DNA of 64,000 nucleotides from Eledone cirrhosa. Taxonomy: Eukaryota. The stretch lies in NCBI GenBank assembly GCA_964016885.1, contig OZ024752.1, forward strand, positions 11,346,001 to 11,410,000. The letters run 5' to 3'. The position numbers and the translations under genes are program-made. The first letter of the stretch is position 1. Each line of letters starts with the position of its first letter. The notes under the pieces are model-generated. The model saw only the letters and a list, made by a program, of their open reading frames with translations. It was not told the DNA's origin and ran no database searches. This document shows, one piece after another, positions 1 to 64,000 of the stretch.

Positions 1-200
1 CTGTGCATCTATAATTCATGTATTATTTTATACATGTATTTCTTATTCCATCACCCTCCATTGGTTTATTCTCTTTTTCAGTCAGTCATCATTTTTCCAC
101 CTCATAATTATATTTGTCACTACCTCCGTCTCTCCCCATCACTCACAATTATATCACTAGCAAATATAAGCCCACGCGCTTGCCACCCCAGCGAAGGAAG

Positions 201-376
201 ATGTTATGTGTTATTTTATTTATTTATCTGTTCTGACATTTCGAGATAAAATCTCTTCTTCAGAGGTATATAACAATTGACCCGTCCGTAATCAGCAAAA
301 CGCATCGCTTACCACGTTTACTGATTTTATTGTCTAAATACCAGGACAGATAAATAAATAAGGTAATACATAACAT
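201..376. repeat. Imperfect inverted repeat, arms about 201-250 and 326-376
   Basis: atgttatgtgttattttatttatttatctgttctg is the near reverse complement of caggacagataaataaataaggtaatacataacat. Confidence 0.65.
231..266 (-). ncRNA. Minimal type I hammerhead ribozyme-like motif (weak stem I)
   Basis: Minus strand reads ccu CUGAAGA A GAGAU uuu AUCUC GAAA U GUC agaa: core, 5-bp stem II, GUC site; AATAAA follows; only 2 bp of stem I remain. Confidence 0.55.
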
Positions 377-699
377 ATTTTCTCACCTTATTTTCTTGTT
401 CGTCCATTTCCCATAATTGTGGCCTTCTAACTTCATATTTTTCTAATTTGATAGTAGTATTAGGGGAATGGTAAAAGACAAGTGGATTCTGTCTTGGTGA
501 GGTAAATAAATAAATGAATAAATATATATATCTGTGTGTGTGTGTGTGTGCGTGTGCGTGTGTGTGTGTATATATAACATACAAGATCCGTAGTAAAACA
601 GCTGACGAAGGGAAATTTTTCTTTTCTTTTCTTGTGTGTGTCCCGATCACCTTCTAACACTTCGTTTTCAATAACCACACAGCCTCGCCTCCTAAACCT

Positions 700-959
700 T
701 TCCCCCACCCCGGAAAAACTCCCAGTTGATTGATGTGAATCCGAAATATATAGGGACTATTAAATCTCTCCCATTGTAACTCTCTCTCGTGTTGTTATTT
801 TTATTTTATCCTTTATACTCTTTCCTTCATTCTTCTACACATCTCATACACACCACGCATCTCAACGTACACCCACTTACATCTCTCTCTCCACCACCGG
901 ATCTTGTTACCCGGAGATTTACCCATTTGCATTGTCGAGGCTTCCAAACGACTTAAAGA

Positions 960-960
<1 letters not shown>
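700..960 (+). mobile_element. Non-coding Penelope-like terminal fragment, same family as 41583-42085
   Basis: Aligns by eye with 41820-42085; HHR-like scaffold at 719-756, ATTAAA, ends against (TA)n at 965. Confidence 0.6.
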
Positions 961-1032
<72 letters not shown>

Positions 1033-1554
1033 TGATCGCACTTTAAACTTCATATTTTTCTATACCATACACAATGCTTTTAGCAAACTGCAACTTTCTC
1101 CTACTATAACCTTCTTACACCTCCCTACTCTTATCCGTATTGTTCTTTCTACACCAACATTATATTTGTGTCAAACGATGAGAGTGACTGAAAGTAACCT
1201 GTATGCCATCTTTGTGTTCTCGCTTTAACAAATGTCCGTTTTACTTTTCTTATTGTTTTTATCAAGACTGAGCTTCATCGTGCAAAACTGGTTACAAGCA
1301 TTCTAGTCATAGCAACGCGTTCTTTTTTTTAAATATAGTATCGACCACCGAAAATGCCAATATCCTAATATGCAAATTTGCGTTTGATGAATATTTATTC
1401 GTTGTTTCCATTAAATCGAGAATCTAATTAAAGGTTCACAGTTTAGCTCGTAATATTTTACTTATAACAAAGGAGGGAGATAACTATTAGATTACATAAT
1501 TATTTTAGCAAAACCATGAATGGTTATAAATACAAAGACAACCAGTCTAAGATT

Positions 1555-1870
1555 CTGTTGCTTTCCAGCAGGTTTGTGGTCGAGCCCGTATCAGTGGAGA
1601 CCTCTTCTGCTGTCCTTGGCCCTAGGACCACAACCCTACTCACCACCATCGGCACGGAGCTGGCTACCCACAGGTGTGAGCCTCACAAGCAGGAATGTCT
1701 TCTTCCAGCGCGTTTCCCTCACCATCCTCCGGAGAAACGCCTTCTCTATTCTGTGCGCTGGGGTCGCGGGGCCGCCAGCGTTTGGACCCCCATTTACACA
1801 TAACAGGGGAGAGTGGGAGAGACGGAGGCAGTGACAGTGGGAGTTTGGTTCCTTTGTGTTCGGACCTGGT
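1555..1870 (+). mobile_element. 3' fragment of a CRE-like (restriction-endonuclease-type) non-LTR retrotransposon
   Basis: Frameshifted translation FVVEPVSVETS..LGP..LLTTIG.ELA..RCEP / FQRVSLTILRRNAFSIL resembles the C-terminus of CRE-clade REL domains; homologous copies at 29201 and 57800. Confidence 0.6.
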
Positions 1871-2179
1871 GTATATGTACATATTCTACCACATATACAT
1901 ACTCCTTCTCCGAACAAGCATTTGCATATATAACGAGTCTAAATTTGAAACCTGAACGCCACAAACAGGTACCAAAATCCCCCTCAAATCACATGCAACT
2001 AATTGATAATTTATTCCTGCCAACGTAGCCTTCACAACATCGTTAGTGTCGAATACAAGTACTGCCGATGTCAAACTTACGTTTCTACATATCGAGGTCG
2101 ATAAATAAAGTACCATTCTAATACAGGATTTCATTCTAGCTATCTATCTATCTATGTTTCAATGTATCTCACACTTTCT

Positions 2180-2395
2180 TTCACTCACTCTCTCTTTCTC
2201 TCTCTGTCTATTTATCTATTTATCTCGCATTTACTTTCTCTATCTCTCTCCCTCTCTCTCTCTCTCTCTATTGCTCTCTCTCTTACACTTTTTTTCTTTC
2301 ACACACTTTCTCCCTCTCTCTCGGTCTCTTACACTTTCTTTCACACACTTTCTCTCTCTCTCGCTGTACCTCCTACAATTTCTCTCTTTCACACA

Positions 2396-2461
<66 letters not shown>

Positions 2462-2600
2462 AGGTATGTATATATTTATCTTCCCTCTGTCTCTCTCTAT
2501 ATTTAACTATATATTTGAATCTCTCACCATCTCTGTGCATATTTATGTATGTATAGACTCTCTCTCTCTCTCTCTCTGTATATCCCTCTCTCTCTATATA
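2180..2600. repeat. (CT)n-rich microsatellite region
   Basis: Pure CT run about 2399-2457 within degenerate CT sequence. Confidence 0.9.
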
Positions 2601-2690
2601 TATATCGTTTATACCTTATAAGATGAGACCTGCTAAACACACCCTAGAAATGAACTATGTATTCTCCCAAGAAAATTGAATGTCAATCAA

Positions 2691-2880
2691 ATAATTGTTT
2701 CTACTTTTGGCACAAGGCCAGCAATTATCTCAGTGTATTACTGGTACTTTATTTTATCGACCCCGTAAGGATGAAAGGCAAAGTTAACCTCGGCGGGATT
2801 TGAACTCAGACCATAAAGGGCCGTAACTCTATGCTGCAAAGCATGGCGTCCGACCCTCTACCGATACTGCCAATACACCG
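2691..2880 (-). mobile_element. tRNA-derived SINE, family A
   Basis: Reverse complement of the recurring unit ggattggcagtatcggtagag...gagttcaaatccc (box B)...gcctttcatccttacggggtcgataaaataaagtaccag...ggccttgtgccaaaagtagaaacaattatt; core resembles the Nin/Deu SINE domain. Confidence 0.85.
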
Positions 2881-3120
2881 CATGCTTGTCAAATTCGTCA
2901 GCAGGTGATGTTTGTAACGTGATGGCTCATTTCTCTCATCTTTCCTTTATAAACTTCGTAAAATAACGCAATTGTCAAGGCTGAAGTTCCCTTGATCATA
3001 GTTCAGTAGTTCTGCGTAATCAGGATTGATCCTCGTCTGAACAACAACTGCAAGTCGTGTATAGATCGATGTTCAATAGATTTGGCAATTTTGAATATAT
3101 ATATATGTATATATATATAT

Positions 3121-3404
3121 ATTGTTATACTTTGGGAGGGTCATGTTGCCAATAAGAAACACACGCACCTGTTGCTTTCACTCCAATTTATTATAAATTA
3201 AATTTATAAATTTCCGGTTGGTTGGTTGGTTGGTTCCACAACCGGACGGTTGTTCATATATTGTCAAAGTTCTTTCGTCACACATTCTGTGACCTCTTCA
3301 GTGACTGGGGATTCTTTTCTTTGTGTTGTGCCTCTCCTTTGTTCTGTCCTACGCGCCATCTTGTTTTTGTGTCACAAAAACAAGATGGCGTAGGAGAGAA
3401 CAAA
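3121..3404 (-). mobile_element. Short HHR-bearing element with terminal fold-back (3338-3404), same family as 44527-45165
   Basis: Shares the terminus attgttata..ggagggtcat and the tacgccat segment with 44527; HHR at 3263-3305; lies between (TA)n tracts. Confidence 0.7.
3263..3305 (-). ncRNA. Minimal type I hammerhead ribozyme motif with an extra nt after CUGANGA
   Basis: GUCA CUGAAGA G GUCACA gaaug UGUGAC GAAA GAAC UU UGAC: 4-bp stem I, 6-bp stem II, minimal stem III, CUU site. Confidence 0.65.
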
Positions 3405-3470
3405 TATGGAAAAATATAAATATACGTCTAGATCGTTCATCATTAATTATATATTGTGTTGTTCAATTTC

Positions 3471-3533
<63 letters not shown>

Positions 3534-3761
3534 TTTCCGTTGTGTCCAACTCGATGTCATGCTCGGGAATCACACGAAATTCAGACGGCAGTGGTAGTCA
3601 TGGTGAGCTAGCGGAGGAATATCTTCGTGGCACCTGTAACGGATATATGCGAATGTGTTTCTGTGTGCATATGCGTATGTGTGTGCGTTTGTGTGTGTGG
3701 AGGTTATGTACACTTTATGCGTTCCAAAATAACTACTATATTGTTTTCTATGACATTAATA

Positions 3762-3883
3762 TTTTACTTTCATCCTTACGGGATCGATAACATAAAGCAC
3801 CAGTAACGCACTGGGGTTGGTTTAATTGACTCTCCCGTCACCTTCAAATTGCTGGCTTTGTGCCAAATGTAGACACAATTGTT
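3762..3883 (+). mobile_element. SINE family A, 5'-truncated
   Basis: tttcatccttacgggatcgataacataaagcaccag...gctggctttgtgccaaatgtagacacaatt. Confidence 0.75.
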
Positions 3884-4229
3884 AAAAAACTAAAATATAA
3901 CTCCCATGTTTCCCTTCGTTCTCAAAACATTCTCACATCTTTTCCTAATTTGTCCCTTTTCAATCATTTAACCATTTTCCTATATATTTATGATCATATG
4001 TACATATAAAAGTTTATAAGGTCCAAAAAAGAACGTCCATATTGTTGTCTATGTCATTAATATTTTACTGTTTCCATTATTTTTTCAGGTAAGCAAATTT
4101 CCTGTTTATGATTAACTCCAGAGATATTATAATTTATTGAACTAAAAAAAGGAGTACATACTAAACCTGTCAGGTTAGTTCACAACCTTTCGTAATCTAG
4201 AGAGATACGTTCACTCATTCTTTCATCCC

Positions 4230-4958
<729 letters not shown>

Positions 4959-5269
4959 TGGTGGCTGCCAACTCGTTTTCGAATACGGCCACTACTTTAT
5001 ATCCATGTAGGAGAAACCGTACCGATGCGCTGAACGAGTGTGACGTTTTAGTCCAGCCAGCGACTTGAAAACTCTGGTACAAACACTACACTTGTGACAA
5101 TTATTGACACATAGTGCTGGGCCCATGGTACCATGTGACGACAAGTGCAGAGAGATCTCCAGATATAAAGCAATGCCTGTGCCGTGAAGCTTTTATAGTG
5201 AGCAAAGGCCAGTCCCACTCTCTTAACCAAGATGATATTTACCAAAAAGAAGAACAAGTCAACATCATT

Positions 5270-5555
5270 GGATACCATCAGGGTTGCAGGTGTTATATCA
5301 GAGTTTTCCTTCTCCTAGAATTCTGCCTTGACAAAGGCTAAGGGGTCATCTCTCCCCGTGATTTTGGATGGCCATTGACTCTTAAGAGCTCCTTTGCCCT
5401 TTGACAGGTTTTGTTTTTAGTCCTGCAGGATGTCCAAAGTCACCCTCCTCACCAATAAACCTTGGTGGGGTTGCCAGTTTAGTCGCCAACGACCCGACCA
5501 CGAGACAGGTTGTACTGGGATACATGTTACCTATAGTACCAACTGGTGACCTGAC
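5270..5555 (-). mobile_element. Probable RTE-type LINE 5' region or RTE-derived SINE
   Basis: Minus strand has ggcgactaaa and tctaggagaaggaaaactctga, motifs I recognise from RTE 5' UTRs. Confidence 0.4.
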
Positions 5556-5904
5556 ATATCATACATACATACATACATACATACATACATACATACATAC
5601 ATACATACATACATACATACATACATACATACATACATACATACATACATACTGAGATAGAAAGAGAGGAGAGGAACAGAGGTCATGTATTCTTGATATA
5701 AAATTTGCATGTATATAATAGCATATAATTATAATCATCCATTTTCATCAAGATATCTAAATATCTGTGATGATGTGAAATTTCTGAGGGTGAAAGTTGA
5801 AAGAATATGACAGGACGGAATGGGAATGTTGAAACTCCATTTAATCAAATATTAAAATGAAATTATTTCAGATATTTTCATCACGTTTATGAATCAATAT
5901 ATGT

Positions 5905-6115
5905 GCAGGGTGGTCCGAAAGTCCTGTCACCGCCTACCAAAATGTAACGTGAAACTGTTTATGTTCCCATCGCAATATCGTCCTCTTCGGAGGAGCTGGT
6001 GTGCTGAATCTTGCAGTGAAGTCATGTCGCATGTCCCCCATGCTCTTGCCAGAATGCACACGATCATGTGTCCATATACGTGCAAGAAGCCTCTCTTCCA
6101 AACTGTAGGAGCTCT
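5905..6115 (-). mobile_element. Tc1/mariner deletion derivative: TIR plus transposase N-terminal HTH remnant
   Basis: cagggtggtccgaaagtc TIR-like end; minus translation SYSLEERLLARIWTHDRVHSGKSMGDMRHDFTARFSTPAPPKRTILRWEHKQF resembles DUF4817-type transposase N-termini. Confidence 0.6.
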
Positions 6116-6202
6116 GAAATAGAAAATTATATTATTATTATTATTATATATTATAGGATTATATTATATATTATAGGATTATATTATATATTATAGGATA
6201 AT

Positions 6203-6400
6203 GGCGGTGGATTGGCAGTATCCGTAGAGGGTCAGACGCCATGCTTTCTAGCATAGTTACGTCCCTTTACGTTCAGAGTTCAAATCCCGTCGAGGTCAAC
6301 TTTGCCTTTCATCCTTACGGGGTCGATAAAATAAAGTACCAGTAATGTACTGGGTAATTGCTGGCAGTGTGCCAAATATTGAAACAATTATTATTATTAT
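6203..6400 (+). mobile_element. SINE family A, full length
   Basis: Box A/B head, core and (ATT)n tail. Confidence 0.9.
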
Positions 6401-7631
6401 ATATCATAATTAATGATATTATATTATTAAAAGAAAAAAATAATGAAAGTTAAAACAATATGTGACAATGAGTGACAAGACTCTCGGACCACTCTGTAGT
6501 ATGCCTTATGCACTCGATAAGGTTAAATAGGATCAATAAGAACTGCAATGTGGTTGTGCCGTCAATTAAGCCAGTCTACAAAGACTTAACGACAGCTACC
6601 ATATTGACCTCATACCTAATCAGAAGCGCAATAACGTTATCATTTGTGATGGATTGGTAGCAAATTATTATTTCTTTTAACCTGAGGTTTTGTATGATTA
6701 TAATAAAATGACATCATATATACAAAAATCGTGATAATATTTCGAGTAAAATTACATCTGGTTCGGTTCTCTAGTTGAATCTTGATTCAAAAACACCTAA
6801 AATATATCTTTGAGATTGGAGGTCTTCCATATCATCTATACGTAATATAAAATCATAGATATACACCTTTCCATGCTTTTTATTACTTAGATAATTGCCA
6901 ATTGCTTAACCCACAAGAATTCTTGCTAATGTCTAGAGAGTAAATACCAAAAATATGGTCATTTTTTATTATTAGATAATTTTCAATTCCATATTCCATA
7001 AGATCCCTTATTAATATCTACAGAGTAGATACAAAAAATGTGATAAATTCTCTCTATATTATCCATCATATGATTTTGCTAAAAGCCCTTTCGATCGAAA
7101 AAGGATCCTATCTATCTTTCATATAATAATACTCATTATAATGAAGCTTTTAACATTTCATGATATCCAAATCATTTAAAAGGAAGGCATTCAGATAAAG
7201 TTAATAAAACCATTGTCTATTTCATAAAATTGAAAACCAATTTTAAGCAACCAGCTAACTTCCTTGGACATGACATTAGATAAAAGGTATTCCAAGTTAT
7301 ATAACACCATTTTGTTTGAAGAAGTGAATGAATTTTACATTTACTGAAAAAATCTCGTATAAAAAATAGTTATATTAGAAACTATTATTTCGAATGTGAT
7401 GCTTGGAATATTTTTATGGTATCCTAAAATGTTTGCCATCAAGCAACGACTGAATTCGGAGCCAAATTGATATGTGTGAATATGGAAGTATAACTCATTG
7501 AAACGTTGAACGAAAAAAGGGATTCTTAAATTTAGGTTGACGGTTACAGGCACCTCGATATCAAGGACCTACTCATTGCGTATGTACGTTATCTAGGAGT
7601 GACTGTAAATTGAACGAAGTTGTAAGAGATA

Positions 7632-7731
7632 TGGCCCTTTAAGTTCTGAGTTCAAATCCCGCCAGGTTAACTTTGTACCAGTAATGCACTGGGGTAATTT
7701 GTTGACCTTGTGCCAAAAGTAGAAACAATTA
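7632..7731 (+). mobile_element. SINE family A, partial with internal deletion
   Basis: ctgagttcaaatcccgcc...gtaccagtaatgcactgggg...agaaacaatt. Confidence 0.75.
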
Positions 7732-8492
<761 letters not shown>

Positions 8493-8691
8493 TTTATAAT
8501 AAACGCAGTGGATTGGCAGTATCAGTAGAGCGTCGGACACCATGATCGTGAGACGTACCATGGCCCTTAGCATGATTTGAAAATCCGAAAATTGAAGTAT
8601 CTACCGGATGAAAAAAATATTTAATAGATGACAATGAGTCACTTGAATACCTAGAAATGGCAACTAAGTATCCCTCAAATGACACATCATT

Positions 8692-9107
8692 GATTGGCAG
8701 TATCAGTAGAGGGTCGGATGCCATCGTTTGCAGCAAAGAGCTACTTCCCTTTATGGTCTGAGTTCAAATCCCGCCGAGGTTAACTTTGCCTTTCATCCTT
8801 ACGGGGTCGATAAAATAAAGCACCAGTAATACACTGGGATAATTGCTGGCCTTGTGCCAAATATAGAAACAATTATCTTAATGCTACGAAGCATGCTGTC
8901 CGAATAGGTAGAGCGCCGGGAAACATGATTCGTAGCTTAGAGTTACGGCTCTTTGCGCTCTGAGTTCAAATCCCACCAAGGTTAGCTTTGCCTTTCATCC
9001 TTATGGGGTCGATAAAATAAAGTACCAGTAATGCACTGGGGTCGATTTCATTGACTCTCTCCTTCCCCAAAATATTGATGGCCTTGTGCCTAGTAGAAAC
9101 AATTATT
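8692..9107 (+). mobile_element. Two tandem SINE family A copies (8692-8876, 8887-9107)
   Basis: Two box B plus core plus tail units; extra head fragment at about 8507-8545. Confidence 0.85.
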
Positions 9108-9877
9108 TGTAATATAGCTAGAAAATGGTATTATGGAAGATTTATTTGTATTGCTTTAAGATCATACTTCGATTACAATAAGGTCTTATTAGAAAATGTA
9201 ATATCGATTGCTTCTAACGGTACTACAGCTACAGGTAGAAGGTATAAAAGCATGGTGGAGGGGCTGAAATCACTGTAATAGATTGTATTGTTCATGGACA
9301 CAATTGTGTATTATTTTACTATATTATTGTAGCGGTGAGATACACAGATAAAACCATTTTCAAGGAGCAGTTGGAGAAAACGTTTCAGAACCATTGATTT
9401 TCATTCACACAAATAAGAAAAAAACATTGTATACCATCCGATCAACTGTTTGTTTTCCTAGCTTAAAATATTGAAGATCCTTCTAGGCATTGTCATTAAT
9501 AACATTGTTAGAAGTATTTTCATATAATTCATAAATAGAAAGCAATTAATTTATAACTAGTGGTAAATGCTTCAAAATAATATTTACGAAACGATGAAAA
9601 AAAGAGATAAAAATAATGTAAGCTGTTTAAAGTGAACTAAATAAAAAAAAAACAGGGAAGCCGATAACTAGAATATGGGATATTTGGTGTATAAAAAGTC
9701 GATAATATAATGGATATTATTTTATTTATATATTGTATTTTATTTCACTGATTTTTCATTGATTTTATTTCAGATTAATTATGTATTTACGTGTGTGTAT
9801 ATATATATATATATTGTGAGTGTGTGAAAGAAACACATACATATTGATACGTATTCGCATAAATAAACACACCCAAC

Positions 9878-9962
<85 letters not shown>

Positions 9963-10033
9963 GTTGAAACAGAAAACAAAAAAAAAACGACAACGAGGAA
10001 GCGAAGAGGCAGTACAAAATGTTAATATTAGTG

Positions 10034-10112
<79 letters not shown>

Positions 10113-10329
10113 AAGATGCACCTAATGTTTAATAAACAAGTTTATAGTACCGAAGGAAAATAATTTACTTCATGTATAGTAAATTATAATTTTGTTTTAA
10201 AGGGATTTAGAGGAGTGTTCATTATCTAATTTGTTTTTATACTTACCAGTTTTTGTACTTACACAGTATTTTTCCGTGTCGTTATTATTGCAGTTATTGA
10301 GTGCATTGTGTATGATGTCCTATTATGGT

Positions 10330-11400
10330 GTCTTATTTATTTTACTGGTCTCTTGGGTGATGTATTTGGTTCTGCCTCGCATTAATTCTTTATTCCTGTT
10401 TGAGAAATATATTCTGTCTGAAATGTGGATTTTTCTTTGTTGTTCTCCATTTATATATAATCGATTTATGGCTAAACCTTTAAACGTGAAGGTGGCTTGG
10501 TTTGAAATTATTGATGTACGATTTACGGACTCATCTTCGAAAACATTTTTTCGAATACAAATCGTCGAACACATTTCTTCCAAATCAGATACTTTGAAGT
10601 GCATTCACGTCGAAAGGATTTTACTCAGAAAATCAAAACATCGTAAAGTTGGTTTCATAACCTTCTTTGAATACAAGATTTGGTTAATCCTAACCCTAAT
10701 TGATGATCAGAAGTAATTGGCCTGTCCAAGTTGTTATTAAAATGTCCTACATAAACTGCCGAGAGAGGGAGAGAGAGATTCAAATTTTTTTTCTGAAATA
10801 TGTCCGAAATTGATGATTCGAAGTAATTGGCCTGTCGAAGGTATTTTTACTACAAAGCTTTTGCTTGTCGAAGATATCTTACTTCGAAGTTTTTATTTTC
10901 GAATAGATGTTTTCAGAGAATAGTCCGTAAGCGTTGATGTACACCTTATTTTGAAGTGTGATATTTCAACTTGTTATCCCCTTTTCTATCTAACATGTGG
11001 CGATCTCCTTAGAATGTCTTTGACACCCCTTTTGTCTAAGTAAGTGTCTCCCTAAAGTTAATCCATATTGAGGGTTTCTTTGGTAAGTTCGACATTAGAT
11101 TTGCGTTTTAGGAATGGTATCAGCGTTTGTCTTCGGTTGTCTTCGTGGTACTGATGTTTATTTCCTTCACGAATGGATTTTCTGAGCTGCATCCCTTTTA
11201 AATTGCTTTTCAATGTTTTGCGAATCTGTTTTCGTTTTTCGTCCATCCACGTAACAAAATCACTCCCTATATTACGCATTCCTGTATCCCATAGTTTATA
11301 AATGTGATCAATAGGCCCTGGCCCTTTTTTTGGAGGGGGGGGGGGCACTTCAATTACCATTTGTTCATCAATGTCTTTGTAATATTTGTTCATTTGTATA
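10330..11400 (-). pseudogene. Possible highly decayed Penelope-like RT/GIY-YIG coding remnant, split by a MITE
   Basis: Minus translation across the MITE gives TLIPFLKR...RRH...KIRCTS...LYINGEQQRK, loosely like the PLE linker and TCxSxN..YIGET region; many stops and frameshifts. Confidence 0.3.
10520..10933. mobile_element. Mutator-like MITE
   Basis: About 40-bp imperfect TIRs (ttacggact...gaaaacat..ttcgaa) and a 9-bp direct repeat ttgatgtac on both flanks (10511-10519, 10934-10942). Confidence 0.65.
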
Positions 11401-11570
11401 TACTCTTCGTTTTATTAGTTCAATTAGTTTTTTTTTTTGTTTTAGAGAGAATATTTCTGCCGTAGATGTTTCTCTGGTTCCGGTTCCTCATTAGTCATAT
11501 ATCAGTAATATCAGTGGGGTTGAGTTTATCTACCGTTCGTAGATATTAATTTTATTATTTAGTATATTCA

Positions 11571-11760
11571 GGGCAATGGATTTGCAGTATCGGTAGAGGG
11601 TCGGGCGCCATGCTTTGCAGCATAGAGTTACGGCCCTTCATGATCAGATTTCAAATCCCGCCGAGGTTAACTTTTCCTGTCATCCTTACGGGGTCGATAA
11701 AATAAAGTATCAGTAATGTACTGGCTAATTGCTGGCCTTGTGCCAAAATAGAAACAATGA
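11571..11760 (+). mobile_element. SINE family A, full length
   Basis: Matches family consensus. Confidence 0.9.
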
Positions 11761-12420
11761 TTTAGTATATTCGAAATTGAGAACATTTGTAGATTGAACT
11801 GTTTAGTCCTTATGCAGTATATTCTCATGAGTAGCGTAGCTCTGGGAGCATTCTGAATATTCTGTTTGTTTTGTTTGAACTCCCGTTTCTCTGATTTTCT
11901 ATAGTTCTTTTCTATAATATTATTGATCCGAATATCTTATTATAGCAATTAAGCTTTTCTTAATCTTGTAAGATTCTCTCAGGATTCATCAAGTTTTTCC
12001 AGGTTTTTCCTAGAGTTGAAAGTTGTATAATGTTTTCTATTAGATAGCAGCTACACGTTACAAGGTACCGAATTTTACTTTAAAATTAGGAGCTACATTT
12101 CGTGTCACTCATATAATTTAATATATAGTATAATATGCGAAGTTTACTATTAACATTGCATTGGTCAAATAAATATGGCAGAACACCGCCGGCAATTAGG
12201 GAACTGTACACCATAAAATATACAATGTTGCGGAGTTCGAGCCTTGCGGAGGTGGAGCCTTGCTACATTTCGATAGGTTTCCTTACTATCAACGGAACAA
12301 TTGGACAAGGGAATAGCAACTAGACAGTAAATAAAATGTATTTAATATGTAAATACAAACCAAAATTGAACTCGTTGAACCCGTTCAACCCCAGCTATCA
12401 GACGATACTGAGTCCCGATA

Positions 12421-12638
12421 TAATAGTTTCTTATGTAGGCACAAGGCCAGCAATTTTGGGGAGGGGAAAGTCAATTAAATCGACCCCAGTGTGTTACTGG
12501 TACTTTATTTTATCGACCCCGTAAAGATGAAAGGCAAAGTTAACCTCGGCGTCATTTGAACTCAGATCATAAAGGGCCGTAACTCTATGCTGCAAAGCAT
12601 GGCGTCCGACCTTCTACCGATGCTGCCAATCCACCGCC
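12421..12638 (-). mobile_element. SINE family A, long-tail variant
   Basis: Matches the consensus reverse complement, with extra gtcgatttaattgactttcccc segment. Confidence 0.9.
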
Positions 12639-12703
12639 ATGAATCCCAATATATTGATGCCAGAGTTGCGTCCTTTGTCATGACACTGGAAGTGACAGCA
12701 AAT

Positions 12704-12850
12704 GTGAAGGCGCATGGCTTAGTGGTTAGCGCATTGGGCTTGCAATCGAAAGGTTGTGAGTTCAATTCTCGGACCGGGTGATGTGTTGTTTCCTTGAGCA
12801 AGACAATTTATTTCACGTTGCTCCAATTTACTCAGTTGTAGAAATGAGAT
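12704..12850 (+). mobile_element. tRNA-derived SINE, family B (head and core)
   Basis: ggcgcatggcttagtggttag (box A), gagttcaattc (box B), ccttgagcaagacaatttatttcacgttgctcca core. Confidence 0.8.
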
Positions 12851-13141
12851 GATAGGGACTGGGGTCCCTAACATTAAATTATCCAAGACACCGACAACGA
12901 GATATACCTTGGAGGAGGCCAGCTAAACCTGAATAGGTGTGAGCTGTCACACACACACACACAAGTCACAGCAAAGATATAACCAGTTTACTCAGCTATA
13001 GAAATGAGATGATAGGACTGGGGTCCCAATCATTAAATTACCCAAGACTCCTCCGACGAGATATACCTTGGAGGAGGCCAGCTAAACCTGAATAGGTGTG
13101 AGCTGTCACACACACAAGTGACAGCAAAAATATAACCAGTT
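12823..13141. repeat. Tandem duplication of about 160 bp (2 copies)
   Basis: tttactcag..tagaaatgagatgatagg...gagatataccttggaggaggccagctaaacctgaataggtgtgagctgtcac...atataaccagtt occurs twice. Confidence 0.9.
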
Positions 13142-13361
13142 GTGTTCCTTGTATTAAGTATGACGAAAGCGGTATATAATAAAATATGTTTAAATTACAT
13201 GATACCAGCACAAATTAGATACACTTCCTGCAAACCCGCTTCTGTTAAAAGAATTTATGTATTTTAGACTAAGCTCTTTTCTTTGTATGCTGTAAATCTG
13301 TATATGTAACCAAACATTCTTAAAACTCTATATTTCCTGTATAAAGTGATACGTACAAAAT

Positions 13362-16860
<3,499 letters not shown>

Positions 16861-17384
16861 TTATACTTTTTCATTCGATATGAATTTTCTTAAACTGCAA
16901 TTGATTAAATGATATGATATCTGAGCTTCCAACCGTAACTGAACGCGTTTTATCGACTTCTTATTTCCAATAAACTACGCCAGTAAACTAAAAAAGATCT
17001 CTCTTTATTTTCACTTTCGTAATTTGATTATTGAATAAAGCCGATCAGTGTTGTTCTAGCTGTCGAGTTTCAAAAAAACACCTTCTGTAAACTTGTATGC
17101 AATTAAATACATATTTGTTTTCGATTCCAAAAGTTATCGTGGTTAAATGCTAGCGTGGGCGCCTATATTTGGTTACTTGAATAACTGTTTAATCAGATCT
17201 GAATTGGGCGATGTCAACAGTAAAATAAACATGCCTCTGATTTTAGATAACCACATGTGATAATGATAAAGTTTTGTGACGCATTCATATAAATAAAGAA
17301 ACATATTAAATAGATAAATCTGTCTGTCGCTCTAATCGATCGACACGTTCCCATGCCTCATTTGCATGCCGAGTTGGGTGGACC

Positions 17385-17584
17385 TTGTCAAATCGGACCA
17401 AGGAAACAATGTTTCCATTGGTCTTTCCATTGCTAACACTATCTACCGGTCGCAACGCCTGGAAGAAAAAACAACGTGAATTAAAGTGTCTTCCTCAATG
17501 ACACAAACCATCACCTGGTCCGAGAATTGAACTCGCAATCTTACGATTGCGAACTCAACTCTCTAACCAGTGAGCCACGCGCCT
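17385..17584 (-). mobile_element. SINE family B, body type 2
   Basis: Family B head on the minus strand; body matches 60290-60497. Confidence 0.8.
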
Positions 17585-17686
17585 AGAATAAATGAATAAA
17601 TAAATAAAATAAATAAATAAATATATAAACACAAATATATAAATTGTGTTGGCCTTGTGCCTATACTAGAAATCATTATTTCATCA

Positions 17687-18080
17687 AGGATGGTGAATTG
17701 GCAGTATCGGTAGAGGGTCGGACACCATGCTTTCCAGCATAGTTGCGTCCCTTTACAATCTGAGTTCAAATCCCGCCGAGGTTGACTTTACCTTTCATCC
17801 TTACGGGGTCGATAAAATAAAGTACCAGTAATACACTGGGTAATTGCTGGCCTTGTGCCTAAAGTAGAAACAATTATTTCATGGAGGGTGGTGAATTAGC
17901 AGCATCGGTAGAGCGTCGAACAACGACATAGAGTACGGCCCTAGATTCTTATATTGACCCCGTAAGGATGAAAGGCAAAGTTAACCTCGGCGGGATTTGA
18001 ACTCAGTCCGTAAAGGACGGTAACTCTATGCTGCAATGCATGGCGTCCGACTCTCTACCAATACTGCCAAGCCACCGCCC
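17687..18080. mobile_element. SINE family A cluster: + copy 17687-17878, head fragment, - copy 17953-18080
   Basis: Consensus matches in opposite orientations. Confidence 0.85.
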
Positions 18081-18207
18081 TACCTCGAGGAAATAATTAA
18101 ATGATAAAACGATTTCTCAAATTTACAGGGAACTACGTACAGTTGGCCTCTTTCTATGTCTATATTCTAAAAACGTGTATTTATACATACGTCTATGGGG
18201 AGATATG

Positions 18208-18456
18208 AACACGTATGGCTTTGTGGTTTGGGTAATTGAGTAAGATACTGTATTTCACGTTGCTCTCTATTTCACCCCAGCTGGCAAAAATTAGTTGTAC
18301 CTGTAATTGAAAGGGCTAGCGTTGTCAAATTCTGTGTCACGCTGAATCTCCCTGAGTACTACGTTAAATGTACGCATGTTTGTAGAATGCTCAGCCACCT
18401 GCACGTTGATTTCATGAGTAGGCTGTCTGTTGATCGTATCAACAGGAATCATCATC
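18208..18456 (+). mobile_element. SINE family B, body type 1 (degraded head)
   Basis: Body matches 59948-60258 (agttgtacctgta...tgctcagccac.tgcacgtt.atttca). Confidence 0.8.
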
Positions 18457-18469
18457 CACGGGGCCTCAG

Positions 18470-18842
18470 TCGAAAACGACTCAAAAATTTATCTCCGCGT
18501 GGGTCTGTCGTTCATTGCCGTTGCTAAATCCTGGATTTCAATACCAGAATTTCTGGAGATGACATCGGGATAGGAGAGCTTGCGCCTCCTGTTATTAGTG
18601 ACTACTTGTGGTTTCCAAAGCACTAATGAGGACATAGCCTCATAGGTGGCACGATGCCAGTGGCCAGTGAATCAGGATAGGAGAGCTTACGCCCCCTGTT
18701 ATTGGTGACTGCTTGTGGTTTCCAAAGCAGTAATATGGACACAGCCTCATAGGTGGCACGATGGCAGTGGCCAGCAAATCTTACTCTCCTCTTACGTACA
18801 ACGACAGATATATGTGGGAGACCGGCATATATCTCTCTCAAT
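18470..18842 (-). mobile_element. RTE-type LINE 3' end with an internal tandem duplication of about 105 bp
   Basis: Translation REIYAGLPHISVVVRKRRVRFAGHCHR...LLWKP...GRKLSYPD is typical of RTE ORF C-termini; homologous to 56755-57100. Confidence 0.8.
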
Positions 18843-19399
18843 GCCAGATGTCGTCAGCTTATGTTCAGAATGCGTTGAAGCAGGCGAGCGTAAGTGCCAT
18901 CAAATATTCCAGTTAAAAGTTGGTGATTATGAATGACGGAGTATTCATCTATCAAATTAGGAGTATTTAAGACGGAGTTACTTCACCATAATTTGTGTAT
19001 TGCATGATATATATTTCTGTTACATGTTTATGCATGTGACATCATCAGATTCTTATACAATCTTATGTGTGGTTATGCAATCATGAAGGATATGTTGATG
19101 GTCATGTATTACAATCCAGTTATGATACTACATGAATATCTATCTAATGTCAACCATTTTTAACTGATTAGTTTCTAGCATAAAAGTTCTGGTTTCATAT
19201 GAAATTCCATCGAAGGAATTTAGTAAATTCACTTGCGGTGACGACTGGAGAATCGACCAAATTAAGCCATTGTTCTTTATATGAAGGTGGGAAAGATATG
19301 GCAGTAAAAGCGAGAGAATTGTGCTGCCGTTTTGATATTTAATCTGTAAGCTGCAGCCAGTGGCTAGGTTGCTGTTATAGCAATTATACGCTCAATTGA

Positions 19400-19646
19400 C
19401 ATCCAAGAGCGTCCATGTTTCACTTCGATAGAGCAAGATTGGTTGAATTGTTACTTGGAAGAGTCTGATCTTGGTGTGGTTGGAAAGATTTGAGCACCAA
19501 ACTCGATCCATCTTGTTGCAAGCTGACCATGCTTGGGCCTTTCTGGTGGCGAAGTCTTTCTCAGAATCCATGATCCTTGACCCAAGATACTTGAAATCCT
19601 CGACTTCCTTGATATCACTACTGTTCATTGTTTTGATGCTGTTCAT
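19400..19646 (-). pseudogene. RTE-type reverse transcriptase C-terminal fragment
   Basis: IKEVEDFKYLGS...AWSACNKM..VW.SNLS..TKIRLF..TIQPILLYRSETWTL. Confidence 0.85.
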
Positions 19647-20583
19647 TGCCTGTACTGTTTGGTATGTACTCTGTTTACCCTCGTTGAAATGAAGGCCAAC
19701 GAGGGCGGCACTTCCTGCGCGGATGTCAACGGTCCTTTACCCCTCACATCAAATGAAATTACTGTACTCAACTACGTCTTCTTCCATAGACGTATCACAG
19801 ACAATCACCAATTTTCTCAGATTCATGATTTAAGTCTACTATGACATCTTAGTGTCTTTCATTCCTTCGTGGCTGACAGGATACGACAAACAATGATGAA
19901 TTTACCTATGAGCCAAAGTGGGAGCCTTTGCCTACTCAATCGACTAGAAATAACAGCCAAAGCTCTCTGTTGCTTAAACAAAGCTCACTCGGTGTTAAGA
20001 AACAATTACAACTACATTTCTTTGAAGTTTATGTTTATATATATTTCCTTTTATTGTATTAAACTAACCTACAATAAATTGCCGACGGAATAGAACAGTA
20101 TATATGGCAATCTTTTGATTCAAAACTAAAAACGTTTTACTTAATTTCCTTTGAAACTATTTTGAATGTTTACAAAATTGTATACTTCCTTCTATGGAAA
20201 TATATTTAATATACAAACCAATTGTCTAATCAGCTTTCTCGGGTAACATATATGTATCAAACAGACGACCGGAATTATGACACGTAATCCTCTAGACATT
20301 GGAATATTAAACATGCAATGACTTAAACAATAGCATATTTGTGTTATAGTAGTGCAATTTGTGTCAATGAGTTTATATGTATAAAGTCATCGTTATCGTA
20401 TAGATAAATGTAAACACACATATACATATAATCTTAGATAAATAAATAAATAATAGCATACATGTTAATATAAGCGGCTAATAGGTAGGGTGGTGTCGTG
20501 TCAAAACAAAGAAAGCATTGTAGTATTTCATATTTCCAGTGTCTGTAAGTACAGGACAGCAAACCAAATGACAGGAATACAAC

Positions 20584-20952
20584 TAGAGCGTTAGACACCA
20601 TGCTTGCAGCATAGAGTTATGGCCCTTTATGTTCTGAGTTCAAATCCCGCTTTTCATCCTTACGGGGTCGATAAAATAAAGTACTGGGGTAATTGCAGAT
20701 CTTCTGCCAGAGTAGGACCTGTTACTATTATTATTGTTGTTCCAGTAGCTAAGCAGTATCGGTAGAGCGTCAGACAACATACTTTACAGCATAGAGTTAT
20801 GGCGTTCTGAGTTCAAATCCCGCCGAGGTTAACTTGCCTTAATCCTTAAGTAGTCGATAAAATAAAGTACCAGTCACGCACTAGGGACGATTTAATCGAC
20901 TTTGCCCTTCCCACAAATTGCTAGCCTTGTGCCTATATAAGGAACCATTATT
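20584..20952 (+). mobile_element. Two degraded SINE family A copies
   Basis: Two gagttcaaatcccgc box B motifs, each followed by the core. Confidence 0.8.
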
Positions 20953-20959
20953 GTTGTTC

Positions 20960-21345
20960 CTCTTAGAAAGGAAGATAAGGGTGGAGAGAGAAATGCTGTC
21001 CCCCCACCCAGATCATTTTTAAAAGGTGGGTGATTGCGGCGAGGATGGCTTGTGTTAATGGGCCCAATCTCAACATACGCCCGTAGGCTGGAGGGAGAGA
21101 GGGGCACCCTCTAGGGTGCTCTTGGAGAAGAGGGTGGGTTGGGATTTGTGGGGTTGCTAAAGGTCCTCCCTGGTTGGTTTGCCCCCTTCCCCATTGGGGA
21201 ATTCTGTTGTTATTTTCTAATTATTTTGTTTATAATTTTTACTCGACTATATGTATCCCCCCTCGCCCACTGTCTCCTGTCTTTGTATTGTCCTCTATGT
21301 TCGGGCCTTGTGGCCAATATTTTTGAAATTATCATTATTGTTGTT
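20960..21345 (+). mobile_element. Possible L1/Tx1-type LINE 3' end
   Basis: FKRWVIAARMACVNGPNLNIRP* followed by a G-rich then T-rich 3' UTR and ATT tail. Confidence 0.4.
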
Positions 21346-21361
21346 GTTATTTACCCCTAGG

Positions 21362-21580
21362 AGGGTGGTGGATTGGCAGTAGAGGGTCGGGCAACGTGCT
21401 TCGTTCCATTGAGTTATGACCCTCTACGCACTGAGTTCAAATCCTGCCGAGGTTAACTTTGCCTTTCATCCTTACGGGGTCGGTAAAATAAAGTACCAGT
21501 CACGCACTGGGGTCAATTTAATCGACTTTCCCCCTCCAAAAAAAGTTGCTGACCTTGAACTTAAATCAGAAACCATTATT
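21362..21580 (+). mobile_element. SINE family A, long-tail variant
   Basis: Matches consensus. Confidence 0.85.
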
Positions 21581-21663
21581 TACCCATGGGGCAAACTTGA
21601 TCCAAAATGTTCTTACTATGATTATCCGATTTATATGAATATCTGTCATTAAATTATCTAATA

Positions 21664-22336
21664 CTAGCTGAGGTACCCTGCTTCGCCCGGGAGAACAGTT
21701 AAGTGAAGACGGCTAAAAGAGAAAACAACTGTATTGGTGTGTTGTCTGGTATGGGGTGAGACCGTAATGTGTGGGTGTGTGAGAGAGAGACATAAATAAA
21801 ACAATCATAAAATGTCCTTATTAGGCTGGGGGAGTAAACAGCCGATTAAATGGTAGCATTGGCCTTGGATTTTAAATGTGAAATAACCATAGTCAGTATG
21901 ATCTTTTTCAGCTCCAAAGGACATCATCTGAAACACAGCAATACACCGCATAACATTGCTTCTGAAGTGTTTAGCTTCGATAGTACGGTCTATAAGTAGT
22001 ATATGGATTAAGGCTGGAAGGTAGATTAATTTCAAATACTATCGATTTTTCTTTGTTCTGTAAAATCAACCGACTTTATAAAAGCTAACGCAGTATTGTT
22101 AAACCTTCAACAGATACTCTTGTAGGACGTTCTCTCTCTCTGAATATCTAACACTTTAATTGAATCTCTATCTGTATAATGGCCTATCTCTCTTTTTCTG
22201 CCTCTCTTCTGTGTCACTCTCTCTCTCTCTCTTTAGATGTGTGTGTATATATTTGTGTGTGTGTGTGTAGTTTTCGTACGCTTCAACTAATCAACCAACC
22301 AACCAATAAACATCTTTGTTTTATACTATATATAGA
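21664..22336 (-). mobile_element. Internally deleted Helitron carrying a Rep/helicase coding remnant
   Basis: Minus strand A|TC start at 22336 and cccgggcgaagcaggg hairpin plus CTAG|T end at 21664; ORF 21805-22035 HFRSNV...FQMMSFGA...TFKIQGQCYHLIGCLLP matches the N-terminal region of Helitron RepHel proteins. Confidence 0.8.
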
Positions 22337-22515
22337 TATCCTTCATATTTTGACCGCTAGTTTATAGCGGAGAAGGTGATAACGTAAAAGTTCCATCATT
22401 AACTAGAAAATGTAAAAATAGATAAAATATGTGTTCCGTAAAAATAAACAAAATATGTACAGTTGGGAATTAAAATTTAATCTCGAGTGTTCTCCTTTCT
22501 GTGAACATTATAATC

Positions 22516-22657
22516 ATCGCATTTCCCGGCGTCGAAGACCTACTTTTTTTCCTAAAATAAGTCTCGAAACTCTCCCATGCGTCCTGGAAGCCGAAGGTTG
22601 CTTATTATTAAGGTGCATCCTCGAGAACATAGCGTCTTCAGCGCCGGGAAATACGAT
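22516..22657. mobile_element. pogo/Tigger-like MITE
   Basis: Imperfect TIRs atcgcatttcccggcgtcgaagac / gtcttcagcgccgggaaatacgat. Confidence 0.6.
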
Positions 22658-22658
22658 A

Positions 22659-22856
22659 GTTTCTGATTTAGGCAACAGGCCAACAATTCTGGGGGAGGGA
22701 AAGATCGATTAAATCGACTCCAGTGCGTTACTGGTACTTTATTTTATAGAGCCCGTAAGGACGAAAAGTAAATCTACTCTCGTCGCGATTTGCACTCAGA
22801 ACGTAAAGTGATGTAACAATGTATATACCGCAAAGCATGTTGTCCGTCGCCCTACC
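22659..22856 (-). mobile_element. SINE family A, diverged
   Basis: ctggtactttattttatagagcccgtaaggacgaaa...gatttgcactcaga. Confidence 0.75.
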
Positions 22857-23039
22857 GGGTACTTTGAACGTTATAATAAATAGCATTTATAATCTTCCTA
22901 TTTGTAGTTCTGTTCTTTGGTAAAGAAGGTTAAATTGCATCTAGTAATACATTTATAGAACGAGAGAGGCATCAAGTGTGATTTGAACACCCAAACATTG
23001 TAATATCTACCACATGAAAAAAATATTTACTCGATACCA

Positions 23040-23220
23040 ATGGTCCATTTCATTTACTAGAAATGACAACTAAATATCCCTCAAATCAAATCACACATCT
23101 TTATCTTAAATAGAAGTCATGTTCGATAATGTAGTCTTAGACATTTCTAAATAGGACTAGAATATATTTGATCGTAAGTCTGCTCGATTAGAATTGACCT
23201 GGGGTAAAATAATAACAAGA
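23040..23220 (+). repeat. Old dispersed repeat (ctagaaat..ca.ctaa..tccctcaaatcacac family)
   Basis: Related motif also near 1975, 8650, 19940, 30100 and 57230; class unknown. Confidence 0.45.
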
Positions 23221-24094
23221 AATAATTTACTATTCCACTCTATCGATCTATTGATTCGTTATGTCGCAAAGAACAAAAGAATATGTCATCCCTTTTTTGT
23301 TTTTGATATCTTTTGAGTTTAATAGATAAATCATTGTACGTATTTCAACTTACCTTTCACAGCCACTCACTTAAATCTTAACCTTTGCCCCGTTTGAAAA
23401 CCAGCAAAGTTAACTAAGGTCATATTTTCGAGATATTTCCAAACTGCAACAACAATAAATCTATCAATAATATCGATACAAAAGTTTTCAATACTAGATT
23501 ATGTGTTTATTCCTCATTGGTTCTGAAAGGCCTTGAGGAAATGAATTAATATGATAGCAACAGGATCAACATGATTAATTCTAACTAATCATTATGAACA
23601 ATACAATGTTTATATTGTTTAAGATAAAATCATACATACTGAAATCGAAGATATATTACTGTTATCTTTTATTTTGATTAGAGACTGGAAAAAAGATAAG
23701 ATGAATCTGAGTAACATTTGAACTAAAAAGTTATTAATGATATTTATATATTATCAGGTAAACGTCTGATGCTCTGCTGACGGAACTAAGATGGCTGACA
23801 CTATTTATTAAGGATATTGACATTAGATTACCTCTTTGACATTTTTATGGCTTCAGATTAAAAGGCTGCTGATTTCTGATGAGATTTCAATGTTATATTT
23901 TCTCTTGTTTTATTGCTTGAATGTCAAAGTTAAATTTCATAGTACATTAGTTGTATGAGTTGTTATTGTTATCATTGCAGTAGAATGTCCTGTAATTCAA
24001 GCTAGTTATATATGTTTGGTGGGATTGACAGTGCACAATGGTTTTAACGAACAATGGTCTGTTGTGCATTAGCTATTAACGGGAATAGTATACA

Positions 24095-24750
24095 AACTTC
24101 TTCTTCAGCCAAGTTTACACTCACAAACATTCAGCACACTTTCTCCAATTGTCCCGGTCGAGCATGACAAATGTTATCAATGTTGGCATCTCTCAGGGTA
24201 TCAATGAATGAGACGGCCTGTCTTCTCACACTTCTTCGTCCGACCATCAGTTTCCAGATCACAAGTTGTGATGCTGTCTCTTCTGGATGACGGATGCAGT
24301 GCCCAGCCAGTTTCATTCGTCTGCAGGCAACTTTCTTTTAGACTGGTGGTAGTGATCTGTATAGTTCCTTATTTGTCATCTTCTGTTTCCAAGAAATGTT
24401 GAGAGCCATTCTCAACACTTCGTGTAACATCTGTCAGGTCTCTTCCATAGAACTTTGTCAATAGTCCACGTTTCACTGCCGTAAAGCAGGACGGACTCAA
24501 CAGTTGCTAGAAAGAGGCACTCCATGATTTTGCGGTTTAGGTCAGACTTCCACACCCTTAGTAGCGTGGAGCATGCCGACCATGCTATTGCTTTTCTAAC
24601 TTCAAAGTCCTTGCGTGAAGTGCGCATCCATGCACCAAGATACTTAAAGTTCTCAACTGTTTTGATTGTTGTACCGTCCTTAGCAAGAACTGAAGCTGGA
24701 TCAACCTGATTGTAATGCATGATTTCCGTCTTCTTTGCATTGTGATGCAA
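24095..24750 (-). pseudogene. RTE-type LINE 3' fragment (second family)
   Basis: NAKKTEIM...VENFKYLG...AWSACS..VWKSDL...VESVLLYGSETWT and KLAGHCIRHPEETASQLVIW; (GAA)n tail on the minus strand. Confidence 0.85.
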
Positions 24751-25331
24751 CCTGGGAATTTAATTTAACATTGTTCCTCCTCTTTAATTTCGAAAAATCA
24801 CTCATACCCACACACAGCGGTGTAATGTGTGTCCGTGTGTCCATGAAACACATACAAACTCACCAGGTTCGAAAACAAAAGAACCCAACTCCTACTAACT
24901 ATCCAACTGTAATGCAGCTAACATCGCTACCCCAGTGGTGCGGAGTCGGGTGGGGTAGGGTAACGCCCTCTTCTGTGTGGGAACCAATGTTACAAGTGGA
25001 CAGAATTTAGAAAGCGTTGCCCAATGACAGGATCCAAAGATTTTGCTTATCAAAAAGAAAATCATTGTATGTAGGTATTTTCTGTTTTCTACACAAAAAC
25101 CAAAAGAGGGACTGCTCTCTGTTCACTCTGATATCAGAACAGATATTTAAATTATATGTCCTTGCCATTTACCTTAGAGAGAAAATTGTACTTGTTGACT
25201 GCAATCTTATAAAATAGCTGGCTTTGTGAGTTTTAAAATGGAGCAAGGTTTTTCGTTAAAATGCGTATTAGGAAAATTGCTTTTTAAATATTTATGTAAT
25301 TACAATTCTTTTGTGGGTACATTTATGTGCC

Positions 25332-25414
<83 letters not shown>

Positions 25415-25579
25415 GTGTGTGTGTGTGTGAGAGAGAGAGTGTGTGTGTCTGCATATATATATATCAACATGTCTATGGACATGTATGTGTGTAAGGATGG
25501 ATGTATATGTATGTGTTTTTGTATGTATATCCTAATGTGTTTAAGTGGGGAAAGAGAGAGGGCGCGAGAGGGCGTCTGT

Positions 25580-25830
25580 GTGTGAGAGAGAGTATTTTTG
25601 TTTGGGTGTTTTTGTGTGTGTGTGTGAGACACAGAGAGAGAGAGAGAGAGAGTGTGTATTTTTGTTTGGGCGTTCCTGTGTGTGTGTGAGAGAGAGAGTA
25701 TTTTTGTTTGGGCATTCTTGTGTGTGATAGAGAGAGAGATGAAGAGAGAGTGTGTTTTTGTTTGGGTGTTCTTGTGTGTGAGAGAGATGAAGAGAGGTTG
25801 TGTTTTTGTTTGGGTGTTCTTGTGTGTATG
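25580..25830. repeat. Degenerate minisatellite (tttttgtttgggtgtt..tgtgtgtg(ga)n, 5 units)
   Basis: Five tttttgtttggg cores separated by GT/GA runs. Confidence 0.8.
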
Positions 25831-26369
25831 AATGAATTTAGGCTGACTTACCACATAATTGACATGAAACTGGGTATTCGCCGCGTTGTTAATATAGCAA
25901 ATACGTTCGATGTTAGCTTTGTTTTTAATCAATAGTTGCCTTCAGTTTAGGCCTTTTCTTTTCATTATAAAATGTTGCCTAAGAAAAACTCCTTTTCTTC
26001 ATGAAACCACTAACTGACACCGAATACAATCGCATATATTTTATGTTTTCTTCATTTATTACGTATCTTGCCAAGCGTACGTCTAGATTGATGTAATATT
26101 ATGTAAAGAAAGTAAACCACTAGACTCGGTAAACATCTCTATTGTGTGAACATAAACTCTCCCTGAGCTGTTTTATGTGGTAGAGACAGCGCTTATAGCT
26201 CACACATACACACGTATACACATAGACATACACACACATATATGCACACACACGCACACATACAGACACACATATATATATGTGTGTGTACACATGTAGA
26301 TATATATATATATATATATATGTACACATGTACACATATATATATATATATGTTTATTTATTTATACAT

Positions 26370-26427
<58 letters not shown>

Positions 26428-26652
26428 ACATATACATACATATATATATATAAATAAATTTATATATGTATATAGAGAGAATGATAAAATGTCTCTTCCG
26501 CGATATAATTGCTATAATGTATCATTCCAAGTTGAAACTGTTTAAATTGTTATTTCCTGTTTGTTTTTATCCAAACGAATAAAGCAATACAAAAACAAAA
26601 TATTCGTAAACCCATAGAAATATTATTAGTCATCGATTTATGATTGGATGCG

Positions 26653-26890
26653 TAAAAGTTACAAAATGCGTCATACATCTAATAAAAGTCATAACATGAG
26701 TCATATATCTAATAAAAGTCATAAAATGCGTCATACATCTAAAAAGTCAGAAAATACGTCATACATCTAATAAAGGTTATAAAATAAGTCATACATCTCA
26801 TAAAAGTCATGAAATGCGTGATACATCTAATAAAAGATACAAAATGCCTCATCTAATAAAATTTTTAAAATGCAATATACATCTAATAAA
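26653..26890. repeat. Degenerate minisatellite of about 30 bp (taaaagtcataaaatgcgtcatacatctaa)
   Basis: About 8 units visible. Confidence 0.85.
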
Positions 26891-27641
26891 GTTTCCTCCA
26901 CTGAAGACGTGACGAATTCATCTATTTCAGTATCATGTGTGTAAAACACACAAATAATGTGGCCTATATAAATGTTTCATTCCAATTCGTGACCCTAACA
27001 TTTATAACATTATGCATGCAATGAAATCTTTATTACTTTACCATTATTCATTTTCGGTTAAAGGTCATTGTCAGAAATTGTCCAATGCAGCAATCGATTG
27101 AGTGATGCGGTTGAAGTTCGTGAATTTGTACCAGAATATATCTGAGAGGCACCTAACATGAAATTTCGCTATGTTGAGATGGGATTTTGCCGAGATAACA
27201 GAGTGTTCGTTTTGAAAAGCCATACAATGGACACTGTTAAGAAAGAGTTTATTAACATATACAAGTATTTAGATTCATAGAGCTCTGTGGATACGGATCT
27301 ACTTACAATCTCGGGTTCCAAATAATAGGAGGGTGAATAAGCGAGGCGGGGTTGGAATATGCTGTTGGGCTGGAAAATCGCAAGAATTTCTAAGTTATCG
27401 TTTTAGTTGACATATTGAGACCCCCAACCCATCCTATTTATTTTATAACATATGGGGTTTCTAGTAATGTAATGTTTTGTTATGTCTGATGTCTTTTAAT
27501 GTATAAAGAAAATTAATTGTCGCAGGAATGCTACTACCTAACATAAAGTTTTGTGAGTGTGTGCATGTGTATATATATATATATATGTCTGTGTGTGTGT
27601 GTGTGTATGTATATATATATATATATGTGTGTGTATGTATT

Positions 27642-27675
<34 letters not shown>

Positions 27676-28511
27676 ATATTAATAAATGGAAACTATCTTT
27701 ATAAAATACATATTTATTTTAATTATATATATATAGGGTGTCCGAAAAATGTATACAAACTTCAAAGGCATTTCTAATAAATATTGCATGTGCAGGTAAT
27801 CGAAGTGTGTATACATTTTGTATACACAATGTAAAGGACAATTGCCCACATTATATATATATTTATATAGCTGCAATTATATATATTATATATATATATA
27901 TATATATTATTTATATATATTATATATATCATCTATATATATATTATATATATATCATCTATATATATATATATATAATATATATACATAATTGTTTATA
28001 TATTATATATAGAGAGAGAAAGAGAGAAAGCACTGAATAGATACATGCAAACATAAATACACATATATACAAATATATAAACTGTTAGAGAGAGAAAGAA
28101 AGAGAGAGAGAGGGGGGGGTTATGATGGAAATTACTCTACTACATATTCTAAGACATTTTCCTGAGAAATTGATTAGATTCAGCTTTGAAATTCAAAGTA
28201 AATGGCCGTCCATATTGAAGTTTCGTTTTTTTTTTTTGTTGTTTTAAAGTATCTCACATCATCCTTCTGTTGTGTCGTTCGACTTTCAACGTACTCAAAC
28301 ACATTAATTTTTTTCACTCGTCCCAACCCAATCCACGCCTAAAGCACTTCCCTTTTTTTCTCGCACTACTTCCTCTCACTGGAACTGCAGCACTCGTTGG
28401 AACTCAGTGCACTGGCAGCATTCTCTCCCTCCCCCTCTCTATCTATCTCTCTCCCTCCTCTCTCTCTCTCTCCCTTCCTCCTCTCTCCCTTCCTCCCCTT
28501 CCTCTCTCTAC

Positions 28512-28542
<31 letters not shown>

Positions 28543-28690
28543 ACTATTTTATTCTTTCTCTCTTACTTTCTTTCTTCCTCTCTATTTTATTCTTTCTTTC
28601 TCTTTTTCTCTCTCACATTCTTTCTCTCATTCACTCTTTTTTTCTCGTATTTCTGGTTCACTACTATTACTACTACAACTGATGCTGTTG

Positions 28691-28741
<51 letters not shown>

Positions 28742-29200
28742 TATGATGACATCTACATAGTGACATGTACTAGAGGCTTGGAGATGCTGAAGGTTATAAT
28801 GGTGTTCGAGGTGGTGGTGGTGGTGATGATGTTGGGGGTTGTAGTGGTGTTCGAGGTTGTGGAGGTGGTGGTGGTGGAGTTGCTGGAGGTTATGGCGGTG
28901 GTGGTGTTGGTTGCGTCAACAGAAGTTCAATGCTGACATCCAGATTGACGTGTCAAAATGGCTTCCATCCGATGTCACATTGAAAGCCTGAATACAGAAA
29001 TATTTCTTTTTGACTTTGTTTTCGTTTTTTTTTCTCTTTATCTTTTTGCGTTTTCGGTTGAAACGCTGTCGTGACCTACATGACTGACACACTTCATCTG
29101 TCGTCCCATTTAACTCCATAGCCTTCATTCTATTGTATGCTGGACAACTCTTAGATTTGATGATACTTTTCTCCTTCCTTCTTTCCTTCCTTTCCTGTCT

Positions 29201-29495
29201 TTAGCAGTGGAGACTTCTGGTTTCTTTAGCCATAGGGCTACTTCCCTACTTACCACCATAGGCGCTGAGCTGGCTAACCGCAGATGTGAGCCTCGCGAGA
29301 TGGAATGGCTCTTCCAGTGCATCTCCCTTACCATACTCCAGCGAAACGCCATTCTCCATTGTGTCCACCGGGGCTGTGGGGCGGCCAGTTCGTGGGACCC
29401 CGTTTGCTCACCATACAGAGAGAGAGAGCGATGGGGAGGGCGAGAGAGATGGAGACGATGACAGTAGGAGTTCGACTCTTCCGTGTTCGGTCACA
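29201..29495 (+). mobile_element. CRE-like retrotransposon 3' fragment
   Basis: AVETSG...LLTTIGAELANRRCEPREMEWLFQCISLTILQRNAIL; homologous to 1555-1870. Confidence 0.65.
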
Positions 29496-29949
29496 TTTCA
29501 TTTGTCATGTGGATCAGGATAGTCTCCCAACTACCCTATAAGACTTTTTGTATCTCTATTCCAGTTAAAATGTGAAACTGTAAGACTACACGTAGGGAAC
29601 TAAACGTAGAACAAAAAGAACGCCATGCACCTGTTATGTGGATTATGTGATATTTTTGTGTACCATCTTGTCTTTATATATATTTCATGAATTTTGGCAA
29701 TACCCAATTTTCTGTATATATAACATTTTGAAAATCAATGTTTAACTGTCCTGGAAGATTGGGTGATAGACTCTGCTCTTATCTCCAAGCTGCGAGGTAA
29801 AGGAGTAGTATTATAATCATTATCCTCATCGTCTACTTTAGATTTTCGAATAGTTTTCTCAAATAACAGATAAATATATTTAAGCAAACCCTTATACTGT
29901 TTTCACAATAGCAATGGTTATACGTTAGTATATATTCATAGATATGTAT

Positions 29950-30030
29950 GTATATATCGACAAAATATAAACGCAGCTCAGGAAGTCGTTTGTCATGAAC
30001 GTCAAACAGAAATACATACATTATTTGGTC
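29950..30030 (-). repeat. Dispersed repeat of about 80 bp, inverted relative to 33955-34035
   Basis: taatgtatgtatttct..ttgacgt...aaacgacttcctgagct..tttatattttgtcga is shared. Confidence 0.75.
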
Positions 30031-31239
30031 GCTTTTGTAAAGTAAAGTCTTATTTATTTGAACATAAATCACACAAAAGCACCAGATTACTCGACCTGCT
30101 AGAAATAGCATCTAACTCTCACTGAAATCATGCTCTACTCTACAATCATTAAAGACAAAGATATGCTATGATGAAATTTTAGAAGTAGTATTCTAAAAAA
30201 CTATTGGATGGTTAGAGCTGGGATGTTTTTCTTTGCGCTTGCCATCAATCTAGGCTGATTTGTTGTCCTGGAACCACCTAAATATAATAAAATATTCAAA
30301 TCAGGGCATGTGGCTAAAGCTAAGTTGTTAAAGGGCAAAAAAATCACAGAAGAGATTTATGTTTTCAACTCATAATATGTTGGCTAACATTTGTATTAAC
30401 AGAACTGATTGATGTTTTGGTACATTTGAAATATTCCCAGACCGCCTGACTAACTGACAATCAGACAGCTTGCCTCTAGGAAATTCTTTGCCTTGTCAAT
30501 CATTGTTTCTGCTCAGTGCACGGTCACTTGTTAATTACACCAAACTGCAACATTCCAAACTGACAGTGTCTAAATAAAATGTTGCTAGACAGCGAACAAC
30601 GTTTGGTTGTTGTTACAACTTGTGGTTGTTGTTGTTGATTTGTATTGGCTTTTGTTTGTTTATTTGTTTTTTGTTTTGTTTTTGTTTTGTTTTCGTTTAT
30701 GTTTGTTTTACTCTTTTGTTTGTACAATAAGAAACCAGACGCCATGTTTGGTTGATATAAGACGCAATTTACAACTTATCCTTTCATTGTAAATGATTGC
30801 TGTTTCCGCTTTCTGTTGGCTATATTTTTTTTATTTTGCAGCTATTTGATCAAGTCATTCACTAGCTAAAATGTAGGTTAGCATGTAAAAAAAATGGGGG
30901 ATATATATCTTGTCAGTTAACAGGTAAAACTCATCATGTTTTCGTTGTTACCGCTGTTTGATATTGATTGTTTCTTGTGAAAAATTTCACATACAGAATA
31001 CGCAATACGTTCTTGCGGAATGAGACGTAGGATAGTTTTATGATTGTTCTCCATGATGTAGATGGTGTAAGAGGAAAATAGCTGTAACTGAGAACTGAAA
31101 GCAGATTGGTATCATCTTTTAATGGTAGCTTACTATATAATAGATTTCGCACTTGGGGTCATTCAACAGATGAAATAAACTTTTCAAAAAACACCATTGT
31201 CTTTCCTTTCTTAGAAACATTAGACAATTATGTGCTTAA

Positions 31240-31786
<547 letters not shown>

Positions 31787-32464
31787 CGTATAGTTGGCAG
31801 AAGAAAGATTCAGACATTTTTTCTTACTTGTGTCAAAAGAAAAACAAAAAATCGTGGAAATAGCCAGCAGAGTTTTGCAGATTATCTTTATTTCATCTGG
31901 AAATATATATATTTTTTTTTTTTGGGGGGGGGGGGGAAGTTATAGGAAAAGTCGTTTTAAAGTAGTATGGTACTTACTGTCTAATCTCGTAAGGTGTATT
32001 TTTAAATACGCAATATATAGACAGAGAAAGAGCGAGAAACTTTTAATATTATATTTGTATTTTTTTTGTCTGCGTTCTCTTTTTCCCCATTTCTCAGTAC
32101 AGAAATTTACCAGTGACTTTGGGGATTTCTTTCAAATTCAAACGTTAATAGGGACTTCTTCTTTTCAAGCACCATATGGCCACCTGTTAAGATTCAGAAC
32201 AAATACTCTATTCCTTTGTTGGACTTCTATATCTAATTCATGCGGAAATTATACATTATTCACGGTTCTGTTTTCCGGTTAGTTTACCGCATAAAGATAC
32301 AACAAAGATGGTGTATTTCGTTAAAGAAAGAAAGAAAATGATGAAGAGACTTCTGCTAAATAAAAGATAGGCTTTACCGACAAATCTATGCTCACTGGTC
32401 AAAAGAGGAGGTGGAGTGTGTGTATATATATATGTATGTCCACAGTTCTAGTCCCGTAGAAGCC

Positions 32465-32518
<54 letters not shown>

Positions 32519-32693
32519 TAATAATATTATTTATACTTATATATGAGTTATATATAATTATAAATATGAAAGGGTAGTATTAAGCACTACCCAATTACAA
32601 GTAAGAGAAAAAGCTCAATGACACTGTCAATAGTAATGTATCTTTATGAATGTTCAGAAGACTAGGATTATAATTACTTGTTTAAACATTGTG

Positions 32694-32745
32694 TATGATT
32701 TGATGAATCCAGACAGTTGTCTGGAAGAAACCATCGTCAGCAATT
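32694..32745 (+). ncRNA. Decayed hammerhead-like motif
   Basis: UUGAUGA A UCCAGAC aguu GUCUGGA A GAAA C cauc GUC; C3 is mutated and stem I is mostly broken. Confidence 0.4.
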
Positions 32746-32781
32746 ACATGTATTAAGCAAACATTTGATTGTTTTAAATTT

Positions 32782-32842
<61 letters not shown>

Positions 32843-32917
32843 CTTCTACAGGACTAGAACTGTTTCATTCGAAGTGTAAGTCAACAGGTCGAAATTGTCT
32901 GCTTTTATTCCTATTCG

Positions 32918-32973
32918 CTGTTATATTATTTCGGTGATAACCATTGAGCAACAGATGTGACCTCATCAGACAG
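32918..32973 (-). ncRNA. Type I hammerhead ribozyme motif with long stem II
   Basis: CUGU CUGAUGA GGUCACAUCUGUUG cu CAAUGGUUAUCACC GAAA UAAU AUA ACAG; 4-bp stem I, AUA site, AATAAA downstream. Confidence 0.75.
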
Positions 32974-33260
32974 GTGGAATTTGAACAGAAAAATATAACG
33001 ATGGAATAAAGTTTACTTCTGTTATTTCGATTTTTTCATAAGCTCAGCGCTGAAATTTGGTGTTGTTTTTTCAAAGCTCTGGTTGCATGTATACATATAT
33101 ATATATATATATATATACAGAGGTATCCACAGTAAGTTGTGGGGTCTATTCTGCATGAAGAACTCGATGTAATCGATATGTTGAAAATGTTGTAGGTTAA
33201 GATAAATCTCGGAAAACAATAAAACATTAAAAGGAAAACAGAGTCGTGATATAAAAAATG

Positions 33261-33604
33261 AAACAATGAAATAAAAAATCAAGTCATTAGAGATATGCTT
33301 CACTGCTTTACGATCGTTTCTAGATGATGATAATACATTGTAGCTATACTCCGTTATTGATCTATGTAAGGTTAGTTACAAAATATCAGAGAGAGAGAAT
33401 ATTTACTTACATGCATATCACCAGCTGTTTTCAAAAGCAGCTGGTGATATGCATGTAAGTAAATATTCTCTTTATCTGATAGTTTGTAACTAACCTTACA
33501 TAGATCAATAACGGAGTATAGCTACAATGTATTATCATCATCTAGAAACGATCGTAAAGCAGTGAAGTATATCTCTAATGACTTGATTTTTTATTTCATT
33601 GTTT
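33261..33604. repeat. Near-perfect palindrome: 167-bp arms (33261-33427 / 33438-33604), 10-nt centre
   Basis: Arms are reverse complements with about 4 mismatches; abuts (TA)n at 33610. Confidence 0.95.
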
Positions 33605-33607
33605 TAA

Positions 33608-33648
<41 letters not shown>

Positions 33649-34031
33649 AGCGAAAGAGAGAATCATGTAAATCGATAAAGATATAAACATACACTTTTAC
33701 TAATTAACTTATCTTAGCTCTCAGGCTACGACCATGCTGTTGCACCATCAGTGTTGCAATATATATGCTCATACACATGTGTTTAGTTATATTCATTTTT
33801 TACAACATAGCTACGATATGTCACCCGTGCCTTATTCCCTAAGCTTCATTAGAAACATTATAGCAACGTTATGAGAATATTAATAAGCCAATATAATTAC
33901 TCATTTATAAATATTGAGGTCTTCCTGGTTGCTAGGTTCGCCTGTTCAAGTTTGAGCAAGTAATGTATGTATTTCTCCTTGACGTGACTGCTAAACGACT
34001 TCCTGAGCTACTTTTATATTTTGTCGAAATA

Positions 34032-34107
<76 letters not shown>

Positions 34108-34108
<1 letters not shown>

Positions 34109-34198
34109 TGGTTACACAACAGTTAGTTCACCATACCGAGTACAATTGAAGGTGAAACAATTGTTCTCTATATGGTGAACTAACTGTTGTGTAACCAC
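34108..34198. repeat. Fold-back with 28-bp perfect arms around the 3' half of an HHR
   Basis: gtggttacacaacagttagttcaccata / tatggtgaactaactgttgtgtaaccac; GAAA CAATTG TT at 34154-34165; follows (TA)n. Confidence 0.85.
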
Positions 34199-34263
34199 AT
34201 CTACCTAACTCGTCCCATGCACTGAGTGCTCTACCATTACGGTATTACCTTGCAGTGTTCTAC

Positions 34264-34329
<66 letters not shown>

Positions 34330-34622
34330 GTGTGTATAATTATGTGTGTTTATGTGTGTGTAGGTCAGACTTAGCGTTTAAACGGCCGGAGATCAGCCTT
34401 TTCCTATTACCCAGTATCGAGTACTTTGGTGCATTATGGTCCACCTGGTTACTTACCACATATCCTTTGTTATATATATATGTGAGAAAAACCACAGACC
34501 CTCCATCTCAACTCACCTTTTGAAAAGCAGAAGAACTGCGAAACCGGTAAAGGAACCAAATAAATATATATATTTTTTTTTTAAATAAGACTTCAGTTGC
34601 ATTTTCGATTTCATGTCTTTTT

Positions 34623-38428
<3,806 letters not shown>

Positions 38429-38429
38429 A

Positions 38430-38850
38430 CAACTTCAGCCATACCATTTACTTGGTTTTGTCTTTGCGTGCTATTGTTCTCCACGCTCCACATATGACGT
38501 ATTATCTTCGTTTTTCCGTTCATTGCCAGAGAACGTCTCTATGCACCACTTAGAGAACATTAGTCTACGACCTCTTTTATACCATAAACGTGGTTCTGTC
38601 TTTGCGCCTAATTGCTTTTCACCGCTCCTATTAATGACGTTTTATATTCGTTTTTTCCCGTTCTTTGCCAGCGAACGTTTCCACGAACCAAAGTATCGTC
38701 TTCCTGTCTTCCTCCGGTTGCAACGTTTTTTGAAATATTCACTTCTGCGTTCACAGATTGACTTTGTTAGTTTCAGAAGATCCCGTTAAGGGTGAAAGCA
38801 GCGATTCTTTGCTTAAACTTTAATCTGTTATTTTAATAAAGATATATATA
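38430..38850 (+). mobile_element. Internal fragment related to the Helitron at 7732-8492, preceded by a degenerate duplication of about 140 bp
   Basis: 38693-38840 matches 8098-8245; tggtt.tgtctttgcg...tgacgt...ccgttc.ttgccag.gaacgt occurs twice. Confidence 0.7.
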
Positions 38851-38939
38851 TGCAATCAATGATCATACATCAGTATCTCCAAACACCCACATATATTGAA
38901 ACCTCCATATTGTATGTATATCTTTGTTTGTTGATATAC

Positions 38940-39348
38940 ATGTGTGTGTGTGCCAGTGCTTGTGTGTTTGTGTGTGTGTGCTAGTTTTTGTGTTTGTTTA
39001 TTTGTGTGTGTGTGTATCTGTGTGTGTACGTGTTGTGGGTCTGTGTGTGCCAGTGATTGGGTATTTGTGTGTGTGTGTGTAAGGGTCTGTGTGTGTGTGT
39101 GTGACAGTGTTTGTGTGTGCGAGTGTTTGAGTTTATTTGTGTATGTGTATCGATGTTTGTGTGTATTTGTATGTGTGTGTGTTTGTATGTATGTGTGTTT
39201 GTCTGTATGTACGTGTGTGTGTTGTTTGATATATAAAGATCACTGAATTCTTTCTCAACACAAAGGCTGCCAGTTACAGCAGTGTTTAGACATTGAGAGC
39301 AGCGAAATCGAGATAATATTTATTGTTCCCGAAAACATTTACACACAT

Positions 39349-39430
<82 letters not shown>

Positions 39431-39612
39431 TCCTGCTACATCTCTCTGGCTTTCTTTGTCTCTCCCCCCTCTCTCACTCTCTCTTATCTCTCTCCACCCA
39501 CCCTTGTGTGTGTGTGTATGTATATATATATATATATATATATTTATTTATATGTGTGTGTATGAAGTAACCTTTTTCAGAAAAACGTGTTCATATGAGA
39601 GTATAGCGTATG

Positions 39613-39667
<55 letters not shown>

Positions 39668-39744
39668 GTATATATATATGTATATATATATGTATATATA
39701 TATGTATATATATATGTATATATATATGTATATATATATATATG

Positions 39745-39813
<69 letters not shown>

Positions 39814-39853
39814 GTATATATATATATATGTAAATATATATATATATATGTAA

Positions 39854-39907
<54 letters not shown>

Positions 39908-40012
39908 GTAAATATATATATATATATGTATATATATATATGTAAATATATATATAATGTGTATATATATATATATGTATATATATATGTGTAAATATAT
40001 ATATAATGTATG

Positions 40013-40092
<80 letters not shown>
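38940..40092. repeat. Degenerate (GT)n, (CA)n and (TA/TATG)n arrays
   Basis: Direct inspection. Confidence 0.95.
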
Positions 40093-40094
<2 letters not shown>

Positions 40095-40805
40095 AATTTT
40101 AGTACAGCATTAACGAAGCTTTAGGCTGCGGCTAAGCTAACTAATGCAGATTCGGAATGTAGCTTTAGCACTCGATGGAGAATAATACCCCAGAGTTTTA
40201 CCAATACGTTTAGACAGCTTTGCAAATCAAATATATAGCGATTGGCAGTCCAGCCACATTGCCATAGCAACGAAAAAGGTTGAACTCAGGAAAAGATTTT
40301 TGACTGAACTGGACCATCGCGCGGAGACCGAATGCAACACATAACGCATATCGTATAGCATACGATATACATCACATATGACATACAACATCCACGCTAG
40401 GTTTCGGTAAATCCGAGATTGGCTAATTCCGCTTGCAGGGGTCTGCAAGTTAATGGCCTTTGACGACAGAACAAAGGATTTACTTCAACAAGTCTTTCGT
40501 TCTATAGCCTCAGCGGGTGTGTTCTAGCAGTAAATTTCACTAGAGACACGTGGTTTTCTCAAAGGGAGGTAACCCCCGTTTTGGCGGTGAATTCGAAATT
40601 TGAGACAAAGGAATTAAATTCCCTTAGACAAACCGAATTAAGGACTCAACCAGAAGTTATCAAACAAACATAAACAATTAATCAATCAATAGAATTGTCT
40701 AATTAAATTAATCAGTAAATATATATATATTATCATTTAACTTCCCTTTTCCCTGCTAGTGTATAGTGTAATAGATAATTTTACGAAAGTTCCTTGTGAA
40801 TATAT

Positions 40806-40933
<128 letters not shown>

Positions 40934-41008
40934 AGTATTTCCGTAGAAAAGGTAAAGGAGTGAAGAGTGTTCTATGTATAGTATAGAGCTATTGTGTTGT
41001 TTAGCATG

Positions 41009-41070
<62 letters not shown>

Positions 41071-41475
41071 GGAGGAGAAAGGGGGAAATAGAGAGAGCGA
41101 ACCTGGAGAGAGTGGGGGGGAGACGGGCAGAAAGAAATATTTTATTATGAGATGTGTAAGTTTAGAAGAATTGCGGAAAAGATGGCGTGAATATTTGTAA
41201 TAGTTCGGTTTAATTTGTTGATATGCTTTTTAGAAAAATCTAATAAGTGAATAGCCTGTAGCAATTGATTTTATTTTGTTAATATGGAGGCAGGAGATAA
41301 TTTGAATAAGTTAGTATGTCACACAGCTCTTTAAGTTATGTCATGGCTTAATCACAGATTAAAGGTTAGTGTACATAACCTTTTATAGAACCTCACAAGG
41401 TAATGATACAAGAAGATGGTAGAGAAACCGAAGAACTTTTAGAAATGTTTGGAATAGAGTTTATTAAGACAATGT

Positions 41476-41540
<65 letters not shown>

Positions 41541-41582
41541 TATTGAAGTTTGGTTGAAGCATTGTGGAATAATAAGGTAAAT

Positions 41583-42085
41583 TTCTTTAAGTCGTTTGGA
41601 AGCCTCGACAATGCAGATGGGTAAATCTCCGGGTAACAAGATCCGGTGGTGGAGAGAGATATCTACGTTGGTGTACGTTGAGATGCGTGGCGTGTATAAG
41701 ACTGTAGCGTGTAGAGAAATGAAGGAAAGAGCGTAAAGTATAAAAATAATAAATAAAAATTAAATAAAGACAACGAACAGCGGAGGACACGTTTCGCACC
41801 TTTCCGACAGAAAACCTCCCCCCCCCCCCGAAAAAACACCCAGTTGATGGATGTGAATCCGAATTATATAGGGACAATTAAATCTCTCCCAAGGTAACTC
41901 TATCTCGTGTTGTTATTTTTATTTTTATCCTTTACGCTCTTTCCTTCATTCCTCTACACGCTACAGTCTTATACACGCCACACATCTCAACATACACCCA
42001 CTTACATCTCTCTCTCCACCACCGGATCTTGTTACCCGGAGATTTACCCATCTGCAATGTCGAGGCTTCCAAATGACTTAAAGAA
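41583..42085. mobile_element. Inverted-repeat element, arms about 175 bp (41583-41760 / 41910-42085), with HHR-like scaffold in the spacer
   Basis: Arms are reverse complements with several mismatches; spacer plus right arm match 700-960; near TA tracts. Confidence 0.8.
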
Positions 42086-42475
42086 GAATATATATATATA
42101 TTAAAGACTCCCTTTTGTCACGAATGACCATCGGATTTGCACCGAGGTTTCCCTTCCGAGGCACAAGACCAGCAGTCGGTCATGCTTACAATCCCGGGGT
42201 TTTTATCTCCCCCTCTCTCTCTATACGTATAAATATATATATACACACACACACACACATCTACTTATATATATAACCAGCAATTTCTCTGCCTGTCTGT
42301 CCGACAGTGGAAACACGTGCGTAGAGAGAGAGTGAGAGTGAAAGAAAGAGACAGACTACGAGAGGGGGATAACGGGAGGGAGAGAGAGAGATTGAATAGA
42401 CGCTAAAACACGTGCTACAGAAACATTACCTTCCCCTCTCCACTGACTTTGGTCACTGAGGCCGAGGGAATCGCG

Positions 42476-42767
42476 CTGAGCGCGTCATAATGACGTAATG
42501 CAGACAGACAGACATACAGACAGATATAAGGGCGCAACGTTATATCTATGTATCTATCTAAAAAGAAAGACTAAGAATTATATAGAGAGAACGCTAAATC
42601 GCCTAATGCGGTCCCTAGGGCATTGAAAATTTGAAATAATTTTTGCTCAAAACACTCAGAGGACCATAGGTGTTACATGTCTTAAGTTTGAAAACAATCG
42701 GTTGGATGGTTCTCAAGTTTTAGTGAGCTGACAGACAGACAGAGATTTTCTGTTTTAGATATATAGA
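42476..42767 (-). mobile_element. Helitron 5' fragment, family of 7732-8492
   Basis: Reverse complement matches about 7732-8028; TC terminus at 42767. Confidence 0.75.
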
Positions 42768-42812
42768 CTAGCAGAAAACTGCCCCCGGGTGGTTTTCTGG
42801 TAGTCTATATAT
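42759..42812. repeat. Hairpin with 26-bp arms spanning a CTAG|TC junction
   Basis: atatatagactagcagaaaactgccc / gggtggttttctggtagtctatatat. Confidence 0.8.
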
Positions 42813-42814
42813 AT

Positions 42815-42920
42815 ATAAATATAAGAAGAATTGAGTGCTGCGTGGTTGCACATGGGTTACATATGAATAAAATGTAACCACATGTGCAACCACGCAACAC
42901 TCAATTCTTCTCATATTTAT
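42815..42920. repeat. Fold-back, arms about 48 bp, 9-nt loop
   Basis: agaagaattgagtgctgcgtggttgcacatgggttacat / atgtaaccacatgtgcaaccacgcaacactcaattcttct. Confidence 0.9.
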
Positions 42921-43375
42921 TTATTTATATATATTTTTTTCCTCAGCTGCGTTTGTCTGTTTCTTTCTTACTACTTCCCCCCTCTCTCTGTATCTCTCAC
43001 CTTCTTTTGCTCCCTCTGTCAGTCACACTTTCTCTCGACTGGCTTCTTCCTCGCACTTCCACTCACTCACTTTCTGCTTCTTCCCCTCTCACTTCTTCCC
43101 GTTTGGCCTGTGTGGGGTCCTTTCTCACTCACATCTCACCCAGGTCGGATGGTCTGAATATCTCTCTCACCATGAAATTCACCAAGCTTAAGCTGAATAG
43201 ATATCATATGCCTGTTTCTTTCTATCTATCCGTTGCTATACCATGTTTGTTTGTTTACTTGTCTCGCTCGCTTTACGCTATTTTACTTGTCCCAATAGCT
43301 TTATTTAGCTATTGCTCGCACCAACTGGAGGTATATGATTTTTAAAGCTATGAAATACCAATGAAAGTTAGAAAA

Positions 43376-43403
<28 letters not shown>

Positions 43404-43408
<5 letters not shown>

Positions 43409-43607
43409 CTAAAAAGGAAAAGAAAATGCTGACAAATTTTACCCAGTGAAAAATAGTTTAATTAGGAATAAGTATAAATTAGTAATAAGTATTAGTTAGT
43501 ATAACTGAATACTAACTAATACTTATTACTAATTTATACTTATTCCTAATTAAACTATTTTTCACTGGTGAAAATGTGTCAGTATTTTCTTTTCCTTTTT
43601 ACTAATA
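43404..43607. repeat. Palindrome, arms about 99 bp, 6-nt loop, embedded in (TA)n
   Basis: Arms 43404-43502 / 43509-43607 with a few mismatches. Confidence 0.93.
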
Positions 43608-43614
43608 TATATAT

Positions 43615-43715
<101 letters not shown>

Positions 43716-43799
43716 GTTATTCCGGGTTGAATCGGAGGTAACCACAGTAAGTAAGGTACTCAATACATAGCAGAGTATAAAAGTTTTAATATAGATGAG

Positions 43800-44003
<204 letters not shown>

Positions 44004-44085
44004 GGTATCAGGAAAAATGGGAAGGGACTAGGCTGGAAGAAGTGTCCAGAAATGAAATTTAATTTATCTTCTCGTGTGTGTGTGT

Positions 44086-44225
44086 GTTACAGCCCTTGCC
44101 ATTCTGAGTTCAAATCCCGCCAAGGTTAACTTTGCCTTTCATCCTTACGGGTTCGATAAAATAAAGTACCAGTAATGCACTGGGGTATTTGCTGGCCTTG
44201 TGCCAAAAGTAGAAACAATTATATT
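44086..44225 (+). mobile_element. SINE family A, 5'-truncated
   Basis: Box B, core and tail. Confidence 0.85.
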
Positions 44226-44226
44226 A

Positions 44227-44279
<53 letters not shown>

Positions 44280-44429
44280 ATAATTATGGTTTTATAAATA
44301 TGGTTTCCATTTATCAATATATTGAATATTTATTATAGCTAGCTGTTGAGTGCTTTATAATAGTTATAAACTTTTAAGCTTGTTGGAATCCCAACAAATT
44401 AAATATAACTTCTATATATATATATATCA

Positions 44430-44492
44430 AGGGCGGTGCCCCAGCATGGCCTCAGCCGGATGGCTGAAACAGGTAAAAGGGTAAAAGAGAAT
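44430..44492 (+). mobile_element. 3' tail of a third SINE family
   Basis: ggtgccccagcatggcctcag...ctgaaacaggtaaaag; inverted diverged copy at about 52228-52272. Confidence 0.5.
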
Positions 44493-44739
44493 ATACATAT
44501 ATATATACATATATATATATATACATAGATATTGTTATATTTGGGGAGGGTCATATTTGCGTAATATTGCCAGAATTAATAACAGAACACACTCACTGTT
44601 TGGTTGGTTTTCGCTTCTCGCTGTCTTTTATATATATATATCTGCGATCTAACTTACTCGGTCCTCAATGTTGCCATTGACTGACCGGCGGTCAAAAATA
44701 ATACAGATACAATATAGACAAACACATATATATATAGTT

Positions 44740-44781
44740 TACATAAATCTTTCGTTGCACATCTGCAACATCGTCAGTGGT
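44740..44781 (-). ncRNA. Hammerhead-like motif (left arm)
   Basis: Mirror image of 44911-44952. Confidence 0.55.
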
Positions 44782-44910
44782 GTTATATTCATTGTTCCTC
44801 CTGTTGTGTTGTATGTCTACGCCATTTTTTTTGTTCAGTCTGAACAACAAAAAAAAACAAAAAAAAATGGCGTAGACATACAACACAACAGGAGGAACAA
44901 TGAATATAAC

Positions 44911-44952
44911 ACCACTGACGATGTTGCAGATGTGCAACGAAAGATTTATGTA
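44911..44952 (+). ncRNA. Hammerhead-like motif (right arm) with an extra nt after CUGANGA
   Basis: acca CUGACGA U GUUGCA gaug UGCAAC GAAA GAU UUA ugua; 6-bp stem II, stem I reduced to 2 bp. Confidence 0.55.
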
Positions 44953-45847
44953 AACTATATATATATGTGTTTGTCTATATTGTATCTGTATTATTTTTGA
45001 CCGCCGGTCAGTCAATGGCAACATTGAGGACCGAGTAAATTAGATCGCAGATATATATATATAAAAGACAGCGAGAAGCGAAAACCAACCAAACAGTGAG
45101 TGTGTTCTGTTATTAATTCTGGCAATATTACGCAAATATGACCCTCCCCAAATATAACAATATCTGTTTCGACACACGATTTCATATAAAAAACCTCGCA
45201 AAACTAATTCATCGCCGCTATACATAGATAGATATACATAAACAGGTTTTCTACCTATCTCCTCCCCCTCATCATTTCCTCTATCACCCCCACACCTACA
45301 AAAATAACCTCACTATCTAACAGGCTTTACCTGTCTCCCTTTCATCGCCACCCTTAAAGTCTACATCCACCCACATCCAACTACATCCACCCACCTGTAT
45401 GTCAGGATCGCTGTTTTCACTTTAAATCTCAGCTTCACTGCTTGCCTACCTGCTTGTCTGTCCGTCTCTCTGCTTGCATGTCTGTCTGTTTGCCTGCCTG
45501 CTTGCACGTCTGTCCGACTGCCTGGCTCCTGACTGGGTGTTAGCCTGTCTGCCTGTCTCCGTATGTCTGTCTGTCTGTCTATCCACCTGACATGACACTA
45601 TGTCAGCCTACCTGCTTCGCTGCTTGACTACGTATCTGTCTGTTTGCCTGTGTGCCTGCACGTCTGTCTGTCTGCCTGCCTGCCTGCACGTCTGTCTGTC
45701 TGCTGCCTGCATGTCTGTCTGCCTGCTTGACTATGTCTCTGCATGTCTGTCTGCCTGCTTGACAGTGACTGTCTGTTCGCCTCTCTGCATGCCTGTTTGT
45801 TTGCCTGTCTGCCTGCTTGCCTCTGCCTGCTTGCCAATCGGCCTGTC

Positions 45848-46325
45848 AGTCTGTCCGCCTGCCAGTCAGTCTGTGCACCAGCCTGTCAGTGAGACTGCCT
45901 GCCAGTCAGTCTGTGCACCAGCCTGTCAGTGAGACTGCCTGCCAGTCAGTCTGTGCACCAGCCTGTCAGTGAGACTGCCTGCCAGTCAGTCTGTGCACCA
46001 GCCTGTCAGTGAGACTGCCTACCAGTCAGTCTGTGCACCAGTCTGTCAGTGAGACTGCCTGCCAGTCAGTCTGTGCACCAGCCTGTCAGTGAGACTGCCT
46101 GCCAGTCAGTCTGTGCACCAGCCTGTCAGTGAGACTGCCTGCCAGTCAGTCTGTGCACCAGCCTGTCAGTGAGACTGCCTGCCAGTCAGTCTGTGCACCA
46201 GCCTGTCAGTCTGTCCGCCTGCCAGTCAGTCTGTGCACCAGCCTGTCAGTGAGACTGCCTGCCAGTCAGTCTGTGCACCAGCCTGTCAGTGAGACTGCCT
46301 GCCAGTCAGTCTGTGCACCAGTCTG
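45848..46325. repeat. 40-bp minisatellite, about 12 copies
   Basis: gtctgtgcaccagcctgtcagtgagactgcctgccagtca in tandem; preceded by cryptic GTCT/GCCT sequence from about 45440. Confidence 0.95.
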
Positions 46326-46485
46326 TCCGCTTGTCAGCCAGTCTTCCAGCTGTCTCTGTTACCAACACAACAGCGACACCAGTTCCTAATACATATTTTG
46401 ACCTTTACTTGCCACACACAAAAAAAACCTTTGTCACTTTTATGTGTTTATTGTTTTTGTTGTTTAATCCTTCCTATCCAGCAGA

Positions 46486-47140
46486 ACACACATACATACA
46501 CATATATACATACACATAATACACATACATATATATATATACATACACATATACGTACGTACATACACATACCTACATACACACATATATATATATATAC
46601 GTACAAACTTACATATATATATACGTACATACAAACATATATATACGTACATACAAACATACATATACGTGCATGCATACATACATACATACATACATAC
46701 ATACATACATACATACATACATACATACATACATACATACATACATACATACACGCATACATACATATGTACATATATACATATACGCATACATACACGC
46801 ATACATACACACATACGTACATATACACACACATACATACATACACATTCACACATGCACTAAAACGCAATCAACAAACGCAATACATACACACACACAT
46901 AGAAACTCGTACATCACACTATACATACACACACGCACTCAAACGTATACATACACAGTCAACAAACGAAATACATACATACACACAGAAACGCATACAT
47001 ACACACATGCACACACACAAACGTATACATACTAAATCAACAAACGAAAATAAATACATACAAACTTGCACACACATACAGAATCACACTTATATATATA
47101 TACACACATACATACATACATACATACATACATACATACA

Positions 47141-47174
<34 letters not shown>

Positions 47175-47450
47175 GATATACACATGCATGCATGCATGTA
47201 TATACATACGTATATATACACACACATACACACTCGCAAGCAATGCATGTATATGTGCATACATATACACGTATACACACACTCATACACACATACACAT
47301 TCGCAGGCAATGCATATATATATGTGCATACATATAAACATACATACATACACTTACACACTCACATACATACATACACACACTTACATGCTCACATACA
47401 TACATACACTTACTTACACACCCATATACATACATCCATATACACACAAT
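46486..47450. repeat. Degenerate (CATA)n/(CA)n region
   Basis: Direct inspection. Confidence 0.9.
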
Positions 47451-47555
47451 CTGTCATCTATTTCTCATTTGTTTTGTCTGTCATTCTCTCATTCTTTCGT
47501 TCTATCATTCTGTCATTCTCCTTGCTTGCCGGCGTTTCCTTTCAATAGTCGTCCA

Positions 47556-47613
<58 letters not shown>

Positions 47614-47614
47614 G

Positions 47615-47658
<44 letters not shown>

Positions 47659-48677
47659 GCTACTACTACTACTACTGCTACTACTAATATTACAACTACT
47701 ACTACTACAACTAGTGCTACTACTACAACAACTAGTGCTACTACTACTACTACTACTGCTACTACTACTGCTACTGCTACTACTACTACTACTACTGCAA
47801 CTACAACTACTACTACTAGTACTACTACTACTACGACTACTACTACGACTACTACTACAACTACAACTAATACTATTACAACTACATCTACTACTATTAC
47901 AACTACTACTGCTACTACTACTACTACTACTACAAATAGTGCAATTACAACTACTACTACTACTACTACTATTACAACTACTACTACTACTATTACAACT
48001 ACTATTACAACTACTACTACTATTACAACTACTACTACTACTACTACTATTACAACTACTACTACTACTACTATTACAACTACTGCTACTACTACTACTA
48101 CTATTACAACTACAACTACTGCTACTACTACTACTACTACTATTATTACAACTACAACTACTACTACTACTACTACTACTGCTATTACAACTACTACTAC
48201 TACTACTACTATTACAACTACTACTACTACTATTACAACTACAACTACTACTACTACTATTACAACTACAACTACTACTATTACAACTACTACTACTATT
48301 TCAACTACTACTACTACTACTATTACAACTACAACTACTACTATTTCAACTACTACTACCACTACAACTACTACTACTACTACAACTACTATTACTACTA
48401 TTACTACTACTACTACTAGTACAACTACTATTACTACTATTACTACTATTACAACTACTACTACTACTACCACTACAACTACTACTACTACTACAACTAC
48501 TATTACTACTACTACTACTACTACAACTACTATTACTACTACTACTACTATTACAACTACTACTACTACTCTAACTACTATTACTACTACTACTACTATT
48601 ACAATTACTACTACTGCTACAACTACTATTACAATTACTACTACTACTACCACTACAACTACTACTACTACTACTAC
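47556..48677. repeat. (TAC)n trinucleotide array with variants
   Basis: Direct inspection. Confidence 0.97.
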
Positions 48678-48875
48678 ACCTATTCACCTTCACAACAAGC
48701 AACCTCTCCTGTTTATCTCCCCCTCCCCGCCAACATCCTCATCCCTCACTCTCTCTCTTCTCCTCCTCTCCTCCTCTCTCATCATGTTACTCCCTCTTCT
48801 TCACTACTTGCATTTATTGCATTATTTATTAATTAATATGCCTGATGTGTCACACACGCCCTCCCGTCATCAACC

Positions 48876-50190
48876 CATCACCACCATCACCATCTCCACC
48901 ATCGTTATTATCCTCACCACCACCATCACCACCACCATCACCATCACCACCATCATCACCACCAGCACCGCCATCACCACCATCACCACCATCACCACCA
49001 CCATCACCACCATCACCACCATCACCACCATCACTACCATCACCACCATCACCACCATCACCACCATCACCACCACCACCGCCATCACCACCATCACCAC
49101 CATCACCGCCACACCATCATCACCACCATCACCACCATCACCACCACCATCACCATCATCACCACCATCACCACCACCATCACCACCATCACCACCATCA
49201 CCGCCACCACCACCATCACCGCCATCACCACCCCACCATCATCACCATCATCACCACCATCACCACCCCACCATCATCACCACCATCACCACCATCACCA
49301 CGCCACCATCATCACCACCATCACCACCCCACCATCATCACCACCATCACCACCCCATCATCATCACCACCATCACCACCATCACCACCATCACCACCAT
49401 CACCGCCACCACCACCCCACCATCATCACCACCATCACCACCCCACCATCATCACCACCATCACCACCATCGCCACCATCACCACCATCACCACCATCAC
49501 CACCATCACCGCCATCACCACCGTCACCACCATCGCCACCATCACCACCATCACCGCCACCGCCATCACCACCATCACCACCATCACCACCATCACCACC
49601 ATCACCACCATCACCACCATCACCACCATCACCGCCATCACCACCGTCACCACCATCGCCACCATCACCACCATCACCGCCACCGCCATCACCACCATCA
49701 CCACCATCACCACCATCACCACCATCACCACCCCACCATCATCACCACCATCACCGCCATCACCACCATCACCACCGTCACCATCATCACCACCGTCACC
49801 ATCATCACCACCGTCACCATCATCACCACCATCACCACCATCACCGCCACCACCACCATCACCGCCATCACCACCACCACCACCACAATCACCATCACCA
49901 CCATCACCACCACAATCACCATCACCACCATCACCACCACAATCACCATCACCACCATCACCACCCCACCATCACCGCCATCACCACCATCATCACCACC
50001 ATCACCACCCCACCATCACCACCACCATCACCACCATCACCGCCATCACCACCATCACCACCATCACCTCCACCACCATCACCGCCATCACCACCACCAC
50101 CACCATCACCTCCACCACCATCACCGCCATCACCGCCATCACCACCATCGTTATCATCATCATCCTCGTCATCAACAATCATCATCATCG
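48876..50190. repeat. (CAC/CAT)n trinucleotide array
   Basis: Direct inspection. Confidence 0.97.
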
Positions 50191-50254
50191 CTATTGTTAT
50201 TAAAAACATTTGCCTTCCCCGCTACTTCCGTTTCAAGCCTCACTCTTTCTTTCT

Positions 50255-52155
50255 GCCACCTCTCTCTTTCCCCCTCACCCCTCTTTCATCCCCCCCCCCC
50301 CCCTTCCTCACCCTCAACCCTCACCCTCACCGCCTCTTTCACTCCCATCCTTTCTCACCCTCACCCTCCCTTTCACTCCCACCCTCTCTCACCCTCACCC
50401 CTCTTTCATCCCCCCCCCTTCCTCACCCTCAACCCTCACCCTCACCGCCTCTTTCACTCACATCCTCTCTCACCCTCACCCTCCCTTTCACTCGCACCCT
50501 CTCTCACCCTCACCGCCTCTTTCACTCACATCCTCTCTCACCCTCACCCTCCCTTTCACCCTCACCCTCTCTCTCAAAGCTCTCCCATCCTCCCATCTCT
50601 CTGTGTCTCTCTCATCCTCTCTTTCACCGCTACCGCCATCCCCTTCCCCCACCTCCTCCTCTCCCCACCATTCAATCATATTACATCTATTTCAGTAAAC
50701 CATCTTCGACTTCCAGCCGACATTAAATGTTCCTACAACAATCATCAAATCCCCCTCGCATACAACTATATACACACACAGATACACACATACACACACA
50801 TATATATACACACACAGATACACACACACACGTATATATACATACATACACACACACGTGCATACACACACACACACGTTCATACATACATGCATACATA
50901 TGTACATATATATACATATACAGACAAACACACACACGCACATATATATACACACAGATACACGCACACACACACACACACGTATATATACACACAGACA
51001 CACAGATACACACACATATATATATATATACACAGATTCACATACACTCAGACGTATATATACATACATACACACACACGTACATACACACACAGACACA
51101 CACGTACATACATGCATGAATACATACATACATATAGATATACAGACACACACATATATATATACACACAGATACACACACACACACACACACGTATATA
51201 TAAATACATACACACACGTACATACATGCATACATATATACATATATAGAGATATACAGACACAAACATACACACACATATATATATACACACACGTACA
51301 TACAAGCACACGTATACACAAACACACATACACTCACACATATACATATATATACCGACACACACACGCATACACAGAGAGATGCACTCAGACATATACA
51401 CACACACACACAAACACATGCACTCAGGCATAAACAAACATAAACACACACATACACACACGCATACACAGAGAGATGCACTCAGACATAAACACACAGA
51501 TACACTCACGCATATACATATATATATATCGGCACACACACACACGCATACACAGACAAACAGATACACTCACGCATACAGACAGATACACTCACACACA
51601 CAGACACACAGATACACTCACACACACACACGCATACACAGACACACAGATACACTCACACACATATACATATATATATATATAGACACACACGCATACA
51701 CAGACATACAAATACACCCACACACACACACACAAGCGCATACAAAGACACAGATACACTCACACACATATACATATATATATATAGACACACACGCATA
51801 CACAGATACACTCACACACACACAAGCGCACACACAGATATACTCACACACATATACATATATATATACAGACACACACGCATGCACAGACACACAGATA
51901 CACTCACACACATATATATATATAGACACACACGCATACACAGACACACAGATACACTCACACACACACAGGCGCATACACAGACACACAGATACACTCA
52001 CACACACACGCACAGACACACAGGTACACTCACACACATATACATATATATATAGACACACACGCATACACAGACACACAGATACATATATATAGAGAGA
52101 CACACACATGCATACACAGACATACATAAACCTCATACAGCTACATACACACATT
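50255..52155. repeat. Pyrimidine-rich ccctca repeat (to about 50660) followed by degenerate CA/TA/GA repeat
   Basis: Direct inspection. Confidence 0.9.
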
Positions 52156-52294
52156 GAAATCCTATCCCAGGTACGACCACAGGTGAATCAGCAATTAGGA
52201 ACAAAAAAGACATTTCTATGTTCATTCTTTCGCTTGTTTTCAATCTTTTGATTGTGGCCATGCTGGAGCACAAACTTGAAGGATTTAGTCCATA

Positions 52295-52741
52295 ACTATT
52301 TCTACATTTGGCACAAGGCCAGCAATTAGCTCAGTTTCGTCACCATAAGATCAAGCAGTAAAGAGTTACGGCGCTTTATGGTCTGAGTTCAAATCCCGCC
52401 GAGGTTAACTTTGCCTTTCATCCTTACAGGGTCGATAAAATAAAGTACCAGTAATGTACTGTAATTGGTGGCCTTGTGCCAAAAAGTAGCAACAATTATT
52501 AGGAAGCGGTGGATTGGTAGCGGGCCAGACGCCGTGCTTTGTGGCACAGAGGTATGGCCCTTTACAACCTGATGTCAAATCCCGCCGAGGTTAACTTTGC
52601 CTTTCATCCCTTATGGGGGTCGATAAAATAATGTACCAGTAATGCACTTGGGTATTTGCTGGCCTTGTGCCAAAAAGTACCAACAATTATTAGTAAGCGG
52701 TGGATTGGTAGTATAGGCAGAGGGCCAGACGCCATGCTTTG
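52295..52741 (+). mobile_element. SINE family A cluster (inverted tail, two tandem copies, truncated third head)
   Basis: Repeated head, core and tail; aagcggtggattggtag at 52505 and 52695. Confidence 0.85.
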
Positions 52742-54888
52742 TGTCTGTCGTTGGTCTGTTACTGTCTGTTGTTGGTCTGTTACTGTCTGTCGTTGGTCTG
52801 ATACTGTCTGTCGTTGGTCTGTTAATGTCTGTCGTTGGTCTGTTACTGTCTGTCGTTGGTCTGTTACTGTCTGTCGTTGGTCTGTTACTGTCTGTCGTTG
52901 GTCTGTTACTGTCTGTCAATGGTCGGTTAATGTCTGTCGTTGGTCTGTTAGTGTCTGTCGTTGGTCTGTTAGTGTCTGTCGTTGGTCTGTTAGTGTCTGT
53001 CGTTGGTCTGTTACTGTCTGTCGTTGGTCTGTTACTGTCTGTTGTTGGTCTGTTACTGTCTGTCGTTGGTCTGATACTGTCTGTCGTTGGTCTGTTAATG
53101 TCTGTCGTTGGTCTGTTACTGTCTGTCGTTGGTCTGTTACTGTCTGTCGTTGGTCTGTTACTGTCTGTCGTTGGTCTGTTACTGTCTGTCAATGGTCGGT
53201 TAATGTCTGTCGTTGGTCTGTTAGTGTCTGTCGTTGGTCTGTTAGTGTCTGTCGTTGGTCTGTTAGTGTCTGTCGTTGGTCTGTTACTGTCTGTCGTTGG
53301 TCTGTTACTGTCTGTTGTTGGTCTGTTACTGTCTGTCGTTGGTCTGTTACTGTCTGTCGTTGGTCTGTTACTGTCTGTTGTTGGTCTGTTACTGTCTGTT
53401 GTTGGTCTGTTACTGTCTGTCGTTGGTCTGTTACTGACTGTCGTTGGTATGTTACTGTCTGTCGTTGGTCTGTTAGTGTCTGTCGTTGGTCTGTTAGTGT
53501 CTGGCGTTGGTCTGTTAATGTCTGTCGTTGGTCTGTTAGTGTCTGTCGTTGGTCTGTTACTGTCTGCCGTTGGTCTGTTACTGCCTGTCGTTGGTCTGTT
53601 ACCTTCTGTCGTTGGTCTGTTACTGCCTGTCGTTGGTCTGTTAATGTCTGTCGTAGGTCTGTTACTGTCTGTCGTTGGTCTGTTACTGTCTGTCGTTGGT
53701 ATTTTACTGTCTGTCGTTTGTCTGTTACTGTCTGTCGTTGGTCTGTTACTGTCGTTGGTCTGTTACTGTCTGTCGTTGGTCTGTTAATGTCTGTCGTTGG
53801 TCTGTTAATGTCTGTCGTTGGTCTGTTACTGTCGTTGGTCTGTTACTGTCGTTGGTCTGTTACCTTCTGTCGTTGGTCTGTTACTGTCGTTGGTATGTTA
53901 CTGTCTGTCGTTGGTTTGTTACTGTCTGTCGTTGGTCTGTTACTGCCTGTCGTTGGTCTGTTAATGTCTGTCGTTGGTCTGTTACTGCCTGTCGTTGGTC
54001 TGTTACTGTCTGTCGTTGGTCTGTTACTGTCTGTCGTTGGTCTGTTACTGTCGTTGGTCTGTTACCTTCTGTCGTTGGTCTGTTACTGTCGTTGGTCTGT
54101 TAGTGTCTGTCGTTGGTCTGTTACTGTCTGTCGTTGGTCTGTTACTGTCTGTCGTTGGTCTGTTAATGTCTGTCGTTGGTCTGTTAGTGTCTGTCGTTGG
54201 TCTGTTACTGTCTGTCGTTGGTCTGTTACTGTCTGTCGTTGGTCTGTTACTATCTGTCGTTGGTCTGTTACTGTCTGTCGTTGGTCTTTTACCTTCTGTC
54301 GTTGGTCTGTTACTGTCGTTGGTCTGTTAGTGTCTGTCATTGGTCTGTTACTGTCTGTCGTTGGTCTGTTAGTGTCTGTCATTGGTCTGTTACTGTCTGT
54401 CGTTGGTCTGTTACTGTCTGTCGTTGGTCTGTTAATGTCTGTCGTTGGTCTGTTACTGTCTGTTGTTGGTATGTTACTGTCTGTCGTTGGTCTGTTACTG
54501 TCGTTGGTCTGTTACTGTCGTTGGTCTGTTATTGTCTGTCGTTGGTCTGTTACTGTCTGTCGTTGGTCTGTTAATGTTTGTCGTTGGCCTGTTAATGTCT
54601 GTCGTTGGTCTGTTACTGTCTGTCGTTGGCCTGTTAATGTCTGTCGTTGGTCTGTTACTGTCTGTCGTTGGCCTGTTACTGTCTGTCGTTGGCCTGTTAG
54701 TGTCGTTGGTCTGTTACTGTCTGTCCTTGGTCTGTTAATGTCTGTCGTTGGCCTGTTACTGTCTGTCCTTGGTCTGTTAATGTCTGTCGTTGGCGTGTTA
54801 CTGTCTGTCGTTGGCCTGTTACTGTCTGCCGTTGGTCTGTTAGTGTCTGCCGCTGGTCTGTTACTGTCTGCCGTTGGTCTGTTAGTGT
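52742..54888. repeat. 21-bp minisatellite (gtctgtcgttggtctgttact), about 100 units, with 17-bp variants
   Basis: Direct inspection; periodic ORFs CRWSVTV / SVVGLLL / TDSNRPT. Confidence 0.97.
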
Positions 54889-55242
54889 CGTCTTTCATGT
54901 GACACTGTTACTGTCTCAGGTTATTGTAGTTGGTCTGATCATAAACCAGTGATCAGCTCCCAGGGCCCACATTGATGTTGTCGACAGCTTGGGTCCCATA
55001 AACCAACATTATTTCATCCCTCAACCTAGTTAATTACATTTTACTTACTACTCACCTGAAAACATCTGGCAAACTATAAATATCAGAAGATTTAAAATCT
55101 AATTTTGATGCTGCTTATTTAAATAAATTTGAATATTGTGGCTTCGATTGTAACAGGAGAGCTAAACTTTACTTGCGGAGAGAAAGACATGCATATCCCA
55201 GAATGATCTTTCACTTCATTGATTATAATACTATTTTCTTTT

Positions 55243-55433
55243 GGCGGATTGGCAGTATCGGTAGAGGGTCGGACGCCATGCTTTGACGCATAGAGTTACG
55301 GCCTTTTCAATTCTGAGTTCAAATCCCGCTGAGGTTAACTTTACCTTTCATCCTTACGAGGTCGATAAAATAAAGTACCAGTAATGTACTGGTTAATTGC
55401 TGGCCTTGTGCGAAAAAGTAGAAACAATTATTT
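55243..55433 (+). mobile_element. SINE family A, full length
   Basis: Matches consensus. Confidence 0.9.
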
Positions 55434-55486
55434 TCTTTACCTTGTTAGCAGTGCTGGATCTAGGATAAATGAGGCCACGTGTTAGT

Positions 55487-55855
55487 TAAGTTACGAGGCC
55501 CTTTACTTGGGTTCTGAAGGAGGCAGGCCCAGTACATTTTTTGGCCGGCAGGAAGGTGGGACCCACCCCGGACCACGGGTCTCTGCGCTTAAGCACACCA
55601 CCTAAGCATAATAGTAAATTCATCAGTGATTGTAAGTAACGAGGTCACTTACTCGGGCCCTGAAGGGGTTGGGCCCGGTTAGTTTTATTTTCCAGGAAGA
55701 TGGGCCCCTTTCTGGCCAACGGGGTTCTGTGTTTAAACACACCTAAGCATAATAGTAATTTCGACACTGATTGTAAGTTACGAGACCCCTTACTTGAGCC
55801 CTTAAGGAGGTAGACCCAGTAATTTTTCATTTTTTTTTTCAGAAAGATGCTCCCA
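55487..55855. repeat. Degenerate tandem repeat of 141-147 bp (about 2.6 units)
   Basis: taagt(t/a)acgag at 55487, 55634 and 55775; cacctaagcataatagtaa twice. Confidence 0.8.
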
Positions 55856-56121
55856 TTCCGGCACTGCATGTAAACCCTGAGTCAGAAATCAATATAAAAA
55901 CATGCCTAGTGGTTTAGTTAGTGTCTACATTATATCACATTAACAGGCTGACTGTTGTATTGCTTAACTGATTGCCTCACTCTCTAACTCCCTTTACTAT
56001 TTCCACCATTCTCTGCTCTCTCTCATTTACTCTTAGTCTTTCTCCCAAACTTTGCTCACTCTAGTTTTTCAGCCATTCACTGATTGTTATTCGTCTATAA
56101 TGTTATTACTGTTGTACTGAA

Positions 56122-56460
56122 GGAGGTGGATTGGCAGTATAATTGTTAGACCGTCAGTCACCATGCTTTGCAGCATAGAGCTATGGCTCTTTACGTCCTG
56201 AGTTCAAATCCCGCCGAGGTTAAATTTGCCTTTCATCCTTATGGGGTCGATAAAATAAAGTACCAGTAATGTACTGGGATAATCGGTAGAGTTTCACACG
56301 CCATGCTTTGCAGCATAGTTATGGCCCTTTACGTTCTGAATTCAAATCCCGCCGAGGTTAACTTTGCCTTTCATCCTTACTGTGGTCGATAAAACAAAGT
56401 ACCAGTAATACACTGGGGTTTTTGCTGGCCTTGTACCAAAACTAGAAACAATTATTATTG
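56122..56460 (+). mobile_element. Two tandem SINE family A copies
   Basis: Two box B plus core units. Confidence 0.88.
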
Positions 56461-56526
56461 TTGTTCCGTGTCAAACGACCTACAGGAGGTTTACTCACAT
56501 TCTTTATACCTCATCACGTCCCTATT

Positions 56527-56599
<73 letters not shown>

Positions 56600-56668
56600 C
56601 TCTCTCTACATGTCTAACTATCTCTCACTCTCTCCATCTATCAATCTATCTTTTGTTGTTTGGATGAA

Positions 56669-57105
56669 AGCGTCCATGTTTCACTTCCATATAGCAAGAT
56701 TGGTTGAATTCTTACTTGGAAGAGTCTAATCTTGGTGTGGTTGGAAAGATGTACTGGCTGTGTCCCCATTAGTGCTTTGGAAACCATAAGCAGTCACTAA
56801 TAACAGGGGTCGTAAACTCTCTTATCCTGATTTCCAGGGCTGTGTCCTCATTAGTGCTTTGGAAACCACAACCAGTCACTAATAACAGGGGTCGTAAACT
56901 CTCCTATCCTGATTTACAGGGCTGTGTCCTCATTAGTGCTTTGGAAACCACAAGCAGTCACTAATAACAGGGGGTACATACAAGCTCTCCTATCCCGATG
57001 TCATCTCCAGAGATTCTGGTATTGAAATCCAGGACTTGGCAACGGCAATGAACGACAGACCCACGTGGAGATCAATTGTTGATTCGATTTCGGCTGATGA
57101 TAATA
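56669..57105 (+). mobile_element. RTE-type LINE 3' end with inverted 5' piece and a triplicated segment of about 81 bp
   Basis: 56669-56750 matches 19408-19490 (antisense); 56757-56995 is three copies of ggctgtgtcc..ctcctatcc; 3' end is homologous to 18470-18570. Confidence 0.8.
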
Positions 57106-57465
57106 ATCTATATATCTATCTCACCAACGTACACATACATCATCATCATACGCATCAATTTCGTCATAATAATCAACTAATCACCACCTTGAGCTTCTAC
57201 GCAGTATCGTTGTCTGGTCCCTCCATCTGCTAGAAGTAGCAATCAAGGCCCTCTTAAGCTGCAACCAACTGTCCAAAAAAATGTTATAAATATACATGTT
57301 ACATAATCAGGAAAACACTATTTCTGAAATTGAGACCAAAGTAGAAGAGAAAATCAATGTTTTTTTTATCAAAGTTGGATTAACTTCGTATGTTGGCCCT
57401 GGTTGAAAATTTCATCGGAATCCTGTATATTATTTATAGTAGCAAATAATTTGTGACTATTTAGA

Positions 57466-57745
57466 TGAAACATGGGCAACCTGCGGCCCGCGAAGCTTTC
57501 TAAATGGCTCGCCTAAGTGAAATCTTTCTGATTTTTTTAACCAAACTTTTCAGTCGTAATTTATCTTTCTATCATTTTTACGATCGCGGAAAACAACGTG
57601 TGTGAATTCTGAAGAAACAAATCAAAACAACCTCAGTTGCCGCTCTTTTTTAATGTGGGCACGAATGTAAATTAGTGCTTGCGGCCCGCCTAATGTTGAA
57701 CCATATCTCATGCGGCTCGTTTCTCGAAAAAGTTTTCCCATGCCT
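57466..57745. mobile_element. hAT-type MITE
   Basis: Ends catgggcaac / ttttcccatgcctg with subterminal tgcggcccg repeats. Confidence 0.6.
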
Positions 57746-57799
57746 GATTTAGATATTGTGAGGGTCCTAGGCTACAGCCGAGTGATTCTCCTCCCCGAA

Positions 57800-58020
57800 A
57801 TCCGTCTCTGCCTTTCAACGCCATTGGTGTCATTGGCCCTATGACCACCTCCCTACTTATCCCCTTCGGCACGGAGTTGATTACCCGCAGCTGTGAACCT
57901 CGCAATCCTTCGAGGAAACGCCTTCTCTATTCTGTTCGACGGGGCAGCCAGCGCGTGGGCCCCCAATTGTTTATACTAGTGAGAGATGGGGAAAGCAAGG
58001 GAGACGGAGGCAGTGACTGT
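57800..58020 (+). mobile_element. CRE-like retrotransposon 3' fragment, internally deleted
   Basis: GVIGPMTTSLLIPFGTELITRSCEPR and ggaaacgccttctctattctg, gagacggaggcagtgac shared with 1555-1870. Confidence 0.6.
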
Positions 58021-58717
58021 AAACTAAACAAACAATTATAGAAACCCAGGTTTACATATATACATACGCACATTCTGCTTGTCTGGGCCTAAAATCTGCT
58101 TTAGTACAGGTCCTTTTGTTCTGAGATCAAATTTAATTGTCAACCTTTCATCATTCTGAGGTGTATAAAATGAAGTACTAGTGAAAATATTAGTGTTGCT
58201 TTATCGATTGTTCCCTCTGCCAAATTCCTGGCATTTTAACTATGTAGAATATAATTCTATTAATATTAACAAGTACGGAATACAACTGTCGACATGTTTC
58301 GGTGCTATACGCCCTCCTCCCCTCCTCAGCGATGTATATATATCAACATATACCGTCTTTTATTACCCATGTCAACGGTGTATAAATATTACCATACACC
58401 GTGCTTACTTAAGAAATGTACTAGATTGCGCATTTGTTGGCCCTCAAAGGGAAAAGTATTTAAGAACAAATTATGCATTTAAAACCACAATCCATTTAAG
58501 GTAACGTAACCAAACCTGAATGCAATCCGGAGTCAAGTAATTTTTCAACGTTTCATGTATTTCTGTATAGTTACATCCGTCAAATCATGAGTCCCTCGGT
58601 GACCAAATATATATCAAGCACGCATTTTGGGCCGCTCCTCAATTAGTCAAGATACATTAAGATAAATAAAATAAAAGAATATACAAGTGTCCACTTAAAT
58701 GAACAATCAATATCCTT

Positions 58718-58901
58718 TATAATTGTTTCTACTTTAGGCACAAGGCCAGCAATTATCCAGTGCATTACTGGTACTTTATTTTATCGACCACGTAAGGATG
58801 AAAGGCAAAGTCAACCTCGGCGGGATTTGAACTCAGATCGTAAAGGGACGTAACTATGCTGGAAAGCATGGCGTCCGACCCTCTACCGATACTGCCAATC
58901 C
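58718..58901 (-). mobile_element. SINE family A, full length
   Basis: Matches the consensus reverse complement. Confidence 0.9.
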
Positions 58902-59063
58902 ATTTCCTATAATAAGTGATATATTTCCAACTACCGTGGACCTTGTGGGAAAACTGAATGCTTTTAGTTTTCAATGTGATAGTTAGAGTTGGAGTTAAGT
59001 CTGGTATAGATTTTATCACAGAAAAATGTATGTGTCTGTATGTATCGATATATATGTATGTAC

Positions 59064-59167
<104 letters not shown>

Positions 59168-59597
59168 TAGATCTACCAACTCATAATATTATAAAATTAA
59201 ATCATACATTTTTTAACACTACAAATGAAGTCATTCTTTTCCTTTTTGTCACATATATATATATATATATATAAATGTACGTATGTATGTACGTCTATAT
59301 ATATATATATGTATATTTACGTATGCATGTGTGTGTATATGTACGTACGGGTGTATGTATGTACGTCTGTATGTACGTACGTATGTATGACTATATGTAT
59401 GAAGGCAACTCGAGAAACTGGGATGACTCCGACATAAAACCTGCGGCTCAGTAGTTACCGATGATGTTGATCTTTTCTTTTTTTCGGGTTATAGCTGCTG
59501 TCGTTCAGAGAGTGGGATTGGCTCAGTGCCTAGTCTTTCCTCACTTTAAAAAAATCTTTACGCACAGGCATTGCATGATAGAATTAATTAATAACTA

Positions 59598-59774
59598 TTA
59601 ATAATTGTTTCTATTTTAGGCACAAGGCCAGCAATTACCCAGTACATTTCTGGTACTTTATTTTATCGACCCCATAAGGATGAAAGGCAAAGTTAACCTC
59701 GGCGGGATTTGAACTCAAATCATAAAGGGACGTAACTCTATGCTTCAAAGCATGGTGTCCGACTCTCTACCGAT
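59598..59774 (-). mobile_element. SINE family A
   Basis: Matches the consensus reverse complement. Confidence 0.9.
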
Positions 59775-59947
59775 AATAATGTTATAATAATGTTATATTG
59801 TGCAACGGCCATACTCGATAACGAGGGGGCAGCCATCATGTGTGTATGTATATATGTATGTATAATAATACACGAGTCATGAAAACTATTTCAAGGGTTT
59901 CACTAGGGTAAAAAGGTTGAGAAACGCTGCTCTATACATTAATTGTC

Positions 59948-60258
59948 AAGACGCGTGGCTATGTGGTTAGGGTAGTCAGCTCACAATCGTAAGGTCGTGA
60001 GTTCGATTTCTGGCGGCGCGTTGTGTCCTTGAGCAAGACACTTTATATCATTTTGCTCCAATCCACTCACCTGGGAAAAATGAGTTGTACCTGTAGTGCG
60101 AAGAACCGGCCTTGTCACATTGTGTGTAACACTGAGAACTACGTAAAGGGTACACGTGTTTGTGGAATGCTCAGCTACTTGCACGTTAATTTCACGAGCA
60201 GGTTGTTCCTTTGATTGGATCAACTGGAACACTCGTCGTCGTAACTGACAGAGTGCCT
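59948..60258 (+). mobile_element. SINE family B, body type 1, full length
   Basis: Box A gcgtggctatgtggttagg, box B gagttcgatttc, ttgtgtccttgagcaagacacttt core. Confidence 0.85.
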
Positions 60259-60289
60259 TCCATATATATATATATTCCTAACGATCGAC

Positions 60290-60497
60290 TTTCGTCAAAT
60301 CGGACCGAGGGAACAATGTTTCCGTTGGTCTTTCCACTTGCTAATACTATCTATCGGTCGCAACTCCAGGTAGAAGGAGCAACGTGAAATAAAGTGTCTT
60401 GCTCAAGGACATAACGCATCACCTGGTCCAGGAATCGAACTCACAACCTTACGATTGCGAATCCAATTCCTTAACCACTCAGCCACACGCCTTCACA
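60290..60497 (-). mobile_element. SINE family B, body type 2
   Basis: Matches 17385-17584. Confidence 0.85.
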
Positions 60498-60524
60498 TAT
60501 ATATATATGTATGTAAATATATAT

Positions 60525-60790
60525 GGCCTATTGGTAAAGGTGTTGGACATACGATCATAATGCTGTGGGTTCGATTCTTGGGTTGCGTGTTGTGTTCTTG
60601 AGCAAGACACTCCATTTCACGTTGCTCCAGTTTACTCTGCTGAAAATGGGTACCAACAAAACTGAGGGTTTGACTCTGCGATAGACTGGCGTCCTATCCA
60701 GGGGAAGTCTTGTACTCTCAGTCGCTTCATGCCATGAAACCGGGATAAGCACCGGCCAAATGTGTCTTCTGGCTTAACACAGACTTTAGA
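60525..60790 (+). mobile_element. SINE family B, body type 3
   Basis: Same head and core, then tgcgatagactggcgtcctatccagggg and gcttcatgccatgaaaccggg. Confidence 0.75.
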
Positions 60791-61006
60791 CTTATATTTA
60801 TACACAAGCGCTTGATTGTGTATAAATATCCATAAATATGTACGTGCAGGGTTATGTGGTTGTGTATGTGTGTGCGGTATCATAGACTTTTATGTAAATT
60901 CTAGACCACCCGTGACCCGTTGGGTCATGTGCACTTCAAAATATTGTTTTTAAATCATAAAATATACACAAACATGTATATAATGGGAAATGAATATGGA
61001 AGGCCC

Positions 61007-61038
<32 letters not shown>

Positions 61039-61082
61039 AAGTTAAATAAAAGTCAAATGATTAAAATTTAGCTTCGTTTATT

Positions 61083-61137
61083 ACTGCTATATATATTTCA
61101 GTGACAGCCATCTTTGGCTGTGACCTCTTCAGGCAGT
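61083..61137 (-). ncRNA. Type I hammerhead ribozyme (left arm)
   Basis: Mirror image of 61360-61414. Confidence 0.8.
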
Positions 61138-61359
61138 TTGAATTAGTATGGTATAGACAAGTACATATGTTGTTTAGGTGTATGATATTGTCAATACTCT
61201 GATATGCCCAGTTCCTTGTTTGGTTGTTAATTCACTGAGGAACTGGAGTCATATGACTGGAGTGAATTAACAACCCAACAAGGAACTGGGCATATCAGAG
61301 TATTGACAATATCATACACCTAAACAACATATGTACTTGTCTATACCATACTAATTCAA

Positions 61360-61414
61360 ACTGCCTGAAGAGGTCACAGCCAAAGATGGCTGTCACTGAA
61401 ATATATATAGCAGT
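61360..61414 (+). ncRNA. Type I hammerhead ribozyme (right arm)
   Basis: ACUGC CUGAAGA GGUCACAGCCA aaga UGGCUGUCACU GAAA UAUAU AUA GCAGU; 5-bp stem I, 11-position stem II, palindromic stem III, predicted cleavage after 61409; AATAAA at 61415. Confidence 0.8.
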
Positions 61415-61800
61415 AATAAACGAAGCTAAATTTTAATCATTTGACTTTTATTTAACTTTATTTTACACTACTCCGGAGTAACCAAACCAACCTGCGCACT
61501 TCGTCGAGTGCTCCAGCCTGCATACTGAGGTGTTGGTATACAACCAACATAAACTCAAAATCTATCTATATATATATATATATATTTATGAAGATATCCA
61601 GAAAACCCCGTATCTCGGGAACCCGTGGACCGATTTAAGCGAAACTTGTTTTATTCCATTTGTATTCCCATTTCAGAGTCAACTTCCTTTCAAAATATTT
61701 TCCTATTATGCGCCCTTTTTGGTGTAATGTAATTATATATATATATATTATATATATAATATATATATATATTATATATATAATATATATATATATATAT

Positions 61801-62170
61801 ACCGCTCGGACACCCCGACTCCCTCTCCCCACTCCACCCGCCACCACCCCTACACGCTCCACAACCTTCCACCACCTGTTTTACCCCAGTTTAATTTTAT
61901 TTTGATCATGCTTTTATTTTTATTTTTATTTTTATCTTTATTTTTATTTTTATTTTCATTTCCACCGTTTCCTCCCACCCCCTTTTTGCTATATGTCTCT
62001 TCACCACTCCCCTACACACCCTTTGAACTCTCTTCCCACACACTTTTCACCTGAAGAAGGGCTTATGCCCGAAACGTCGTTCCCCACCACTACCCCACTC
62101 TCAAGAGCGTGAAATTAATAAACATTCGTTGTACTGCCTCTCTGTTTTGTTCCTGTTAAAATTTTCCATT
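61801..62170 (+). mobile_element. Penelope-like terminal fragment with HHR-like core at 62051-62080
   Basis: CUGAAGA A GGGC uuau GCCC GAAACGUCGU, then AATAAA at 62117; bounded by (TA)n on both sides. Confidence 0.6.
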
Positions 62171-62183
62171 ATATATAATATAT

Positions 62184-62348
<165 letters not shown>

Positions 62349-62619
62349 GTGATGGTGAGAGAGAGCCGCATACACACCCATTCTCCTTCAACACTCACCC
62401 AGGTTTTTTATAACATATCTATAATATTGTCCTCTCTATTTTACAATTAAGTTCCCCCAAAGATTTAATAGAATCACTTAGGCGACACCATTAATTACTT
62501 TATATCTACAATGTCTCATATCTCATACATTGTCTGTCATATCACTGCCGCCATTGTTACTTCCTTACTTTCTTTGCTGTTGTTGTTCATTGTGTAGTGT
62601 CTTGGTTATTGATGTTGTT

Positions 62620-63495
<876 letters not shown>

Positions 63496-63645
63496 ATGGA
63501 TACTATCTTTATAAATGTTATTGATATTATGCTCCAGAAGAAAATTGTAGAGTGCTTCGAATCTGTTATAAATAAATAAATTTGTTGAATAACCAACAAA
63601 TTGAATAACTCTTTGCTTATATATATATCTATATATATATATATA

Positions 63646-63706
<61 letters not shown>

Positions 63707-63922
63707 CATTTATTTTGTTTTGACCTGTTTAGCTTCATTTGGTTTTTGGCTTGGGTGGTTAATGCCTTCTTGACCACCTTTTTCAGTTTTGTATGGCTTC
63801 TTAACACATTGTTCAGCTCTGGTTTTTAACTATTGAGCACTTTGCCAGTATCATTTCTGATTTTGGCGTTTCGCTTCGCTTTTCCTGCCTGCCGAAAATG
63901 CGATTCTCGCTGAATCTTTATT

Positions 63923-63993
<71 letters not shown>

Positions 63994-64000
63994 CGAAGGA

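What the first reader, a model, noticed from the sequence alone, without database searches (positions are those of the whole stretch)
61032..61562. Best exemplar: 205-bp-arm palindrome with an intact hammerhead on each strand
Seen: (TA)n, inverted arm, 24-nt centre, sense arm with a canonical-core HHR (61360-61414) and AATAAA directly after stem I, an unpaired tail of about 97 bp, then (TA)n. This matches the inverted pseudo-LTR plus tail layout established for PLE insertions but has no coding sequence. The palindromic AUAUAUAU stem III suggests dimeric cleavage. It is the best candidate for biochemical testing.
Basis: partly seen in the sequence, partly recalled or inferred. Interest (0 to 1): 0.8.

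Follow-up and report, generated by a model that had tools for sequence, protein, structure and literature searches.

The report
Mirror-image stub of Penelope-type retroelement
This 530-base mirror-image stretch is one young copy of a very abundant repeat, likely left by a Penelope-type jumping gene copying from both ends of a DNA cut; its two hammerhead ribozyme motifs are real but are predicted to be shut off here by pairing of the two arms, so it is an ordinary example of a known layout.

Summary
Observation confirmed: arms 61032-61236/61261-61465 (204 of 205 complementary), a canonical-core type I hammerhead on each strand, a 97-nt tail, (TA)n on both sides. Public runs show a very high-copy family; other copies also end at 61465 followed by (TA)n. 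Correction: the '24-nt centre' is not a loop. Twenty of its bases are antisense family sequence, so the inverted arm is 225 nt and turns at a self-complementary TCATATGA, near which other copies also turn. Best reading: a 5'-truncated Penelope-like (PLE) insertion, likely made by two cDNAs primed from both ends of a cut in (TA)n at two fixed RNA start sites 97 nt apart. The layout, palindromic junctions and dimer-type hammerheads are all published. 'Best biochemical candidate' is overstated: a read-through RNA in either direction meets the antisense arm first, and hammerhead stems have probability 0 in the folded + strand. No genome was held, so the parent element (autonomous or not), the empty allele and this locus's exact junction remain unverified. 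The scan has reported this kind of insertion many times on other pieces of this genome. New member of a known kind; interest 0.2.

The parts
61007..61033 (.). Left (TA)n target run; its last TA is shared with the arm end
61032..61256 (-). Inverted (antisense) arm, 225 nt: 205 nt mirrored plus 20 nt of further family 5' sequence; its outer end equals the fixed internal end 61465
   Evidence: loose ends before 61261 in X1 and X4 and behind 61256 in X4
61083..61137 (-). Mirror copy of the type I hammerhead; predicted cut after 61088
61247..61263 (.). Inversion junction: self-complementary 12-mer 61247-61258 around TCATATGA (61249-61256); an 8-nt direct repeat at 61242-61249 and 61256-61263; the sense arm lacks 10 nt here relative to a perfect fold-back, with 2 nt in their place
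   Evidence: junction variants
61261..61465 (+). Sense arm (5'-truncated pLTR-like sequence), matching the family majority sequence
   Evidence: X7 contig 61329-61551 and X4 contigs 61261-61310, 61360-61465 with 0 other letters
61360..61414 (+). Type I hammerhead motif with canonical core and palindromic stem III; predicted cut after 61409
61415..61420 (+). AATAAA; no evidence of use as a poly(A) signal
61466..61562 (+). One-sided 97-nt tail with AC-rich stretches and predicted hairpins; inferred to lie between two reverse-transcription start sites
   Evidence: copies ending at 61465 + (TA)n in X4, X2, X6
61563..61585 (.). Right (TA)n target run (starts with TATC)

Best explanation
This is a young, non-coding, head-to-head copy of a very abundant hammerhead-bearing repeat, likely inserted into a (TA)n run by a Penelope-like (PLE) reverse transcriptase/endonuclease that likely extended both ends of one DNA cut, and its ribozymes are predicted to be inactive at this locus because the arms would pair. 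Shown: the anatomy; the high abundance; a recurrent end at 61465 followed by (TA)n in other copies; other inversion junctions whose antisense side ends near the TCATATGA palindrome while the sense side resumes at scattered places. Inferred: (1) the enzyme cut both strands in (TA)n; (2) the left 3' end was extended as antisense cDNA from the RNA site equal to 61465 and the right 3' end from the site equal to 61562, so the 97-nt tail is the distance between two start sites; (3) both cDNAs stopped early (225 and 302 nt) and were joined head to head at the self-complementary 8-mer, with a small templated patch or a later central deletion; (4) in the parent RNA the hammerhead would cleave only as a dimer or with protein help. 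Whether the template was an autonomous PLE or a non-autonomous derivative is not resolved.
For: The layout matches the published inverted 5'-truncated copy plus one-sided tail, with (TA)n targets in Hydra and Naiad PLEs (PMC8557442) and palindromes at inverted junctions (PMC3846280). In vitro, a PLE protein cuts and extends both strands of AT-rich DNA from two internal start sites that bound the tail (PMC11167929). Both arms have the polarity of minus-strand cDNA primed from their own flank (sequence). End at 61465 + (TA)n: X4 1 contig, X2 3 contigs and X6 1 contig. In the low-depth run X4 the contig 61360-61465 has depth 18.2 and the tail contig 9.28, near the 2:1 expected if only one arm carries the tail; X6 gives 73.7 and 40.5. 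Depth falls upstream in X4 (18.2, 13.3, 7.2), as 5' truncation predicts. Seven other junctions skip 32-278 nt of the reference, so the arms end independently. Abundance: X2 summed depth about 720,000 over the hammerhead against 7-8 in two flank bins; X22 raw reads about 1,800 against 0 in the bins 61601-61618 and 61709-61730. Whole-palindrome RNA -374 kcal/mol with hammerhead stem probabilities 0.0.
Against: No RT/EN ORF is linked to the family: no genome was held, the longest stop-free frame in the element is 56 codons and the longest ATG frame 30. The tail (97 nt) is longer than the published 30-40 nt. No target-site duplication can be read in (TA)n. X5 does not show the 2:1 ratio at single-contig level (218.8 over 61323-61389; 282-351 over the tail), and the tool warns that summed depth is no copy number. 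The clustering of antisense ends (6 of 7 in 61247-61258, p about 0.01 against a uniform model) is inflated by detection bias, because only 61237-61256 is unique to the left arm in the reference. Skips in the sense arm could also be later deletions in unstable palindromes. The exact junction of this locus is absent from the listed records; in X1 the depth at 61259 (34.3) is fully explained by two variant contigs (13.2 + 21.1).
Confidence: 0.75

Rival explanations
1. Same insertion machinery, but the template is a non-autonomous retrozyme-like unit (a small, possibly circular RNA longer than 340 nt), and this locus is a truncated two-armed copy of it. This differs from the best reading only in the nature of the template.
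For: Very high abundance with little divergence and no ORF; retrozymes are proposed PLE derivatives (bioRxiv 10.64898/2026.07.22.740005; PMC7229834); earlier scan notes report 310-591-nt palindromic retrozyme families in this genome (unchecked).
Against: No head-to-tail repeat here and no listed joint from the tail back to the upstream part; reads were cut at 61551-61596, so this is a weak test. The 38 nt seen upstream in X4 do not match the tail end.
Confidence: 0.35
2. A single cDNA or antisense RNA folds back at the self-complementary TCATATGA and copies itself (the self-priming idea of Arkhipova et al. 2013); the asymmetric centre is a later deletion.
For: A perfect fold-back form at this site is indicated in sample S1 (loose end behind 61258 in X2), and X5 has a junction that folds back to 61258 before jumping. 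PMC3846280 reads junction palindromes as self-priming.
Against: It does not explain why the inverted arm stops at the same base (61465) in independent copies while the other arm runs 97 nt further; two internal start sites do.
Confidence: 0.2
3. The palindrome, or its centre, is an assembly or read artefact.
For: No listed record bridges this exact junction; a perfect fold-back version is indicated in runs of the same species, so the 24-nt asymmetric centre could be a mis-called perfect palindrome.
Against: The flanks outside the arms are unrelated, one arm has a tail, the arms differ at one base, and inversion joints of this family occur in runs X1, X2, X5 and X22, from three samples. A filter removes records, so absence proves nothing.
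Confidence: 0.08
4. A MITE or fold-back DNA transposon whose long terminal inverted repeats happen to hold a hammerhead.
For: Long inverted repeats, TA target, no ORF, high copy number.
Against: The repeats are not terminal (97-nt one-sided tail), the inner junctions vary between copies, and depth decays towards the 5' end.
Confidence: 0.03
5. A host-domesticated hairpin-RNA or ribozyme locus, or an ambisense viroid-like agent written into DNA.
For: A hammerhead on each strand; a long predicted dsRNA.
Against: The two motifs are one motif mirrored; the copy matches the family majority, so it is young; no match in viral contigs (0); 83 of 83 metagenome hits were only short seed matches (best 29 nt).
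Confidence: 0.03

Closest known systems
EN+ Penelope-like elements: inverted 5'-truncated pLTR with one-sided tail (PMC8557442 Fig. 2 legend; PMC3846280)
   Same: Head-to-head inverted copy, tail on one end only, palindrome at the inverted junction, hammerhead in the repeat; (TA)n target as in Hydra and Naiad families.
   Different: No ORF in this copy; tail 97 nt rather than 30-40; clade not assignable.
PLE hammerheads with small palindromic helix III (Cervera and de la Pena 2014, PMC4209133)
   Same: Type I, short stem I (5 bp), long stem II, palindromic helix III, canonical core; truncated single copies and opposite-strand pairs 100-700 bp apart are described there.
   Different: [quoted passage not shown]
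Poseidon_Ac (PAc) in vitro system (Frangieh et al. 2024, PMC11167929)
   Same: Two ends bounding a tail, AT-rich target, AC-rich sequence near the inferred start sites, hammerhead upstream of them.
   Different: In PAc the tail lies in the ORF start; here the ATG in stem II opens only 16 codons. The main text I read does not treat inverted copies.
Metazoan non-LTR retrozymes (PMC7229834; bioRxiv 10.64898/2026.07.22.740005)
   Same: Non-coding, type I hammerhead, low GC, high copy number.
   Different: No head-to-tail array here; unit length and circular RNA not shown.

Membership tests
EN+ Penelope-like element (insertion product) | Inverted 5'-truncated copy adjacent to a direct copy | tested here: met
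EN+ Penelope-like element (insertion product) | Tail on one end only, with a recurrent internal end | tested here: met
   97-nt tail; copies ending at 61465 + (TA)n in X2, X4, X6; longer than the 30-40 nt in print
EN+ Penelope-like element (insertion product) | Type I hammerhead in the pLTR | tested here: met
EN+ Penelope-like element (autonomous) | RT plus GIY-YIG ORF | tested here: not met
   No ORF in this copy; the parent could not be sought. So this copy is not filed as an autonomous PLE.
Hydra clade | RWK, DKT and CxCX5C protein motifs; RT phylogeny | not testable with these tools
   No protein. Five of six short DNA motifs were absent from the Craig et al. supplement and the sixth hit an unrelated context (file cut when stored).
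Hydra clade | (TA)n target and canonical hammerhead | tested here: met
   not specific to Hydra
Non-LTR retrozyme | Head-to-tail units, each with a hammerhead | tested here: inconclusive
   None at this locus; no tail-to-head joint listed, but reads were cut at the tail end
Non-LTR retrozyme | Circular RNA in vivo | not testable with these tools
   No RNA holder listed
Hammerhead ribozyme type I | Core C3-A9, G12-A14, A15.1-U16.1, H17 and three helices | tested here: met
   stem III only 2 bp as a monomer (probability about 0.08)
Hammerhead ribozyme type I | Self-cleavage | not testable with these tools
   needs in vitro transcription
MITE / fold-back DNA transposon | Terminal inverted repeats and a constant internal structure | tested here: not met
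   one-sided tail and variable junctions

The most novel reading that the evidence does not exclude
This family records, in thousands of young copies, the unexplained step that makes PLE inverted ends: one enzyme complex primes both ends of a cut from two RNA sites 97 nt apart, and the two cDNAs are joined preferentially through a short self-complementary site (TCATATGA) in the element. That would make the junction site, the two start sites and the long structured tail directly testable cis-signals, and would make each insertion a self-silencing dsRNA source.
Probability: 0.35. Interest if true: 0.5.

Novelty: new member of a known kind. Interest (0 to 1): 0.2.

Why it matters
As a single locus it matters little: it is a truncated copy of a known kind of retroelement end. 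Its use is as one more clean data point on how PLEs build inverted ends. PMC8557442 leaves this to future mechanistic work and PMC3846280 reads it as self-priming. The recurrent second end and the independent 5' ends of the two arms favour two-ended priming, and the family suggests a junction hot spot. It also shows why such loci are poor stand-ins for ribozyme activity in vivo: the mirror arm is predicted to block the fold.

Tried and rejected
Own genome: none held, so no copy census, parent ORF or empty-site search. Rfam: no hammerhead family among the 150 shown of 269 window hits or the 10 local hits; the miRNA hits are far below gathering scores and reflect the hairpin. Other copies in the window: none. 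Metagenome scan: 83 loci, all short seed matches. Viral contigs: 0. Sequencing runs: no RNA holder listed. Empty allele and the sequence beyond the tail: not obtained, since reads were cut at 61551-61596. X22 loose ends and begin/end peaks coincide with AATT sites and are library ligation, not element ends. Selection on the core: none of 10 variant positions (>=10%, X1) lies in the catalytic core, but 10 of 324 is too few to mean anything. A degenerate endonuclease C-terminus in the upstream arm: only a faint resemblance by eye, not claimed. AATAAA as a poly(A) signal: common in this DNA and upstream of both inferred start sites; not claimed. Luense et al. (PMC5785218) is not held; known here only through the review PMC6765202. 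Scan notes by sequence and by relatives: nothing.

Full report
Setting. The window is AT-rich DNA packed with microsatellites and without long coding ORFs, i.e. an animal-type intergenic region; earlier scan notes call the genome octopus-like (unchecked). No whole genome is held.

Observation. The arms 61032-61236 and 61261-61465 are 205 nt with one mismatch, 61221/61276. Each carries a type I hammerhead motif: stem I 5 bp, CUGAAGA, stem II of 9 pairs with a C.C mismatch and a G.U first pair, GAA, palindromic AUAUAUAU, A17. The predicted cut is after 61409 (+) and 61088 (-). A strict descriptor finds these 2 in the window and 0 in 60 of 60 shuffles; the 55-nt motif folds at z -2.61, with 4 of 200 shuffles as good. 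Rfam does not recognise it. The tail is 61466-61562 and (TA)n lies on both sides. There is no second copy in the window and no ORF: at most 56 stop-free codons, 30 from an ATG.

The family. Of 24 runs listed, 16 hold the stretch or part of it; I laid 8 of the 24. In organism A, X1 gave 2,584 contigs, X2 1,213, X5 78, and raw run X22 2,928 reads. Summed depth over the hammerhead is about 720,000 in X2 against 7-8 in two flank bins, and about 1,800 in X22 against 0 in the bins 61601-61618 and 61709-61730. The tool warns that this is no copy number; I infer only that the family is very abundant, probably thousands of copies. Runs labelled as other species show trace depth of near-identical sequence (X4, X6, X7) or nothing (X17, 0 reads). 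I read that as carry-over, not as horizontal transfer. It makes those contigs useful as a view of the majority sequence: the sense arm and tail of this locus match them with 0 differences over 61329-61551 (X7) and over 61261-61310, 61360-61465 and 61436-61551 (X4). The copy is therefore young. Ten positions vary at 10% or more in X1; T61397C (274,313 of 668,710) gives the canonical G10.1-C11.1 pair, and none lies in the catalytic core.

Ends and junction. Other copies end at 61465 and run into (TA)n: X4 1 contig, X2 3 contigs, X6 1 contig. In X4 the contig before 61465 has depth 18.2 and the tail contig 9.28; X6 gives 73.7 and 40.5; X5 does not show this ratio. Loose ends before 61261 (X1, 19 contigs; X4) are the reverse complement of 61237-61256, so the 'centre' is mostly further antisense family sequence; X4 shows at least 18 nt more upstream that this locus lacks. 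The turn is at TCATATGA (61249-61256), inside a self-complementary 12-mer, beside an 8-nt direct repeat. One search lists six other joints (antisense side ending 61231, 61247, 61249, 61252, 61252, 61253; sense side resuming 61437, 61503, 61528, 61360, 61439, 61531) and a seventh in X5 (61258 to 61291); X2 also has a loose end that reads as a perfect fold-back. Six of these 7 end in 61247-61258 (p about 0.01 against uniform), but the reference favours detection in 61237-61256, so this is only suggestive. Against full confirmation: no listed record bridges this locus's own junction, and in X1 the depth at 61259 is accounted for by two variant contigs. The insertion may be private to the source individual, filtered out, or mis-called at the centre.

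Mechanism. Shown in print: PLE copies carry inverted 5'-truncated copies and one-sided tails, and Hydra and Naiad families target (TA)n (PMC8557442: passages, section 11 and supplement searches). Palindromes at inverted junctions are known and were read as self-priming (PMC3846280: passages). A purified PLE protein cuts and extends both strands of AT-rich DNA from two internal RNA sites that bound the tail, and its hammerhead is protein-assisted and dispensable for insertion in vitro (PMC11167929: parts 1-2 of 4, the main text). Inferred here: both flanks primed minus-strand cDNA, from 61465 on the left and 61562 on the right; the two cDNAs stopped at 225 and 302 nt and were joined at the self-complementary site. 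I took the two-ended reading from earlier scan notes and tested it only in part, through the recurrent end, the depth ratio and the independent arm ends. Self-priming at the 8-mer remains a rival, and a non-autonomous (retrozyme-like) template cannot be excluded (PMC7229834: passages; bioRxiv 10.64898/2026.07.22.740005: part 1 of 5 and passages; its supplements are closed and might list related families).

Ribozyme. As a monomer, stem III forms with probability about 0.08 and costs 3.4 kcal/mol; the double-hammerhead fold scores -35.8 against -23.2 for two active monomers and -30.0 for two open ones, though an inactive co-fold scores -42.8. This agrees with the published dimer model and its low activity (PMC4209133: parts 1-2 of 4; review PMC6765202: passages). 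With the tail attached, stem I probability drops to about 0.15. In the whole + strand palindrome all hammerhead stems are at 0.0 (-374 kcal/mol; the - strand folds at -376). A read-through transcript from either side makes the antisense arm first, so this locus is predicted to yield dsRNA rather than an active ribozyme, unless transcription starts at the centre.

Novelty. Every element of the layout is described. Searches for 'Penelope-like + inverted pLTR + mechanism' (3 papers), 'Penelope + inverted + twin priming' (2, seen as listings only) and 'Penelope + octopus + palindrom' (2, listings only) showed no paper on this family or on two-ended priming as the source of inverted PLE ends; the library lacks most subscription papers. 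The scan itself has many earlier reports of such insertions in this genome (351 notes fit the look-up), though none matched this sequence. Verdict: a real, young, non-coding PLE-type insertion; new member of a known kind; interest 0.2.

Noticed in passing
window 32918-32973 (-): A second type I hammerhead with the same stem II base (GGUC/CACC with a C.C mismatch), ending at (TA)n at 32842. Weak flank similarity to this element (upstream 4 of 200, downstream 13 of 200 shuffles as good): probably a distant sibling family.
   Followed up: partly
window 43716-43846 (-): Short piece between (TA)n runs that shares a 27-nt stretch with the 32842 element and holds the ATTGAGTAC motif that earlier scan notes link to Hydra-type tails.
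   Followed up: no
window 44527-45165: 639-nt fold-back next to (TA)n, 11 mismatches in the half, no hammerhead core found.
   Followed up: no
window 33249-33616 and 43375-43637: Two more fold-backs beside (TA)n, without hammerhead cores.
   Followed up: no
window 41583-41759 / 41910-42085: Inverted pair of about 177 nt (93%) between TA runs with an asymmetric centre; looks like another PLE-type end.
   Followed up: no
window 61803-62165: Element between (TA)n runs with a hammerhead-like core and short stem II at about 62051-62078 but no clear stem I: likely decayed.
   Followed up: partly
window 58290-58340 (-): Hammerhead-like core (CUGAGGA ... GAAA) found by the relaxed scan.
   Followed up: no
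run X4, contig laid at 61393-61428: A related hammerhead family with the same stem III and downstream bases but a different, apparently longer stem II (loose ends).
   Followed up: no
window 61637-61690: The right flank holds a separate high-copy repeat (X2 depth up to 83,000).
   Followed up: no
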